DNA from: a virus
Strand: one strand, 5' to 3'
Length of the DNA: 64,000 nt
Virus record (IMG/VR): IMGVR_UViG_3300020172_005639
Span: 1 to 64,000 of that record
Shown: piece after piece, positions 1 through 64,000 of the stretch
How the letters are laid out: every line of letters begins with the position of its first letter
Numbering within the stretch: position 1 is the stretch's first letter
The notes under the pieces: model-generated
What the model was told of the DNA's origin: nothing
The model's database searches: none
Seen by the model: only the letters and a program-made list of their open reading frames with translations
Position numbers and translations under genes: made by a program

Positions 1-921
1 AGAGCCTTGATTGCCTTGGCGTCCTTGATTCCCTTGGTTGCCTTGTGTGCCTTGCGCGCCAGTCGCGCCTTGAGAGCCTTGATTGCCTTGGCGTCCTTGG
101 TTCCCTTGGTTCCCTTGGTTTCCTTGCGCTCCCTGTGCGCCAGAGGAGCCTGCGCTGCCTTGTCGTCCTTGGTTCCCCTGTGCTCCGGTTGTTCCCTGGT
201 TGCCTTGAGCGCCAATTGATCCTTGCGCGCCGCTGGCCCCCGCCAAGCCTTGCGAGCCTTGGTTTCCTTGCATACCTTGGGCTCCAGAAGCACCGCTTGC
301 GCCTTGGTTTCCCGATGAACCCTGCAGCCCGGCAATTCCTTGGTATCCCTGCGGACCAAACAGCCCCTGATGCCCCTGGAATCCCCTTGCGCCCTGGTAT
401 CCCTGGAGTCCTAGTCCTCCTTGGAATCCTTGCGATCCATCGAGTCCTTGGGCGCCGGTCGAACCTGCTGAACCTTGGGCGCCGGAGCCTGCCGCACCCT
501 GCGATCCCTGCGTTCCCGTTGCGCCTTGCGTACCTTGCCCTCCTAAGGCTCCTTGCGATCCTTGGAAGCCCTGTAGACCCGTGCCGCCCTGAGCCCCCGT
601 TGCTCCAGTTGGTCCTTGGTATCCTTGCTCGCCCTGAAAACCTTGCGGGCCACCCGATGGCCCCTGCAAGCCTTGTGCACCCGTCTGGCCCTGTGTGCCT
701 TGGGACCCCGTGACGCCCGCCCTTCCCTGCGAACCCTGAACACCGATGTTTCCCGGGGAACCCTGCGCCCCAGTTGGCCCAGGATAAACCTGACCTATCC
801 TCGCCGACACGACAAAGTCGCGAAGGTCTTGGGCAGAGATGGAGCCTTGGTTGTTGTCTGCAAAGAGACACAACAGCTCGTCCTCTGTCCTCGGCGTTCC
901 GGATTGGTTGCAATTAGCCAT
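1..921 (-). CDS. Collagen-like (Gly-X-Y, G-X-Q rich) protein, probable fibre; 3' end outside window
   Basis: Read manually on the minus strand from ATG at 921: MANCNQSGTPRTEDELLCLFADNNQGSISAQDLRDFVVSARIGQVYPGPTGAQGSPGNIGVQGSQG... then long QGNQG/QGRQG/TGAQG triplet runs to base 1. Missing from the ORF track because it has no stop in the window. Confidence 0.85.
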   Translation of the reverse strand, partial: MANCNQSGTPRTEDELLCLFADNNQGSISAQDLRDFVVSARIGQVYPGPTGAQGSPGNIGVQGSQGRAGVTGSQGTQGQTGAQGLQGPSGGPQGFQGEQGYQGPTGATGAQGGTGLQGFQGSQGALGGQGTQGATGTQGSQGAAGSGAQGSAGSTGAQGLDGSQGFQGGLGLQGYQGARGFQGHQGLFGPQGYQGIAGLQGSSGNQGASGASGAQGMQGNQGSQGLAGASGAQGSIGAQGNQGTTGAQGNQGRQGSAGSSGAQGAQGNQGNQGNQGRQGNQGSQGATGAQGTQGNQGNQGRQGNQGS

Positions 922-933
922 CTGTTTTCCCGA

Positions 934-1257
934 TTACTTGAATGATCCGTTGAACTGGTTCTTCACAAAGGACTTGTAAGGCGTACCAGGTTGGATGCTC
1001 CTCGCAATTTCCTCCCCCCTCCGCCACAACCTCTCGTAGTTGACGGAGTAAGAAACAAGGGCCCCGTTCACCAACTCCGGAGAGCATGGCCTCAACGTGG
1101 CTGAGTCGCACTCATATGTCGCTGCCGGGTAGAGGCAAGAGTTGCTCAGAGTCCTCGGCAAAGGACAGTTGGGTATGGCAGTGCTCTTGGGCTTTGTCGA
1201 GCCCTCCGCATCCTTGGCTCGCGATGCGTTCTGCTTTTGGACGTAATATTTCCTCAT
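934..1257 (-). CDS. hypothetical protein
   Basis: ORF tightly packed in the minus-strand run upstream of the collagen gene; start could also be 1272. Confidence 0.55.
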   Translation of the reverse strand: MRKYYVQKQNASRAKDAEGSTKPKSTAIPNCPLPRTLSNSCLYPAATYECDSATLRPCSPELVNGALVSYSVNYERLWRRGEEIARSIQPGTPYKSFVKNQFNGSFK

Positions 1258-1271
1258 GGCCTCACGGCTCA

Positions 1272-1565
1272 TCAGTCACCTCCTGAAGTGATGTCGCCTG
1301 GGTCGCTGGCAAGCGTTCTAATCAGGTCGCCCACCGTCCCGTCGCCAGAGGCCACCCTGCCCAAAGCAGCCTTCTGCACCACGTCAGGCAGCTTCTTGAA
1401 CTCCCCCAGCCCTTGCAGAAGACTCTCCAAGTTGTCCTTTTGGAATGTCGACAGAGCGCTGGACATCCCCTCCGACCTGTCTAGGTTCAGCCTGTTAAGG
1501 ATGAGGTTCTTGTAGAAGGTGAAGTCCTTTTCACGGTACTCCATCCAAATATCAAAAGAAATCAT
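1272..1565 (-). CDS. hypothetical protein (N-terminal MISFDIWME motif)
   Basis: 97 aa ORF, operon packing. Confidence 0.6.
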   Translation of the reverse strand: MISFDIWMEYREKDFTFYKNLILNRLNLDRSEGMSSALSTFQKDNLESLLQGLGEFKKLPDVVQKAALGRVASGDGTVGDLIRTLASDPGDITSGGD

Positions 1566-1607
1566 TTATACCCTTGGTTTTAAGGCGCCTAAGCTATATA
1601 CAGAAGT

Positions 1608-2414
1608 ATGAACAGATTGTCTTTCACGCACTGGATGGAGATGGCCAAGTATGGCTTCGGCGACGAGGACTCGCAGATACTTGGCGGCACGCAAACCATG
1701 CCGGGCGACAGGATTTTCGAGCCCGTCGATCCGAACCTCATTATCAGCGAGTTGGTTTCCATGCCGCCTCTGGGCAACGTGGACGTCAGGCAGATATGGG
1801 AGGACACAGTCCAGTGGGGCAGCATGGTGGGGGCGATCAAGACCACCATTACCCCGCTGGGTTCAATCAAGCTGGTGACCAGAAGGCTTGCGATGGACTT
1901 GGAGGGGACTGCGCGATGGCTCTGCAAGGCCGTCCACCCCATTCGCGACCTTAAGCACGAAGGAAGCGAGCGCCACATAGCTGAAATTGTTTTCGACAAA
2001 ATTAAGGAGATATCATCTGCTGGGCTGGACTCTGCCTCCGAGGGTTACGAAGACCTGGAACGCCTGGCTAACAAGCTCTGGCACACCACCAAGAAGCAGC
2101 ATCCCAGCTATATCATGTTCCCTGTTGCGCTCTGGAGGCAGAACGAGAACCATTACAAGCTCACCTACAACTTCAGGGGACAGGGAGCTGGCGCCCCCTA
2201 TAACGGCAAGACTGGCAGGGCGGAGCAGTTCGACATAGACGTATTCTTCGAGTCCGAAACCGGGTTCCTTCGCTGCATGGGCTATGACATCGAAAGCCCT
2301 ATGGGCCAGCACGTTTACCACATACAGACCCCCGAGTGGGACGAGCGCTTCTCCGTCCAGACGGACGAGGACGAAATCATCGAGACGGTTGTGAAAATGT
2401 TCTTGCAGTACTGA
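1608..2414 (+). CDS. hypothetical protein (N-terminal SFTHWME motif)
   Basis: 268 aa ORF preceded by TATATA at 1595-1600. Confidence 0.75.
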   Translation: MNRLSFTHWMEMAKYGFGDEDSQILGGTQTMPGDRIFEPVDPNLIISELVSMPPLGNVDVRQIWEDTVQWGSMVGAIKTTITPLGSIKLVTRRLAMDLEGTARWLCKAVHPIRDLKHEGSERHIAEIVFDKIKEISSAGLDSASEGYEDLERLANKLWHTTKKQHPSYIMFPVALWRQNENHYKLTYNFRGQGAGAPYNGKTGRAEQFDIDVFFESETGFLRCMGYDIESPMGQHVYHIQTPEWDERFSVQTDEDEIIETVVKMFLQY

Positions 2415-2461
2415 CGCGCCAGAGCCAAAATAAGTAGCGACACCTAATCGGGAACTACCAT

Positions 2462-3397
2462 ATGCGCCACTTCCTCTCGATAGACGACCTCTCGATGGAT
2501 CAAATAGAGACGGTTCTTGATTGGACGAAGAGCATAGAGTCCGGCTGGCATTACTGCCGCTCTATGAACAACAAGTGCATCAGCTGCTTCTTCGCAGAGC
2601 CATCCACGAGGACGAGGTTCAGCTTCGAGAGGGCCATGCACTGGCTCGGCGGCCGAGTTATCACTGCCGCAGACGCTTCCACGTCCTCATCCTTGAAGAA
2701 GGGCGAGAGCATCAAAGACACGATTCGCACACTTGGCCAGTATTCGGACGCCATCGTGATGAGGCACCCCGACCCGAACTGGCCGGAGATCGCTCGCGAG
2801 TACTCACGGGTGCCGGTCATCAACGCAGGAAGCGGCTCGGGGGAGCACCCCACGCAGGCGTTGCTTGACTTGCATACTATAAGGCAGAAGTGGGGAAAGG
2901 TTGGCGGCCTTAAGGTCATGCTGTCCGGGGACATGACCAACGGCAGGACCGTGCATTCGCTCATAGGGCTGCTGCACATGTACGGGTGCAAGATTTTCTA
3001 TTGCCCGGCAAAGATCGTCCACGGCAACTCCGTGGAGTACCTAGGGCTGCCCGAGAAGTACCTGAGGGCACAACCTTGCACGATGGTTGATGTGGAGTGC
3101 GCCAACGACCTGCTCAAGGACATGGACGTCATCTACATGACGCGCATCCAGACCGAACGAATGGCCATGAATGGTGACATGGATATCAGGTACTTCGCCA
3201 TCGACGAAAGGAACGTGGACCTCATCAAGGACGAAGCAGCCATTTTGCACCCCCTTCCGAGAGGCAAGGAGATAAGCCCGCTCATAGATGACGACCCTAG
3301 AGCTGACTACCATGAAAGGCAGGTCAGGAACGGCCTATACGTCAGGACCGCCCTCCTCGACTACATCCTCTACGGAAACCCAATCATCTCGCCTTAG
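2462..3397 (+). CDS. pyrB: aspartate carbamoyltransferase catalytic subunit
   Basis: F-EPSTRTRFSF, HPTQALLD, MTRIQ-ER and HPLPR motifs. Confidence 0.95.
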   Translation: MRHFLSIDDLSMDQIETVLDWTKSIESGWHYCRSMNNKCISCFFAEPSTRTRFSFERAMHWLGGRVITAADASTSSSLKKGESIKDTIRTLGQYSDAIVMRHPDPNWPEIAREYSRVPVINAGSGSGEHPTQALLDLHTIRQKWGKVGGLKVMLSGDMTNGRTVHSLIGLLHMYGCKIFYCPAKIVHGNSVEYLGLPEKYLRAQPCTMVDVECANDLLKDMDVIYMTRIQTERMAMNGDMDIRYFAIDERNVDLIKDEAAILHPLPRGKEISPLIDDDPRADYHERQVRNGLYVRTALLDYILYGNPIISP

Positions 3398-4117
3398 CGG
3401 CTCGCCCTCGTGTGGGAACATTTTCCTGAAAGCTTCCACCACGGCATCCGTGGCGCACCCTATGTAGAGGTCGGGCTGGAAGTTAAGCTTTGCAAGCTCC
3501 CCGCTGTCGGCGGCCGCTCTAACATAGGGGGACATCGCCACATAGTACGGCGAAACCTTCCCCTGGTTGATCCATCGGTACAGGTTCTTGTTCACGGCGG
3601 CCTGCTGGTACTTCTCTGGCTCAAGCTGCCCCATCGACCTCACTAGAAACTCCTTGGTCTTCTCGAGTCCATCCAAAGCCTTGAGAGCGCCTGCGGCCAA
3701 GGCCTCACCACCGTCCTCCGAGCGCATCGATATTAAATCGTAGCGCTTTTTCCAAAGCCTCCACCTTCGCCAAGCCTTTTCGCCCACGAGGCAACTAGGA
3801 TCTATGAGAGGGTTGCCCGAGTTCTTGACGATGTGCTTAAGCACGTCAAGTTGCGCGCGCACGTAGAGCGAATACTCGGACTGGTCGAGGACTCCTTGAG
3901 TCTCTCTCACCAGCTTATAGCAAATCTTGAAAATGAGCGACTTTCTCGGGTCGCCCTTGCCCACAGTTGAGTGGCGGCAGTCCGGAAAGACCTTTCTGCT
4001 CCTGTCTAGCCAAACTAGCAAGACCCTAAAGGCCTGCGCCTCCATGTCCGTCATTTCGTAGCGGAGGATCGCCTCGTCGCCCATCGGCTCCATCTCTTTC
4101 TTCTTTTTTTTGGCCAT
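3335..4117 (-). CDS. hypothetical protein
   Basis: Long ORF; probable start MAKKKKKEMEP at 4117 (the track extends it to 4417). Confidence 0.65.
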   Translation of the reverse strand: MAKKKKKEMEPMGDEAILRYEMTDMEAQAFRVLLVWLDRSRKVFPDCRHSTVGKGDPRKSLIFKICYKLVRETQGVLDQSEYSLYVRAQLDVLKHIVKNSGNPLIDPSCLVGEKAWRRWRLWKKRYDLISMRSEDGGEALAAGALKALDGLEKTKEFLVRSMGQLEPEKYQQAAVNKNLYRWINQGKVSPYYVAMSPYVRAAADSGELAKLNFQPDLYIGCATDAVVEAFRKMFPHEGEPLRRDDWVSVEDVVEEGGPDV

Positions 4118-4163
4118 TTGATTCTCTGCTAAAAACGGGAAGCGTGCAAGGTATGTATCCGCC

Positions 4164-5057
4164 ATGAAATCCTTCGTTATGTGCCCTCTCGTCAGCCGTG
4201 ATATGCTGCGCGCAACTCGAGCTGTTCGGGCCTGCCTTGGGCAGCTGCACCTCCACCACAACAGGCTCTCCGTGGTTCCAGTCGTCAACTCAAAGAGCGA
4301 ATCTTTCGTAGGGGAGTTCACGGAATGGTGCGGAAGCATGGGGGTTCCCTGCCATGTGTCGCAGTCCAACGGCACGCCGTCAAAAGGCAAAAACGAGGTT
4401 ATTTCCTTCTTCCTCAATAGCAGCCACGATGGTCTGGTGATGCTCGACGGGGACGACCTTCTTTACCCGACTGCCGCAAGGCAGATTGAGAGGCACATCA
4501 TGCAGCACGGGGGAACGGACCTGCTCATCGTAAAGCCGTCCGACCAAGTCGTGTCCCACGTGGATTCTGGCGGCATGGAGTTCAAGGAGGGGATGTACGC
4601 CCTGTGCTGGGGAACGAATGAGGTCAAGATGGGATATCCCTACGGGACCAAGGCGCACAACATCTTCACTGAGGGGCAGATAGCCTCGCGCAACAACGGC
4701 GGCCACGTTTACTATAGCCGAAGGCTGGCGCAGTCCGTGCGCTACGACGAAAGCCAACTTTTAGGCGAGGACCTGCTTTTCGAGTTTGAGGCCCTGAAAC
4801 TGCACCAGGCCGGGAAAATAAGCTTCTGGCTAAGCTTCGCATCGGACGTGCAACTTCTGGACCGGACTAGCGACAATGAGGGGATTCAGTCACACAACAA
4901 CCACGAGGCGGGACTGAAGAACTTCCGGCGGCTTAAGCTCAAAGTTGAATCGCTGATGGACGTCGGAAGGTCGGGCTTTGAGGAGTTGCCGGTCGGGTTC
5001 CCAGAGATGCTGTTCGACCATCCGGCCAAGATCGCTTTCATTAAGGAGAACTTCTGA
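4164..5057 (+). CDS. GT-A fold glycosyltransferase-like protein
   Basis: SNGTPSKGKN and LVMLDGDD (DxD), GED motif. Confidence 0.65.
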   Translation: MKSFVMCPLVSRDMLRATRAVRACLGQLHLHHNRLSVVPVVNSKSESFVGEFTEWCGSMGVPCHVSQSNGTPSKGKNEVISFFLNSSHDGLVMLDGDDLLYPTAARQIERHIMQHGGTDLLIVKPSDQVVSHVDSGGMEFKEGMYALCWGTNEVKMGYPYGTKAHNIFTEGQIASRNNGGHVYYSRRLAQSVRYDESQLLGEDLLFEFEALKLHQAGKISFWLSFASDVQLLDRTSDNEGIQSHNNHEAGLKNFRRLKLKVESLMDVGRSGFEELPVGFPEMLFDHPAKIAFIKENF

Positions 5058-5743
5058 TGTCTGCCAGCGTTGACGCAGTCGTGCTCACCAACACGGCCAG
5101 CCAAGAGTTCCACGAAATGACCAGGACGACGCTGGACACCCTCCGTGGCGCATGCGGCGAGATTAAACTCAACCTGTTTGTCGTTGAGAGCAACCCGGCG
5201 GCAAGCGAGTCCTGGCTCGTGTACGAGGGGTGCAACACTCTGACCCCGAATTCGAAGTTCAACTACAACCTGTTCATGCAGATGGGCCTTGAGTTGGGCG
5301 ACTCCGAGCATGTGCTGATGTGCAACAACGACCTGATATTCGAGCCCGGGTCCGTGTCGCTTCTGATTTCGCAGATGGCCGTGCACGGCCTTGAGTCGGC
5401 GTCGCCTTACGAGCCAAACTGGCACGTGAGGTATTACGGGAAACATCCGCCCGACGACCCTGTTTTGGGATATGAAATAGAGAACCACGTCTGCGGGTGG
5501 TGCATCTGCGCACGGAGGGATATGCTGGGCAGGGTCGGGCCGCTGGACGAGAGGTTCTCATTCTGGTGCCAGGACAGCAACTACTCCAAGACGCTGCAGC
5601 GGGAGGGAGTGCGGCATGCGCTGGTTCCCCGCTCCATGGTTAGACACGAGTTCTCCAGATCGCACGGGCTGCTGGGCGAAAGGCACCACGAAATGACTCA
5701 CGGACAGAAGACGACAATGCTTGAAAAGTGGGGGCAGCTCTGA
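5057..5743 (+). CDS. glycosyltransferase family 2
   Basis: FNYN, CNNDL, GPLDERFSFWCQDSNY motifs. Confidence 0.8.
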   Translation: MSASVDAVVLTNTASQEFHEMTRTTLDTLRGACGEIKLNLFVVESNPAASESWLVYEGCNTLTPNSKFNYNLFMQMGLELGDSEHVLMCNNDLIFEPGSVSLLISQMAVHGLESASPYEPNWHVRYYGKHPPDDPVLGYEIENHVCGWCICARRDMLGRVGPLDERFSFWCQDSNYSKTLQREGVRHALVPRSMVRHEFSRSHGLLGERHHEMTHGQKTTMLEKWGQL

Positions 5744-6495
5744 TGCACCCTTTTCTCGATGCTGCCGACTACAAACCACCCGAATGGCTCAGGAAATTCA
5801 GCGAGAAGCCGGTCATCATCGGCGACATGACTTTCTTGCCCCCCTGCTGCAACGTCGACGCCCTGCCAGGAAGAGAGGCTGCGTCCATCAGCTGTGGAGG
5901 CTTCGAGTGGATGACCTACAACTTCTCCACTCACGAGGAGGCGCTTGAACTCTACTCGCAGTACCAAATCGCAGAGGGGCACTGCGTATGCACGGGGCTC
6001 GGGCTAGGCGTTAGGGAGCAATGGCTGCTCCGCAACCCCAAGGTGACCAAGATCACCGTCATCGAGAAGTCGGCCGACGTCATCGAGTTCCACCGCAGGC
6101 ACAACCCCGAGACCACATCGAGGATAGAGATCGTCCACGGCGACGCCTCCGATTCGCATGGCGTGTGCGACACCCTGCTCTTGGACCACTACATCTACCC
6201 GTGCGAGTCCATCATCCCAGACGCAAGGCGCATCTGCTCTAAAATCATCCACAAGAGGTCTTGGTGGTGGCCCCTAGAGGATTACATCCTCTGCAACTCG
6301 CCGATAGGGGAGTCATACAGGTTCTTTCAGAGGCACCGGGAGCGCGAGATGCCCACGATTGCGGACGTCGGCGTGGAAGAACTCTACTCATTCCTGGCCG
6401 CATGGACTGCGACATGGTCGACGCGCGAGCGGAGGGAGATGATGGTGGGAGGTTCTATCTTCGGCAAATTGAGGGCGCAGACATGCGAATCATAG
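5743..6495 (+). CDS. SAM-dependent methyltransferase-like (spermidine synthase-like fold)
   Basis: GLGLG motif I, ITVIEKS, IVHGDA. Confidence 0.65.
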   Translation: MHPFLDAADYKPPEWLRKFSEKPVIIGDMTFLPPCCNVDALPGREAASISCGGFEWMTYNFSTHEEALELYSQYQIAEGHCVCTGLGLGVREQWLLRNPKVTKITVIEKSADVIEFHRRHNPETTSRIEIVHGDASDSHGVCDTLLLDHYIYPCESIIPDARRICSKIIHKRSWWWPLEDYILCNSPIGESYRFFQRHREREMPTIADVGVEELYSFLAAWTATWSTRERREMMVGGSIFGKLRAQTCES

Positions 6496-7265
6496 ACTGC
6501 TTCCTGTTCTACAACGAGGTTAAGATCCTCGAGATGAGGATGATGGAGCTCGCAAGGGTCGTCGACGCGTTCGTGGTGGTGGAGTCGATGGTCACGTTCA
6601 CGGGACAGAGCAAGCGGCTTTTTTTCCGAGAGAACGCAGCCAAGTTCGCAGCCAAGTTCCCGGGCGTCAACATCGTTCATGTCGTGGTGGACGACACCCC
6701 GGATGGCGAACCGTGGCAGCGTGAGGAGTACCAGCGCAACCAGATATCCTGCGGACTTAACCACTTGGATGCCGCCCCTTCGGACCTAATCCATATATCG
6801 GACGTCGATGAGATCCCCGATGCGAAAACACTCAATAAAGTCTTCTCTTCCCGCAGCCAGGCCTCTTACTCTCTGGAACAAGACCTCTACTACTACAACA
6901 TCGGCTGCAAGTGCTCATCCATTAAGTGGACGAGAGCCAAACTTATGCCCATGTGGCGGCTGACGGAAATAGGGAGCGTTGAGCAGGCCAGGAACAAGGA
7001 TTGCGCCGTTTTGCCTAGGGGGGGCTGGCACTTTAGCTACTTCGGCAGCCCAGAGTTCATAGCGAATAAGATAGGGGCTTTCTCCCACCCTGAGTACGAT
7101 GACCCCAAGTACACGGCGCCCCATGTCGTCAGGGAAAAGATTAGCGAGGGCAGGGACCTTTTCGAGAGGGAACTTAACTTCGATTCGGTTGACCCAAAGT
7201 CGAACGCCTACCTCCCGAATTATTGGCAGATGCTTATGGGGAGCGAAGCATGGACGCCCTCCTAG
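6483..7265 (+). CDS. glycosyltransferase family 17 (beta-1,4-GlcNAc transferase-like)
   Basis: DCFLFYNE, RE-YQRN, SDVDEIP, GGWHFSY motifs. Confidence 0.85.
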   Translation: MRIIDCFLFYNEVKILEMRMMELARVVDAFVVVESMVTFTGQSKRLFFRENAAKFAAKFPGVNIVHVVVDDTPDGEPWQREEYQRNQISCGLNHLDAAPSDLIHISDVDEIPDAKTLNKVFSSRSQASYSLEQDLYYYNIGCKCSSIKWTRAKLMPMWRLTEIGSVEQARNKDCAVLPRGGWHFSYFGSPEFIANKIGAFSHPEYDDPKYTAPHVVREKISEGRDLFERELNFDSVDPKSNAYLPNYWQMLMGSEAWTPS

Positions 7266-7972
7266 ACGGGCGTGAGGCTCAACTCCAGCGATTCGTGCCT
7301 GTCGTCGTCTGGGGGCATGCAGAGGTGGTCAGAGGGGTAATCGCTGGATATATTGTAAACTCTGTATCCCAAGGCCTTGGCGAGCTCAAGGGCCTCCGTG
7401 GATGATCCTCCCAAGTTCCTGTCATACTCGATGTGCATTACGGGCATGAAGCGTCGTATGGTGCCCATCCCGCCACGAATGGCTCTTGCCTCCTCGCCTT
7501 CTAGGTCTAGCTTTAGAAAGTCGAGCCTGCGTAGGCGCAGCGAATCTATCGTTACGCCTACGCATGGCATGCCATCTCCCACCTTTGCGCCCCCATAATT
7601 GACTAGATTGGCTCCATCGCAAAGTAGGCTAGGTATCTTCAGGCCACAGTTGCTGTCCCACAGCGCCTGCATCCGGAGGTCGCCGTTTTTAAGGCCGTTG
7701 AGCGGGAAGTTCTCTTTGAGTCGCTCATACATGATCGGCTGCGGTTCGAAGCAAAAAACCTTTCCAGAAGGCCCCACGCGCTTGGCCATGACTACGGCGT
7801 TGTATCCGAAGTTGGAGCCTCCATCGATGGCGACGGATTCCTCCCTTATCAGGAGGCAGACTGTAGAGAAATGCCTCTCCCACCATCCCGACTTCTTGAG
7901 CCGATCGGCGATTGCGTCGTTTGAAAATACTGAGAACCTGCCTTCGTGACATTCAACAATCTCAACGCTCAT
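7262..7972 (-). CDS. FkbM family methyltransferase
   Basis: IDGGSNFGY, FEPQP, LKLDLEGEE. Confidence 0.85.
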   Translation of the reverse strand: MSVEIVECHEGRFSVFSNDAIADRLKKSGWWERHFSTVCLLIREESVAIDGGSNFGYNAVVMAKRVGPSGKVFCFEPQPIMYERLKENFPLNGLKNGDLRMQALWDSNCGLKIPSLLCDGANLVNYGGAKVGDGMPCVGVTIDSLRLRRLDFLKLDLEGEEARAIRGGMGTIRRFMPVMHIEYDRNLGGSSTEALELAKALGYRVYNISSDYPSDHLCMPPDDDRHESLELSLTPV

Positions 7973-8939
7973 GACGCTCCTTGCCCGACAGGAATATCCT
8001 TTCGAAAATTTCCATGACGGTTTCTGGCGTAAACTGGTGGTATCTGACCCAGTCTCTGCCTTGAACGTCGGCATGGCTCAAACTCATCAGCAGCTCCAAG
8101 ACTGAGTCATAGTCAGAGTAGGTAATGCAAGCTTCGCCGAGATGATCAAGGTGAGCCTTGCCAGGACGCTCCCAGTCCGTTCCCGAAAGGTCGTATGCGA
8201 TCACTGGCTTTCCCCTCACGGCGAACTCGCCGACGGAAATCCCGAACGTTTCGCCACGAGAGTTAGCATGCAGCATTGCGTCGCACGAGTTTACAAACCT
8301 CGACTTGAAGGTCGGATCAATTGAGCACGGGAGAAAGACAACTCGATCGCTGTCGGTAAACCTGTCGCAGTTCATGAACAGGAAGCGTGCGTCGGGCCTT
8401 GCGGACGCCGCCTTCTCCACGGCTTGACGCACGAAAGGAATCTCGAAATTGCCTCCTCCATACCAGCCGAAGACGAAGGCGTCTGCTGGTATTCCGAGTT
8501 CTTGCCGCAGGTCTCCGGTGGCGCTGGGCGTAGCGATCATGTGGGGAACTGAAGGACACCCTTGGCCCCAATCGCGCGCCAGCCAGTCAGAAACATATGC
8601 GTAAACATCGCCGTGCGGCTCATAAATTGGGAACACTGCATGCACTAGGTTCTTGGCGGAGTCCACTAGAATTCCATCGTTGGCACCTGCCTTGAGCATG
8701 TAGAAGTGTGATGAGCCTGTAAAAAAGATCAAATCGTTCAAATCGTTCAAAACGTTCATTTGGGAAACTAATGAAACATCGAAATGTTGCGTAAGTCTTT
8801 CGTAGCCTGCCCCTTTCGCCCCAACGGCAACATGTGATTTATTTCCCAAAATCGACTGGTTGTGCATTGCGTAGTCGAAAAGGGCTGCGGAAGTGCCTCT
8901 TTCATTGGCATGAGGGTCATAGAAGAGAACTTGCTTCAT
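7962..8939 (-). CDS. GT-B glycosyltransferase (GT4-like)
   Basis: ERGT...DYA N-terminus; CDAMLHA...GETFGISVGEF. Confidence 0.75.
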   Translation of the reverse strand: MKQVLFYDPHANERGTSAALFDYAMHNQSILGNKSHVAVGAKGAGYERLTQHFDVSLVSQMNVLNDLNDLIFFTGSSHFYMLKAGANDGILVDSAKNLVHAVFPIYEPHGDVYAYVSDWLARDWGQGCPSVPHMIATPSATGDLRQELGIPADAFVFGWYGGGNFEIPFVRQAVEKAASARPDARFLFMNCDRFTDSDRVVFLPCSIDPTFKSRFVNSCDAMLHANSRGETFGISVGEFAVRGKPVIAYDLSGTDWERPGKAHLDHLGEACITYSDYDSVLELLMSLSHADVQGRDWVRYHQFTPETVMEIFERIFLSGKERHER

Positions 8940-8950
8940 TGGAAATTCAC

Positions 8951-9730
8951 CTAGAAAGACTTCGGAGGGACTATGATGCTGCCTTCTATGTTATCCTTCT
9001 TCTCCAAGATGCACAAATTGTGATAAAAATGAATGGCAAAAACATGTCTGTCAATATACGTTGGCTTGTAATCATTGTCTAAAAACTCCTCGTAGTTCAA
9101 CCCGTCCACGAGGGACTTAAGAAAAGCCATTGCAGTGTGCTTCGCTTCGGGGTCGCGCGATCCAAGCCATTGAACACCCCAGAACTCATCCCAGTAAGAA
9201 GTCTGCAAATCCTCGATTGCGTAATACCCACCAACCTTAAGGTGCGGGAACAGAATGTGGAAAGTCTTTATGGTCATGGGGTTAATATGACTGGCGTCAT
9301 CGATGATGATGTCTGGTTGACCGATGACCGAAAGGCAGCGGTTTATAAAGGCCTCGTCATCTTGACTGCCAACGAAGACCTTGACGCGCTCTTCTTCGCA
9401 ATGCCGCTTGTCCTCGATGTCTATCCCGTAAATTAGGGAATTTGGGAAATACCTCTTCCACATGCGAAGCGAACCACCGCCTGAGCTGTGATTGTAGCCT
9501 CCTATGCCAAGCTCAAGAATCCTCAACTTATTGAATCGTATCGGCGAAAAAAGGCGATTGTAGTGCTGTGTGTACTTGTGTTGGGAGCTTTTATCAGTGC
9601 CGTGCTCGTTGCTTAAATCGGTTAGTAGGTCCCGGATATCAAAACATGACTCAATTGAAGACTTAATGACAGATGCCACATTCTCAAGGCATAAATCATC
9701 GACGATTCTAAAGAGATCTTCCTTTTTCAT
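8951..9730 (-). CDS. class I SAM-dependent O-methyltransferase (MycE/TylE-like)
   Basis: HGTDK, ILELGIGGY, GGSLRMWKRYFP, IIIDDASH, YAIEDL. Confidence 0.85.
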   Translation of the reverse strand: MKKEDLFRIVDDLCLENVASVIKSSIESCFDIRDLLTDLSNEHGTDKSSQHKYTQHYNRLFSPIRFNKLRILELGIGGYNHSSGGGSLRMWKRYFPNSLIYGIDIEDKRHCEEERVKVFVGSQDDEAFINRCLSVIGQPDIIIDDASHINPMTIKTFHILFPHLKVGGYYAIEDLQTSYWDEFWGVQWLGSRDPEAKHTAMAFLKSLVDGLNYEEFLDNDYKPTYIDRHVFAIHFYHNLCILEKKDNIEGSIIVPPKSF

Positions 9731-9929
9731 GCAGAATTATAAGTAGCGGCAAGATCGCTGGGTTTTGAGCAAGTACAATTTGGTCGCATTGAGGTTGAAC
9801 GCGACTAGATGCCGGCTTAAGATTGCTTCGTCTTCTGCAATTGAACACCTATGTTGGTGGTCAGCAGAATTCATGTTTGTCACAGCACTTTCAACGCACT
9901 GAGACTGGAGCTCTCTCTCCACTTACGGC

Positions 9930-10386
9930 ATCACTGGGCTAATGCGCTGCCTGGGAAGTGCCATTCGTAAAAACCTGACGGGGCCCCTGCCGGGGTAAGT
10001 CTTAGTAGCCTTTTTAGGCGAACACCGCTACGAGAGGTGTTGATCCCGCAGCCAGCTAGGTAAGCTCGGAGTGGCAACAAAATGGCTGATTCGCGTAAGC
10101 AGACAAGTACGCGAGCCACTCTGATTTAGGACGCTGGACAAGAAAGCGCTTTGGTAATCGCTTCTTCCTAAGGTTCTCTCTCTGTCTGAAAGGTCTGCAA
10201 CGGGGACGATAGGTTTAAACATCGAAACCTCCGTTGAAAGATTATTCCAGACTGGATCCTCAAAAGGGGATCCAAATGAGTGAGGGTTCCTTGAAGTCAG
10301 CCCCTCGGTTTGGAAATTGATTTTAAAGTTAAAATCTCGAACAATCTGCTATTTGTCCGTCGGCAAGCCGAGGGTAGAAATTCCTC
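9930..10386. ncRNA. candidate large structured non-coding RNA (or structured origin) upstream of the PolA-like gene
   Basis: Longest gap without a credible ORF (9731-10386), with a dense run of inverted repeats: 9984-9995, 10008-10019, 10021-10041, 10083-10118, 10127-10170, 10184-10252, 10253-10274, 10319-10336. Boundaries and strand uncertain. Confidence 0.45.
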
Positions 10387-11700
10387 ATGCAAAACGATCT
10401 CCCCGAACTCCTGTCGAAGCATGCCCACGACATAGTGTTCGTTCGCACTTTTCCCTCCGTTCTTGATTTCACCGACAAGCGGCTCGATTGCTGGATTGAG
10501 TTCTTCTGCAAGGACGGCGAAACCTTCTCGGTAGCGCTTTCGGGAGATAACCTTCCGCTCATCATGAGCCTGCTCAAGATCACCGTCCTCTCTGAAGGCC
10601 GCAAGCTCATGTGTTGGGACTTCAAGCAACTTTGTTCCTTCGTGCTGGCCAAGACGGGAGTGCCGCTTTCCGTGTCGTGCAGTCTCATAGACCTCAAGCT
10701 GCTGGAGTCCTATAACGGTGTGCGCGCCGAGCCTCCACAGTCCTTCAGCGAGGCGATGGCTAGGCTGCGCAGGCTTGTCCAGGAGGGGGGCTACAAGCTA
10801 GGAGAGAAGATCTACAGGAACGTGCTTCTTCCACTAACCACCACGGTCATCCCGAGGCTTGAGACGGTAGGAATTCTCGACAAGGCTCGGGACTCTAAGG
10901 TTTACGCCAACTACGAGATCGATGGCCAGGAGAACGGCCGCCTCCGCTGCTCCGACGCGTTCCTCCTTGGCTATGTCCCCCATGCCATGAAGCCAGACTT
11001 TAGGGCGAACCTCAGGCCAATCGCCTACGATGAGATTTTCCTCTCCTTCGACTTCCGTGGGATGGAGGTGTACACCCTTGCCCATGTCAGCGGAGACTCC
11101 AAACTTAAGAACCTTTGCATGAGCCCGGACATTTACTCCGCAATATACGAGGCCGTGGTAGGGGAGCAGTACGTGGAGGGATCGCGCGAGCTTGCGAAAA
11201 AAATGTTCTTGCCGGTTATATATGGACAGGGGCCCTCCTCGCTGGCACGCTCGTGTCAGATTGACCACGGCAAAGCAGAACAAATCGTGCGCAGAATACG
11301 GTCGGAGTTCGCCGAGGCGAACGAATTCGTCTTGTCGCATGAAAGGCAGCTCGAAGGCTCGGGCTGCGTTCGCGATGTCTTCGGCAAGACGAGGCGGAAC
11401 TTCCCCGAGGGCAAGAGCTACCTTGCCCGCAACTTCGCCGTGCAGTCACCAGCCTCTGCAATATGCCTTGAGAAGCTTATAAACCTATATTTCGCTATAA
11501 ACGATAAGGCGCATATCGCTTATACTGTTCATGACGGCTACGTCCTCTACGTCGACAAAGGCGTCTGGCGTGAGGTCTTGGCGAGGGCACACGGGGTTCT
11601 TACCTCCGAGTGCGACCTGTGGCCGGGACTCAAGCTCAAGGTGAGCTGCAAGGCAGGCTCCAACCTAAATGAGCTCAAGCCCGTGAGGCCAGAAAACTGA
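10387..11700 (+). CDS. short family A DNA polymerase-like protein (degenerate exo domain, thumb largely deleted)
   Basis: NGRL, motif A DFRGMEV, motif B RELAKKMFLPVIYG, NFAVQSPAS, motif C VHDG. Confidence 0.85.
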   Translation: MQNDLPELLSKHAHDIVFVRTFPSVLDFTDKRLDCWIEFFCKDGETFSVALSGDNLPLIMSLLKITVLSEGRKLMCWDFKQLCSFVLAKTGVPLSVSCSLIDLKLLESYNGVRAEPPQSFSEAMARLRRLVQEGGYKLGEKIYRNVLLPLTTTVIPRLETVGILDKARDSKVYANYEIDGQENGRLRCSDAFLLGYVPHAMKPDFRANLRPIAYDEIFLSFDFRGMEVYTLAHVSGDSKLKNLCMSPDIYSAIYEAVVGEQYVEGSRELAKKMFLPVIYGQGPSSLARSCQIDHGKAEQIVRRIRSEFAEANEFVLSHERQLEGSGCVRDVFGKTRRNFPEGKSYLARNFAVQSPASAICLEKLINLYFAINDKAHIAYTVHDGYVLYVDKGVWREVLARAHGVLTSECDLWPGLKLKVSCKAGSNLNELKPVRPEN

Positions 11701-11722
11701 AAACATCATCCGGAAGGTCAAA

Positions 11723-12286
11723 ATGCGAGAGATCATCTGCGAGTTTCCCATCACCGACTTGGAGTTCCAGGATTTAGACAAGAAGTTCAGCAAACTGTGC
11801 TGGCATGCCGCCCACGAGCTGAAGCACAAGAACTCAAACAACAACCTCGTTGAGGACGCCGAGGACATCAAGCAGGAGCTCCAGATGTCCATGTTGCGCG
11901 CCGGCTCTTACTACAAGCGCCAGGTCTACATTGAGAAATGTTTCGAGGCCGTCAACCGCCACGCCAAGGACAAATTCGTCGTACAGATAGTCCAGCAACT
12001 CCAGAAGCTTTGGGAGAACCGAACCCGACATGGAGCAAACAGGCAGAAGTACGGTAAGTTCCAAGAGCGGCTGCTGGACAAGCTTGTGAGCTCCATCGTC
12101 CCCAAGCACGAGCGTCCCGACAAGTCCGCACCACTGAACCTGGACGCCAAGTTCGCAACCTACTGCAAGGCCATCGTGTGGAACGGCCAGAAGAGCATGG
12201 GCAAAAAGATCACGCGTGAGAAGGCCATCCGCAGCGGCATGGTCAGCCTCAGCGAGTACGACTACCTCCAGTCGGGCCAAGGCTAA
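11723..12286 (+). CDS. putative divergent sigma factor-like protein (region 2-like)
   Basis: EDAEDIKQELQMSMLRA and KFATYCKAIVWN resemble sigma70 regions 2.2 and 2.3-2.4. Confidence 0.45.
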   Translation: MREIICEFPITDLEFQDLDKKFSKLCWHAAHELKHKNSNNNLVEDAEDIKQELQMSMLRAGSYYKRQVYIEKCFEAVNRHAKDKFVVQIVQQLQKLWENRTRHGANRQKYGKFQERLLDKLVSSIVPKHERPDKSAPLNLDAKFATYCKAIVWNGQKSMGKKITREKAIRSGMVSLSEYDYLQSGQG

Positions 12287-12328
12287 AAAAGCCTTTTACA
12301 GCCTATATATTCCCACAGGGGGATTTAA

Positions 12329-13141
12329 ATGGCCGGATTCAAGACTTGGCTCCTTTCGGAGGAGCAGCGCATCGAGCTCAACCCGAATCACATTTCCAAG
12401 TACATCCAGGACTTGAACTTCAAGGGTCTGGGCGACTACACGTACATGCAGATGCGCAAGAACGCATCCACAGCAGACGAGCAGCAAGTCAGGGCGCAGA
12501 TGGGCGACAAGTGGGAGCCTGCCTATCGCGCCTGGGAGCAGCTGATCGCAAGCGCACCTGACAAAGCAGGCTCTTGGGCAGAGTGGTATCCCGCAGGCAA
12601 AGGCAACCTCCTGAGCCAGCCGGAAACACCCAAACTCTACTTTACCCCGGGCCATGACAAAGACAGCATCATAGGCATGCTGAATGGGTTCAGGGACCTG
12701 TTCATGACCCTGCAGGGGGTCGCGCTCAAGAGCAACCTCAAGATCGGATTCAAGATTCCCACCGACCTCTGGAAGTATGTCGAGGAGAACGACAGGCTCG
12801 TCGTGCACCTCGAGGCTGGTCCCGACAAGCAGGCAACGTCCAACTTCATCAACGAAGTCAAGTCGGCTGTTTCAGGCTGGGCCGCCAAGCACAAGGTAAA
12901 CCTTTCCAAGCGCACCCATGACCTGGGCGTCGACAAGGGACAGGACTCCTATGGCGTAAGGATGGGCAAGAAGTTCGCCGACGAGCTCCAGCAGATGATG
13001 GCCTCCAAGGGGTTGACTAAGCCGGGGGCTGTCCCTCCGCAGATGCTCCCCGAGCTCACCAAGTGGTACATGACGATGTTCGACCAGATTATGGCCGGCG
13101 GCGACAAAGCGAAGGCCAACCTCCACGGACTCTCGGTCTGA
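12329..13141 (+). CDS. hypothetical protein (N-terminal GFKTWLLSEE motif)
   Basis: 270 aa ORF, RBS-like GGGGG, TATATA at 12304-12309. Confidence 0.75.
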   Translation: MAGFKTWLLSEEQRIELNPNHISKYIQDLNFKGLGDYTYMQMRKNASTADEQQVRAQMGDKWEPAYRAWEQLIASAPDKAGSWAEWYPAGKGNLLSQPETPKLYFTPGHDKDSIIGMLNGFRDLFMTLQGVALKSNLKIGFKIPTDLWKYVEENDRLVVHLEAGPDKQATSNFINEVKSAVSGWAAKHKVNLSKRTHDLGVDKGQDSYGVRMGKKFADELQQMMASKGLTKPGAVPPQMLPELTKWYMTMFDQIMAGGDKAKANLHGLSV

Positions 13142-13170
13142 TTTGCGCATAGCCCCCCCGACGGGATAGA

Positions 13171-14724
13171 ATGTCGGGGGAGGCACAGCACATGCGCGAT
13201 CTTACACCGGAAGAGCAGTCACAACTCGAGGCTATGACGCAGGGCGATGTCGTCAAGCCCAAGTATACTTGGGACGATACATTCCAGAAGAAGTTGCTCG
13301 GGATGCTGCTTACTGACAGCTTTATGCTTGTCCAGGCCGCAGACAAGATAAAGCCTGAATACTTCACCCACGAGGCGCATGTCCTTGTTTGCAAGCTACT
13401 CATGGCCTACTTCAATGCCCGCAAGGCGATACCTCCGAGGTTCGTCCTCCAGCAGGAGATGGAGCAGGCCCTGAAAGAGCGCGAGGGCAGCATACGGCTG
13501 GGCCATCTTGCTGAGTTCGGGTCTCTGTACGACTACTACGTTCCTGCGCTGGACACGAGGGACTACCTGCTTGACAAGGTCACCTACTTCGCCAAGGTGC
13601 AGGCGGTGAAGATAGCCTTTCACAACTGCCTCGAGAAAATGCAGGCGGCACCAGAGGACGAAAAGACATGGAGCTTCGTATACGAGTCAATGCGCTCGGC
13701 GATGTCCATAGAGAAGAATTATGAGCCGGGCCTCGAGTACTTTAACAACATCGAGGAGATGTTTAGAAGGATGGAGGAGGTGTTCCTTGGGAAGGACAGG
13801 TTCACCACGGGGTTTCCAAGTATAGACTTTGCCCTCACCGGTGGCGGCCTCTTCCCCGGCCAGATCGGGAGTTGGATAGGCTTGCCCGGCACGGGCAAGT
13901 CGCTCGCTCTGGTGAAGGCCGCAGTCGCAAATGTCATGCTCGGCCACAAGGTTTTGTACCTCACGATGGAGATGGATGAGCTCGGCATATCGCAGCGCTT
14001 CACCAGTCAGTTCGCCAAAAGGAACATCAACGCTCTTCGCGAGAACAAGGACGACATCATCCGTGAGATTGAGGAGTTCAAGAGGGACAAGGCCGATCCC
14101 AACCTTCTCCATATCAAACAGTTCCCCGGCGGTATGCTGGACGTCAATGGGGTAAGGGCTTATGTCTCTCAGCTGGAGCTTCGGGGGTGGAAGCCCAATC
14201 TCATAATCATCGACTATGTCGGCGAGATGAAGGACGACCCCAACGTCAAGAAGTATGAGTCCGCCTACAGGATACTTCGCGACCTTCGTGGTTTCGGGGT
14301 CGAAAAGCAGTACTGCACATTGACCTGCGTTCAGCCGAACTCCAGCGCTGCCAAGCTTGAGATAGGGCAGTTCATAGACGAATCGAATATCGGCACGAGC
14401 TTCGACCAGTTCAAGCCCCTCGACGCCTTCTGGAGCCTCAACCAGCAAGTCCTAGAGAAGGAGGCGGAGGTGGCGCGCGTATTTGTCATCAAGCACAGGA
14501 ATGGCAAGTCGCGATTCGCCTTCAAGATCGGTGTGGATTACAAGCAGGGCACGCTGGATTTATTTGAGATCACCAAGGATAGATACCGTGAAAAGATGAA
14601 TCTGGTGCAGGAGAAGAAGGCCGAGGAGGTATCCATAGACAACGTGGATGCCCCCCAGAAGAAGCAGCGGAGCAAGAAGGGATTCGTTGAGGCCGACGAC
14701 CAGGAAAACAACTACGAGGCTTGA
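13171..14724 (+). CDS. replicative DNA helicase (DnaB / T4 gp41-like)
   Basis: Walker A GLPGTGKS, YLTMEM, IIIDY, KHRNG. Confidence 0.9.
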   Translation: MSGEAQHMRDLTPEEQSQLEAMTQGDVVKPKYTWDDTFQKKLLGMLLTDSFMLVQAADKIKPEYFTHEAHVLVCKLLMAYFNARKAIPPRFVLQQEMEQALKEREGSIRLGHLAEFGSLYDYYVPALDTRDYLLDKVTYFAKVQAVKIAFHNCLEKMQAAPEDEKTWSFVYESMRSAMSIEKNYEPGLEYFNNIEEMFRRMEEVFLGKDRFTTGFPSIDFALTGGGLFPGQIGSWIGLPGTGKSLALVKAAVANVMLGHKVLYLTMEMDELGISQRFTSQFAKRNINALRENKDDIIREIEEFKRDKADPNLLHIKQFPGGMLDVNGVRAYVSQLELRGWKPNLIIIDYVGEMKDDPNVKKYESAYRILRDLRGFGVEKQYCTLTCVQPNSSAAKLEIGQFIDESNIGTSFDQFKPLDAFWSLNQQVLEKEAEVARVFVIKHRNGKSRFAFKIGVDYKQGTLDLFEITKDRYREKMNLVQEKKAEEVSIDNVDAPQKKQRSKKGFVEADDQENNYEA

Positions 14725-14726
14725 AA

Positions 14727-14900
14727 ATGAAGCAGTACAAGATTGTGGAGTGCGTCCTGAACGAGTATGTGGACCACCCTACCGAGTCCGTTTTGGCCGT
14801 GGTAGATGCGGTCGATGAGGCCGCCGCCTCCCAGAAGGCGAGGCTGATGTTTCCCAACAGGGAATGCAAGATCGTGGGGGTGTCGCGTGAGAACGTTTAA
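14727..14900 (+). CDS. small hypothetical protein (57 aa)
   Basis: Manually read ORF MKQYKIVECVLNEY... filling the gap between helicase and next gene. Confidence 0.5.
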   Translation: MKQYKIVECVLNEYVDHPTESVLAVVDAVDEAAASQKARLMFPNRECKIVGVSRENV

Positions 14901-15321
14901 GGAGTTTTGCGAGGCGATGATGCGCATGGGCAGCAAGCCTGCCCTCCAGATCAATATCAGGCCGCCTGGCCTTTATTTCACGTATGTGAAGGAGTACGAA
15001 ACGGGTTCCATGAGCGACATCGACAAGCGCGAGGTTCCCGGTCGATTCGTTGGCTCCATAACCGTGCCTGTGACTCAGCTCGCCGTCAGGTCTGCCCAGG
15101 AGAGAAACATGGACCTGGGCGCCTTCTTTCATGGCATCGCCAAGGGCGATCCATCCTTGGCTCGTTTCTTTGACGAGCCCAAACACCTCGTTTCCCTTGA
15201 CTATGCCGACTTCGACGGCTTGTCGTCGGATGTAGAGGAGATTCCACAATCGCTTTACGATGAGGTTGATGAGAACTTCTGGAAATTTATCGGCAGCAGC
15301 GATTTCAAGGTGATTGAGTAA
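14887..15321 (+). CDS. hypothetical protein (N-terminal MRTFKEFCE motif)
   Basis: 144 aa ORF, operon packing. Confidence 0.65.
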   Translation: MRTFKEFCEAMMRMGSKPALQINIRPPGLYFTYVKEYETGSMSDIDKREVPGRFVGSITVPVTQLAVRSAQERNMDLGAFFHGIAKGDPSLARFFDEPKHLVSLDYADFDGLSSDVEEIPQSLYDEVDENFWKFIGSSDFKVIE

Positions 15322-15342
15322 TCCAAAACAGGAGTTCAAGTC

Positions 15343-15837
15343 GTGGCAAAAGAAGCCCCTTTGGATAAGGTGACAGTAAGGGTAAATAACAAGGATGTTG
15401 TTCTCGACCCTGCAAACATGCGGTACAGCGAGAACAGCTTGCATGAGTACATGGGTGTTGAGTACGGGTGGGTAGACTACCTCGGAAAGCAGCTCGAGCA
15501 CGCCCAGAAGGAGATGCTCGTGGCCGATATCGACGTCGAGGCGCTCTACAGCCTCAAGTTCATGGAGTCCAAAGATCAAGGCAACAGCGACAACTATGCC
15601 AAGGCATTTGCGACCGCCTCTGTCGATGTAGTTGCTGCTCGCAAGAGGGTTGTGGAGCGCAAGGAGGCGGTCGGGCATATCAAGGCTCACCTTCGCGCCT
15701 GGGACAAGAACCATGAGAACGCCCAGAACCGTGGCCACACGCTGCGCCATGAGATGAAGATACTCAACAGGGACATCTACGAGTCACCCGGACTACCCGA
15801 AACCTCCTCGGCAGAGGAATTTCTCAAGAACAATTAA
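15343..15837 (+). CDS. UvsY-like recombination mediator (putative)
   Basis: Helical coiled-coil protein of UvsY size and pattern in a replication cluster; good RBS (AGGAG). Confidence 0.5.
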   Translation: MAKEAPLDKVTVRVNNKDVVLDPANMRYSENSLHEYMGVEYGWVDYLGKQLEHAQKEMLVADIDVEALYSLKFMESKDQGNSDNYAKAFATASVDVVAARKRVVERKEAVGHIKAHLRAWDKNHENAQNRGHTLRHEMKILNRDIYESPGLPETSSAEEFLKNN

Positions 15838-16506
15838 GTGCCTGTAGATCCAACCAAGGTTACCAACTACAACCTCGACGCGCATGGTCTAGAGGAGGTG
15901 ATCCTTTTCTGGGTGTGCGCAGCAGGAAAGAACGGCGTTTCTGCGGCGCGAGCTTTAGACAGGCTGCTTTGCTCAATTGCAAGCGCCTCCCCCTTTGGAA
16001 AGATCAGGGCTCTTGCGCATGCTGGCTGCCTTCCGGAGGCCATGCGCGCCGCAGGCATAGGCTGTTGGCGCAACAAGAGCAGGACTTTCACGGCGCTTGC
16101 GACATCGGGAATAGACCTTCGCAACTGCTCGCTGAAGGAACTGGAGGCGATACCAGGCATCGGCCCGAAGACATCAAGGTGCTTTGTGATGCACAGCCGA
16201 GCCGGTTTCAGGTGCGCAGGGCTTGATGTCCATATGCTCCGTTTCCTCGGGGACTGCGGGTTCGATGCACCGAAGTCCTCACCGTCCAAAACCAAGTACG
16301 CAGAGCTGGAGCGCGCTTTCCTCTTGATATGCGATCTCTTCAGCGTTCAGCCCAGTGACCTTGATTTAACCGTCTGGAATGTTTATTCTTTTCGAGACCA
16401 GAGCGGCGCAAGCGTCGCCAGAATTGATAACATTGCCATACGTATGAGGTCTCTCAATAGTGGTAAGGCAGCAAAAGGGCAAAGTTCGCTGGTGCATGTC
16501 CCGTGA
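15838..16506 (+). CDS. HhH-GPD superfamily DNA glycosylase (Ogg/Nth-like)
   Basis: LEAIPGIGPKTSR HhH followed by LDVHMLR; Y-ELE..F and LDL-VW. Confidence 0.8.
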   Translation: MPVDPTKVTNYNLDAHGLEEVILFWVCAAGKNGVSAARALDRLLCSIASASPFGKIRALAHAGCLPEAMRAAGIGCWRNKSRTFTALATSGIDLRNCSLKELEAIPGIGPKTSRCFVMHSRAGFRCAGLDVHMLRFLGDCGFDAPKSSPSKTKYAELERAFLLICDLFSVQPSDLDLTVWNVYSFRDQSGASVARIDNIAIRMRSLNSGKAAKGQSSLVHVP

Positions 16507-16948
16507 CATCCAGAGGATGGTCGAAATCGAGTCTGACTGCATAGAGAACTCTTGGGAAGCAGAGGACTTCGAGATTTGCCTTCGCTCCAAGAACAGCAAT
16601 GGTATAGTTGTGGAGTACGAGGGCGAGGTCGCAGGCCACCTGATGTTCACCCACTCTCCAGGGCGTTTCGGTTTGGTAAGCGTTGTGGTTCACCCCTCTA
16701 AGAGGCGCATGGGCCTTGGCTCCAAGATGGTGCGACACCTTCTCAAGAAGATGGACAAGGTGGACGGTCCGGCTTTCACAGAGGTGATGGTGAGCGAAAG
16801 GGAGCTAGAGTCGCAGCAGTTCTTCAAGAGTTTCGGGTTTTTGGCGACGGGCATCAAGCACCACCACTTCGGCCCCGATCATGATGGGTACAGGTTTCAA
16901 CTGAAAAAGATCGCAATCGACGAGTACGGGCTGGAGGTTGTTTCTTGA
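16496..16948 (+). CDS. GNAT acetyltransferase (RimI-like)
   Basis: VVVHPSKRRMGLGSKM acetyl-CoA motif; FFKSFGF. Confidence 0.8.
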   Translation: MSRDIQRMVEIESDCIENSWEAEDFEICLRSKNSNGIVVEYEGEVAGHLMFTHSPGRFGLVSVVVHPSKRRMGLGSKMVRHLLKKMDKVDGPAFTEVMVSERELESQQFFKSFGFLATGIKHHHFGPDHDGYRFQLKKIAIDEYGLEVVS

Positions 16949-17418
16949 GCAGGCTCCTTTTTTGGGACAGGTGGTATCTGGGCTTGGCGGAGTACGTATC
17001 TACCGCCTCCAAGGACCCGTCCACTAAGGTTGGTGCCGTTATAGTCGATCCCGACAGGAGGGTTGTGTCGGTGGGCTACAATGGTCTCCCACGAGGCGTT
17101 GAGGACACCGAGGAAAGGCTGCACAACCGTGACATCAAGTACAAGATGGTTGTCCATGCAGAGCGCAACGCGCTGATGTTCTCGAATCTTGCTTCGCTCA
17201 AGGGGTGCGCAATCTACGTCTGGCCTATGATGCCATGCGCTGCGTGCGCAAGCATGATAATCCAGAAGGGAATCACGACTGTCGTCGCTACCCAAAACGA
17301 CAACCCCAGGTGGCAGCATGACTTCGAGCTTTCAAAGCAGTTGTTCACAGAGGCAAGCGTGCTGCTTCGGCTTTACGAGTCAAACGCTCCGAAGGCCACC
17401 TCACCAGTGCCTTCCTGA
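16945..17418 (+). CDS. dCMP deaminase
   Basis: SKDPSTKVGA, GYNG, HAERNA, PCAAC. Confidence 0.92.
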   Translation: MSRLLFWDRWYLGLAEYVSTASKDPSTKVGAVIVDPDRRVVSVGYNGLPRGVEDTEERLHNRDIKYKMVVHAERNALMFSNLASLKGCAIYVWPMMPCAACASMIIQKGITTVVATQNDNPRWQHDFELSKQLFTEASVLLRLYESNAPKATSPVPS

Positions 17419-18376
17419 ACCCCTCAATGATTGATTCCACCGAAAGCTCCGTAAGGCATGGCTTCAGGGCCGCCTTGCTTTTGGGACACGCATCCTTAAC
17501 GAAGCATGGGCCGCAAGCCCAGTCTCCATTGTCCCTGTGCTTCTGAACCAGAACGAAGTCGTAGTACTTGCCGTAAACCTTCCCATCCGTGAAAGTGAAA
17601 ACCCCGATAAGCGGGGCCTTTATACCTCCAGCCAGGTGAAAAGTTCCGGTATCTACTGATATCACATAGTCGGCTGCCGCCGTCAGGTACTTCCAAGAGT
17701 CGCAAGTTACGTTGACAAACTGTTTGACTCCCAGCTCCGTCAAAGCGTCTATGTGCCTGCTGTGCACGGAGAAAACCCAGAACCCCATGCCCCTTAGCCT
17801 GCTCACCAAACCCTTGATCTGCCAGTCCGTCAGGCTCTTGTTCGCCCCGAAGTCATCTAGCGTGGATTGTGGCGCAAGCAAAACGGCTGGCTGGCAGTCG
17901 TAGTTGTCCTCATCGATGGTCGTCTTGGCAGACTTGACAAGCGACCCGTCCAAAGGAAGGTGCATCTCATGGCGCTTGAGGACAAATCCGCAGTGCTCTG
18001 CCCATATGTCGCTGCGATGTTTGCTGTTTGCTCCACCGAACTTCGACTCATGCACCCGGCATGCCGTCGTGATGTCATAGACGGCCCCGTAATCCCTGTC
18101 GATAGCGTCTTTGATCCTGATGGTCTTGCAGAAGGGGTTATTCATTGCGAATTCGATGAATGAGTCGGGGCAGCAGTAGTCCAGCTCCATCCCTTCAAAG
18201 CATTCAGACATGTCCTCAAACATCATCCTCTGCATGAGTATGTCGCCGAAGCCTCCCGCTCTCCTTTTCACGAGCACACGACCTCTCCTTGAATGGTGCT
18301 CTCGTAGCGTGACAGGCCTCAAGTCTTTCTTTTTAACGAAACGGAACATAGATACCTCGTCCTTGGAAACCCTCAT
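17345..18376 (-). CDS. glycosyltransferase family 9 (heptosyltransferase-like)
   Basis: GGFGDILM, ISVDTGTFHLAG, C-terminal CGPC..C; start placed at MRVSKDE. Confidence 0.8.
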   Translation of the reverse strand: MRVSKDEVSMFRFVKKKDLRPVTLREHHSRRGRVLVKRRAGGFGDILMQRMMFEDMSECFEGMELDYCCPDSFIEFAMNNPFCKTIRIKDAIDRDYGAVYDITTACRVHESKFGGANSKHRSDIWAEHCGFVLKRHEMHLPLDGSLVKSAKTTIDEDNYDCQPAVLLAPQSTLDDFGANKSLTDWQIKGLVSRLRGMGFWVFSVHSRHIDALTELGVKQFVNVTCDSWKYLTAAADYVISVDTGTFHLAGGIKAPLIGVFTFTDGKVYGKYYDFVLVQKHRDNGDWACGPCFVKDACPKSKAALKPCLTELSVESIIEGFRKALVRWPSERLTRKAEAARLPL

Positions 18377-18384
18377 CTCACGCT

Positions 18385-18566
18385 GTCGTTGCTGAGCGTT
18401 CAGGCTGTCCGCACGGAGGCCCGATCGCAGGCGGCAGCGGGGTTGAATCCCAGTGCGGGGCTGGTATGCCCGAGGCAACAGCCGGGGATCACCCAAATAG
18501 GCCCGAAAGGCCTTTCCAAGGCAGGCGGGGAAGGCCCGGAGACGGAAGCCTTCCCCGCACCTTTTC
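18385..18566. other. GC-rich structured intergenic element (candidate small RNA or processing element)
   Basis: Several adjacent hairpins, ending in GCGGGGAAGGC...GCCTTCCCCGC (about 18525-18558). Confidence 0.35.
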
Positions 18567-19701
18567 ACTCGTTGTACCCCAGCAGTTTCTTTGCCTTCGC
18601 AAGAGCCGAGGCGATGGTCTGGTCGATGTCCAAATACTTGTGTTCCCCGAGCCTGCCTCCGAAAATCACGTCAGGCTCGCCTTTCTTGATCTCCATGTAG
18701 CGGTTGTATATCTCGCTGTTCCTGTCGTCCCGTATAGGGTAGTAGGGCTCGGGGTGGTCCTTGAAGCTGATCGGGATGTCGTAGGTCACGACGGTATCGC
18801 CTGACTCCACCAATTTTGGGTCGTAGTGCTTGCTCAAACGCTTGTCGTGGAAGTGCTTGCACTCAATCGTGCGGAGGTGCGGGACGCTGAGGTCTACGTG
18901 GTTAAATACGGCATTTCCTTGGAAGTCGCCTTGGTAGGTCTTGTGCTCAAATCGCAGTGTATTGTAATCAAGCCGCCCGTGCTGGTATCCGTAGTACTTG
19001 TCCACGGGTCCCGTGTAGACGAGCATGTGCGCATTCTTTCTCCAGTCGTCCCGAAGGTCGAAGAAGTCCACGCCGAGGTGGACTTCGATGCCCTCCAGCA
19101 TGTTCGACACCAGGTCGCCGTATCCTTCCTTGGGCATGGCCTGGTACTTCGTCGTGAAGTAGTTTTCCTCGTATGTCAATCTGATTGGCAACCTCTGGAT
19201 GATGGATGCCGGAAGCTCGGACGGCTCCTTAAGCCACTGCTTCCTCGTGTAGCCATAGAAGAACATCTCGTAGAGTTCCCTTCCCACCTTGTCGAGAATC
19301 CACTCCTCAAAGTTTCGTGGTTTCTCGCATGGGACTCTGACGCTCTGGATCTTTGCCCAAGCCTCTGCTGGAGTCACCACGCCCCAGAGCTGGTGCATGG
19401 TCATCATGTTGATGGGGAAGGAGTAGACTCTGCCGCCCGAGAGCACTTTCGGCTTGTTGATGAAGTTCTCCATCGTGCCGAACCTGTTGATAAACTCCCA
19501 GACATCCTCGCTCTGGGTATGGAATATGTGCGCCCCGTACTCTCCGACAATAATGCCGTTGTCCCACCTCTTGTCGAAGGAGGCCCCTGCGACGTGAGGC
19601 AGCCTGTCTATGACGAGGCATCGCTTGCCTGCGTCGGTCATCTTGCGCGCAAACGTTGCGCCGAAGAAGCCTGCCCCCACCACCATCACGTCATATTTCA
19701 T
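18565..19701 (-). CDS. glf: UDP-galactopyranose mutase
   Basis: VVGAGFFG FAD motif, YGAHIFHT, YT-KQW, EPYYP, GGRLGEHKYLD. Confidence 0.95.
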   Translation of the reverse strand: MKYDVMVVGAGFFGATFARKMTDAGKRCLVIDRLPHVAGASFDKRWDNGIIVGEYGAHIFHTQSEDVWEFINRFGTMENFINKPKVLSGGRVYSFPINMMTMHQLWGVVTPAEAWAKIQSVRVPCEKPRNFEEWILDKVGRELYEMFFYGYTRKQWLKEPSELPASIIQRLPIRLTYEENYFTTKYQAMPKEGYGDLVSNMLEGIEVHLGVDFFDLRDDWRKNAHMLVYTGPVDKYYGYQHGRLDYNTLRFEHKTYQGDFQGNAVFNHVDLSVPHLRTIECKHFHDKRLSKHYDPKLVESGDTVVTYDIPISFKDHPEPYYPIRDDRNSEIYNRYMEIKKGEPDVIFGGRLGEHKYLDIDQTIASALAKAKKLLGYNE

Positions 19702-19702
19702 G

Positions 19703-20548
19703 TTAGCTCCCGATTTGTGCCGATTGTCTAATCTTTTCGCCAATGTGCGCAGCCAAAAGCGCGTCGCAGTATTCCTTTTGCGAAGACCACCCATACTTAT
19801 AAAAGTCGCGATTGCCAAGAAAATCGGTTATGAAAAAGTCTTGGTCGCACTCCATCCTATGTCCCCAGGCGCAGACAGTCTGCACTTTGGCCGCCGGCCC
19901 CCATATAGATGCCCAACTGTCGCATGCAACCACCCATTGGCATCTGTAGATGGCGTACGCTAGAGACTGTAACAAAGTCCATTTGCCAATCATGTTGGTG
20001 CACAAATCCAAGGTTTCAGGCCTCATCGTTCGATCCACGGGATCCTCATCAGATCCCACCAGCACGACATCGTACCCCTTCTCTTTCAACATTCCGACAC
20101 ACCTATCCCATGTCGGCACGTAGTCCTCGATTTGCGTCAGCGGTTTGTACTTCAGGCTGACCGGGTGAATTATGGCCCGAAGCGGACCAGGCTCGTAGTC
20201 GGGAATGAACTCAGTTAGGTCGCACAGCCTCTTGATGTCATTGTGATCGGACTTGGCGTAAGGCTCTTGGATCAGGACGCCATATTTTCTGCTCTTGGTC
20301 CAGGTTGATGGTTTGGTATAGTCGATGTCATATACCACCTCGTGTATAAAGGTCGCCCTCTTAAGGATTTCCCTCACGACTGGGCTGGACCATCCGATTC
20401 TGTCAGGGTCTGAATACCTGAAGAACTTGCTCGTGTGCACCACGACCCAGTCATATCCGCCGTCAAGCATAGCACGGTTGTATCGGCATAGGTTTATGGC
20501 GGTGTCGCCGACTGCCCCTGTTTCAAAATAAACATGTAGAGCGTTCAT
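19703..20548 (-). CDS. GT9-like glycosyltransferase
   Basis: GAVGDT, IIHP, NMIGKWTL, ACDS motifs. Confidence 0.6.
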   Translation of the reverse strand: MNALHVYFETGAVGDTAINLCRYNRAMLDGGYDWVVVHTSKFFRYSDPDRIGWSSPVVREILKRATFIHEVVYDIDYTKPSTWTKSRKYGVLIQEPYAKSDHNDIKRLCDLTEFIPDYEPGPLRAIIHPVSLKYKPLTQIEDYVPTWDRCVGMLKEKGYDVVLVGSDEDPVDRTMRPETLDLCTNMIGKWTLLQSLAYAIYRCQWVVACDSWASIWGPAAKVQTVCAWGHRMECDQDFFITDFLGNRDFYKYGWSSQKEYCDALLAAHIGEKIRQSAQIGS

Positions 20549-20581
20549 TACTTATATATCCTGTAGCCGTTGAGGGTATCG

Positions 20582-21211
20582 ATGATTTCGACAAGGATAG
20601 AGGAGTTCAAAAGCGATCTCTTGGTCGCTCTCGAAAGCCCAAAAATAACTGGCAAGGCATTGCTGGACAGGTTCTGCGTAATAGACGAGATGTCTCGCAA
20701 GTCCCCCTCCTACCTCGACCATCGCTATTCGGGTTTTTACTACGAGCTAGGCAAGAGGGTAAACCCCGATTCAATAGTGGAGTTGGGGTTCGACCTCGGG
20801 CTTCTAGTGGGGGCTATGTGCATCTCCTGCAAGACTCCCACAATTTTTTTGGGGTTCAGGGAGGCCAGGGACGAATATTTTTCGGTCAGGTTGGGCAGGC
20901 AGAATATCAAGCGCGCAATGAAGGGAAGGCGTGATTTTTATGTGGGCGGTCTATATGACTTGGAATTCGAGGGTCTGCTTTCTGGTATGAATTTCGATAT
21001 GGGTTTGGTGACCGATGCGCCAGATTCCGATAAACTCTTGGAGTATCTGGACTTCGTTTGGCCGCATATATCCGACAATGGTATAATTGTTTGCGAAAAT
21101 GTAAATAAAAACCGCCATTGCTCCGAAGGGTTTCTCAACTTCTGCGAGAGCAAAAACAGGAGGGGCCACACATTCCCCACGAGATACGGCACGGGTCTGG
21201 TGCAGAAATAA
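20582..21211 (+). CDS. methyltransferase-fold protein (Methyltransf_24-like, divergent)
   Basis: SIVELGFDLG, NGIIVCEN, TRYGTG. Confidence 0.55.
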   Translation: MISTRIEEFKSDLLVALESPKITGKALLDRFCVIDEMSRKSPSYLDHRYSGFYYELGKRVNPDSIVELGFDLGLLVGAMCISCKTPTIFLGFREARDEYFSVRLGRQNIKRAMKGRRDFYVGGLYDLEFEGLLSGMNFDMGLVTDAPDSDKLLEYLDFVWPHISDNGIIVCENVNKNRHCSEGFLNFCESKNRRGHTFPTRYGTGLVQK

Positions 21212-21224
21212 TACGGAGGAGTCA

Positions 21225-21965
21225 GTGGGATACGAATGCAGGTTTAGCTACCACGAGAAAGTGGACAATGAATATAACAGAGACGAGGTCAAGACTTTCT
21301 CTAGGAAGGTCGGGGACCCCTTGGAGGACGTCCCACTTGAAAAGCTTGCTGCCGCAGTCATGGGTCAGTACGCCCGAAGAGACATTTTTATAGTTGGAGT
21401 AGATGTTTTCGAGATAAGCAAAAAGCAAATAACATTCAAGGAAACCAAGGGCGGCATAGTTCTTAAGAACAAGAAGTTCCTTTTCGACTATGGCGGCGAC
21501 GCAACCGTTGTGGCCGTGGAGGAGGAGCCCCAGCAGCTCCAGCTTTCCCATTCTGCGCACTCCCAGCAGATGAGCATATCCGCCACAGCCCAGACCCCCC
21601 AGCAGATGGTCAACGTCGCCCCCCAGAGGCAGCGAAGACCCATAGATTTCATTCTCTTCGCGCCCGAGCCGCAGCAGCTGTTCGAGGCAAAGAAGCTGGG
21701 ACTCAAATTCACAGAAAACAAGAAGTACCCGGTGTTCGAAAGACAGATGAGCAAGAGCGGTATTGGCGAGGTCTTCCTTGTGACTGACGATCTCGGGCGC
21801 GACCAGAATGTTTCGGACATCTACTTCGTACCGGCAAACATTAACCTCTTTGCCGACAGGGAGTTGAATTTCAGCGAGTCTCCCCAGCAGAGGGAGGGCG
21901 GCAAGCTCTTTTGGGGCAACGCCAGCGTCGATCCTAGCATTCCAGATTTAAGGCCAAGAAGATAG
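21225..21965 (+). CDS. hypothetical protein
   Basis: 246 aa ORF with strong RBS GGAGGAG. Confidence 0.75.
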   Translation: MGYECRFSYHEKVDNEYNRDEVKTFSRKVGDPLEDVPLEKLAAAVMGQYARRDIFIVGVDVFEISKKQITFKETKGGIVLKNKKFLFDYGGDATVVAVEEEPQQLQLSHSAHSQQMSISATAQTPQQMVNVAPQRQRRPIDFILFAPEPQQLFEAKKLGLKFTENKKYPVFERQMSKSGIGEVFLVTDDLGRDQNVSDIYFVPANINLFADRELNFSESPQQREGGKLFWGNASVDPSIPDLRPRR

Positions 21966-21973
21966 GAGCAGTC

Positions 21974-22444
21974 ATGTCCAAGGCTAGAAAAGACCCCCAA
22001 AAGAGGAAGTTTCGCGAGAAGGCAGTGCGCCAGAGGGTGCTTGAGCGTCGCGAGGAGATTCGTGCTGAGCGAAAATCCATGCGTGAGGAAGCCATCAAGG
22101 ACCTTGAGATGCAGGAGCTGGAGTATGGAAAAGTCCAGCAGGTTCTGCCAGGCAACCCCGAGGCGGCAGACAGGAAGCTAGTTGAGCGCGAGCAGAAGGT
22201 CGTTAGTAAGCTCAAAAAGAATCTTCAGATTCTTAAGGAGCTTGAGACCGAGTATGACAGGGAGCAGGCGAGCCGCAAGAGCGTAAACGAACAGCTTGAA
22301 GCAGAAGGTTTCAAAACCATCAAGGACAAAATGGACGCGCTTCAGAAAAAACTACATCAGTATGCGACGGAAAACCTTGATCCATCTAGTGCCGAGGGTT
22401 TGCCCGAACCTAATTCCGATATAAAGCAAGAAATTTCCGATTAA
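21974..22444 (+). CDS. hypothetical coiled-coil protein
   Basis: 156 aa charged ORF with RBS AGGAG. Confidence 0.7.
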   Translation: MSKARKDPQKRKFREKAVRQRVLERREEIRAERKSMREEAIKDLEMQELEYGKVQQVLPGNPEAADRKLVEREQKVVSKLKKNLQILKELETEYDREQASRKSVNEQLEAEGFKTIKDKMDALQKKLHQYATENLDPSSAEGLPEPNSDIKQEISD

Positions 22445-22615
22445 ACGATATTTTAAAGCAGAGTTAATTTTATTTTAAACCACAAAATTATTGAATATGG
22501 AAATTTGCTATAAAACTTTTCAATCCTCCGTGCGATAGTCTTGTGTGGGATGAGTGAGATGACATCAAATGAGTTCCACATCACTAACACACCACTTTCA
22601 CACTGAGGTATCACT
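22445..22615 (+). promoter_or_regulatory. AT-rich promoter/leader of the SSB-UvsX genes
   Basis: Strongly AT-rich 22445-22520, a TGTGGGA...TTCCACA hairpin, and CACT/CAC repeats before the GAGG RBS. Confidence 0.45.
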
Positions 22616-23611
22616 ATGGGTATTGACTATGAGGCCCTTGACCTGAACGAGTTGCGTCAGGAGATGCAGCGCGTCAGCGAGGAACCCGGCGCCGGACAAG
22701 GCGAGGGACTTGAGAAGTACGTGCGTCTGCCTGAGCGCGACGGATTCGTAATTCTGCGTATACTCCCTAAGCGGAAGAGCCAGAAGCACTACTGTGTTAC
22801 GAGGGTCCACACTCTCAACAACCCAGCCGGCAGGAACAAGCGGACCTACCATTGCCCACGCACTTTACAGGTGGGCCCCCGTGGCAAGGAGCAGTGGATG
22901 GGCGACTGCATCATCTGCAAGTATTACAACGACCTGTGGCAGAAGTCCGAGAAGCTCTCGGGCAAGGCCCAGGAGGATTTGCAGCAGCAGGCGAGGGCCA
23001 TCAAGCCCGTTGAGCGTTACTACTACAACGTCATAGTCCGTGCCGAAAAGGACAAGGACGGGAACGTCAAGAAAAACGCAGGCCCGAAGATTTACAGCTG
23101 CGGCAAGACCGTTCACGCCAAGATACTCCGAGCAATCATCGGCGACTCAGTTGCCGGCGACAAGCCTCTCGGCGACATCACCCATGTGAAGGACGGTCGC
23201 GATTTCCGTGTAGTGAAGAAGGTCGTCAAGGGCGGGGGTGGGCAAGAGTACCCCAACTACGACAACTCGAAGTTTGAGGAACCCAGTCCGCTCGGGTCTC
23301 CCGACGAGATCGATAAATGGCTGGAGAACAGGCACGACTTACAGGCTTTGCGAGTTGTCAAGAACTCCGACGAGCTCAAGCACGCCTTGCGCGTTCACTT
23401 GGGCCTTGTGAATGAGGGGGCCGATGCAGCCGACACCGAGCTCGATGAGTTCAGGACGGCCGGCTCAGCACCGGTTCCGGCGGCGGCGCAGGAAAGGGTT
23501 CGCGACAGCCTTGCCAAGAGTTCCAGCTCGTCGCCTGAAGCCCCGAAGGCTCCGCCACCTGACGAGTACGCAGACGAGGACTTCCTTAAGGAACTAGAAG
23601 ACTTCAAGTGA
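22616..23611 (+). CDS. single-stranded DNA-binding protein (T4 gp32-like)
   Basis: LRILP, CPR..CIICK Zn ligands, RYYYNVIVR, GRDF, YPNYDNSKF, acidic C-terminal tail. Confidence 0.8.
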   Translation: MGIDYEALDLNELRQEMQRVSEEPGAGQGEGLEKYVRLPERDGFVILRILPKRKSQKHYCVTRVHTLNNPAGRNKRTYHCPRTLQVGPRGKEQWMGDCIICKYYNDLWQKSEKLSGKAQEDLQQQARAIKPVERYYYNVIVRAEKDKDGNVKKNAGPKIYSCGKTVHAKILRAIIGDSVAGDKPLGDITHVKDGRDFRVVKKVVKGGGGQEYPNYDNSKFEEPSPLGSPDEIDKWLENRHDLQALRVVKNSDELKHALRVHLGLVNEGADAADTELDEFRTAGSAPVPAAAQERVRDSLAKSSSSSPEAPKAPPPDEYADEDFLKELEDFK

Positions 23612-23622
23612 TGCCAGTCATC

Positions 23623-23660
23623 AAAGAGGGCGCCGGACAGAAGTCCGGCGCCCTCTTTTC
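23623..23660 (+). terminator. rho-independent terminator
   Basis: AAAGAGGGCGCCGGAC-AGAA-GTCCGGCGCCCTCTTTT perfect stem. Confidence 0.8.
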
Positions 23661-23689
23661 GTGCTTTTAAGATCAGAAAGGAGAGAAAA

Positions 23690-24907
23690 ATGGCCAAGAA
23701 AAAGAACGAGGGTGTTGATGACGGTTTCTTTGAGTCGCTTGCAGAGGAAACTGGTGGCGCTGTCTTAAATAGCATCGACAGCGTTAAGTACTTCGTCGAC
23801 ACCGGTTCGTTAGCACTCAACTACATATGCTCGGGGCAGTTCATTACGGGCGGTATTCCCGGCGGCAAGCTCACCGAAATCTATGGGCCTAACAGCAGTT
23901 CCAAGTCCCTTTTCGGCGCAAACATCTTGTTTGGTGCGCAGAAGATGAAGGGCGTCCCCGTGCTGATGGACTGTGAGAACAGCGCGAACAAAGAGTTCAT
24001 CCAGATGGCGTCGCACTGCAACCTCAAGAGGATTCTCCGGTACACCCCGGAAACGCTTGAGGAAGTCTTCGCCAAGATGTACAAGGTTTGCGAGAAGGTT
24101 CGGGAAAAAACTAGCAACGACGTCCCGATCGTTATCGTGTACGACTCCATCGGCGTGTCCCCGTCAGCCAGAGAGCTGCGTGAGGTCGCTTTGCCCGAGG
24201 GCTACACCAAGACGCAGTTCAAGGCGATCGTGGGTTCCAACGAGCAGCCTGGCGAGCGAGCCAAAATTTGCTCCCGTGAGCTCAGGAAACTCAACACGGT
24301 CATGGAGCGGCACAATGCGACCGTGGTAATCCTCAACCAGACGAGGGACAAGATCGGAACCTACGTGCCAACCAAAACTACTGCTGGGGGAGGAAACGCT
24401 CTACCGTTCTATGCGTCCTGCCGGTTGGAAACCAAGACGCAACTGAAGATAGAGAAGAAGATCAGCGGTACCAAGAAGAAGATTCTCGGCATCAACGTAA
24501 AGTTGAAGAACGTCAAGAACAAGACCCACAGGCCGTTTGTGGAGTCGGAAAACGTTCAGCTGCTATTCGACAAGGGAATCAACCCCATTTCGGGGCTTCT
24601 TAGCTGCTTGCTCGATGACGAAAGGGTGGAGGCGGCGAAGGGCGCAGGAAGCTATCTCGTTCGACCAGAGTTCAGTAACGGCGAGGAGGTCAAGTTTCGT
24701 GCTAGCCTTGAGCGGAACGACATCCCAATTGAGGTGCTTCTGAAGTGTCCTGCACTCATAGATGCTTCGTCCAGGGAACAAGTTGAGGCATATCTGGAGC
24801 CTTACAAGGAGGCTTTGAGCAGCAGGGCAGAGGATGCCACCGATGTTGAGCTAAACTCTGTTTCCGATGCGGACGACGAGGGCATAGACGAGGAACTTGA
24901 GGGCTAG
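23690..24907 (+). CDS. RecA/UvsX recombinase
   Basis: DTGSLALN, GGIPGGKLTEIYGPNSSSKS, VYDS, ILNQ-R-KIG, GGNALPFYAS-R, KNK. Confidence 0.92.
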   Translation: MAKKKNEGVDDGFFESLAEETGGAVLNSIDSVKYFVDTGSLALNYICSGQFITGGIPGGKLTEIYGPNSSSKSLFGANILFGAQKMKGVPVLMDCENSANKEFIQMASHCNLKRILRYTPETLEEVFAKMYKVCEKVREKTSNDVPIVIVYDSIGVSPSARELREVALPEGYTKTQFKAIVGSNEQPGERAKICSRELRKLNTVMERHNATVVILNQTRDKIGTYVPTKTTAGGGNALPFYASCRLETKTQLKIEKKISGTKKKILGINVKLKNVKNKTHRPFVESENVQLLFDKGINPISGLLSCLLDDERVEAAKGAGSYLVRPEFSNGEEVKFRASLERNDIPIEVLLKCPALIDASSREQVEAYLEPYKEALSSRAEDATDVELNSVSDADDEGIDEELEG

Positions 24908-25956
24908 TCCAGTCTTTCTATGTAGACTTGATTCGTCATCCAGACGCCGTCTTCGACCTTGTTGAAGACGGCGAACTTCTTTTCTGGGTTCGGCGTGTAT
25001 ACCACAAGTTCCTCGTCGCGCATGCTCCAGACGCCAACGACCTCGCCCTCTTTCCTGCGATGGTATGCGGGGTAGTAGTTCTGGATGCCTTTCTTTGAGT
25101 TAAACCAGAAAATTCGCCGCTGTTTGTTCCTCTGCCCCATTACGAACAGCTTGTTGTCGATGTCAGGGGACGGCCTGCGATCCAGCTCATCCAGCCACTT
25201 GATCGCCTCGGGGGTGCGGTCATGGCATATCCAGTGTACATGGTTGAAGACACCGCCGAAGATGCTCTGGTTGAAGAATTGCGGCTCGTGCGTAAGGAAG
25301 AACGCCTCATGGGGGTGAACCTTGTTCATCTTTAGCATGTGGCATAGGCTGTGGTCCCCATAGCCTCCGCTGATCTTGATGCGCTTCTCAAGGTATTCTC
25401 TCGCCACGCTGCTCTCGCAGACCCTTGCTATGGCTTTGTTTGAGGTCACGCTCACCTCTTGCTCGTGCGGTGGACTGACGCTGCCACGCCTGCAGTGGCA
25501 GTTGATATACCACCAGTCATAGCCCATGTTGTCGAGTATGTGTTCGTCAATATCGGACCCATCCCAGTTCAGCTTGCTCGTGATGTGGTACTCGCGTTCT
25601 GGATCGTAGCCACGCTGGAGGTTTTCGCGCAGTCCTTCAAGGTCTGTGATGCTGTCCTCGTCGATCCTCAAGTACCAGTCTGCCTTGTTTGGTTGAATGA
25701 TCTCTAGGTAGTAGTGGTATATTCTCTGCGCCACGTTGTGGTATGGCGTGTTGATATGCGTCACGTCGAAGTTGGATGGCCATCCATCGGCAGAATCCTC
25801 CCGCTTGTTATTGGTGGAGGCTAGCAAGAATAGCTTAATGCGGAATTTTTCGTGATTTTGCAAGCCGTGGCGCTTGAAGTCGTCAATCCTCTTTTTGATC
25901 TTCCGAATGTCAGTGTCCACCGGAAGAGCTATCTCAAAATGATATTTATCTTGCAT
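24904..25956 (-). CDS. glycosyltransferase-like protein
   Basis: WYLRIDED DxD-type motif, YGDH. Confidence 0.5.
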   Translation of the reverse strand: MQDKYHFEIALPVDTDIRKIKKRIDDFKRHGLQNHEKFRIKLFLLASTNNKREDSADGWPSNFDVTHINTPYHNVAQRIYHYYLEIIQPNKADWYLRIDEDSITDLEGLRENLQRGYDPEREYHITSKLNWDGSDIDEHILDNMGYDWWYINCHCRRGSVSPPHEQEVSVTSNKAIARVCESSVAREYLEKRIKISGGYGDHSLCHMLKMNKVHPHEAFFLTHEPQFFNQSIFGGVFNHVHWICHDRTPEAIKWLDELDRRPSPDIDNKLFVMGQRNKQRRIFWFNSKKGIQNYYPAYHRRKEGEVVGVWSMRDEELVVYTPNPEKKFAVFNKVEDGVWMTNQVYIERLD

Positions 25957-25970
25957 GTTCTCCTAGTGGT

Positions 25971-26435
25971 TTATCTGAATTTGTAACTAGCATCTATGCA
26001 ATAGACGCCTGGCTTTATGGCGGCCACGGTCTTTCCTGCAGATGCAAGCGAAGTCCGCAGACTATTTATGCAGAGCCTAACTGAGGTCAAGGGCATTTTG
26101 ATTTTGTCGGCGAACTTTTTCAGGTCCACTTGCTTTCCTGACAATAGAAGCTTCTCAAGAGTCCTTGCAGTCTTGTCCAATGCCCTTTTTTGTTGCTTGG
26201 AGTCAAGGTATGGGTCAGCGCAGACTATGTCGTAGCTAAATCCTTCTGGTTCAGTATGAGGGTCGCATATCACCTCGGCCAGCCTATCTAGCGACAGTAG
26301 CTTCCCTCTCCCGTTTGCCTCGACGAGCCTGATGGTCGCGCCGAATCGCTGGTAAAACTCTGAAAGAGCTTTGAGGTTCTTTTTCGAGGTGAGGAATTTG
26401 CGTTTATCAACGGTTTCGACTAGCAGACATATCAT
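25971..26435 (-). CDS. hypothetical protein with possible C-terminal winged HTH
   Basis: 154 aa ORF, RBS GAGGGG. Confidence 0.6.
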   Translation of the reverse strand: MICLLVETVDKRKFLTSKKNLKALSEFYQRFGATIRLVEANGRGKLLSLDRLAEVICDPHTEPEGFSYDIVCADPYLDSKQQKRALDKTARTLEKLLLSGKQVDLKKFADKIKMPLTSVRLCINSLRTSLASAGKTVAAIKPGVYCIDASYKFR

Positions 26436-26497
26436 GGCTTATCCCCTCGCAAGTGAATTATAAGCGCAGTTTGATGGCTGCCTATATAATTTAACCT

Positions 26498-27520
26498 GTG
26501 GAGGCCCAGATGGACGGCTATCGAGAGCGATTGAGCCTAGACATCAAGAGGCGTTTCGGCGCCGAGATCGAACTGAACGCGTTCGACGATGCCAGCAGAC
26601 CTTTGGATGGGTCGCTGCCGGATGGCATTCATGAGGCTGCTGACGTCGTGCGTTTGGCGAGTAGAAAGCCCGTCCACATTCATAAGTGGGCTTATGACCA
26701 CAACAATGTGTCTTGGGTAGTGAAACCCGACAGCAGCTGCGGCATGGAGATCTGCTCCCCTGTCCTCAAGGGTTGGCTGGGCCTAATGGAGCTTTGCAGG
26801 GTTGTGGAGTCCCTCGGTAAAGACCAGAGAATCAGGTCAGATGGCCGCTGCTCCTTCCATGTCCACGTGGATGTTTCTGATCTTGGCGACCGTGAGTTGG
26901 CGACAATACTCACATGGTGGGTTAAGTGCGAGCCCGTCTTTCTGGACAGCGTGCCCTTCTCAAGGAAGAGGAATCAGTATTGCCAGCTTCTCGCCCAGAG
27001 CGAGGCTTTTGAGAGGCTCGAGGATGGGTTCATGCCCCAGGACGGCCTCATCAGGAAGCTGGGGCTTGTCAAATACTACACGATCAACACATACCACTAC
27101 TTCAACGGCAAGAGAAAAACGATTGAGTTCAGAATCATGGACTCCGAGTGTTGCCTCGACCCCTACATATGCAAGAACTGGATAAGGCTAGTGCTCTTCT
27201 TCATGGAGAGGGCACTTCAGGCAGGCATGCCCAATCCGTACCGCCTCGGTGACAGGTGGTCTGGCTACTGCTGGCTCGACCCGAAGGACGTTTTCGAGTT
27301 TCTAGGCCTGACAAGCCACTACGACCTTTCGCCTGGGCTTTTTCAGGTCAAGGACTGGTTCTTGGACAGGCTGCACGACAACTGCGACGACGGTGAAGAT
27401 GATAGCCTATTCGGAGTCAAGGCAAGAAAGCCCTCTGTCAGGCAGATACTTGAGATTGTCGCTTGCAGGGGCGAGGAGCGGGTTGACAGAAGCGTGTACG
27501 GCGAAACCTATAGGACTTGA
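26498..27520 (+). CDS. putative amidoligase (COOH-NH2 ligase, Amidoligase_2-like)
   Basis: FGAEIE, W-VKPDSS, EICSPVL, CSFHVHV, KY-TIN, TIEFR. Confidence 0.85.
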   Translation: MEAQMDGYRERLSLDIKRRFGAEIELNAFDDASRPLDGSLPDGIHEAADVVRLASRKPVHIHKWAYDHNNVSWVVKPDSSCGMEICSPVLKGWLGLMELCRVVESLGKDQRIRSDGRCSFHVHVDVSDLGDRELATILTWWVKCEPVFLDSVPFSRKRNQYCQLLAQSEAFERLEDGFMPQDGLIRKLGLVKYYTINTYHYFNGKRKTIEFRIMDSECCLDPYICKNWIRLVLFFMERALQAGMPNPYRLGDRWSGYCWLDPKDVFEFLGLTSHYDLSPGLFQVKDWFLDRLHDNCDDGEDDSLFGVKARKPSVRQILEIVACRGEERVDRSVYGETYRT

Positions 27521-27526
27521 GCCAAT

Positions 27527-27991
27527 ATGGGCACATACAGGCCTGAAAAACTCGACCAGATTGTTAGAGGCATGAAGGCTCTCGGCGAGGTCCTTGTTCC
27601 ATTTAACTTCCCCTTGGCCCCCCTTACCACGGAGGATGACTTGGGTCTTTTTAAGGCGCGAGAGGCCATGGTTGACGGCTACAAGCTGTACATTCACTAC
27701 CAGAAGTCCGACTATTCCATTTATTTCATAGAAACCCTTCAGATACACAATACCGCTTCGCCATTTCTGCCATTCGGACTTATCTGCAAGCTCGGCAAAA
27801 GGTTTTTGGGAAACAGTCACTTGTCTCTCGTCGAGATGTTTCGGGATAACAGGAAGATATACCTCTGGTCGCTTTGCACGGATAAGCAGGGCAACTCTCT
27901 TGCGCTGCCCAACAACCCGCAAGTTGAGGAGTGCGTGTACGAGGGCTTTCACTACTCCTACCTTCAGCCCAATCAGGTTGATTTCTTCTAA
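27527..27991 (+). CDS. hypothetical protein
   Basis: 154 aa ORF, operon packing. Confidence 0.7.
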   Translation: MGTYRPEKLDQIVRGMKALGEVLVPFNFPLAPLTTEDDLGLFKAREAMVDGYKLYIHYQKSDYSIYFIETLQIHNTASPFLPFGLICKLGKRFLGNSHLSLVEMFRDNRKIYLWSLCTDKQGNSLALPNNPQVEECVYEGFHYSYLQPNQVDFF

Positions 27992-28071
27992 AGGGCTTGC
28001 CAATACCAACATTTCAAGAACGAAAGGAATCGGTTTTGATAACTTTCGTTCTACTGAACCATGGCTTCAGC

Positions 28072-28126
28072 GTAAATGTCGGTGTAAATGTCGGTGTAAA
28101 TGTCGGTGTAAATGTCGGTGTAAATG
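28072..28126. repeat. 12-bp tandem repeat (GTAAATGTCGGT) x4 plus partial GTAAATG
   Basis: Direct reading of the sequence. Confidence 0.95.
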
Positions 28127-28262
28127 GTCTTCATGCCTACATTCAGGCCGCTGATCGAGCTGCGTATCGGGACGTATTCCGCCGCCTCTCAGAAGCAATA
28201 GAGCCCAGGTTGGGTATATACAGCGTAGGTCGCACGACCCAACCTTGATGAGGGTTCCAGAA

Positions 28263-28562
28263 ATGAAAAAGAACAAGATACAAAGCCTCGTTATAGAACA
28301 CCTCCTAAAACACGGACAGCTAGAAATACTTCTTCCCGACGGAGTGAAACTGGAGATCGGGATGACGCAGGAGAGTACGAACGGGACCATCATCAAGCGC
28401 GACGATTACTGCTGGGTCATTGCGTCCAGGGAGGGTCGAGCAACAAGCCTGGACGCGTATAACATGGGCCTGAGGTTCTCGGCAGAGGACAAAACTCTGG
28501 TGCTTGAAGACGACTTTGTGGACAGCAACGGCGAGCATGTCCGGAGAGTCGACGTGGTTTAG
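28263..28562 (+). CDS. hypothetical protein
   Basis: ORF preceded by TATATA at 28215-28220. Confidence 0.65.
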   Translation: MKKNKIQSLVIEHLLKHGQLEILLPDGVKLEIGMTQESTNGTIIKRDDYCWVIASREGRATSLDAYNMGLRFSAEDKTLVLEDDFVDSNGEHVRRVDVV

Positions 28563-28888
28563 AAGGCATGGAGCATGCCAGCGACCCTTGTGACAGTCAG
28601 GCGCCCACGCTCAAGGCACGCCTCCAGCGTGGCCTCGGCGTAGCCTTGGCTTATCGGGGCAGACAGCTCAAACCATATCAGAAAGCCAGCTTGCGTTAGG
28701 CAGAACCTTGATACGGTGAGCTTGGTTCCTTGGTTTGTTATATGCCCCTCATTTATAATTGCCAACTGGTTAGCGCCTGCGCGCAGGGCTTGGATCAGCA
28801 GGTCCAGAACGGATTTGCAATCCATGAATTTCGTCCAGTGGGCGACAAGAAGCCCCTCGAGCTTCTGTTCGTCGAATACTTTGTCCAT
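28559..28888 (-). CDS. hypothetical protein
   Basis: ORF convergent with the previous gene. Confidence 0.55.
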   Translation of the reverse strand: MDKVFDEQKLEGLLVAHWTKFMDCKSVLDLLIQALRAGANQLAIINEGHITNQGTKLTVSRFCLTQAGFLIWFELSAPISQGYAEATLEACLERGRLTVTRVAGMLHAF

Positions 28889-28911
28889 GTGCGAGCCCTT
28901 GGGGGTCTTCA

Positions 28912-29181
28912 ATGAAAAAAACAGGATTCTTTCTTAAAGAGTATTGCCAGAAGCTATCGGACGAGCATGTCAGGTTTTTGTATGGCCGACTTTCCCAAAG
29001 GCTAGGGGGCGACCTCGCTGAGGCGGTGACCTTCCTGTCACAGTTCAGGGACATCGACCGATGGCTCAGCGTCGCTGAGGATTCGGATGAGTTCTATGAT
29101 GCAGTCGACCAAGTCCACCTCGCAGTTGAGAAGGAGCACGAGCGTAGGCTTAAGTATTCCGAGTGTTCGCCCCGTCACTAA
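28912..29181 (+). CDS. hypothetical protein
   Basis: 89 aa ORF. Confidence 0.6.
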   Translation: MKKTGFFLKEYCQKLSDEHVRFLYGRLSQRLGGDLAEAVTFLSQFRDIDRWLSVAEDSDEFYDAVDQVHLAVEKEHERRLKYSECSPRH

Positions 29182-29204
29182 TTGGCGAAACGACCCGAAG
29201 TCTA

Positions 29205-29240
29205 GAGGCCCCAGCGAAAGCCCGGGGCCTCCGGCTTTTT
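29205..29240 (+). terminator. probable rho-independent terminator
   Basis: GAGGCCCC...GGGGCCTC stem followed by CGGCTTTTT. Confidence 0.5.
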
Positions 29241-29289
29241 GTGGTAGAATATCGGTGGGCCAAAGCCGAATATAAGGCAAGGAGAGAAA

Positions 29290-31311
29290 ATGCCACCCAT
29301 CAACAAAGTCGGCGACCAAAAGGTCTGCGTAGCCACTTCAGACTACCCCCACGCCAAATGGGGTTTTGAGCTTTTCAACCCTGTGCAGAGCAGAGTCATG
29401 GACTTCTACAACGAGGACTGCAACTCGTTGATCGCAGCCAGCACCAGCGCAGGCAAGACGGTGGTAGCCGAGATGTTCTTGGCCGATGAGGTCAGGCGCC
29501 GGGGAGGCAAGGGAATGTTCCTCGCTCCGCTACGCGCCCTCGCAAGGGAAAAGTCCGAGGACTGGAAGTCCAAGAGCCACCACTTCGGCGACCTAAAGGT
29601 CAGCATCTGCACGGGCGACTTTAGGCTCACCAAGGACAGGACTGCCGAGCTCAACGACGCCGACCTAATCATCATGACCTCTGAGATGCTCTCGCACAGG
29701 AGCAGGAGCCATGGCAGCGAGCAGAGCTCCTTCTTGAAGGAGGTGGGCACATTGGTGGTCGATGAAAGCCACCTCCTTACCGTTCCTGGCAGGGGCGATC
29801 ACTTGGAGGTCGGCCTTATGACGTTCACTCGCTTGCAGCCGGGGGCGAGGCTCATCCTTCTTTCGGCAACCATGCCCAACGTGGACCAGATAGCAGAATG
29901 GGTTTCATATTCGCTGAACGGCAAAAAGACCTTCGTTCTTGAGTCCAAGTACAGGCCCGTCCCTCTGACCACGCACTACGAGCACTACGCCGACGATCTC
30001 AAGCGCTACGACCTTCTGGAGACGGAGAAGATCAACAAGGCGATGGACATCGTTGAATACTACCCCGAGGACAAGTTCCTGATATTCGCCCACACCAAGC
30101 GCACGGGCGACATGATGAAGAGGGAGCTTCAGTCGGCTGGCATACAGTGCGAGTTCCACAACGCCGATCTCGACTCTGCGGCTAGGGCGAGGGTTGAGGA
30201 CAAGTTCAAGAAAGACCCTGCGTTTCGCGTCATCGTGGCCACCTCCACGCTCGCCTGGGGCCTCAACATGCCTGCGAGGCGCGTCATCATCCTCGGCGTG
30301 CACAGGGGCGTCGAGGAGGTGGAGTCCCACGACATCATCCAGATGGTCGGCAGGAGCGGCAGGTACGGCATCGACCCGATGGGGGACGCGTACATCCTCG
30401 TGCCGGAGAGCAAAGTCCACGAGTACAAGCAGAAATACAGCCAGAGCAGGAAGATTCAGTCGCAATTGCTGTCCATTTCAGGCAGCCACCACAAGACACT
30501 TGCCTTCCACTTGGTCAGCGCCATATTCCAAGGGGAGGTATCCACCGTTGAGGACGTCCACAAGTGGTTTGAGAGAAGCCTCGCCCACTTCCAGAGCCTC
30601 GTGTTGAACCACGACGTCGTCGACTCCACGGTCGAGCTGCTCACCAAGTGTGGTGCGATAGGCGTGGAGGACGGCAAGCTCTTCGCCCGCCCGGTCGGCA
30701 GAGTGTCGGCGATGTTCTATGTCAGCCCCTTCGACGTTTCAAGCTACTACTTCAACTTCAGGAGACTCTTCGAGGGCGGCTTCGAGGCCGACGACGTCCG
30801 TATCTCCTTCGCGCTGGCCAACATCGACTCCAATCGCACCAGCATAGTATCCAAGGCGGAGAAGGAGGAGATGGACTCCTACCTCAACAAGCTCAGGCCC
30901 GTGCTGGGGGGTTCATACGTGCCCGACGGCGTGGTCAAGGCGGGCTTCTGCTACTACGCCCTCATGAACGGGGTCAATGCCAGCGCCTGCTCATCCACGC
31001 AGAGGGGAATCCAAGCCGACTTCAACCGTGTTTCCCAGATCATCCAGACCTTGGGCAGCCTCTCCACCGCATGGTCCAGGCAGTGTTACTTCTCCACCTT
31101 GGAGACGAGGATATCCTCGGGCGCTCCAGCGCACCTGCTTGACCTTTGCAGGCTTCCGGGCATCGGCAAGGCGCGCGCCACAAAGCTTTATGACCAGGGG
31201 GTGAGGAACGTGGCTGACATTTCCGGCATGACTCCAGAAGCCCTGAGCAAGGCGGCCAACCTAAAAGTCGATGTGGCGAAGGAGTTGATTCGGGTCAGTC
31301 AGGGCCTGTAG
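29290..31311 (+). CDS. Ski2-like / Hel308-like SF2 helicase with C-terminal HhH
   Basis: Q motif FNPVQ, STSAGKT, APLRALA, DESH, LSAT, ATSTLAWGLNMPA, QMVGRSGR, LPGIGKARA. Confidence 0.9.
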   Translation: MPPINKVGDQKVCVATSDYPHAKWGFELFNPVQSRVMDFYNEDCNSLIAASTSAGKTVVAEMFLADEVRRRGGKGMFLAPLRALAREKSEDWKSKSHHFGDLKVSICTGDFRLTKDRTAELNDADLIIMTSEMLSHRSRSHGSEQSSFLKEVGTLVVDESHLLTVPGRGDHLEVGLMTFTRLQPGARLILLSATMPNVDQIAEWVSYSLNGKKTFVLESKYRPVPLTTHYEHYADDLKRYDLLETEKINKAMDIVEYYPEDKFLIFAHTKRTGDMMKRELQSAGIQCEFHNADLDSAARARVEDKFKKDPAFRVIVATSTLAWGLNMPARRVIILGVHRGVEEVESHDIIQMVGRSGRYGIDPMGDAYILVPESKVHEYKQKYSQSRKIQSQLLSISGSHHKTLAFHLVSAIFQGEVSTVEDVHKWFERSLAHFQSLVLNHDVVDSTVELLTKCGAIGVEDGKLFARPVGRVSAMFYVSPFDVSSYYFNFRRLFEGGFEADDVRISFALANIDSNRTSIVSKAEKEEMDSYLNKLRPVLGGSYVPDGVVKAGFCYYALMNGVNASACSSTQRGIQADFNRVSQIIQTLGSLSTAWSRQCYFSTLETRISSGAPAHLLDLCRLPGIGKARATKLYDQGVRNVADISGMTPEALSKAANLKVDVAKELIRVSQGL

Positions 31312-31952
31312 TGAACCTTCTTCATCCTTGAAAGTACGTTCCTCTTAAGGTTGTTTTTTAATGATCTTGCCTTGTAGGTGAGGCAGCTGTCGCATTGTGC
31401 AATTGCTGCTCCTCCGCAGTAGTCCGATTCCACGCTCGCAATCCCGTAGAGGCAGCATGGGCAGCACTCGTCCCCAAACCACACGAAGTCAACGTTGACT
31501 GTGTCGCAATCTTCCACCTCTAAGCTGTCTTCCACGCCATTCAAAGTGGCATAAATAGTTGAGCCGTAATCTGTGCAATTGACTGATTGTCTGCCGTTAG
31601 TCGTTATTGTCCCCTTTCCTACGACTATGAACTCTGTAGCTTTACCGCAAGGAGCGCTTCCAACAATTCCGCAGCCATCGAAATCCAGAATCAACTCTAT
31701 TTGATCGGTGCCGGATTGCGGGTCACAGGGATCTGCTCCTCCTGCGGAGGGGCAGTCTATTGCGTCTTCGCAGGTAACCACCAATCCTTGATTGCAAGGG
31801 TCCTCAAAAATCGCTTCGCATTCTTGGGCAGAGCCTCCGCAGTACATGTAATATTTAATTTGCTTGTACACAGGACATGGTGGGCAGCATCCGCAGTTGC
31901 ACCCGCACCAGCCTCCTGTCCCTAGGCAGAACGGGGGGTTGCAGCTTCCCAT
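31299..31952 (-). CDS. cysteine-rich hypothetical protein
   Basis: 217 aa ORF with many Cys clusters. Confidence 0.6.
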   Translation of the reverse strand: MGSCNPPFCLGTGGWCGCNCGCCPPCPVYKQIKYYMYCGGSAQECEAIFEDPCNQGLVVTCEDAIDCPSAGGADPCDPQSGTDQIELILDFDGCGIVGSAPCGKATEFIVVGKGTITTNGRQSVNCTDYGSTIYATLNGVEDSLEVEDCDTVNVDFVWFGDECCPCCLYGIASVESDYCGGAAIAQCDSCLTYKARSLKNNLKRNVLSRMKKVHYRP

Positions 31953-32222
31953 CTATCTCCTCTCCTCGCCGAAGAACCCGACCGGGTACTCCATCTTCAC
32001 CGTTCCGTTGCCTCCGGTGGGGTTCCCAGAGTCGTCCTCCACCCACCAGCGGACTTGTTGGACGGGTATATTTAGCTGATCCATGTGGCATTTGTCCCGA
32101 GGCGAAACGGGCATGTGCATCTCCTTGCCATCTATGAGCACTGCGACCTTGCACTCCCGCTTCTCGGCGTTGTACAGCAGGCAGTTCCCGCATACCTGTT
32201 CGACTGGCTTTTTACTCGCCAT
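31953..32222 (-). CDS. small hypothetical protein (CGNC Zn-binding-like)
   Basis: Start MASKKPVEQVCGNC with RBS GAGG. Confidence 0.6.
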   Translation of the reverse strand: MASKKPVEQVCGNCLLYNAEKRECKVAVLIDGKEMHMPVSPRDKCHMDQLNIPVQQVRWWVEDDSGNPTGGNGTVKMEYPVGFFGEERR

Positions 32223-32266
32223 CTTGATAACCTCTCTGGGCTTACAATGCTCTAAAGGAGTGAAGC

Positions 32267-32902
32267 ATGAAGGTAATATCCGCCGCAGCCCAGCAAAACA
32301 ACGGGAAAGACGAGCTCTGCAACTACCTTGCGGAGCTGCTGCACGAGCTCTATGGGGAGCGGTGGATTCGGTCGGCGTTCGCAAACCCCGTGAAGGACAC
32401 CTTCTGCGAGGCCTTCGGAGTCGACAGGGCCTTCATCGAGAAGTGGAAGAGGATTAACGAGCCGCCGCCTGGCTTCCTTATGCCGGTGAGGCAGGGCCTG
32501 CAGTTCATCGGCGACGGCTTCCGGAAGATCAAGGAGAAGATATGGATCGAGATCGCCCTCAGGGGGCACGCAAACCTTATCATCAGCGACTCTCGATACG
32601 TCAATGAGGCCGAGGCGGTCCGTAGGGTCGGGGGGTTGAATATCCTCGTCTACAGGCCTGGCTTCCTGAATGACGACCCTAATCCATCCGAGTCGCAGCT
32701 CAGGCCGCTGGTCGAGTTTGCTTTAAGTAAGTTTGAGGAGGGCCCCCTCCCTTTCAGGGAAGACATGCTGGCAGCAGGAGCGCCCGAGGGCTTGGACCAG
32801 TACGACTACTTCCTCGTGAACGGGGGCACGGTCGCAGATTTCCGTGCGAAGATTAAGTCGAAGCTAGTCCCTTGGGTTGCTGAGAGGCTTTCGCTTTCAT
32901 GA
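32267..32902 (+). CDS. deoxynucleoside monophosphate kinase (T4 gp1-like)
   Basis: GKD P-loop, FANPVK, RQGLQFIG, IISDSRYVNE, PSE, N-GT. Confidence 0.8.
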   Translation: MKVISAAAQQNNGKDELCNYLAELLHELYGERWIRSAFANPVKDTFCEAFGVDRAFIEKWKRINEPPPGFLMPVRQGLQFIGDGFRKIKEKIWIEIALRGHANLIISDSRYVNEAEAVRRVGGLNILVYRPGFLNDDPNPSESQLRPLVEFALSKFEEGPLPFREDMLAAGAPEGLDQYDYFLVNGGTVADFRAKIKSKLVPWVAERLSLS

Positions 32903-33600
32903 ATGTTTTGATACCGATGGCTGGCCTTGGGACGAGGGTCTGCAGCAATGATCTGCCCAAGCCTCTTGTTCAGGTGGCTGGCCAGCCAATGATCCAACGC
33001 GTCGTCGACGCCCTCGGCTTGAAGAACAGGTATGTGTTCGTTGTGAGGAAAGAAGATGACGATAGATTTCATTTTGGTGATATCATGCGACGCTTCCTTG
33101 TTGATTTTGAAGTTGTTAGAGTTTCCGGTGTGACGGAGGGTGCCGCCTGCACCGCACTCCTTGCTTCGCAACTCGTATACGGCGATGAGCCATTGATGCT
33201 GTCCGTCTGCGATGCGGTCAACGACTTGGGGGCCAATTGGCAGGGTAGGTGCCTCGCTCAGGAGAAAGATGGCGTCATATTTTGCTTTAAGTCGGATCAC
33301 CCTGGCTACAGCTATGTCAAAACAGGCGAGGACGGCTTAGTTGAGGAGGTCGCCGAGAAGCGCGTCATATCGCAACTCGCCACTTCGGGAAACTACTTCT
33401 GGAGGCGTGGTTCGGACTTCGTGAGATATACAAAGAAAATGGTTGAGGAAGACTATCGCGTCAACAATGAGTTTTATCTAGCCCCCGCATTCAATTTAGC
33501 GGTAAGGGACGGCAAGCGAATTGGCACGGAGCTCATTAAAGAGGTCAACGACCTAGGCACTGTCGAAGGAATCTCTCTTTATTCTGCAAAAGTGAAATGA
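32899..33600 (+). CDS. nucleotidyltransferase (NTP_transferase / sugar pyrophosphorylase-like)
   Basis: IPMAGLGTR...PKPL, TEGAACT, AEKRVIS, NNEFYLAP, LGT. Confidence 0.85.
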   Translation: MNVLIPMAGLGTRVCSNDLPKPLVQVAGQPMIQRVVDALGLKNRYVFVVRKEDDDRFHFGDIMRRFLVDFEVVRVSGVTEGAACTALLASQLVYGDEPLMLSVCDAVNDLGANWQGRCLAQEKDGVIFCFKSDHPGYSYVKTGEDGLVEEVAEKRVISQLATSGNYFWRRGSDFVRYTKKMVEEDYRVNNEFYLAPAFNLAVRDGKRIGTELIKEVNDLGTVEGISLYSAKVK

Positions 33601-34307
33601 GACCCATAACCATACTGCTGCGAGGCCAGCACTTCTTGGGTCTGTCTTCGCCTCACGGTAGAAGCTCTTACCAGAGGAATTTCTTCGACATCATAGATCA
33701 GTATTTGAAAAACGTGCCGCTCGCCTTTGAGTCTCAAGGTCGCTTTTTTAACGTAAGGGTCATTACTTATGATGGCCCCTGGGCGCACCAGCTTAATCAA
33801 GTGGCTGACAACCAATACATTCGTTTGATTCCCGAGGAGCTTCTCGGAAGCGTCGGATACAGGCAGTTCGAGGTTGTTTCCAAGGGTCTGGCGAATATCC
33901 CTCCGGACGATGGATCCGTCGTTCTAATTCTGCGCTTTGACTTGATTTACAAAAAACCGATCACGGAGTGGTTCGATTTCGACAAGGACTTTGATGTCTG
34001 CGTTCCGTTCAGGGAGGTAGGCTGGGAGCAGTGGTTTGACTACTGGGTGCCTTGGAAGGCGAAATACAGCAGCAAAAGAATGGGAGACTGCTTCCATATC
34101 ATCAACAACGAGAGGGGCAACCTCCGCAAGTTCATGCGCGCCATAGCCCATGACCCCAGATGCGCCCATGAGAAGCACGAGGACTTCTCGGGCAGAGGTC
34201 TGCGTGTGGATTTCTGCACCCAAGGCTTCTTCAACAGCGACACGGCTTGCGAGGGAAAGGGCGCGAACAACCCCCTGTACTCCCTTCAGCGCCCATCCCG
34301 TCTTTAG
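33597..34307 (+). CDS. hypothetical protein (possibly glycan-related)
   Basis: LLRGQ N-terminus and ILRFDL motif as seen in phage glyco-locus proteins. Confidence 0.6.
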   Translation: MRPITILLRGQHFLGLSSPHGRSSYQRNFFDIIDQYLKNVPLAFESQGRFFNVRVITYDGPWAHQLNQVADNQYIRLIPEELLGSVGYRQFEVVSKGLANIPPDDGSVVLILRFDLIYKKPITEWFDFDKDFDVCVPFREVGWEQWFDYWVPWKAKYSSKRMGDCFHIINNERGNLRKFMRAIAHDPRCAHEKHEDFSGRGLRVDFCTQGFFNSDTACEGKGANNPLYSLQRPSRL

Positions 34308-34440
34308 AGCGCCCTTGAGAACCTCTGAATCGTTTCCAAGCCGTTCTTTCCCGATATGATTTCCCCGAGTTCTGGGTGCGCTCCTGCGAGCCACCGTATG
34401 CCCAGCTTCGTGCCTTCACCTTTGAATGTGATCTGCTCGT

Positions 34441-35118
34441 CTAGGATTGTGAGGCGTGTGAGGTTTTTATGCGCTGCTTCAGTTTGCTCATGCCCACCTC
34501 TGTGAGCACCATAAATCCTAATCCCCTCATTTGGCAGTATTGATCGCATGCTGTCCATTTGGCTTTGTTCCTCGGCAACTGTGTTTGCTCTGAAGGCTTG
34601 ATCTCCCAGACCTCCACCCGTCCGTCGCTGAAGCTAACCTTCAGGTCTGGGTTGTACTGGTGGATTTGCCCTTCAAAGGTGTACTGCACCGAGAAGGGTT
34701 CGACTTCATATCCGATGACCTCGGGCATCGCCTCAAGGCACTCGTACACGTCACACTCCATCCCTGACCGATAGTGCATTTCCTTGCCGCCATTCTTGGT
34801 CGAAACCATGTATCCCTCCCTGAACATGGGGCGCCTCTGCTTTAGCCCCCCGTTGCTAGTTTTGTCCTTCCAAACGATCGCTTTCATCTGCCCGACTTTC
34901 GGCATTTGGTCGTAGGGATGCTTTGCCTTGAAGTGGGTCCTCACACACCTCACGGGACAGCCGCACCTCGCCAGCGGGCAGACGACGTACTCGCGTCCCT
35001 CCTCGTGGCTGTCTAGTATGTGTCCCTTGTACTCCTCGTAGCCATCGAAGTTGCATCCGCAGACGAAACATTGGTATCGCCTCTTTCCGGTTGGCTTCTC
35101 AAATGGGAGCTTGTTCAT
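34441..35118 (-). CDS. C2H2 zinc-finger + TnsA-like PD-(D/E)xK endonuclease
   Basis: CFVC..H...H and CPLARC..H...H; YRSGME, YNPD, EIKP, K-TA, LTE. Confidence 0.75.
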   Translation of the reverse strand: MNKLPFEKPTGKRRYQCFVCGCNFDGYEEYKGHILDSHEEGREYVVCPLARCGCPVRCVRTHFKAKHPYDQMPKVGQMKAIVWKDKTSNGGLKQRRPMFREGYMVSTKNGGKEMHYRSGMECDVYECLEAMPEVIGYEVEPFSVQYTFEGQIHQYNPDLKVSFSDGRVEVWEIKPSEQTQLPRNKAKWTACDQYCQMRGLGFMVLTEVGMSKLKQRIKTSHASQS

Positions 35119-35528
35119 TTTTTTGCAGCGGCCATCATGATCTTGACTGCGCCCTCTTTGTCTATGACCTTGATTTTCGGCAGGTCCTTGAGTCCGAAAA
35201 CGCGCTCAATCCCGTTCTCGTCCTCGCCCTCCATGCACCTCAGTAGATTCACAGCTGAGAACCTAGCCTCATCACGGAAGCCTGGTTCCATCGGGTCGTC
35301 TTCGTCTTCCGTCTTTAGCTTGGCAAATATGAGCCTGCTTGGCTCCGGCGCCCCGAAAAGCTCTTTGCCCACGACGAAGAAGAGTATCACCTCGTGCTTG
35401 TCCAATATCTTCTCTATGGCATCTTTCGACTCGTTGATGGCCATGATTTGGTCCCAACGATCCATGAGGTCACGGAACCCGGAGAAACCAGGCGACTCTT
35501 CGGAAAAACTTTCAACATATTCCTTCAT
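35115..35528 (-). CDS. hypothetical protein
   Basis: ORF abutting the endonuclease gene. Confidence 0.6.
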   Translation of the reverse strand: MKEYVESFSEESPGFSGFRDLMDRWDQIMAINESKDAIEKILDKHEVILFFVVGKELFGAPEPSRLIFAKLKTEDEDDPMEPGFRDEARFSAVNLLRCMEGEDENGIERVFGLKDLPKIKVIDKEGAVKIMMAAAKK

Positions 35529-35546
35529 GAGAAATATATAGATGTT

Positions 35547-36005
35547 ATGCCACACACTTTCGCCGGCTTCCGGTTATTCTTGGAGGAGATGGACCCCTCG
35601 CCAGAAAAGTCGAGGGAGGACAGCGACTCCTCGTCTGAGGGAAGCGAGGGCTCAGAGGACTTCTTTGCTGCCTTGGGCGACGAGCAGGGCATGAACTGGG
35701 GAGACATTTCAAAGGTTTTCACCGGCGAACCTTGGATATCCACGCACTTCTCGCTGGGCTCCCCCGACCGTGAGGTACTCTATAAGATGTCGCCCTGGGA
35801 GATAGTTAAGGGCACCCTGACCCCCAAGGGAGCAGACATCCGTCTGAAGCCGATGAGGGCCGGGAGGAGCTACCTCAAGGGCAACAGGCTTAACAAGAGC
35901 GACTACTTCGACGACCGCCGTTACCACCTGAATCGGGCAGAGCTTCTGGACTTCCTGACGAAGGGCTGGACTCCTGCCGTGCAGGCCGCACAGGGAGCAA
36001 TGTGA
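35547..36005 (+). CDS. hypothetical protein (N-terminal GFRLFLEE motif)
   Basis: ORF starting just after TATATA 35535-35540. Confidence 0.65.
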   Translation: MPHTFAGFRLFLEEMDPSPEKSREDSDSSSEGSEGSEDFFAALGDEQGMNWGDISKVFTGEPWISTHFSLGSPDREVLYKMSPWEIVKGTLTPKGADIRLKPMRAGRSYLKGNRLNKSDYFDDRRYHLNRAELLDFLTKGWTPAVQAAQGAM

Positions 36006-36181
36006 TCAAGGGCTTCAAGGACTGGCTTAAATTGCAGGAGGTCGGCACCTCTGCGGGGATGGTCGCGCCCTTCGCCATGCCGATAGGGGCGTCCCCGGTT
36101 GCTAGGATGTACCCAGAACCAGTACTTTCCTCTCCCGATCCGTTCTTCAGGAAGCGCAAGAAGAAAAAGAAAGACCGCTGA
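36002..36181 (+). CDS. small basic protein (MIKGFKDWLKLQE...RKRKKKKKDR)
   Basis: Manually read 59 aa GTG-start ORF overlapping the upstream stop, RBS GGGAG. Confidence 0.55.
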   Translation: MIKGFKDWLKLQEVGTSAGMVAPFAMPIGASPVARMYPEPVLSSPDPFFRKRKKKKKDR

Positions 36182-36197
36182 ACCACGGAGTATTGGT

Positions 36198-36776
36198 TTG
36201 GACATAGCAGTCTGTTCTGCCTGCGACACCGAATATGCAGCGCTGCAGTCCCTAACGGCCCCCACAATAGCCGATTACTGCGAGTTTCAAGGATATGAGC
36301 CTAGAGTTTCGATATACCGGAGTATTATCAGGCCGCCTTCTTGGCACAAGCTTCTAGAGATAGGGAAGTGCTTGGCCGAGGGGTTTGAGGCGGTGCTCTG
36401 GGTGGACACCGACGCAATAGTCGTGCGTAAGCAGATGTCACTTCAGAGCCTGATGTTGGACGGCAAGAATCTTTACTTGAGCAGCAATTGGCTCGGGCTA
36501 AACTGTGGGGTGATCCTGGTGAGGAACACGCCCTCCATTCGGAGGCTGTTGCAGATGGCCTGGTCCCAGACGCAGCTCATCGACCATCCTTGGTGGGAGC
36601 AGGCCGCCATCAGGGCTATTCTGGACAACGGCCTTTTTGATCGGCACGAGCTTCTTGAGTTGCCGTCTAGTATTTTCAACAGCGAGGAGTATTATGGCGG
36701 TTGCCTTGTCTACCATATGCCTGACACGCCCTTAAGGGAGAGAATCAAGAGGTTCGGGGCTATACTAAAGCAATAA
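36198..36776 (+). CDS. glycosyltransferase family 34 (GMA12/MNN10-like)
   Basis: SWHK, WVDTDA, LNCGV, WWEQAA. Confidence 0.8.
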   Translation: MDIAVCSACDTEYAALQSLTAPTIADYCEFQGYEPRVSIYRSIIRPPSWHKLLEIGKCLAEGFEAVLWVDTDAIVVRKQMSLQSLMLDGKNLYLSSNWLGLNCGVILVRNTPSIRRLLQMAWSQTQLIDHPWWEQAAIRAILDNGLFDRHELLELPSSIFNSEEYYGGCLVYHMPDTPLRERIKRFGAILKQ

Positions 36777-36789
36777 TTTGGAGAGTCAG

Positions 36790-37665
36790 ATGAGAGTCGT
36801 GCGTTCCCCCAAGGTCTACCTTATCGCTAGGCCGCAGATCGTCGAGGAAGGATTGCAGGCATTTCTTTCGGAGCAAGGCTTGCGCTGGCCTACTGCTACT
36901 GATGGGGTCAGGGACGCAGAGAGGCTGGTTGAGGCGGCCGGCCGGTGTTGTTACATGAGCTTCGGAGACAAGGCAGGCAGCAAAACGAACTTCCGCTATA
37001 TCCAAAACTTGCTCGGCGTCAACGAGGACGGCAGCTTCAAGTCGGGCCCCGCCCACGGCAGCGTTGTTGAGCACCCATGCTGGAGCTTCCTCGTCGTCGG
37101 TGCGGGGCGTGGCTTCTCGCACGAGCAAGTGAGGCACAGGACAGGCTGGGCGTACAGCCAGATCAGCACGCGCTACTGCGACTTCGAGCGTGAGGAGTCA
37201 GAGGGCACATGGGACCCCGGCTTCTGCATACCCCCGATGGCCCAGCTCTCCGAACAGACCGCCTCTGCATTCGACCAGAGGTTGAGGGAAAGCCAAAATG
37301 CTTACTGCGACTTGCTGGGCAAGATAGAGACCGACCTCAAGAACAACCCGGCCTTCATGCAGACTCTTTCTGGTTATGACGACCGAGAGAAATCAAGAAT
37401 GCTTCGTAAGGCCGCCCGTGGCGCCGCAAGGGACATTTTGCCTATAGCCACCGAGGCGATTATGGTGATGAGCGCGAATGCGCGCGCGATCTGGAACTGC
37501 ATCGTCCTGAGGGGTAACGAGCACGCAGAGGCGGCCATAAGGGACATCTACGTTCAGATAGCCAAGATCATGGAGGCCGAGATGCCATCCTTGTTCAGAA
37601 ACATAAGGTATGAGCGCTGCTGGGACGGAACTGAAGTGGTAGTGATGCCTAGAGAGAAGCTCTGA
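36790..37665 (+). CDS. thyX: flavin-dependent thymidylate synthase
   Basis: AGRCCY, HGSVVEH, SHEQVRHR...SQISTRY, ARDILP. Confidence 0.92.
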   Translation: MRVVRSPKVYLIARPQIVEEGLQAFLSEQGLRWPTATDGVRDAERLVEAAGRCCYMSFGDKAGSKTNFRYIQNLLGVNEDGSFKSGPAHGSVVEHPCWSFLVVGAGRGFSHEQVRHRTGWAYSQISTRYCDFEREESEGTWDPGFCIPPMAQLSEQTASAFDQRLRESQNAYCDLLGKIETDLKNNPAFMQTLSGYDDREKSRMLRKAARGAARDILPIATEAIMVMSANARAIWNCIVLRGNEHAEAAIRDIYVQIAKIMEAEMPSLFRNIRYERCWDGTEVVVMPREKL

Positions 37666-39143
37666 TGCCACGCCTGATAGACTGCTTCACCTTCCACAAT
37701 GAGACCAACATAGTCTGCTTCAGGATTGCGGAGCTCCGTCATGTTGTCGATACATTCGTTATAGTTGAGGCCACCAAGACGCACTCAGGCGAGGACAAGC
37801 CACTCTATTTTGATCAGATTGCGCACCTCTTCCCCGAAGTCCACATAGAGCGCGTAATCGTGGATGACATGCCAGACGGGCATGATCTCTGGGCGAGGGA
37901 GAAGCACCAGCGACGGTGTATCTCAAGGGGCCTCGACAGGCTTAACCTTTCTGATCATGATGTCATAACCGTCTGCGACGTCGACGAGATACCAGATTCC
38001 AGACTGCTTGAAACAGTCAGGAGGGATGGCGTCAGCGGCATCTGCAGCCTTCAGCAGCAAGCTTATTGCTACAACATCTGCTGCAGAATTATTTGCGATT
38101 ACTACAAAGGCTTCTGGACCCACGCCAAAATCGCCGAATATGCCACGGCAAAGTCTCTAGGCGATTTCGACGCGCTGCGCTTCTTTTCTTCTAGAACCCT
38201 TCCTGATGGCGGCTGGCACTTCAGCTTCTTCGGCGACGCTAATTTCTTCCAAACCAAGATGCGCAGCTATGCGCACCAGGAGCATAACACTCCAGATATA
38301 ACCACGGCCGCAGAGGAGTCCATTCGTCTGATGAGGGACCCTTTCTTAAGGGCAAACCCATCGATATATGCTGACCCGAGCGCAAATCCGTATCTTCCAC
38401 GGAACTGGAAGATGCTCGATCCAACAGACACGAAGAACGTAGATGTGGTCATGCTGTCAAATACCGCCGACGAAGGCATCTATGAGTGCGCCAAGCAGGC
38501 TCTCAGGACGATGAGGGAAGGCAACCCCAGCATTTCCTTCAACGTCATAGTCGTGGAGGGCAATGCAGAGGCAGAGTCTAATGGCTTCGTTCTCGAGGGC
38601 TGCAAATACTTAAGCGTGCCTGGCGAGTTCAACTACAACAGGTCTTTGAACTTCGGACTATCCCATTGCAGAACAGATTACATACTTCAGATAAATAATG
38701 ATATAATATTCGGGGAGAGATCGGTTGAGAATCTCCTCGAAGTCATGGACAGGCATGGCATGCAGTCTGCCTGTCCCTTGGAGCCCAACTACCACAACCG
38801 TGGGATGCCCGGGGTTGAGTCGGAGCCCTTCCACGAAGGCTACACGGTCGGGCAGCATTTGTTCGGTTGGTGCAAGTGCGTCAGGAAGAGGCTGCTGGAC
38901 AAGATCGGGCCATACGACGAGAGGTTTGTCTTCTACTGCCAGGATTGCGACTACGCCGAGGTTCTCCGTCGCGAGGGCGTGAGGCACTATTTGGTGACCA
39001 CATCGCACGTGCAGCATATGTTCGGCACCAGCACTAGGTTGATAAAGGAAAACAGGGAGAAATACTTGGCCAATCCCAGGCAGGTTTTTCAAGACAAGTG
39101 GGGCAAGCTTCCCGACGCCGTTTTTTATAGAAGTGGAGCCTAG
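37665..39143 (+). CDS. GT17 + GT2 fusion glycosyltransferase
   Basis: N-terminal DCFTFHNE/DVDEIP/GGWHFSF; C-terminal FNYN/NND/GPYDERF..QD-DY. Confidence 0.85.
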   Translation: MPRLIDCFTFHNETNIVCFRIAELRHVVDTFVIVEATKTHSGEDKPLYFDQIAHLFPEVHIERVIVDDMPDGHDLWAREKHQRRCISRGLDRLNLSDHDVITVCDVDEIPDSRLLETVRRDGVSGICSLQQQAYCYNICCRIICDYYKGFWTHAKIAEYATAKSLGDFDALRFFSSRTLPDGGWHFSFFGDANFFQTKMRSYAHQEHNTPDITTAAEESIRLMRDPFLRANPSIYADPSANPYLPRNWKMLDPTDTKNVDVVMLSNTADEGIYECAKQALRTMREGNPSISFNVIVVEGNAEAESNGFVLEGCKYLSVPGEFNYNRSLNFGLSHCRTDYILQINNDIIFGERSVENLLEVMDRHGMQSACPLEPNYHNRGMPGVESEPFHEGYTVGQHLFGWCKCVRKRLLDKIGPYDERFVFYCQDCDYAEVLRREGVRHYLVTTSHVQHMFGTSTRLIKENREKYLANPRQVFQDKWGKLPDAVFYRSGA

Positions 39144-39818
39144 ATGCACGATACCGCAGAATCCAACTCAAAAAGGTTCATTGACGCGTATGTCAAGCTG
39201 CCAGGCCTGATGGTTGATATTGGCTCTCGCTTGGTCGCAAACGCCAAAACCTCTTTCTGCATACGCCACGCAACTCCGGAGTTCGTCGATTACGTCGGCG
39301 TTGACTTCCAAGCTGGAGATAATGTCGATCTGGTCATTGAGGACGGATGCAAGCTTCCGTTCGATGACGGGAGCGTCGACTATGTCGTCAGCAGCTCTTG
39401 CTTTGAGCACGCCGAACACTTCTGGCTCACATACTTGGAGGCTATGAGGATCTTGAAGCCGTCGGGTGTTCTTTATGTCTGCGCCCCATCCAACGGTCCT
39501 TGGCACAGGTTTCCGGTTGACTGCTGGAGATTCTACCCAGATAGCGCATCCTCTCTAGTTTCTTGGGGCAAGAAGAATGCCTTGAACAACTTGCTTCTTG
39601 AACAGTTCACCTCCTATGTGGTAGGAGATGTGTGGGAGGACTATGTTTTCGTCGTCCTCAAGGATGGCAAACAGATCGAGTCCCACCCAAGGAGAATACT
39701 TGACAACTTGACTGACTTCAAAAACGGCAGCGCCCATCCCCATCAAAATTTCCTTAATGTTAATGAGGGTTGGAATTTCTGGCTGCGAGCCCACAATGAG
39801 ATCATGAGAAGGAAGTAG
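39144..39818 (+). CDS. class I SAM-dependent methyltransferase (type 11)
   Basis: VDIGS, YVGVD, SSSCFEH, LKPSG, HRFPVDCWRFYPD. Confidence 0.85.
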   Translation: MHDTAESNSKRFIDAYVKLPGLMVDIGSRLVANAKTSFCIRHATPEFVDYVGVDFQAGDNVDLVIEDGCKLPFDDGSVDYVVSSSCFEHAEHFWLTYLEAMRILKPSGVLYVCAPSNGPWHRFPVDCWRFYPDSASSLVSWGKKNALNNLLLEQFTSYVVGDVWEDYVFVVLKDGKQIESHPRRILDNLTDFKNGSAHPHQNFLNVNEGWNFWLRAHNEIMRRK

Positions 39819-39865
39819 CTCTCAAAAGCCTAGCGCATATCCCCATACAATGGTGAGGGGGGTAT

Positions 39866-41257
39866 ATGCGAAACATCTACACTGAATTCTTGGACAAGGT
39901 AAAAAAAACCGATTTGGATATTGCGATCATAGGCGACGCTATGGTCGATGAGTATAGGCAAGTAGACATCAAGGGCATTTCCCCAGAGTTCCCGATCCCC
40001 GTCATGCGCGCACACGGCGAATCGCGCCTGCTTCCCGGTGGAGCAGCAAACGTCGCATATCAATTTGCAGGTTTCGGCAAGAAGGCCCCGCTGTATGCGT
40101 TTGTGGACTCGGAGGCTTCGACCGTGCTGGGTCAGTGCGGCGTCGACTTGAATCCATCACATGAGATTCCAACTCGGATACCTAGAAAGCAGCGTTTTTA
40201 CTGCGGCGACTTCCCTCTGACTAGGCTTGACATGGAGCAGGATGGCTACGGCCTTGTGCCCGAAGTACTTTGCCAGACTGCGAACGTTCTGTTCAGGTCG
40301 CTGCTGGACTATCGGTGCGTGATCTTTTCGGACTATGACAAAGGCGTTTTAAGGTATGCCACCCCAGAGCTGATACGGCGTTTCCCCATCTCAATCGTTG
40401 ACCCCAAGAACGGCAACCTTGAGCGATGGAGGGGCTGCACGGTCTTCAAGCCCAACGAGGCCGAGGCCTTGAGGCTGAGTGGCAAGAAGTGCGTTGTCGA
40501 GGCCGGAAAATACCTGAGCTCGTTTTTGGGCTCCAGCGTTGTGATCACGCAGGCCGGCAAGGGGGTCATGGTTTTCTGCGAAGGGCGCGACCCTGTCGTG
40601 GTGGCACCGCCCAGCAGGCTCGGTCGGCCCGAGTCAGTCATTGGCGCAGGCGACTGCTTCGTTGCTTTCCTGGCCATGTCTCTCTGCTGCGGATTCGACC
40701 TGCTGGAATCCGTGGAGATCGCATTCAGGGCGGGCACTATCTACGTCCGCAACAAGCACAATGAGCCTTTATCCCCGAGGAGGTTTCTGGCCGACGTCGA
40801 TCCCCTCGCTTCAAAGGTGATTGCAGAGGAGGATATACCACGAATTTTCTCGCAGCGCGACTACAGGCTGGTCTTCACCAATGGGTGCTACGATATGCTG
40901 CACCGTGGCCATGTGCACGGATTCCAGCATGTCCAGTCAACAGGGAGGCTGATTGTTGCCGTTAACGACGATGAGAGCGTTAGGGGTCTCAAGCCTGGCA
41001 GGCCCGTCCAGAGTCTTGAGGAAAGGTTGGAGATGGTGGCTTCTTGCCAGTTTGTGGACTTCGTGATTCCATTCAGCGATCCGACCCCTGAGCGGCTCAT
41101 TAGGCTGATCATGCCTGATGCGGTAGCAAAGGGCGAGGAGTATGCGGAGAGCGAGATAGTCGGGTTCGGCATAGCGCCTGAAATAATCAGGATACCCATG
41201 CTGAAGGGATTCTCCACGTCATCCCTGCTGGACAGGCTTTCGGCCAGAGCGAGATGA
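39866..41257 (+). CDS. hldE: bifunctional heptose-7-phosphate kinase / heptose-1-phosphate adenylyltransferase
   Basis: GDAMVDEY, ISPE-PIPV, GGAANVA, SDYDKG, KPN, GAGD; FTNGCYDMLHRGH, N-DESV, STS. Confidence 0.9.
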   Translation: MRNIYTEFLDKVKKTDLDIAIIGDAMVDEYRQVDIKGISPEFPIPVMRAHGESRLLPGGAANVAYQFAGFGKKAPLYAFVDSEASTVLGQCGVDLNPSHEIPTRIPRKQRFYCGDFPLTRLDMEQDGYGLVPEVLCQTANVLFRSLLDYRCVIFSDYDKGVLRYATPELIRRFPISIVDPKNGNLERWRGCTVFKPNEAEALRLSGKKCVVEAGKYLSSFLGSSVVITQAGKGVMVFCEGRDPVVVAPPSRLGRPESVIGAGDCFVAFLAMSLCCGFDLLESVEIAFRAGTIYVRNKHNEPLSPRRFLADVDPLASKVIAEEDIPRIFSQRDYRLVFTNGCYDMLHRGHVHGFQHVQSTGRLIVAVNDDESVRGLKPGRPVQSLEERLEMVASCQFVDFVIPFSDPTPERLIRLIMPDAVAKGEEYAESEIVGFGIAPEIIRIPMLKGFSTSSLLDRLSARAR

Positions 41258-41260
41258 TGT

Positions 41261-41590
41261 TCAGGAGGGGATGCAAGCCTCGCACTTGCACCCCTCGCAG
41301 CATTGGTGCCCTGGGCAGCAGGAGCATGGGTCGCTATGAATCTTGAAGCACTTGCAGCAGTTTTTCGTGAGTCCGCAGCCCTTGCAACTTTTGCAGCTTT
41401 TGCAGCATATGCCGAGCTTTGAGCAAAAACAGCCATTTCCGCAACATTCGCAGCCGCAGTCGCATGGGACGCATGACTTCTTGATATAGATTTTTTTCTT
41501 CGTAAACCTCGCCTTGAAAATCTCAAACAGCGCCATGCCCGCAGCCACCGCAGATGAGATGGTCAGGAACTCTATCATGGCTTGTATCAT
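41261..41590 (-). CDS. metallothionein-like Cys-rich protein with hydrophobic N-terminus
   Basis: CxC/CC-dense C-terminal ~70 aa. Confidence 0.55.
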   Translation of the reverse strand: MIQAMIEFLTISSAVAAGMALFEIFKARFTKKKIYIKKSCVPCDCGCECCGNGCFCSKLGICCKSCKSCKGCGLTKNCCKCFKIHSDPCSCCPGHQCCEGCKCEACIPS

Positions 41591-41636
41591 GCGCACCCCT
41601 ATGAAATGCTGTTTTATCACAAATATATAATCTGTC

Positions 41637-41918
41637 ATGGCTCAAAGAAAGAAGCACTTGGTCAACAAAGTCGCCAAGAAGCGATTTGATGGGAAGTGCA
41701 AGTTCTGTTCGTGTGATGTCTATGAGCTTCTTGATTTGCACCGGATCAAGGAGGGGTGTGACGGCGGGGCTTACACGGAGCCGAACACCGTCACTTGCTG
41801 TGCGAACTGCCACAGGCTGATACATGCCGGATATATAAAACTAGACAGGAAGTACCCCACTGTTTCGGGCAATTGGGTTCTTCACTACTGGATTGATGGG
41901 GTGGAGCACTATGACTGA
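41637..41918 (+). CDS. HNH endonuclease
   Basis: CKFC, LHRI, GG-Y...N...CANCHR-IH. Confidence 0.8.
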   Translation: MAQRKKHLVNKVAKKRFDGKCKFCSCDVYELLDLHRIKEGCDGGAYTEPNTVTCCANCHRLIHAGYIKLDRKYPTVSGNWVLHYWIDGVEHYD

Positions 41919-41926
41919 AGGCCGAA

Positions 41927-42112
41927 ATGAAGACTTTTGAGGAATTCCTTAACGAGAGGGCCAAACCCCCTGGCTCCTTCACAAAGGCAAACAGCCCGAA
42001 CCGACTTCTGGCCAGGGGCGCATCGAGGCCTGCGTCCCCAACCAGACCCAAGTACGCTGGGCTGGCCATCACGAAAGTCTACCCTGTCGCTAAATTCGGC
42101 CGCACACTCTGA
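41927..42112 (+). CDS. small protein with T4 CTS-like N-terminus MKTFEEFLNE
   Basis: 61 aa ORF. Confidence 0.6.
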   Translation: MKTFEEFLNERAKPPGSFTKANSPNRLLARGASRPASPTRPKYAGLAITKVYPVAKFGRTL

Positions 42113-42118
42113 TATCTC

Positions 42119-42709
42119 ATGGGTGTTTCGTATACAGGTGACGGCCTCACGGTCTTGATTTCATGCGACTGGATCGCCCAGCACGACTGGATGACATTCA
42201 TTTGCTGGCATTCTGTCCAGCAGAGTCTGCCAGACAGCAGGCTGCTGCTGGCTTGCAATCGGACAAAGATGGACTGCCACATGCTGACTTGGGCAAAGAG
42301 GGCCGGCGTGCCTATCATGACCAACAGGGCGGCCAGCCAATTCAATCAGGCAGACTGGGCCAGGGAAAGATTTGGAATTGACGGGCCCATTGTTGTCGCC
42401 CGCCCAGATGTCGCCTGCGTCAGGGATTTCGATGAGGCTGGGTTTGACAAGAATTCACTCGAGCGCACTCTGCTGCTTGATTTTTCGGGCGATCTTTGCA
42501 GCCCTGTCAAACAGGAAAATCCTACCGTATTCGTTAATTACCGTGACGGTTGGGGCAACTTTGTACCTTTTGAGTGGATAAATAGTGTCGAGCCTCCTTT
42601 GCTCGCCCGACGCGACTTCGGTTCCGTCGGAATGAGCTCCAACGAGGTGCGGATCTCGAGGCTGTGGAATTCGGCCGCCCTTTTGTACAAGACTTTATCA
42701 AGGGGATGA
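42119..42709 (+). CDS. hypothetical protein
   Basis: 196 aa ORF. Confidence 0.65.
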   Translation: MGVSYTGDGLTVLISCDWIAQHDWMTFICWHSVQQSLPDSRLLLACNRTKMDCHMLTWAKRAGVPIMTNRAASQFNQADWARERFGIDGPIVVARPDVACVRDFDEAGFDKNSLERTLLLDFSGDLCSPVKQENPTVFVNYRDGWGNFVPFEWINSVEPPLLARRDFGSVGMSSNEVRISRLWNSAALLYKTLSRG

Positions 42710-42710
42710 T

Positions 42711-42986
42711 ATGAGAAGATTTGACTATGACGACAACGATGAGTTCCGTGAGGACGTCGATCGCTTCCTGAACGACAATGTCGACAAGTATGAGCAACTC
42801 GTGCAGGAAGAAATAGCGATGCAGGAGGCCCAGCTCGACATTGCGCACAGGGAAATCAACGTCAAGATTTTCAGGACTGCGATTCGCGTCTGCGAGAAGT
42901 CTTGGTTCTGGCCTTTTTACTCGCTCAACACTCGCTTGAAGATGATACATGAAACTGTCAAGCGCCTGAAAAAGCTCAACGACTGA
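42711..42986 (+). CDS. hypothetical protein
   Basis: 91 aa ORF, RBS AGGGG. Confidence 0.6.
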   Translation: MRRFDYDDNDEFREDVDRFLNDNVDKYEQLVQEEIAMQEAQLDIAHREINVKIFRTAIRVCEKSWFWPFYSLNTRLKMIHETVKRLKKLND

Positions 42987-43010
42987 TTCAGGGTGCAGAA
43001 GAGGTGCAAT

Positions 43011-43346
43011 TTGCCGAATTTCTCTTTCTCATGCAAGAAGTGTTCTGCCAACTACTCGGACATAGTTCCGTTTGACCCGACGGGCAAGTACAAGGATGTG
43101 GCTTGCCCACGGTGCAAAAGCAAATCGAAGGTCAAGCTTATGACTACTTGCTCCTTCGCATTCGCTCAGCCCGAGGGGACTGACAAGTGGAACAGCGACT
43201 CGGCTGGTCATGACTATAGGTTCAAGCACAAGCTGCCTCAGGTGATTGAGGAGCGTAAGAACGCAGAACTCGCAAACCAAGGCGCGCTACCTTACAACCA
43301 GATAGACGATCTCGGCGACGACACTAACTGGGGTGACGTGAAGTAG
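43011..43346 (+). CDS. FmdB-like zinc-ribbon protein
   Basis: (M)PNFSFSCKKC...CPRCKS pattern. Confidence 0.7.
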   Translation: MPNFSFSCKKCSANYSDIVPFDPTGKYKDVACPRCKSKSKVKLMTTCSFAFAQPEGTDKWNSDSAGHDYRFKHKLPQVIEERKNAELANQGALPYNQIDDLGDDTNWGDVK

Positions 43347-43371
43347 TGGTCGATATGATTAAATTTTTAAG

Positions 43372-43400
43372 AACCTAGCCTCACAGGCTAGGTTTTTTGT
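43372..43400 (+). terminator. rho-independent terminator
   Basis: AACCTAGCC-TCACA-GGCTAGGTT followed by TTTT. Confidence 0.75.
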
Positions 43401-43455
43401 TTTGATATGGCCTTATAATGCTTACAAGGGCTGTCGATAATTTGGGGGTTTGCAC

Positions 43456-45534
43456 ATGATCAGCGTATTCAAGAAAGTCGTCGGCGGGTTTGACCGAGCA
43501 TCGTTCCTTAACCTGAACACAGAGATGAGCTTCGCTGAGTATCTGGAGTTCTGCTATCAGAAACCTAGGCTGCTGCGAAACTCCTGGCAGATTATCTTCG
43601 ACATGATCACCGAGAAGGGCAGCGTGACGGTCGAGGAGTATCGCAAGACATACCAGAATTACAAGTTCTTCGACGATCCTGATTGCCCGATCATTGGCTT
43701 GGTCCCCATGAAGGACGCCATCGTCAAGTTTATCAAGGGGGCCGCAGGAGGCTACGGAACGGAGAAACGCATACTGCTGCTGCATGGCCCCGTGGGCAGC
43801 TCGAAGTCAACTTTGTGCAGACTAATTAAGCGCAGCATGGAGAAATACTCAAGGACCGACGCAGGGGCTTGGTATTCCTTTAAGTGGGTTAACTTGCCAA
43901 CAGGCGCCGAGGGAATCTACACGGATTCCGAGTGCTTCTGCCCGATGCACGAGCAGCCCCTGAAGCTCTTGCCCATCGATCTGCGCCGTGGCGTCATGGT
44001 CGAGTTAAACGCCATCCATGAGAAGCAGGTGGTTGAGGAGAAGCGCGCAGACCTTTACACCCTGAAGTGCGAGGACGAGCTCGACCCGCTCTGCAAGAGG
44101 TTCATGAGTCTTCTTCTCAAGAAGTACGAGGGCGACCTCGAAAAAGTCCTTGAGAACCATGTTCGCGTCGTCCGCAAGGTCTACAGCGAGGCCGACCGCT
44201 GCGGCATCGCAACTTTCCAGCCGAAGGACGAGAAAAACCAGGACAGCACAGAACTCACTGGCGACCTGAACTTCCGCCAGATCGGCAACTTCGGCAGCGA
44301 CTCCGACCCGAGGGCCTTCAGCTTCGACGGCGAGTTCTGCGTAGGCAACCGTGGGATCATCGAGTTCATTGAGGCTCTCAAGCTCGATACCGCCTTCCTC
44401 TACGACCTCCTTGGCGCAAGCCAGGAGCAGAGCATCAAGCCGAAGAAGTTCAGCCAGGTCAGCATCGACGAGGCGATTATCGCTCACACGAATGACCCGG
44501 AGTTTCAGAAGCTCAAGAGCAACCAGTACATGGAGGCTTTCAGGGACCGGACCACCAAGATTGATGTCCCATACACGCTGAAGTGGTCCGAGGAGTTGAA
44601 GATTCTTGAGAAGGACTACGGCCCAGGCAAGGTGCGCCAGCACATTGCCCCCCACACCTTGGAGATCGCCGCCCTATGGAGCATCCTCACACGCCTCGAG
44701 GACGACAAGGACGGCAAGCTCTCACTTGTTGAGAAGGCCGAACTCTATGACGGCAAGCTTCTGCCTGGCTGGACTGAGGACTCCGTGAAGGAGCTCAAGG
44801 ACAAGTGCCCCGACGAGGGAATGCAGGGCGGGGTGAGCGTCCGATACCTACAGGACAAGATCAGCAACTGCCTGTCAAACAACCATGACTACGTCAACAT
44901 GTTCATGGTCCTCAACGAGTTGCGCGACGGCCTCGAACACAGCTCGCTGCTGACCAACAAGGAGCAGGTCAGCCGCTTCATCACCTGCATAGACCTAGCT
45001 CTGAAGAAGCTGACCGAAATCCTTAAGACGGAGGTGCAAAAGGCACTTGTGGGCGACGAAGAAGCAATCAAGAGGCTGTGCGCCAACTATATCGACAATG
45101 TAATGGCCTATATCTCCAAGAGCAAGATCAAGGACTTGATCACGGGCCAGGATCGAAAGCCTGACGAGAGACTGATGCGGGCCATAGAGGAGAAGATCCA
45201 GATTCCCGATACTGGCTGCGATGACTTCCGCAGGCAGATATCCTCTTTCATCGGGCACCTCGCCCATGAAGGCAAGAGCTTCCATTGGGACAGCAACCCG
45301 AAACTGCGCAAAGCCCTAGAGGCCAAGCTATTTGAGGATGTCAAAGACACCATCAAGCTGTCTGCTCTAAACGTGAGCGGAGCAACGGTCGTCGACAAGG
45401 ACATTCAAGAGAAGATCGATGCAGTCAAGACAAGGCTCATCAAGAAGTATGGCTACAACGAGCGCAGCGCCACGGATGTCCTCGATTTCGTCGGGGGCAT
45501 ATTCGCACGGGGCGACCTCGCCGAAGACGAGTAA
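43456..45534 (+). CDS. prkA: PrkA/YeaG family AAA+ serine protein kinase
   Basis: [54 protein letters not shown]. Confidence 0.93.
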
Positions 45535-45546
45535 CAGGAGGCACCC

Positions 45547-45762
45547 ATGAACAATCCGTGGCTCATAAGCGCGTCCAAAAAGAAGATGTTTGAGGAGATC
45601 GACCAAATCGCCCTCAACATCTGGGGGCAGGACGGCACGCTCAGCGACTTTTTCGCGTCCCTGACTGACGAGCAGACTGATTTTCTCTTCGCCATGAAGA
45701 TTAAGGACTTCGCAAGCGACCCAATGGACCTGTCCTGCGGGTTTGAGCTTATACAACCGTGA
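45547..45762 (+). CDS. hypothetical protein
   Basis: 71 aa ORF with strong RBS AGGAGG. Confidence 0.6.
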   Translation: MNNPWLISASKKKMFEEIDQIALNIWGQDGTLSDFFASLTDEQTDFLFAMKIKDFASDPMDLSCGFELIQP

Positions 45763-45769
45763 GGTCGAA

Positions 45770-46594
45770 GTGAAGCATAATCTGCTGCTGGGAAACTCCA
45801 AGGGCTACAGCCTCGGGCAAATCAGGAACTGGCTGGTCAGCGCAATCAGGCACAGGGGCTCCTACGACATAGGCCTGCTGCTCTGCGACAATGACGCCGA
45901 GATTCTAGACTTCTGCGACGCTCACGGAGTCTATGTCTACCCCCACTTCGACCTCGCCGTGAGCGGGCAGGAATACTACTTTGCAAGGTGCGGCCTAGTT
46001 TCTGAAACCTTGAAGAAGGCTTCGACCACATATGTTCTTGCGACAGATATTAGGGATGTGGTTTTCCAGCGCGACCCCTTTCCCGATTTTATGCAGGCCC
46101 TCAATTACAAGAAGGGCGTCCTTACATCCGAGAATATTCTCTTGAGGGACGAACCTTGGAACATTAAGGTCTATAAAGAGATATACGGCGAGGAGAGTTT
46201 TGACGCCGTGAGTGACAAGGAGGTAATCAACAGCGGCGTTGTTTTTGGCGAGTCTATGTTTCTTTCAGAGATATTTATGATGCTGCAGGACGCAGCTAGG
46301 ATGCCGAACGCATGGGCAGAGCAGCCAGTGCTCAACCATCTTTATCACCAGTTCAGCATCATCAGGGACAACTTCAGCCTCGCAAATGCTGACGACAGGC
46401 TGGTTGCCCATATCGGCGTTTCGGGTCCGACCAATTGGTGGGAGTCATGGAACTTCAAGAAAAATCTTATTCGGGGCAGATCCGAGATTTGCGACGGCAT
46501 AATCACCGACGCGCATGGTGAGGCTTTTGCCATAGCCCACCAGTATGACAGAGTGGATGAATGGCGTCAGCAGGTCGATGCCATTTACGCCTGA
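45770..46594 (+). CDS. glycosyltransferase-like protein
   Basis: TDIRDVVFQRDPF, INSGV, EQ-VLN, HQYDR. Confidence 0.65.
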   Translation: MKHNLLLGNSKGYSLGQIRNWLVSAIRHRGSYDIGLLLCDNDAEILDFCDAHGVYVYPHFDLAVSGQEYYFARCGLVSETLKKASTTYVLATDIRDVVFQRDPFPDFMQALNYKKGVLTSENILLRDEPWNIKVYKEIYGEESFDAVSDKEVINSGVVFGESMFLSEIFMMLQDAARMPNAWAEQPVLNHLYHQFSIIRDNFSLANADDRLVAHIGVSGPTNWWESWNFKKNLIRGRSEICDGIITDAHGEAFAIAHQYDRVDEWRQQVDAIYA

Positions 46595-46626
46595 AGTCGC
46601 ACTGGGTTTTATTGAGGAATCAAAAC

Positions 46627-47832
46627 ATGTGTCCCAGAAGAATAGAAGAGGATCACAAAGACTTTCGCGACGTAGTTTCCGGGCGAATCCGTAGGGAGCT
46701 GAAGAAGTTCATCAAGAGCGGCCAGATAGTCCGTAAGAGGGGCAAGAACGGCAAGATCAGCATCAGCATACCGAAGATCGACATCCCCCACATAGTGTAT
46801 GGCTCAAACGGCGAGGGCGCAGGCCGTGGCCCAGGCCAGGAGGGCGACGTAATCGGGAAGGATCCGGCCAAAGGCAAGGGGAATGGCGCCGGACAGGGCG
46901 AGTCAGAGGGCATCATCATCAACTTGACCCTTGAGGATGTCCTCAAGTTCATGCAGGACGAGCTTCAGCTCCCGAACCTCAAGAGGAAGCCCAATGAAAT
47001 TTACGACGAGGTCAAGATCAAGTACAACAAGATCAGCCTCATCGGCCCCGAATCGCTGCGCCACAACCGCCGGACTCTGATGCAGACATTGAAGCGTCAG
47101 GCCGCCGAGGGAACGCTCGACAAGCTTGAACACGTGCCTGGGCTGAAGGATGCCGTTCGCATCCTCCGCCCCATCAGCGAGGACAAGAGGTACAGGCAGT
47201 ACAACGAGATCAAGCTTCCGTCCAGCAACGCCCTCATCGTGTTTGCGCGCGACGGCTCTGGCTCTATGGATGAGGCGAAGTGTTCCATCGTCAGCGACAT
47301 GGCTTGGTGGATAGACACCTGGATACGCAGGTTCTATGAACGGGTGGACAGGTTGTATGTCTGGCACGACAGCACGGCTATGGAGGTCGACGAGGACAAG
47401 TTTTACAAGTACAGGTTCGGCGGCGGCACGACTTGCTCCTCGGCCCTGAAGTTCATCACCAAGCAGTTTGAGAACAGGTACACGCCGGACAAGTGGAATG
47501 TCTATGTTTTCTACTTCACGGATGGCGAGAACTGGGGCGAAGACAACGAGGTCTTCATCAACACACTCGCAGACGATTTCAAGCCTCACGTGGTGAACTT
47601 CACGGGCATCACTCAGATACTCGCTGCCAGCTACTCTGACTCAGTCAAGTACCATGTGGATGAGGCGATCAAAAGCGGCAGGCTGGACGGTGACTGCGTC
47701 AGGACAGTATCGATCGGCGGTGCTACGGACAACAAGTCTGCGTGGTCTATTTCCTCGCTGAGCGAGGACAACCGTAACCAGCAGATCATCGAGGCGATCC
47801 AGCAACTTCTTGGGAACCCCGCAAGGGCTTAG
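46627..47832 (+). CDS. yeaH: YeaH/YhbH (DUF444) vWA-domain protein
   Basis: Gly-rich linker, MIDAS DGSGS, GGT-CSS, FTDGEN. Confidence 0.88.
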   Translation: MCPRRIEEDHKDFRDVVSGRIRRELKKFIKSGQIVRKRGKNGKISISIPKIDIPHIVYGSNGEGAGRGPGQEGDVIGKDPAKGKGNGAGQGESEGIIINLTLEDVLKFMQDELQLPNLKRKPNEIYDEVKIKYNKISLIGPESLRHNRRTLMQTLKRQAAEGTLDKLEHVPGLKDAVRILRPISEDKRYRQYNEIKLPSSNALIVFARDGSGSMDEAKCSIVSDMAWWIDTWIRRFYERVDRLYVWHDSTAMEVDEDKFYKYRFGGGTTCSSALKFITKQFENRYTPDKWNVYVFYFTDGENWGEDNEVFINTLADDFKPHVVNFTGITQILAASYSDSVKYHVDEAIKSGRLDGDCVRTVSIGGATDNKSAWSISSLSEDNRNQQIIEAIQQLLGNPARA

Positions 47833-47841
47833 GGGGACGCA

Positions 47842-49440
47842 ATGTCCAGCAAGTTTTTCCATGGCTCCAGCGTGCTTTTGGGCGACAACACCGTTCCAGG
47901 GGTGCAGCTTACTCCAGAGCTGAAGAAGTACATACCGATGGTCCTCAAGGCATGCAAGGATTGGGGGCTGGATTTCAATCCGACCGTGGTTCAACTGCTG
48001 ACCTATGACGAGATCAGCGAGATCGCAGCATACGGGGGATTCCCTGTCCGCTTTCCGCACTGGTCCTTCGGCATGGAGTACGAAGAGCTCCAGCGTGGGT
48101 ACGAGTTTGGTGCTCACAAAATATATGAAATGGTTATCAATAGCAATCCCTGCTATATCTACAACCTTTCGAGCAACACACTTGCGGACCACCTCACCGT
48201 GGTTGCGCACGCCACAGGCCACAACGACTTCTTCAAGAACAACATACACTTTTCAGCGACCGACACGAACATGCTGAACAAGATGGCCAACCACGGCACA
48301 AGGATTAGGAAGTACATAGCCAGGTGGGGCAAGGAGAGGGTTACTGAGTTCCTTGACCACGTCATGAGGCTCGAAACGCTCATCGATGGTGCAGAGGCGT
48401 GGACTGAGCGAGTTGTAAAGGAACCGAACATTCGCGATGAGCGCAAGTACAGGAAGCCTCACAGGCTGACCGTCGACAAGAGCCGCATGTACATGGAGCC
48501 ATTCCTCAACACCTCCGACTTCCGGCGGCGCGAGAACGAGAGGGTTCATGAGAGAGACCTTGCCGACGAGTTGGGAATCTTCCGGAACCCAACCAAGAAC
48601 ATACTGGGCTTTCTGCGCGACAATGCCCCGCTCAAGCCATGGCAGGCCGACATAGTCGCCATGCTTTATGAGGAGGCGATGTACTTCTATCCGCAGCGCC
48701 AGACCAAGGTTCTGAACGAGGGGTGGGCCTCCACAGTCGACAGCGTCATCATGGCTGAGAACGGGCTGATCGGCTTGGGACAGTCAAGTCACGACTGCGG
48801 CATAGTCGAGTATTCCGCCCATAAGATGGGCGTCCTTGGCGGCAAGTACTCGACCAACCCCTACAAGCTGGGCTACTATCTCTTGGCAGATATCAGGGAG
48901 AGATGGGATAAGGGCCGTTTTGGCCAGGAGTGGGAGGAGTGCACGGACCTGCACAAGAAGGAGAACTGGGACCTCCCGACCAATCTGGGCAAGGACAAGA
49001 TTTTCGAGGTCAGGAAGTACTACGACGACCTAACCTTCATCCATGAGTTCTTCACCGAGGACTTCTGCCGCAAGCAGGAGTACTTCTATTGGAAGCACTA
49101 CCCGAACGGCGAATACAGGATAGAGAGCAGGGACTTCCTGAAGATCAAGCGTTCGCTGATGAGAAAGCACATCAACGGCGGATTGCCCGACATCAAACTT
49201 GCAGAGCCGAACTATGCGGGCCGTGGCATCATGATGCTCCAGCACGAACACGATGGCAGGGAGCTGTATCTGCCCTATATCTCGGATGTGCTTGCTTCCA
49301 TCAGGGCAATCTGGAATAATGACGTGATCCTCAGCACCGTCGCCGACTCTGGTGAGGAGGTCATCTTCTACGCCAGCGGCTCGATGCCAGAGCGCGTCGA
49401 TAGCATGACGAGGAAAAAGTTCGACGCAATGATGGGCTGA
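47842..49440 (+). CDS. spoVR: SpoVR/YcgB family protein
   Basis: AYGGFPVRFPHWSFG, IYEMVIN, AHATGHNDFFKNN, YFYPQRQTKVLNEGWAS, NPYKLG. Confidence 0.93.
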   Translation: MSSKFFHGSSVLLGDNTVPGVQLTPELKKYIPMVLKACKDWGLDFNPTVVQLLTYDEISEIAAYGGFPVRFPHWSFGMEYEELQRGYEFGAHKIYEMVINSNPCYIYNLSSNTLADHLTVVAHATGHNDFFKNNIHFSATDTNMLNKMANHGTRIRKYIARWGKERVTEFLDHVMRLETLIDGAEAWTERVVKEPNIRDERKYRKPHRLTVDKSRMYMEPFLNTSDFRRRENERVHERDLADELGIFRNPTKNILGFLRDNAPLKPWQADIVAMLYEEAMYFYPQRQTKVLNEGWASTVDSVIMAENGLIGLGQSSHDCGIVEYSAHKMGVLGGKYSTNPYKLGYYLLADIRERWDKGRFGQEWEECTDLHKKENWDLPTNLGKDKIFEVRKYYDDLTFIHEFFTEDFCRKQEYFYWKHYPNGEYRIESRDFLKIKRSLMRKHINGGLPDIKLAEPNYAGRGIMMLQHEHDGRELYLPYISDVLASIRAIWNNDVILSTVADSGEEVIFYASGSMPERVDSMTRKKFDAMMG

Positions 49441-49441
49441 C

Positions 49442-49690
49442 ATGGAGGAAACTGACATGGAAGAGACTAATCTGCTCCTTACCCAGGAGTTCATCGCCTT
49501 CTCCGACAAGATAAAGTCTATCTTTGAAGAGAAAAGCTCTAAAAAGGCGGAACTCAAGGCCTTTTTTGAGAAGATCACCGCCGAGATTAAGGGGCTAGAC
49601 GCCAAGGCCAAAGCCGCCGAGGACGATTTTAACGCTTGGAAGAAGTCCCAGTCGGCCAACCAAGAGGCTGCCCCCAAGACCAAGTCCTGA
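49442..49690 (+). CDS. hypothetical coiled-coil protein
   Basis: 82 aa ORF. Confidence 0.6.
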   Translation: MEETDMEETNLLLTQEFIAFSDKIKSIFEEKSSKKAELKAFFEKITAEIKGLDAKAKAAEDDFNAWKKSQSANQEAAPKTKS

Positions 49691-49707
49691 ATGCCGTAAG
49701 GGCCGAT

Positions 49708-51105
49708 ATGCAGCCTAAGATAGTCGGCTTTGAGCACCTCCATCTTCACACCGATAACTCCCTCCTCGATGGTTACGGGATGGTGGAGGAGTATGCTCAT
49801 CGCGCCCCCAAGATAAACCAGAAGTTCCTTACAGTCAGTGACCACGGGATGCTGGGGGCAATCCCGAGGCAGATCAGGGCTTGCGAAAAGGCGTGCGAGT
49901 CTAAGGGCAAAGACGCCCTGAGTCCGATCTTTGCGTGCGAGCTCTATGTCAACAGCCTGCAGCCAGAATCTGACAGCCTAGATGACGTGAGGGCTTTCAT
50001 TTCCACTTTGGATGATTCGCAAAAGTCTAGGTTCAAGAGCAGCGCGCACCTTCTAGCCATCGCCTACAACGAAACGGGCTACAAGAACCTTGTCCGGCTT
50101 TCCTCCTGGGGCTGGACGAGGGGCTTCTATGGGCGGCCTCGAGTGAATCACGAGCAGCTCCTGAAGCACAAGGAGGGATTATTCTTCACGAGCTGCTGCT
50201 ACAACAGCGAGATAGGCCGTGCGTTCGACTCAGGCGGCGAGGAGCTCGGGTTCGACATGGTCGAGCGCTACATCGAGATGTTTGGCAAGGATCATTTCTT
50301 TCTTGAGATCATGCTGCTTGACTTCAAGAAGCAAAAACCCTATGACGCATTCATCATCAAGGCGCACCAGAAGTACGGACTGAAGGTCATAGTGACACAG
50401 GACGTCCACTACTGCAACAAGGAGGACAGCAAATATCAGAGGCTCATGCTGATGGTGCAGACCGGCAAGACCGTAAGGCAGATAGAGGAGGCGCTGCGCG
50501 AGAACAGCGGCTATGACGCGTTTGAGTTGCAGGACAGCAACCTTTGGATGAAGTCGGAGGAGGAGCTAAATGAGAAGTGGGTTTCCGACTACATGGAGGT
50601 CGTTCCCTATGAGGTCTTCCAGCAGGCAAAGCTCAACACCGTCGAAATCTGCAACAAGGCCAAGGGCGTTAAGCTTGATAGGAGCCTTAAGTTGCCGAAC
50701 ATACCCGACGCAGATGACATACTGCGCGACGAGGTAAAGAGCGGCTTCTTCGCTAGGCGACTTCCCAAGAACAAGGTATACCTTGACAGGCTCAAGGAGG
50801 AGCTGAGCCTGATCACGCGCAAGGGCTTCGCAAGCTACTTCCTTATCCAGAAGATGATGACAGACGAGGCTAGGCGCGTCTGCTCCGACATCATAGGTTT
50901 CGGCGATGGAACCCAGGCGGTCGGTCCCGGGCGTGGTTCTGCGGTAGGCGCGCTTGTCTGCTACTGCCTCGGTATTACTTCCGTCGATCCAGTTAGGGAA
51001 GGACTGCTCTTCAGCCGATTTCTTAGTGAGGCCAGAGGTGGTAGGTCGCTTCAGTTGAGGTTCAGGAACATGGACCCGCTGCCGCCCGATCAAGCATTCA
51101 GCTGA
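49708..51105 (+). CDS. dnaE: DNA polymerase III alpha, N-terminal part (PHP + start of polymerase core)
   Basis: HLHLHTDNSLLDG, SDHG, CELY, DVHY, GPGRGSAVGALVCYCLGIT-VDP...LLFSRFL; stops before PDID. Confidence 0.9.
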   Translation: MQPKIVGFEHLHLHTDNSLLDGYGMVEEYAHRAPKINQKFLTVSDHGMLGAIPRQIRACEKACESKGKDALSPIFACELYVNSLQPESDSLDDVRAFISTLDDSQKSRFKSSAHLLAIAYNETGYKNLVRLSSWGWTRGFYGRPRVNHEQLLKHKEGLFFTSCCYNSEIGRAFDSGGEELGFDMVERYIEMFGKDHFFLEIMLLDFKKQKPYDAFIIKAHQKYGLKVIVTQDVHYCNKEDSKYQRLMLMVQTGKTVRQIEEALRENSGYDAFELQDSNLWMKSEEELNEKWVSDYMEVVPYEVFQQAKLNTVEICNKAKGVKLDRSLKLPNIPDADDILRDEVKSGFFARRLPKNKVYLDRLKEELSLITRKGFASYFLIQKMMTDEARRVCSDIIGFGDGTQAVGPGRGSAVGALVCYCLGITSVDPVREGLLFSRFLSEARGGRSLQLRFRNMDPLPPDQAFS

Positions 51106-51938
51106 ACGGCTCTTGTGACTTCGCTCGGCTCCACGGTGTTTTGCCTGATTCGTAGAACCCTGAAATTCTTCGGGTCGCAGCATGGCAGCGAGGACGCCTT
51201 GTACCTCAACAACTCCGGCCTGCTGAAGACCCAAGACAGCATTTGGTGCTGCCAATAGATTCTCCTGAAAACCTTTTCCTCATCGGGGTACAGCAGTGTC
51301 ATTCTAGGGTGGCAAATCGCGCCGGCGTAATGGCTGGTGCCCGTGTCGCAACCCACGAACATATGGGACAACTCTATGATGCGGAATGTCGTGTGGATAT
51401 TGTCGCTTGCGAAGACGCCATCGGTTTCTTGCACCAGAGAGGCCTTTGCCTTGTCTATCACCATCAGGGAGTTGGGCCAGTGCCTCCTGATTTCCTTGAA
51501 TACTTCCAGGGCGTTGGCGGGCGATAGCTCCCTGTCTTCGTTGTATTCGGCCTTCAGGCATGGGCAGAATACGCAGTCGTACCTTGCTTGGCTGCCGCTG
51601 TGGCAAGAGTTGGATGATGTGTAGAAACCCTCGTCCCTTAAAAAAGGCGCCCAGACCCAAAGATTGAGCGGGTCGAACTTGGGGAGTCTGCGTTCATTAC
51701 CCCTTACGAATCTCACAATTTCGCTGGGAAAAACTGCTGCGGCCGAAACCTTTTGGCATGCGTCTCTGTAGTCTATCTCTAGGCCTTTGTGCTTCAGGTA
51801 TGCCATCATGGCCGTCGTCTGTATCTCGTCGCCTATTCTGTTCTCGGGATGCTCGTGGTATATGCCGTACTCCACGCTCTCCCAGTTACTTTTGAACTCA
51901 AACCATATTTTGTCCATCTGACTCTCTCGGGTTGTCAT
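51090..51938 (-). CDS. GT9-like glycosyltransferase
   Basis: RIGDEI and FVGCDTGTSHYAG. Confidence 0.65.
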   Translation of the reverse strand: MTTRESQMDKIWFEFKSNWESVEYGIYHEHPENRIGDEIQTTAMMAYLKHKGLEIDYRDACQKVSAAAVFPSEIVRFVRGNERRLPKFDPLNLWVWAPFLRDEGFYTSSNSCHSGSQARYDCVFCPCLKAEYNEDRELSPANALEVFKEIRRHWPNSLMVIDKAKASLVQETDGVFASDNIHTTFRIIELSHMFVGCDTGTSHYAGAICHPRMTLLYPDEEKVFRRIYWQHQMLSWVFSRPELLRYKASSLPCCDPKNFRVLRIRQNTVEPSEVTRAVQLNA

Positions 51939-52746
51939 GGAGTCCCGAAAAAGGGCAGCGAGCTATTTTAGCTTCGGCATTTGGCAAACCCTGATTGTTT
52001 AGTATCCTCTTCCGCTCCATGTAAAACGTGGTTGAGTCTTTGAAGGAATTCTCCTTCGGTTTTCCGAACTTTCTTTCGTTGTAACGCATCCAGTATTCAA
52101 AAACTTCATTTGACTCTTGGGTTTCCCTGTTCGCTTCTGACACTTCCAGTTTCCAATCCGATGAGTATGTCTCTCTCTGCATTGGTATCAACTGCGCTAT
52201 CGGGTTCGATTGGTCTCTTCTAAATGACACAGGCTCGTTGATCCTGTCGAAGACAAGGTTCATCCAGATGTCATATTGCATCCAGTCGGTTTCAAGAACT
52301 CCGTCCATGACATGGAAGGGCTGGGACTGGTAATTTATCGGGCTTTTGATGTGCAGGCACCATCCGGGTGGCGTCTTGAAGATCAGGCCGGTCCACAGCT
52401 GCAGAACGTTCGGCTCAACGCTGCCGAGAGACATCTTTGTCCTTCCCGTTCCGAACGGGCACCATTTGTCGGGGTTGACGCCGTCCTCGGGCCTCACCAG
52501 CCTTCGCACCAAGTGGGCGTCTTCGTCGGAGTTGTAGTACTCGTCTAGGAACCTGACCCCGAACTTTTCGCCCGTCCACACGACGTCAAAGTCGGATGGA
52601 GGGTAAAGCCACCAGCCAAGTGCGTTCACCGTGCTGAAGGGGTGGCACCACTTCACGCCCTCCTTATGGGCCGTACCGCAAAGGGTTTTCTCGGCCTTTT
52701 GTATGCGGCAGGCCTGTGGGTGCAGTTGGTAGGCCTGCAGCGACAT
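51898..52746 (-). CDS. DUF6065-like protein
   Basis: C-PF...N..GW, FKTPPGW, PIN, GVLETDW, PIAQLIP; start MSLQAY directly at the tmRNA 3' end. Confidence 0.65.
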   Translation of the reverse strand: MSLQAYQLHPQACRIQKAEKTLCGTAHKEGVKWCHPFSTVNALGWWLYPPSDFDVVWTGEKFGVRFLDEYYNSDEDAHLVRRLVRPEDGVNPDKWCPFGTGRTKMSLGSVEPNVLQLWTGLIFKTPPGWCLHIKSPINYQSQPFHVMDGVLETDWMQYDIWMNLVFDRINEPVSFRRDQSNPIAQLIPMQRETYSSDWKLEVSEANRETQESNEVFEYWMRYNERKFGKPKENSFKDSTTFYMERKRILNNQGLPNAEAKIARCPFSGLHDNPRESDGQNMV

Positions 52747-53094
52747 GGAGTTGAGGGGAGTCGAACCCCTGTCTTCAGCGAGAGACATCCGGACCTCTAC
52801 ATGCTTTTTGCGTCGTTCGTTTTCTGTCTTCGGACCACGGCGCACAGAGGTCTCTAGACAACACCAACATAAACTATCGCCACGCAAGTTGGCAGCGCGA
52901 CGTTTGCGGGATTTACTTCGGGCCTTTGGGCGCTACCCGCTCGCCCCCTCGGCCCGTGGCAGACCTAAATTAGGCAGCCAGGGAAAGAACAGTTTCGTCG
53001 TTTGTTGCGACAGCCGAATTTTTAAGAGGCCATTCGGCCAACCTCTGCATGCCATCCGGGCGCCGCACCGTTGAATCGATACCGGAACAACCCC
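52746..53094 (-). ncRNA. ssrA: transfer-messenger RNA
   Basis: 5' GGGGUUG pairs with 3' CAACUCC-A (G3.U); T-arm GGGGUUCGACUCCCC; internal tag ORF ATNDETVLSLAA* (53008-52970); about 349 nt. Confidence 0.92.
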
Positions 53095-53170
53095 GTTTTG
53101 TCGGAAGTAATTTTTCTCCCGACGACATTATATATGTAACACGGGCCGAATCAATCCAAATGGAGAAATC

Positions 53171-54088
53171 ATGGGATACATTTCATTTCACGAGTATGTG
53201 GACAAGAATAGAAAGTCCCCCAAGAAGGGCGACAAATCGCCAAAAGCAAAAACTGCAGTTGTCGCCGACTACGACGGTCCCATGAAGGATTCGCCTGAGC
53301 TTGCGAAAATGCCAGCCGATGCTGGCGGAGTCGGCCAGTCCGGCAAAGTCACCCCCTACAAAGGCGGGAAGGACGCCGCTGACCCCAACAAGGGCAAGCT
53401 GGCGGACGGTCTGGCAAAGAAGCCCGGCAAACAGGGAATGGGAGAGCTTGGAAAGCCAGAGAAGGTTCTTGGCAACTATCCCTCCATCAAGACATCTGAG
53501 TGGCTTGACACCCACAAGGGCCTCTCCCTCTCGGAGTTCGCCAAAAAGGTGAGGGAGGATAGGCTGTCTGGCATCAAGAACCCCAGTCGCGCCTACGAGT
53601 CCATCAAGGAAACTGTCGATGTCTGCAAGAAAAACGGCTCTTATGTGATGGACGTGGTTCTTGAGATGAGGCGCTCCGGACTGGCAGGCACCTTTGTTTC
53701 CGTTCTTGCCCAACAGCCAGAGTGCATAAACGTCATCGCCCACATGATGGAGAATGACGAGAGCTTCGCCCGAAAGCTCAGCATGGCTTTGGAAGAAATG
53801 GTCGGTCCTCCCGTGGGCGGCGACGAAGAGATGGAAGACGATCGCGAGGATATGGGCGGCGAGCCGGAGGAGGGCGACGAGCCTGTCGATGGCGAGGCCG
53901 GAGAGTCTGATGATGAGGACATGGAGGACGCTGAGGCCGAAGGAGAGGACGAGCTCTCCGATGACGGCGAGGGCGACGAGGTTGAGGATGCAGAGATGGA
54001 GGTTGAGGTTAAACCCTTAGAGAAGCCCATGAGCAAGGCCAAGGACAACCTCCAGAAGATGCTCATGAAGATGATGGGTCACCGATAG
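53171..54088 (+). CDS. hypothetical protein with Lys-rich N-terminus and highly acidic C-terminal tract (possible head internal/scaffold protein)
   Basis: 305 aa ORF, MGYISFHEY start, TATATA at 53129-53134. Confidence 0.7.
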   Translation: MGYISFHEYVDKNRKSPKKGDKSPKAKTAVVADYDGPMKDSPELAKMPADAGGVGQSGKVTPYKGGKDAADPNKGKLADGLAKKPGKQGMGELGKPEKVLGNYPSIKTSEWLDTHKGLSLSEFAKKVREDRLSGIKNPSRAYESIKETVDVCKKNGSYVMDVVLEMRRSGLAGTFVSVLAQQPECINVIAHMMENDESFARKLSMALEEMVGPPVGGDEEMEDDREDMGGEPEEGDEPVDGEAGESDDEDMEDAEAEGEDELSDDGEGDEVEDAEMEVEVKPLEKPMSKAKDNLQKMLMKMMGHR

Positions 54089-54115
54089 TCGGTTTTGCCA
54101 AAAAGTTTGATATGC

Positions 54116-54146
54116 AAGACCCCCTCTGACAGGGGGTCTTCTATTT
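54116..54146 (+). terminator. probable terminator hairpin
   Basis: AAGACCCCCT-CTGAC-AGGGGGTCTT then T-rich. Confidence 0.6.
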
Positions 54147-54181
54147 ATAATTGCTCGTCTATTTCTAAAAAAGGGCGAGCA

Positions 54182-55408
54182 ATGAAGATATCAGTTTTTA
54201 CTCCAACGCACAATCCGAAATATCTGAATAGGCTTTACGAGTCACTTAAGGCTCAAACATCACCTGACTGGGAGTGGGTGGTGGTTCCCAACGGGACCTG
54301 TGTTGTGAGTCTGCCGAGTGATCCACGCATCAAGGTGGTGGCCACGAATTCCAGCACCAATATCGGTTACCTTAAGAAGTTTGCCTGCTCACAAGCCACA
54401 GGTGAGATCTACATGGAGGTGGATCACGATGACGAGCTTTTCCCCGATGCCATAGCTGAGTGCGCCAAGGCCTTTTCAGACCCGACCGTGGATTTCGCCT
54501 ACTCCAACTGCTGCGACGTCACCGAGGGCTACAAGCCAAGGGTGTTCAGCGAGACTTTTGGGTGGCTCAACCGCCCCTGCAAATTCAAAGAACACGAGCT
54601 CATGGAGATGGTCTGCTTCGAGCCCGACCCTGCAAGCATCAGCAAGATATGGTTTGCCCCCAACCACTTCAGGGCATGGAGGGCGTCCTTCTACAACCGC
54701 ATCGGCGGCCATGACGAGTCGATGGACATTCTTGACGACCAGGACATTCTTTGCAGAACTTATATCCATGGCAAGATGCGCCATATCGACAAACCCCTTT
54801 ATGTCTACCACATCCATGAGGGTAACACCTGCTACGGCGACAAGAACGCCAAAATTCAGGACATGACTCTAGAGCTTCACGACAAGTACATCTACCAGCT
54901 CGTTGAGAAGTGGTGCGACCTAAAGGGACTCAAGAAGATTGACCTGTGCGGGGGCCACAGCAAGCCGCCCGGCTATGAGAGCATCGACCTCTTGAACGGC
55001 GACATCGTCCACGACCTCAACAAGCCTTGGCCCTTCAAGGATGGCGAGGTGGGTTTGTTCCGTGCGCACGACGCCCTGGAGCACCTATCGGACACAATCC
55101 ACGTGATGAAGGAGGCGCACAGGTGCCTTGCGCCCAAGGGTTGGTTCCTGACCTTCACCCCCTCAACCGACGGTCGAGGAGCCTTCCAAGACCCAACGCA
55201 CATCAAGTTTTTCAACAGCAACAGCTTCTGGTACTACACTAAGAAGGATCAGGCGCAGTACATCGGAACGCCGGTGAGGTTCCAACTAAATAGAATCAAG
55301 AATTACTACCCAAATGACTGGTGCAAGATGCACGACATCGTGTATGTTAAAGCCGATCTATACAAGTTTGACGAAACCGGGAGAACCCCGGGACTTATTG
55401 AGATCTGA
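54182..55408 (+). CDS. GT2 glycosyltransferase + methyltransferase fusion
   Basis: ISVFTPTHN, EVDHDD, IGGHD; C-terminal IDLCGG, DLNKPWPF, HDALEH, QDPTH. Confidence 0.85.
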   Translation: MKISVFTPTHNPKYLNRLYESLKAQTSPDWEWVVVPNGTCVVSLPSDPRIKVVATNSSTNIGYLKKFACSQATGEIYMEVDHDDELFPDAIAECAKAFSDPTVDFAYSNCCDVTEGYKPRVFSETFGWLNRPCKFKEHELMEMVCFEPDPASISKIWFAPNHFRAWRASFYNRIGGHDESMDILDDQDILCRTYIHGKMRHIDKPLYVYHIHEGNTCYGDKNAKIQDMTLELHDKYIYQLVEKWCDLKGLKKIDLCGGHSKPPGYESIDLLNGDIVHDLNKPWPFKDGEVGLFRAHDALEHLSDTIHVMKEAHRCLAPKGWFLTFTPSTDGRGAFQDPTHIKFFNSNSFWYYTKKDQAQYIGTPVRFQLNRIKNYYPNDWCKMHDIVYVKADLYKFDETGRTPGLIEI

Positions 55409-55502
55409 GCTGTGCAAGCAACTGAGACGGACAGGCCTTGTAATCGCTGGGCTTGTCCGCAATTGTTTCAATTGCCTTCCAGAAAGGGGCTAGGACGAAA
55501 AC

Positions 55503-56471
55503 ATGCCATCGCCTGACAGTCGAATCTCAAGAATAAAAAGCATCATTAGGGGAAGCGGATTGTCTGAATATCAGGTTTTCCCAGTTTCCGATCAAGACAG
55601 GGCATCCGACAAGCTCACAGACTGCGTCCAGTGGACGTCTTCGGACAACAAGAATTTCATACCCACCTCTAGGACTGTTGAGAGACTGCCCCCTGGAACA
55701 TACGATATCGGCATGAACCAGGCCAATGGCCTGTTCTTCGAGAAGGTCCCGGTCTTGGAAAACGATCTGGTGGTCTTCCCGGAGAGCAACACCGAGAAGA
55801 TCGTCGGGGAGATTCGCCGCTTCTGGGATCGTGAGGAAATATACCGACGCCACAGGCTCGCCTTCAAGCGGGGTATACTTTTGTACGGCCCTCCGGGGTC
55901 TGGCAAGAGTTGCACGATACAGTTGGTCATGAACGACGTGGTGCAGAGGAATGGCATCGTCATTAACTTTTGCGAGGCCGACCTGTTTGTCGCAGGCGCA
56001 AGAAAGTTAAGAGAGATTCAGCCCGACACCCCCGTGGTCGTGCTGATGGAGGACGTAGACTCCATATTGCAAGACAACGAGGAGAGCTCCGTTCTCAATG
56101 TGCTGGACGGCGTGAACCAGATCGACAAGGTTGTGTTCCTCGCCACAACCAACTACCCCGAAAGGCTTGGCGAAAGAGTCATCAATAGGCCCAGCAGATT
56201 CGACAAGCGCTTTAAGATCGGATATCCAGACGAGAGGACGAGGCGGATATATTTTGAGCGAATCATCGGCGACAAGCTGATAGGCGATCTGAAAATCGAC
56301 TTGGACTTGTGGGTCAGGAAGACCGACGAGTTTAGCATGGCCCACCTTAAGGAGCTTTTTGTGGCGGTTGCAGTCCTTGGGGACGACTTCGACGAGGCAG
56401 TTGAAACTTTGATCTCAATGAAGGAAGATGGCATAAGCTCCAGAGATGATGCAAAGAAGATGGGCTTCTAG
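55503..56471 (+). CDS. AAA+ ATPase
   Basis: RGILLYGPPGSGKS, MEDVD, LNVLDG, ATTNYPE, RPSRFD. Confidence 0.9.
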   Translation: MPSPDSRISRIKSIIRGSGLSEYQVFPVSDQDRASDKLTDCVQWTSSDNKNFIPTSRTVERLPPGTYDIGMNQANGLFFEKVPVLENDLVVFPESNTEKIVGEIRRFWDREEIYRRHRLAFKRGILLYGPPGSGKSCTIQLVMNDVVQRNGIVINFCEADLFVAGARKLREIQPDTPVVVLMEDVDSILQDNEESSVLNVLDGVNQIDKVVFLATTNYPERLGERVINRPSRFDKRFKIGYPDERTRRIYFERIIGDKLIGDLKIDLDLWVRKTDEFSMAHLKELFVAVAVLGDDFDEAVETLISMKEDGISSRDDAKKMGF

Positions 56472-56480
56472 GGGAGAAAA

Positions 56481-58034
56481 ATGGACATCGCCGTATATGG
56501 CTGGCATGACTCCTCTGTCTGCGTCAAGGACGGCGGGAAGTATTTTGTTTATGAGTTCGAGCGTTTCGTCAATAGGCGTTACGCAGTCATGACGCAGCAG
56601 TACCCTTCGGCCTCCCAACCGCAAGGCGAGGTCGTGGACTTTCTAAGCTACATCAAACACCGACACCGTGTCCCACACATTGACTTAGTTCTCTGCGACC
56701 AGATATTCGATTGCGACCATCACACTTTCAAGTCGGTCTTCAGCGTGGGGCAGTACCGCAAGTTTGGCCACCACTTAGCCCATGCCTATGGAGCCTACGC
56801 GCAGAGCCCATTTGAGAACTGCTTCGTAATATCCTATGACGGTTCAGGCGAGAATGAGGACGGCAGCAACAGCAGCTTCACGGTTTGGAGTGCAAGCCCT
56901 GATGGCATGGCTCTACTGAACGATTTTCAGCCATACTTCTCGCACAGCTTGGGCAACTGCTACCTAGCCCTAACCGTGCCGCTGGCATCAATAAAGAAGC
57001 CCGTAAAGGACCCAGACAACTACTATTTCTATGGCGGCAGCGCAGGCAAGCTCATGGGTCTGGCCGCATTCGGCACACCGGTAGAGGACTGGAAACCCCA
57101 CTTCCGTGCTTTTTTTGACGGAGGAAGAGTTTGCGATGAAAAGAGTTTGAGCGATAGCATAGGCATCGATATCGGGCGCTTCAACCACTTGCACGGGCAG
57201 ACTGAATTCGACTTTGCTGCCACTATTCAGTGGGCTTTTGAAGACAAGTTCTTTAGGATTTTTGACACCTTGGGCATTCCTCAAGGATCAAGCATTTGCA
57301 TGACTGGCGGATGCGCCCTGAACATAAATGTCAACCAGAGGCTGGCTGACATGGGATACAAACTGTTTGTTCCGCCAAATCCATCTGATTGTGGGCTGAC
57401 GCTAGGGATGCTAAGCGCGCATCATGGCGACAGGAATATCGACGTCACCTATTCAGGCTTCGATATTCTCGACCACGAAGCTCATGGGCTCCGCAGCGAG
57501 CCGATGGACATTGCCGGACTCGCTTCCAGTCTGTTTTTCCGTCGCAAGATAGTGGGCTTGATACAGGGCTCCTCTGAATGTGGGCCTAGAGCTTTGTGCA
57601 ACCGCAGTATAATTTGCTATCCAGATATTCCTATGCTCAAGGAGAGAATCAACTCTGACATCAAGTTCAGAGAGTGGTTCAGGCCTTTTGGAACCGTTGT
57701 GAGGGCAGAGGATATAGACAGGTTCTTCGTGAACGGCAGAGAGTCGAGATTCATGAGCTTATGTCCGACGCTTCGCAAAGAGTACCAGTTTCCCAGCATA
57801 ACCCACGTGGACGGCACCTGTAGGGTCCAAACCGTTTCGGCATCGCAAAATCCTCTGGCGCACTCTCTGCTTTCGGAACTGGAGAACCTCGGGGCTTTGC
57901 CGATTCTCCTCAACACCAGCTTCAACACGAAGGGCAAGCCAATTCTCACTAGGCTCTCTGATGCTGCTGCAACGCTTCACGAAACAAAGCTTGAAGGTTT
58001 CTATTACGAGGGCAGGTTTTATGAGAGGGCATAG
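56481..58034 (+). CDS. carbamoyltransferase (NodU/CmcH family)
   Basis: HDSS, ERF, HHLAHA, DGSG, GKLMGLAAFG, GGCALN, ECGPRALCNRSI, KFREWFRPF, THVDGT-RVQ, LNTSFN. Confidence 0.92.
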   Translation: MDIAVYGWHDSSVCVKDGGKYFVYEFERFVNRRYAVMTQQYPSASQPQGEVVDFLSYIKHRHRVPHIDLVLCDQIFDCDHHTFKSVFSVGQYRKFGHHLAHAYGAYAQSPFENCFVISYDGSGENEDGSNSSFTVWSASPDGMALLNDFQPYFSHSLGNCYLALTVPLASIKKPVKDPDNYYFYGGSAGKLMGLAAFGTPVEDWKPHFRAFFDGGRVCDEKSLSDSIGIDIGRFNHLHGQTEFDFAATIQWAFEDKFFRIFDTLGIPQGSSICMTGGCALNINVNQRLADMGYKLFVPPNPSDCGLTLGMLSAHHGDRNIDVTYSGFDILDHEAHGLRSEPMDIAGLASSLFFRRKIVGLIQGSSECGPRALCNRSIICYPDIPMLKERINSDIKFREWFRPFGTVVRAEDIDRFFVNGRESRFMSLCPTLRKEYQFPSITHVDGTCRVQTVSASQNPLAHSLLSELENLGALPILLNTSFNTKGKPILTRLSDAAATLHETKLEGFYYEGRFYERA

Positions 58035-58521
58035 CGTGTTGAAGATTTTGCTTGATGAGGAGTATATCCTCGTTCTGGATACGGACAGTTTAATTATCGA
58101 CTTTTATCGTGAGATATGCTCGTTTTGCACGGGTCATGATGCGGACTCATGTCGGAGCATGGTTGAGTCCGATCGTTTCCATGATGATTTTCAGGATGAG
58201 AACCCTTTTTCGGTGAATATCAAATACAAGGATGACGGGGAGGGCGGTGAAACCCCTTGCTCTGTCTGGCTAAACAAACGATATGGCTGCGACGAGGATG
58301 GCAACTTCGGTTTATTGGATGAGAACAACTTTCAGTCCTACGGCTTTCCTGCGCCCATGAGCGTCGGTATATTCTTCCTGACTGAGCCCACGCAGACCCA
58401 GATAAACTTGATTCGGTCAAGGGCCGAGGCGTTTCTGGCAGAGCGCAAGCCCTCCCCGAAGCTTGAGTCTCTTCGCCTTATCACCCATACCAAGTACGGC
58501 GAAGAGCGCGTCCTGAGCTAG
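58021..58521 (+). CDS. hypothetical protein
   Basis: ORF between the carbamoyltransferase and dnaE-C. Confidence 0.6.
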   Translation: MRGHSVLKILLDEEYILVLDTDSLIIDFYREICSFCTGHDADSCRSMVESDRFHDDFQDENPFSVNIKYKDDGEGGETPCSVWLNKRYGCDEDGNFGLLDENNFQSYGFPAPMSVGIFFLTEPTQTQINLIRSRAEAFLAERKPSPKLESLRLITHTKYGEERVLS

Positions 58522-58528
58522 GAGAGCT

Positions 58529-61273
58529 ATGAGCAAGGAATCGTTCGTAGCCATTTGCGAGGATGCGTTCAAGTCGAAGGGCTTGCAGAAAAACCCTAGG
58601 TTTGTCAAGCGCTTCCGCTGGGAGATCGATGAAATCCTCGGTAAGGAGGATCACCAGTACTTTCTTGACCTTGTTGAGAGCAAGACGCGCTACCCCATGA
58701 ACCAGAACAACCTTCTGGTCTGCTGGCTGCTGGGCATAGTTCCCGACTTCGACATAGAGAGAGAGCCTGCGAGCGTCTTCACGGGCGACTTGCCCGATAT
58801 CGATATTGACTACCTCCCTGAAATCAGGGAGTACCTCAAGAACAGGTGGTCGATCGAAAAATTTGGCTCAGAGCACGTCTGCAATATCGGCAGCTATACT
58901 ACGTTCGGAATCAAGTCGGCGCTGATCGACATGGCCAGGGTCCACGAGGCTCCCCGTGAGGAGGTCATGGCCATCACCAAGAACCTAGAGGACAAGGACG
59001 AGGACGGGAAACTGTTGACCTGGGACTCTGCAGTCCGCATCCACCCCGAGCTCAAGCAGTATGCTGAAAAGCATCCAGAGGTCGCTGAGGCTGCTAAGAA
59101 CTTGCTGAACAGGAACCGTGCGATGGGTGTCCATGCCGGTGGCCTTATCATATCGAGCATTCCGCTACACGACCTAGTTCCGTTGGTGAAAAGAAAGGAG
59201 GCACCGCAGGCTTCCGCTTGGGTTGAAGGTCTGCACGGGCAAGAGCTCCAGCCCGTCGGGCTGGTGAAGTTCGACCTTTTGGTGATCAGTAACCTACTCC
59301 AGATTGCCAGATGCTGCGACCTCGTCAAGAAGCGCCACGGATTGCAGGGGATTTGCGCAAGGCCAGAGGAGTCCGACTGGACAGACGTGCACGCTTGGCG
59401 AGACAACCCCAAGTCCCTCGCAATGGCGAACGAGGGCGACCTCAAGTGCATCTTCCAGTTCGACAGCGAAGGGATGCGCGCCCTCGTGAAGTCTGGCGGC
59501 GTGAACAGGTTCGAGGACATGGTGGCATACTCTGCTCTCTTTAGGCCAGGTTGCTTGGCCAGTGGCATGACGAAGCTTTACATTGAGCGCAAGCGGGGCA
59601 GGGACTCCTTTGAACTTCACCCGATCATGCAGCCCATACTCGAGAAGACTTACGGCATCATGGTCTACCAAGAACAGATCATGCAGATCCTCCATGTGGT
59701 CGGGGAAATTCCCCTCAAGGACTGCGAGGCAGTAAGGAAGGCAATCAGCAAGAAGAAGATCGAGCAGTTCATCAAGTACAAGGAGCAGTTCGTAATCAAT
59801 GGCCAGCGCAAGCTCTCGTCCAGCGAGAAAGAACTAGAGGCGCTGTGGAGCCAGATCGAGTCATGGGCCGGCTACGGCTTCAACGCGTCTCATGCCGTCG
59901 CATACACCTATATCTCTATGTGGCTCCTTTATCTGAAGTCCCACTACCCCTCGGAGTTCTACACGGCGATATTGAGCTGCGAAACGCTTAGTGACAAGAT
60001 CAAGGACGTGAAGATGGAGGCTCGCATCCACGGCGTCGAGATGCACAGGCTAGACGTGAACAAATCCTCGCCCAACTTCAGCCTTGTCAACGAGGTCATC
60101 TACTATGGCTTCCAGAACGTGAAGGGGATCGGAGAGGGCCCGGCGCAGAGGCTCGCAGCAAACGCGCCATACAAGTCCTTCGAGGACTTCGTTGTCAGGT
60201 TCGGAACGGACGCCGGAGTGCTCAAGCCCATAGTCGCGCTGCGCTGCTTCAGGGACTGCGACCCTGTCACTTTGTGGAAGTTTGCAGATCACTACAAGGA
60301 CAGACTTAAGAAGATAGAGGACAGGCGCAAAAGGTTTGAGTCTTCGCTCTTGGGATATGAGGAGGAGTTGCAGTCGCTGCTTCCTGGATTTCCCAAGAAG
60401 TTGTCTGATTTTAATGGCGAAAACCCGTTCGATCACAGGATTTTCAAGGAAAAGTTCGACATTGACCAGGAGATCCTGACCGTTAAGACAGTTCCCTGTG
60501 ATCTGGGGGAGGGAGAGGCTGTCGTTGAGAACGAGTTCGTGGACGTGCCTGACGGTGATGCCACGATAGAAAGGATCGTTAAGAAGCATTACAAAAAGAT
60601 AGAGGTCAAAAAGACTTTTAACAGGTGGAAGGAGCTCAAGAAGCTGTGGGTCAAGCGCCAGAAATCCATAGACAGGCAGAACGCGCTGGCAAATGACGAG
60701 ATGCCCAAGCTGGTTCACTTCAACCCAGAGGACCATCCAATCGACGGAGAGTTGCTGCGGGAGCTCCGCAACCCCGTAGCGTGCGAGGAGAAGTTCTACG
60801 GGTTTGCTTGGATTCATGAGCTGGAGCGAAGTCCAGACTATACGGGCAACAAAACTTTCTCCGACTGCAAAAACGTTGCCGAAGGCGCAGCCTACCCCGT
60901 GGAGATGAAGGTCAAGAAGACGGTGGAAGCCAAGAGCCGCAAGGGTCATTCCTACCGTCAGGTCATAGCAGAGGACGCCACCGGGGCAGAGGCGAAGATC
61001 AATGTTTGGTCTGATGACTGGTCTCGCTGGCAGTCAGAATTAAAGGTGGCTAACTTACTTAGAGTAAGGCTGCAACCGCCCTCTGGCGGCTTCAATACCT
61101 ACACTCTGGAGTCCAACCAGCAGGGCAAGTTCCGTGGAAGGCTCCGGTACAGGGACAAGGACGATGATCCGAGAATCTTCGTCATGAAGCCGGGCGTCAA
61201 GGAAGACGAAAAGTTCATGACTGACGAGGAAGTCCTTGCGCAGTTCGAGAAATGCAACGTGGAAAACCCATGA
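58529..61273 (+). CDS. dnaE: DNA polymerase III alpha, C-terminal part (catalytic palm, fingers, HhH, OB)
   Basis: LPDIDIDY, HAGGLII, GLVKFDLL, IFQFDS, ALFRPG, TYGIMVYQEQIM, YGFNASHAVAY, KGIG. Confidence 0.92.
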   Translation: MSKESFVAICEDAFKSKGLQKNPRFVKRFRWEIDEILGKEDHQYFLDLVESKTRYPMNQNNLLVCWLLGIVPDFDIEREPASVFTGDLPDIDIDYLPEIREYLKNRWSIEKFGSEHVCNIGSYTTFGIKSALIDMARVHEAPREEVMAITKNLEDKDEDGKLLTWDSAVRIHPELKQYAEKHPEVAEAAKNLLNRNRAMGVHAGGLIISSIPLHDLVPLVKRKEAPQASAWVEGLHGQELQPVGLVKFDLLVISNLLQIARCCDLVKKRHGLQGICARPEESDWTDVHAWRDNPKSLAMANEGDLKCIFQFDSEGMRALVKSGGVNRFEDMVAYSALFRPGCLASGMTKLYIERKRGRDSFELHPIMQPILEKTYGIMVYQEQIMQILHVVGEIPLKDCEAVRKAISKKKIEQFIKYKEQFVINGQRKLSSSEKELEALWSQIESWAGYGFNASHAVAYTYISMWLLYLKSHYPSEFYTAILSCETLSDKIKDVKMEARIHGVEMHRLDVNKSSPNFSLVNEVIYYGFQNVKGIGEGPAQRLAANAPYKSFEDFVVRFGTDAGVLKPIVALRCFRDCDPVTLWKFADHYKDRLKKIEDRRKRFESSLLGYEEELQSLLPGFPKKLSDFNGENPFDHRIFKEKFDIDQEILTVKTVPCDLGEGEAVVENEFVDVPDGDATIERIVKKHYKKIEVKKTFNRWKELKKLWVKRQKSIDRQNALANDEMPKLVHFNPEDHPIDGELLRELRNPVACEEKFYGFAWIHELERSPDYTGNKTFSDCKNVAEGAAYPVEMKVKKTVEAKSRKGHSYRQVIAEDATGAEAKINVWSDDWSRWQSELKVANLLRVRLQPPSGGFNTYTLESNQQGKFRGRLRYRDKDDDPRIFVMKPGVKEDEKFMTDEEVLAQFEKCNVENP

Positions 61274-61773
61274 CTGAAGAACTCCATATCGACGAAAGCA
61301 ACTTTAATGACTACTTCAGGGATTGCCGGATAAGCAAGCCGGAACGTGGCGACGTGATGGCCTGTTACACGGCCGTAGCAGAGTTTGTCGATGGCCACAT
61401 GAAAAAGGACATCATTGATCTCCTCGCCAACAATGAAAAGGCAGTGGCGGCAACCAACGTCATGCGGAAGCTAGGCTGTGCAACACAGCGCGACGCCTTT
61501 CGAGTCTGCCGTGAGATCGCTGAAGACCTCGACTCCGGGCTTTCTGCCGAGGAGGTTGAGAAGAAGAGCTATAGGTATCAGTTTGAAATGTTCTTCTACA
61601 CGAAAAAAGAGTACGTTCCGATCGACGATCTGCACTGGTCCATCATCAATATCGCCAACCTAGATGCCTTCCTTGACAACCAAAATAGGAAGGTGACCAT
61701 CTCCAGCAAAATCATAGACCCTTCCACTCCTGTTGAAGACAAGATGGAAGAGCCAGTTTCGGTGGCGGAATGA
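61270..61773 (+). CDS. hypothetical protein
   Basis: ORF overlapping the dnaE stop. Confidence 0.7.
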   Translation: MTEELHIDESNFNDYFRDCRISKPERGDVMACYTAVAEFVDGHMKKDIIDLLANNEKAVAATNVMRKLGCATQRDAFRVCREIAEDLDSGLSAEEVEKKSYRYQFEMFFYTKKEYVPIDDLHWSIINIANLDAFLDNQNRKVTISSKIIDPSTPVEDKMEEPVSVAE

Positions 61774-61777
61774 TGAG

Positions 61778-62332
61778 ATGCGTTCAGAAAATTTCGTCCT
61801 TATAGACAATCTACGAGTGGCGAAGCCAGGCTGCTTCGCAAGGTGCAGGGCTTACGAAAACGAACGCTACAGAATCGATCACTGGTTCTATTGTCGCGAC
61901 ATTTTTCACCACGTGCTGTCCAAGTTGGACATATTTTTCTTCAGCCACAAGATCGGCCAGTCCAGAGGTATTATAGCCTTCATGCTCAAAGCAGAGGAGA
62001 TGCTGTGCGTCTCCCCGAGGTCCGATTATGGCCTTACCCAGCGGAAGACCGTGATGTGGGTAAGGCCAAGTAGTTGGTGGATTAGGCATGCCATGAGGCG
62101 CTCCTTATTCACAATTCTTCTGCGCGCCAGTCTTGAGTATGACGCCAAGATAGAGAACTTCAAGGAAACGCTTTTAAAGGACAAGTACCTTTGCGAAACC
62201 ATTTATGCGGTAGAGAGGTTTTTTTCAGGACATACGAGGTATGTCGGCAGAAAGCGTGGCTGGCACAAGCAATTCTTCCTGTGCAATCCTTCCAAACAGG
62301 AAATCGATAGGCTTTTGGCGATTCCAAAGTGA
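61778..62332 (+). CDS. hypothetical protein
   Basis: ORF, operon packing. Confidence 0.6.
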   Translation: MRSENFVLIDNLRVAKPGCFARCRAYENERYRIDHWFYCRDIFHHVLSKLDIFFFSHKIGQSRGIIAFMLKAEEMLCVSPRSDYGLTQRKTVMWVRPSSWWIRHAMRRSLFTILLRASLEYDAKIENFKETLLKDKYLCETIYAVERFFSGHTRYVGRKRGWHKQFFLCNPSKQEIDRLLAIPK

Positions 62333-62341
62333 GGTTAAAAA

Positions 62342-62971
62342 ATGGACAGAATAGAAATAATCAATCGGCTCATATCGGAATTCTGCCTCGACAGGTATCT
62401 GGAAATCGGCGTCTGGAGGGGCGACTGCTATTTAAGAGTCACATGTAAAGAGAAGGTTGGAGTGGATCTATTCCCAATCTATCAAGATGGCGTGCACGCC
62501 ATGACAAGCGACGAATTCTTCAGGACTTACCAAGGCCCCAAGTTCGATCTGGTTTTCATAGATGGCAACCATGAATCAGAGCAGGCATACCGAGACATCA
62601 GGAATGCTTTGGGAAGCCTCAGCGACCATGGTTTCGTGGTTTGCCACGACTGCTGCCCTCTCTCCGAGATCGAGCAGCGCGTCCCACGAGAGCAGGATCT
62701 CTGGACTGGAGACGTTTGGAAGGCCATACATTCTTTGCGAGTCGACAGGGATGACGTGAGTGCAACAACGTTCGACTGTGATTATGGCTGCTGTGTCATC
62801 TCAAAGTTCCCTTCAGTCGCTTATCGTCCACCGACCAAATCCATTGACTGGTCATACTATCAAAGCTATAGCAAGGATTTCTTGAACCTCAAGCCTGCAT
62901 CCTATTTTGAGCAGTTTATTTTGAATCTCAAAGATGCAATCGCAAAAAACCTACAGAACAGAGATATATAA
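62342..62971 (+). CDS. class I SAM-dependent methyltransferase (Methyltransf_24)
   Basis: YLEIGV, GVD, MTSDEFF, FDLVFIDGNH, HDC, WTGDVWKA. Confidence 0.85.
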   Translation: MDRIEIINRLISEFCLDRYLEIGVWRGDCYLRVTCKEKVGVDLFPIYQDGVHAMTSDEFFRTYQGPKFDLVFIDGNHESEQAYRDIRNALGSLSDHGFVVCHDCCPLSEIEQRVPREQDLWTGDVWKAIHSLRVDRDDVSATTFDCDYGCCVISKFPSVAYRPPTKSIDWSYYQSYSKDFLNLKPASYFEQFILNLKDAIAKNLQNRDI

Positions 62972-62974
62972 ATA
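62965..62974 (+). promoter_or_regulatory. late-promoter-like element (TATATA overlapping a T4-type TATAAATA)
   Basis: TATATAAATA about 28 nt upstream of the 63002 start. Confidence 0.5.
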
Positions 62975-63001
62975 TTAGCCTTCACATAGACAAGGATCGA
63001 C

Positions 63002-63796
63002 ATGAACAGCATGATGGATGACATCAACAAATTCGCTAAGATCTGGGACAAGGCCGTGGAGAGCGGCGTCTTCGGCGATGCGAAGCCGAAAGAGGAACCC
63101 GCCCAGACCCAAGACGATCATGGGGAGGACTTCTTCGGCAACTTTAACAGCAACGAGTACGATATTGATCGCCCGATCAACGAGTGCGATTCCAAGTATT
63201 GGAAGGAGCTTGCCAAATCTGCCAAGGAACGAGCTCCCTATTCATTTGATCTCACAGAAGATAAGGAAATCTCCAAGCCTGCGGCCAAGGAAATGGCCAA
63301 GCGTCTGGGTAGCACCTTCAATCCCGTGTACCCAAACACGATGGGCAAGGATCAAGACCTTGGTACACCCGTCAAGGTAACGCAGAACTGGGGCGTGGGC
63401 GGCAAGGAGTTGAACGACCTTGAGGATCTCAAGAAGAGGCTCTACGACTTGGAGGTCAAGCTTAGCTCTGCAGGCATCATCAAGGTCGAAAAGAAGAAGG
63501 ACAAGGACGAGAGCACCCTCCTGAAGTCCATGGCCGATCTTAAGAAGCAGATCGACGATCTCAGCGACAAGCTTAACGGAAACAGGACGGACGAAGCGAC
63601 TTACAGCGGCGACCCGAAGAGGATCAAGGCGAAGTACTCTGGCATAGACGCGAACGGCAAGCCCTTTAAGGCTGGCGACATGGTCACCTACTTCTCTAGG
63701 ACGAAGAGCATATTCTCGGGACAAGAGGGTGAGAAGGAGTATCGCGACTTCCTTTCTGCAAAAGGTGACGAGGAAGGAATGCCCTATGCTAGCTAG
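63002..63796 (+). CDS. hypothetical protein
   Basis: 264 aa ORF with RBS AAGGA. Confidence 0.7.
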   Translation: MNSMMDDINKFAKIWDKAVESGVFGDAKPKEEPAQTQDDHGEDFFGNFNSNEYDIDRPINECDSKYWKELAKSAKERAPYSFDLTEDKEISKPAAKEMAKRLGSTFNPVYPNTMGKDQDLGTPVKVTQNWGVGGKELNDLEDLKKRLYDLEVKLSSAGIIKVEKKKDKDESTLLKSMADLKKQIDDLSDKLNGNRTDEATYSGDPKRIKAKYSGIDANGKPFKAGDMVTYFSRTKSIFSGQEGEKEYRDFLSAKGDEEGMPYAS

Positions 63797-63810
63797 GGCG
63801 AGAGGTAAAC

Positions 63811-63993
63811 ATGACAGAGTATGACATCAATTATGTAAAGTTTCTCAGCGGAATGATCAGCGAGGAAGCTTACTACGAGCTCCAAGAGGCAGAAGGAAAT
63901 CTCCAGCTTTTGGATAAGTCTAAAAAGGCCTTCAAGATTCTGCCGGGCGACCTTGACGACATCGATCCCGTCAGCAAGCCTCACAAGAATTAG
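63811..63993 (+). CDS. small hypothetical protein
   Basis: 60 aa ORF with RBS GAGG. Confidence 0.55.
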   Translation: MTEYDINYVKFLSGMISEEAYYELQEAEGNLQLLDKSKKAFKILPGDLDDIDPVSKPHKN

Positions 63994-64000
63994 TCGCAAG

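Follow-up and report, generated by a model that had tools for sequence, protein, structure and literature searches.

A predicted pseudoknotted RNA with two identical words lies upstream of a thumb-reduced family A DNA polymerase gene in uncultured huge phages

The DNA analysed here, called the window, is a stretch of 64,000 nt from a virus contig (IMG/VR record IMGVR_UViG_3300020172_005639, positions 1 to 64,000). An ORF on the minus strand (8951-9730) and the plus-strand gene for a family A DNA polymerase (PolA, Table 1) bound a gap of 656 nt, in agreement with an earlier note on this sequence that had placed a large non-coding region directly upstream of PolA. The gap is plausibly the longest non-coding stretch of the window; the other large region without long ORFs, 28013-29289, contains several ORFs of 89-117 amino acids. 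An iteron-like 12-nt array lies elsewhere in the window, at 28072-28126. PolA is the first gene of a replication module in which it is followed by a 187-aa ORF, a 270-aa ORF and a DnaB-like helicase; the gap precedes this module and separates two divergent genes. The 187-aa protein belongs to no Pfam, PHROG or NCBIfam family; a weak Atlas lead points to sigma-70 region 2. A tmRNA at 52743-53094 is the sole Rfam match in the whole window at gathering score, and ARAGORN likewise finds only this tmRNA. We discarded the possibility that the gap holds a prophage attachment site carrying a copy of the tmRNA 3' end, as no direct repeat connects the two and the record is a virus contig.

The polymerase matches Pfam DNA_pol_A (E 4.4e-25) and NCBIfam, and all 20 sequences compared retain D222, E227, R267, K271, Y279, G280, H382 and D383, residues that we assign to motifs A, B and C. 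Against Bst Pol I, the alignment of the PolA family profile starts only at chain residue 303. An AF2 model (pLDDT 93.7) is matched over its whole length by Pol nu (Foldseek E 9e-21), Bst and Klenow with TMq ~0.75, yet is ~140 residues shorter than these structural matches, with ~75-140 residues missing at the position of the thumb. Judged from the model, the protein is a genuine polymerase of the Klenow type whose thumb is reduced, as the earlier note had suspected when it described a PolA without most of its thumb. A search of one genome per prokaryote species returned no match to PolA, and GenBank phages yielded one full-length relative, from the uncultured LR756511 (33% identity), and none from cultured phages. 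The gap itself had no blastn match among GenBank phages.

Table 1. Positions of the predicted RNA, its structural elements and the adjoining features (window coordinates)
Feature	Position	Strand	Sequence, pairing or description	Basis
Conserved RNA core	9967-10313	+	~350 nt	alignments A1, A2, A6; nhmmer; CM R1
Conservation edges		+	5' edge GTAAAAACCTG; 3' edge after CTCGGTTTGG	alignments A1, A2, A6
Strand A	9973-9977	+	ACCTG; pairs with A' TAGGT 10057-10061; P3-like	
Strand B	9979-9982	+	CGGG; pairs with CCCG 10045-10048; closes C/E/F junction	covariation; CM alignment A5
Hairpin C	9983-9996	+	GCCCC-TGCC-GGGGT; closing pair G-U	covariation
Twin box 1	9997-10001	+	AAGTC; single-stranded C/E joiner, then conserved TTWGTAG	
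Hairpin E	10008-10019	+	GCC-TTTTTA-GGC	covariation
Hairpin F	10021-10041	+	AACACC / GGTGTT; loop GCTACGAGA	96% paired
H 5' strand	10052-10056	+	CCAGC; abuts A'; pairs with GCTGG 10133-10137; P7-like; crosses helix A	
J-L arm	10066-10124	+	J stem 10066-10075 with 10115-10124; P8-like	
K	10085-10090	+	GCTGAT; in internal loop of J-L arm; pairs with K' 10296-10301	
L stem	10091-10095 with 10110-10114	+	loop includes conserved GCAGACAAG	
Joiner between J arm and H 3'	10125-10132	+	TTTAGGAC; J8/7 position of group I intron	alignment A6
Q arm	10198-10236	+	long stem with 3-bp hairpin cap; conserved loop TTAAAC 10215-10220	
Variable hairpin V2	10254-10273	+	GGATCC...GGATCC	inverted repeat, folding
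Twin box 2	10294-10298	+	AAGTC, same as box 1; last 3 nt and AGC (10296-10301) form K'	
F'	10304-10307	+	CTCG; pairs with F-loop bases CGAG 10031-10034	
AT-rich palindrome/hairpin	10319-10336	+	GATTTTAA-AG-TTAAAATC; between RNA and PolA	inverted-repeat search
PolA	10387-11700	+	437-aa family A DNA polymerase, reduced thumb	Pfam, profile, AF2, Foldseek

Conservation within the gap is limited to 9967-~10313, and the sequence between 9731 and 9966 is absent from the more distant relatives L001 and L002. nhmmer locates the element at 9969-10337, and the covariance model (CM) R1 matches 9969-10067 with 91 bits. The plus strand of the gap folds with a minimum free energy of -229.7 kcal/mol compared with -201.0 +/- 5.1 in 20 shuffles (z -5.6), the minus strand with z -3.1. 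Across the family, in which the RNA is 350-470 nt long and which is conserved in many uncultured freshwater huge-phage contigs, the longest stop-free stretch in the element comprises 33-95 codons, but its strand, frame and position vary among relatives. We therefore reject an unannotated protein gene in the gap, which the earlier note had named as an alternative. We are nearly certain that 9967-10313 represents a real structured RNA of a new family. From its sequence, it would correspond to a non-coding RNA gene, or to the 5' part of a transcript, on the plus strand, with multiple pseudoknots, and we call it the 'twin-box' RNA. None of the sequencing runs on record as RNA contains the stretch. 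The sole run labelled RNA-Seq, which is probably DNA, contains a 93%-identical relative; the contigs of this relative (contigs only, and from a run that is probably DNA) show no joints.

Covariation defines a nested core. In 21 sequences, 23 nested pairs in five helices are 89.1% paired and 18 of the 23 have changed on both sides; the covariation score is 0.420 compared with 0.170 in shuffles, none of 500 shuffles reaches the observed value, and slid controls are 34-44% paired. Hairpins C and E are the clearest (98.8% and 96.2% paired, respectively, each with all four of its pairs changed on both sides). The pair closing hairpin C is G-U in 14 of 21 sequences, and its conservation fits an RNA read from the plus strand. 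Helix B, only 59.5% of whose cells are paired in the MAFFT alignment because of register shifts, encloses hairpins C, E and F, so that a four-way junction is predicted inside the pseudoknot formed by helices A and H. Further downstream, the Q arm is supported by covariation (C-G in 8 sequences, U-A in 12) and V2 varies in sequence while keeping its position. Two sets of unpaired bases are invariant in alignment A6, the TT of the joiner between the J arm and H 3' and the AA of the Q loop.

Most of the nested inverted repeats listed in the earlier note have counterparts in this fold: the repeat at 10021-41 is hairpin F, that at 10083-118 is the L stem within the J arm, 10184-252 is the Q arm and 10253-74 is V2. 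The last, 10319-36, is the AT-rich hairpin downstream of the RNA, which could be either the 3' hairpin of the RNA or a DNA operator; similar palindromes were seen by eye in relatives. The conserved, covarying structure that the note anticipated upstream of PolA homologues is thus present.

RNAalifold returned zero pairs for the H/J/L region of the MAFFT alignment owing to register shifts, and pseudoknots were therefore evaluated by anchored permutation (2000 permutations); these are fitted searches and are treated as such. None of the 2000 permutations reached the observed value for A:A', H or K:K'. A:A' changes from C-G to U-A in five of 21 sequences. Helix H is represented by at least 14 different complementary sequence pairs (self 5.0 versus cross 3.7), and K:K' by U-A in 11 sequences, C-G in seven and A-U in one. 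The pairing of the F loop with F' contains a column that is G-C in 11 and A-U in 10 of 21 sequences with none broken, and the wider set holds the matched types CGAG/CTCG, CGGG/CCCG, CAAG/CTTG and CAGG/CCTG. The 3' motif is in this way tied to the core by two pseudoknots, F loop-F' and K-K'. An alternative helix between the 3' motif and the 3' strand of hairpin C, similar to the SL2 closure of DRT2, can form in the window but was rejected because it is missing in L139-type sequences and competes with the better-supported F-loop:F' pairing.

These data also bear on whether the element acts purely as DNA, with foldable single strands and no functional transcript, in the role of a replication origin or of a region bound by protein. 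Its location at a divergent boundary at the head of the replication module would suit an origin, as would the cumulative GC skew, which is flat and lowest at ~4-13 kb and rises beyond. On the other hand, the asymmetry of folding between the strands and the conserved G-U pairs point to RNA, three covarying long-range pseudoknots are better accommodated by RNA than by DNA, and neither iterons nor DnaA-box arrays were seen in the gap. We regard a purely DNA-level element as highly improbable.

The feature after which we named the RNA is a pair of identical 5-nt words, one in the joiner between hairpins C and E and the other directly ahead of the 3' motif. Within the same RNA the two words are identical in all 32 distinct full-length copies and, among the distinct CM hits, in 33 of 34, although 11 variants occur (AAGTC, GAGTC, AGGTC, GGGTC, GTGAC, GAGAC, AGACC, GAACC, AAGTA, TTAGTC and TAGAACCTT); the words therefore drift among phages yet stay matched within each RNA. 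They enclose ~250-430 nt and do not flank an open template: the RNA around them is tightly folded, and part of box 2 is paired with K. The RNA thus combines two or more pseudoknots with two words that covary by identity. One subfamily (L040-L042, L118, L119, L124) appears, by eye, to miss a twin word at the homologous place.

A search for a conserved cis complement of the words (5-nt and 4-of-5-nt, G-U allowed) found no column common to all sequences: L026 and L048 have no cis complement of their word, and the best 4-of-5 column covers only 14 of 21 sequences. Three segments (GATTT in the joiner, GGYTT in the Q hairpin, and the 3' half of K) complement the words, but each does so in some lineages only. 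Pairing of the two words with each other was rejected because most variants are not self-complementary. Site-specific recombination sites were rejected on account of the dissimilar flanks of the two words, and translational bypassing because no ORF enters box 1. Nor do the words delimit a repeat gene of the Neo type made by rolling-circle copying, the outcome known for DRT2, since a threefold concatemer of the inter-box segment contains at least three stops in each of the six frames in all 32 sequences and the length of the unit is a multiple of three in only 10 of 32. An identity constraint on two words that have no cis complement is not a product of ordinary RNA folding.

Identical words at both borders might instead mark the two reaction sites of a self-processing RNA; the ~300 nt between them would then be excised, made circular or exchanged, in the manner of an intron-like or rolling-circle element. 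The topology offers some encouragement, as helix A corresponds to P3 of group I introns (RF00028), H to P7, the J-L arm to P8 and the TTTAGGA joiner to J8/7; the 5' strand of H abuts the P3-like A', A and H cross, and the order H5'-A'-arm-joiner-H3' is the same. Invariant unpaired bases in junctions and loops are also reminiscent of a ribozyme. The resemblance is one of topology only. The four-way junction of helix B with C, E and F takes the place of P4-P6, for which we identified no equivalent, and we found no P1 or internal guide, terminal G or host-gene exons. No conserved complement in cis emerged for the box or its flanks; the sequence upstream of the RNA lacks conservation, and the gene on that side runs on the opposite strand. 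No Rfam model for group I, group II, RNase P, hairpin, hammerhead or any other ribozyme matched in the window (E up to 10) or in 10 relatives. Moreover, segments outside the words covary with segments inside (A:A', B:B', F:F', K:K'), and the outer and inner parts therefore constitute one fold. A self-processing ribozyme is accordingly very unlikely in our estimation.

The wider comparison with Rfam 15 (4227 families), a step that the earlier note had proposed, gave no match at the element in the window at gathering score. Relaxing the threshold to E up to 10 produced three matches of 10-14 bits in 9500-10600, all far below gathering, and nothing recurrent at the element in 10 relatives. The note's impression that the region is not a tRNA, tmRNA, RNase P RNA or intron is upheld by these searches and by ARAGORN. 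For Polynucleobacter-1 (RF01718), searched at E up to 10 in G000, G001 and G002, there was no match at the RNA; the sole hit (8.4 bits, 88079-88162 on the minus strand of G000) is far from it, and control genomes score similarly. In the literature covered, abstracts for the most part, neither this RNA nor any structured RNA linked to a family A polymerase is described.

Of 94 distinct loci, 52 carry the RNA upstream of the PolA homologue and on its strand. Detection follows PolA identity: 8/8 loci at >=50%, 26/29 at 45-50%, 6/11 at 40-45%, 12/17 at 36-40% and 0/29 at <36%. nhmmer and CM hits are always on the strand of PolA and always upstream of it, and this arrangement is kept down to ~38% PolA identity while the upstream neighbour changes. 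Three genome records (120, 173 and 381 kb) each have one CM hit, and each hit adjoins PolA. Because the loci were mostly gathered via PolA, the linkage count is biased towards adjacency. Scans of DNA with a pattern for the RNA returned three known contigs and four chance matches in the first scan and one stretch in the second; among the 80 matches listed in the third, four were confirmed by CM, three of them on contigs already in the set and the fourth a new locus, L237, which likewise has PolA downstream. The spacer between the RNA and PolA measures ~70-260 nt, and a sigma-70-like promoter lies within it in 20 of 41 distinct sequences compared with two of 41 upstream of the RNA, which suggests that the RNA and PolA are probably separate transcription units in many phages. 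Comparative evidence therefore supports genetic linkage of the RNA to the short PolA within a clade. The earlier note had envisaged a module of this polymerase with a cognate RNA; the conserved RNA and its linkage within the clade stand, whereas an obligate pairing does not extend to the most diverged PolA homologues, where the RNA goes undetected, nor to LR756511, which has zero gap at PolA, and the promoter-like sites in about half of the members weaken the idea further.

The same observations can be read as a stand-alone ornate RNA in the manner of GOLLD (RF01998) and ROOL (RF03087), perhaps an RNA-only particle, a decoy or a host-directed factor, with the adjacency to PolA reflecting inherited gene order in one clade. 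The promoter-like sites and variable spacer between RNA and PolA, and the distant PolA relatives that have no RNA, all agree with this, and the size and multi-pseudoknot complexity resemble those of orphan large RNAs. GOLLD, ROOL, OLE, HEARO and raiA are likewise large, highly structured and often phage-borne, and their function is unknown or has only recently been studied. Against it, the 'twin-box' RNA has no CM match to any of these families, is present in a single copy always at PolA and keeps its position and strand even as the neighbour on the other side is replaced; a stand-alone role also leaves the twin words unexplained. We consider this reading unlikely but give it real weight.

A second possibility is that the RNA is a cis-acting leader of the polA mRNA, either a sensor or an autoregulatory operator of transcription or translation bound by PolA. 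It is upstream of, close to and on the same strand as the gene, and in the lineage of the window 11 nt within the 3' motif (10302-10312) could form a helix with 10364-10374, beside the GAGG that precedes the ATG. This pairing is not conserved in L001 or L002, and the 93%-identical relative breaks it at 10310 and 10365 without compensation. The variable spacer, often with a promoter-like site, also fits a leader poorly, and leaders known to us are far smaller than 350-470 nt with at least three pseudoknots. The chance that the RNA is a leader appears small.

Our preferred explanation is that the RNA, at the head of the replication module, is a replication-linked partner of the adjoining thumb-reduced PolA; it may serve to prime an origin, or the polymerase may hold it as a template or scaffold. 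The twin words would then be donor and acceptor sites for a nascent strand, whose 3' end, complementary to one word, would re-anneal to the other in a strand transfer ('prime and realign') reaction. That the function of the RNA is tied to replication or to PolA we rate at somewhat less than an even chance. A role of the twin words in strand transfer is doubtful. The most specific version, in which RNA and PolA form a ribonucleoprotein that copies the RNA and nascent DNA jumps from the 5' word to the 3' word, or from the RNA to a matching DNA site, to yield tandem or realigned DNA or to prime genome replication, is a more slender prospect still.

Large RNAs with several covarying pseudoknots are, to our knowledge, rare, and most that we know of either are ribozymes or form ribonucleoprotein cores; this one heads the replication genes of huge phages beside an unusual thumb-reduced polymerase. 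The mechanisms known to us that need identical words involve nascent-strand transfer or realignment (DRT2, telomerase, retroviral R repeats). If strand transfer is true here, phages would have an undescribed way to start or programme DNA synthesis; if it is wrong, the constraint on word identity still demands a new explanation. Should RNA and PolA indeed form an RNA-copying ribonucleoprotein, it would be the first time that a family A polymerase module is credited with an RNA-templated or RNA-programmed reaction.

Several known systems offer partial precedents. In ColE1, where RNA II acts with DNA polymerase I, and in the oriF/oriG origins of T4 and the R-loop origins of T7, a structured, origin-adjacent transcript primes synthesis by a family A polymerase, and the RNA described here similarly heads a replication module beside PolA. 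The present RNA differs from those systems in several ways: we found neither an antisense partner nor an RNase H site or a run prone to form R-loops, RNA II has a much less knotted fold, and nothing there corresponds to the twin words. Telomerase RNA is a pseudoknotted polymerase partner whose template has the same short word at both ends for realignment, and thus shares with the present RNA both pseudoknots and a short word that occurs twice; in telomerase the repeats are a few nt apart in a short open template, and the gene for the reverse transcriptase does not adjoin that of the RNA.

A parallel in arrangement is provided by the defence reverse transcriptases DRT2 and DRT10, whose structured, pseudoknotted ncRNA is likewise encoded just upstream of, and on the same strand as, the polymerase gene. 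Here the neighbouring enzyme belongs to the family A DNA polymerases rather than to the reverse transcriptases, and the element is phage-borne whereas theirs reside in a bacterial defence locus. The words of the 'twin-box' RNA are 250-430 nt apart and enclose most of a folded RNA, and unlike in DRT2 the concatemer has no open reading frame. In DRT2, the template is bordered by two identical motifs, ACA-1 and ACA-2, that allow the nascent cDNA to jump (PMC11100668). Identical short motifs at both borders of a segment are thus common to the two, with a template-border role being conjectural here, and by this analogy the template idea of the earlier note, conceived after retrons and telomerase, gains some indirect support from the two identical words.

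The window spans the initial 64 kb of an IMG/VR virus record of 120.5 kb. CheckV puts the completeness of this record at 28%, so it represents only part of a very large phage. A 656-nt gap lies between two divergent ORFs, one methyltransferase-like and the other encoding the 437-aa family A DNA polymerase (PolA). PolA is followed in order by a 187-aa ORF, a 270-aa ORF and a DnaB-like helicase, and the gap therefore stands at the head of a replication module. The 187-aa ORF (11723-12286, +) occupies the same place in relatives; it matches no Pfam, PHROG or NCBIfam family, and the protein Atlas links it weakly with sigma-70 region 2 (score 0.95 at rank 23). Its product may assist the polymerase or act as a phage sigma-like factor. 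Directly upstream of the structured RNA described below is a cluster of methyltransferase-like and glycosyltransferase genes.

Table. Coordinates of the RNA, its helices and neighbouring features in the window
Feature	Coordinates	Strand	Remarks
Methyltransferase-like/glycosyltransferase cluster	7262-9730; 6261-7265	-; +	FkbM domain, PHROG methyltransferase, GT17, weak GT1
Methyltransferase-like ORF	8951-9730	-	PHROG match
Helix A	9973-9977 with 10057-10061	+	encloses helix B; covariation, 21 sequences
Helix B	9979-9982 with 10045-10048	+	closes junction holding hairpins C, E and F
Hairpin C	9983-9996	+	
Hairpin E	10008-10019	+	
Hairpin F	10021-10041	+	
Helix H	10052-10056 with 10133-10137	+	5' strand directly before A'; permutation test
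J-L arm	10066-10124	+	between A' and 3' strand of H
Q arm loop TTAAAC	10215-10220	+	invariant; after variable middle, before variable hairpin
3' motif	10290-10313	+	bound to core by two pairings
Family A DNA polymerase ORF (PolA)	10387-11700	+	Pfam DNA_pol_A, E 4.4e-25
Phage tmRNA	52743-53094	-	Rfam 107 bits; tag peptide DETVLSLAA

Elsewhere in the window, a perfect tandem array of the 12-nt unit GTAAATGTCGGT (28072-28126, 4.6 copies) just after ORFs ending near 28012 resembles iterons; it may bind a protein or act as an origin separate from the RNA locus. An ORF that runs off the window edge (1-921, -) consists of 9-nt repeats (+ strand, CCTTGNNNN) that would encode collagen-like Gly-X-Y triplets. 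No copy of the tmRNA 3' end was found elsewhere in the window, so the tmRNA does not mark a prophage att site.

The earlier note had described the gap as structured, and folding bears this out: the minimum free energy (MFE) of the + strand is -229.7 kcal/mol vs -201.0 +/- 5.1 for 20 shuffles (z -5.6), and the - strand gives z -3.1. Searches of Rfam, both at the gathering score and at E up to 10, returned no family at the gap, and ARAGORN found nothing there, its sole call being the phage tmRNA at 52.7 kb. A direct search with the model of the Polynucleobacter-1 motif (RF01718) gave no match at the RNA either. The first two relatives compared, with PolA 58% and 49% identical to that of the window, share ~350 nt of upstream DNA with it that is more conserved than the PolA protein and carries compensatory changes. 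Conservation sets in sharply at 9967 (GTAAAAACCTG). The gap had also been thought to lack a protein gene, and indeed no reading frame is conserved in the element among relatives (longest stop-free run 33-95 codons, with strands and frames varying).

Covariation upstream of PolA homologues, which the same note had proposed as a check, was found. The 23 nested pairs of helices A and B and hairpins C, E and F are 89.1% paired across 21 sequences, and 18 have changed on both sides; their covariation score is 0.420 vs 0.170 for shuffled alignments, with 0/500 shuffles as high, and pairing falls to 34-44% when partners are slid. Helix B is only 59.5% paired in the MAFFT alignment because of register shifts visible there. 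A G-U pair at the base of hairpin C is kept in 14/21 sequences and, together with the asymmetry in folding between strands, points to the + strand as that of the RNA. Helix H, whose 3' strand is separated from the J-L arm by a conserved joiner (TTTAGGAC), occurs in relatives as no fewer than 14 distinct complementary strand pairs (0/2000 permutations reach the observed value) and crosses helix A as a pseudoknot. Within the 3' motif, CAGC or CGGC is the partner of K, which lies in the J-arm internal loop (U-A 11, C-G 7; 0/2000 permutations), and CTCG that of the hairpin F loop (G-C 11, A-U 10, 0 broken; four matched types in a wider set). As judged from these alignments, the element represents a new family of large RNAs with multiple pseudoknots, for which Rfam lists no relative.

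Public proteins include at least 242 relatives of PolA, encoded on contigs of up to 513 kb. After the first pair, we took 160 loci around such relatives out of metagenome and viral contigs. By iterated nhmmer, 87 loci besides the window carry the element, 32 full-length copies being distinct; R1, a covariance model covering the 5' domain (97 positions, 23 pairs), brought in more distant members. All nhmmer matches lie on the PolA strand, and about 60-150 nt or more separate their end from the start codon; the sole minus-strand row is a pattern-scan locus on the contig of one of the first two relatives, the orientation of which was not set by PolA. Where 500 nt or more of sequence upstream of PolA was available, 52/94 distinct loci carry the element, and its presence follows PolA identity to that of the window: 8/8 at 50% or more, 26/29 at 45-50%, 6/11 at 40-45%, 12/17 at 36-40% and 0/29 below 36%; some loci scored as misses retain the 3' motif by eye. 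In three genome records (120, 173 and 381 kb) R1 matches once per record, each time beside PolA. In one clade of huge freshwater phages, the RNA and a family A polymerase with a reduced thumb are tightly linked. The sole GenBank relative of PolA (LR756511, uncultured, 595 kb, 33% identity) has no gap before its PolA, and the search yielded no member in culture. In LR756511.1 the distant PolA relative and an overlapping upstream ORF of at least 386 aa lie at 1159-2445 and 2-1162, respectively; the C-terminus of the latter (…IHDS…) resembles that of a family A polymerase, so PolA-like genes may stand in tandem here.

The polymerase itself was suspected from the outset of being thumb-poor, and both profile and model agree. 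A profile built from 20 family members aligns with Bst Pol I only from chain residue 303, past the thumb. The AF2 model (pLDDT 93.7, pTM 0.92) matches Pol nu, Bst Pol I, Pol theta and Klenow over its full length (TMq about 0.7-0.76, E about 1e-20) and predicts an exonuclease-like N-terminal domain, with ~140 residues fewer than the large fragment. The residues that we take to constitute motifs A, B and C are invariant in 20/20 sequences. PolA is probably active, with a reduced thumb.

How the RNA relates to the polA message was considered from its flanks. Sigma-70-like promoters (e.g. TTGCAA, 17 nt, TATACT) precede the polA start by 7-40 nt or more in 20/41 distinct sequences, the window's own lineage being without one, and a similar site lies upstream of the RNA in only 2/41. 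Because of these promoter-like sites and the widely varying length of the RNA-to-polA spacer, the comparison speaks for an RNA gene of its own, or at the least for an RNA without action on the ribosome-binding site. Among sequencing runs annotated as RNA, none contained the stretch, and the contigs compared with it showed no joints. In the window, 10302-10312 of the 3' motif is 91% complementary to 10364-10374, just before the GAGG and ATG of polA, and this pairing is part of the MFE fold; the complementarity is not conserved in either of the first two relatives, and two changes in a close relative are non-compensatory. One or two 16-bp palindromes, ATGATT-N4-AATCAT, seen by eye in four loci (L033 at about 2330-2410; L023, L030 and L039) in the stretch separating the RNA from the polA promoter-like site, resemble operators that a dimeric DNA-binding regulator would recognise. 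The preferred reading, quite possible if a little short of probable, is that the RNA is a replication-linked partner RNA, much as the cognate RNA first proposed. A stand-alone RNA, with a function of its own rather than one specific to PolA, is an unlikely alternative to be weighed against the linkage to PolA on one side and the signs of a separate RNA gene on the other.

The 5-nt word AAGTC that follows hairpin C (box 1, 9997-10001) is repeated just before K' (box 2, 10294-10298). The word differs between relatives, and both copies change together: they are identical in 32/32 distinct full-length copies and in 33/34 distinct R1 matches, a count that includes three sequences for which the script chose another candidate but the full-length comparison gave identity. 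Eleven variants occur, and in L033 and L134 the identity reaches 8-9 nt. By alignment, the twin words are a case of covariation by identity, not complementarity. No conserved complement to the word was found in the RNA or its flanks (none whatever in L026 and L048), and the best 4-of-5 complement column covers only 14/21 sequences. Box 2 is part-paired with K, the number of its bases involved ranging from 2 to 5 between lineages. This pairing leaves the matching changes of box 1 unexplained; in GTGAC and GAGAC a U to A change breaks the K pair, yet occurs in both boxes. One subfamily (L040-L042, L118, L119, L124) has, by eye, no twin word at the homologous place, and its C/E joiner is only 5 nt.

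We can think of three causes for such identity: alternate pairing with one partner, recombination between the sites, and transfer of a nascent strand. For the first, no such partner was found in cis; against the second, the flanks of the two words differ from one another. In the third, a nascent strand complementary to one word would move over to the other; argued by analogy, strand transfer at the twin words is a rather improbable reading.

Identical words likewise accompany strand transfer in telomerase templates and retroviral R repeats. A precedent for strand transfer between identical words is DRT2, in which the template is bordered by two identical motifs, ACA-1 and ACA-2, that allow the cDNA to jump (PMC11100668). 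The outcome specific to DRT2, a gene made from the concatemer, was rejected: the inter-box unit (250-429 nt) gives concatemers with stops in all frames (n=32), and its length shows no preference for multiples of three. Although the remainder of the RNA is unlike a group I intron, the strand order of crossing helices A and H, the J-L arm and the joiner is that of P3, P7, P8 and J8/7.
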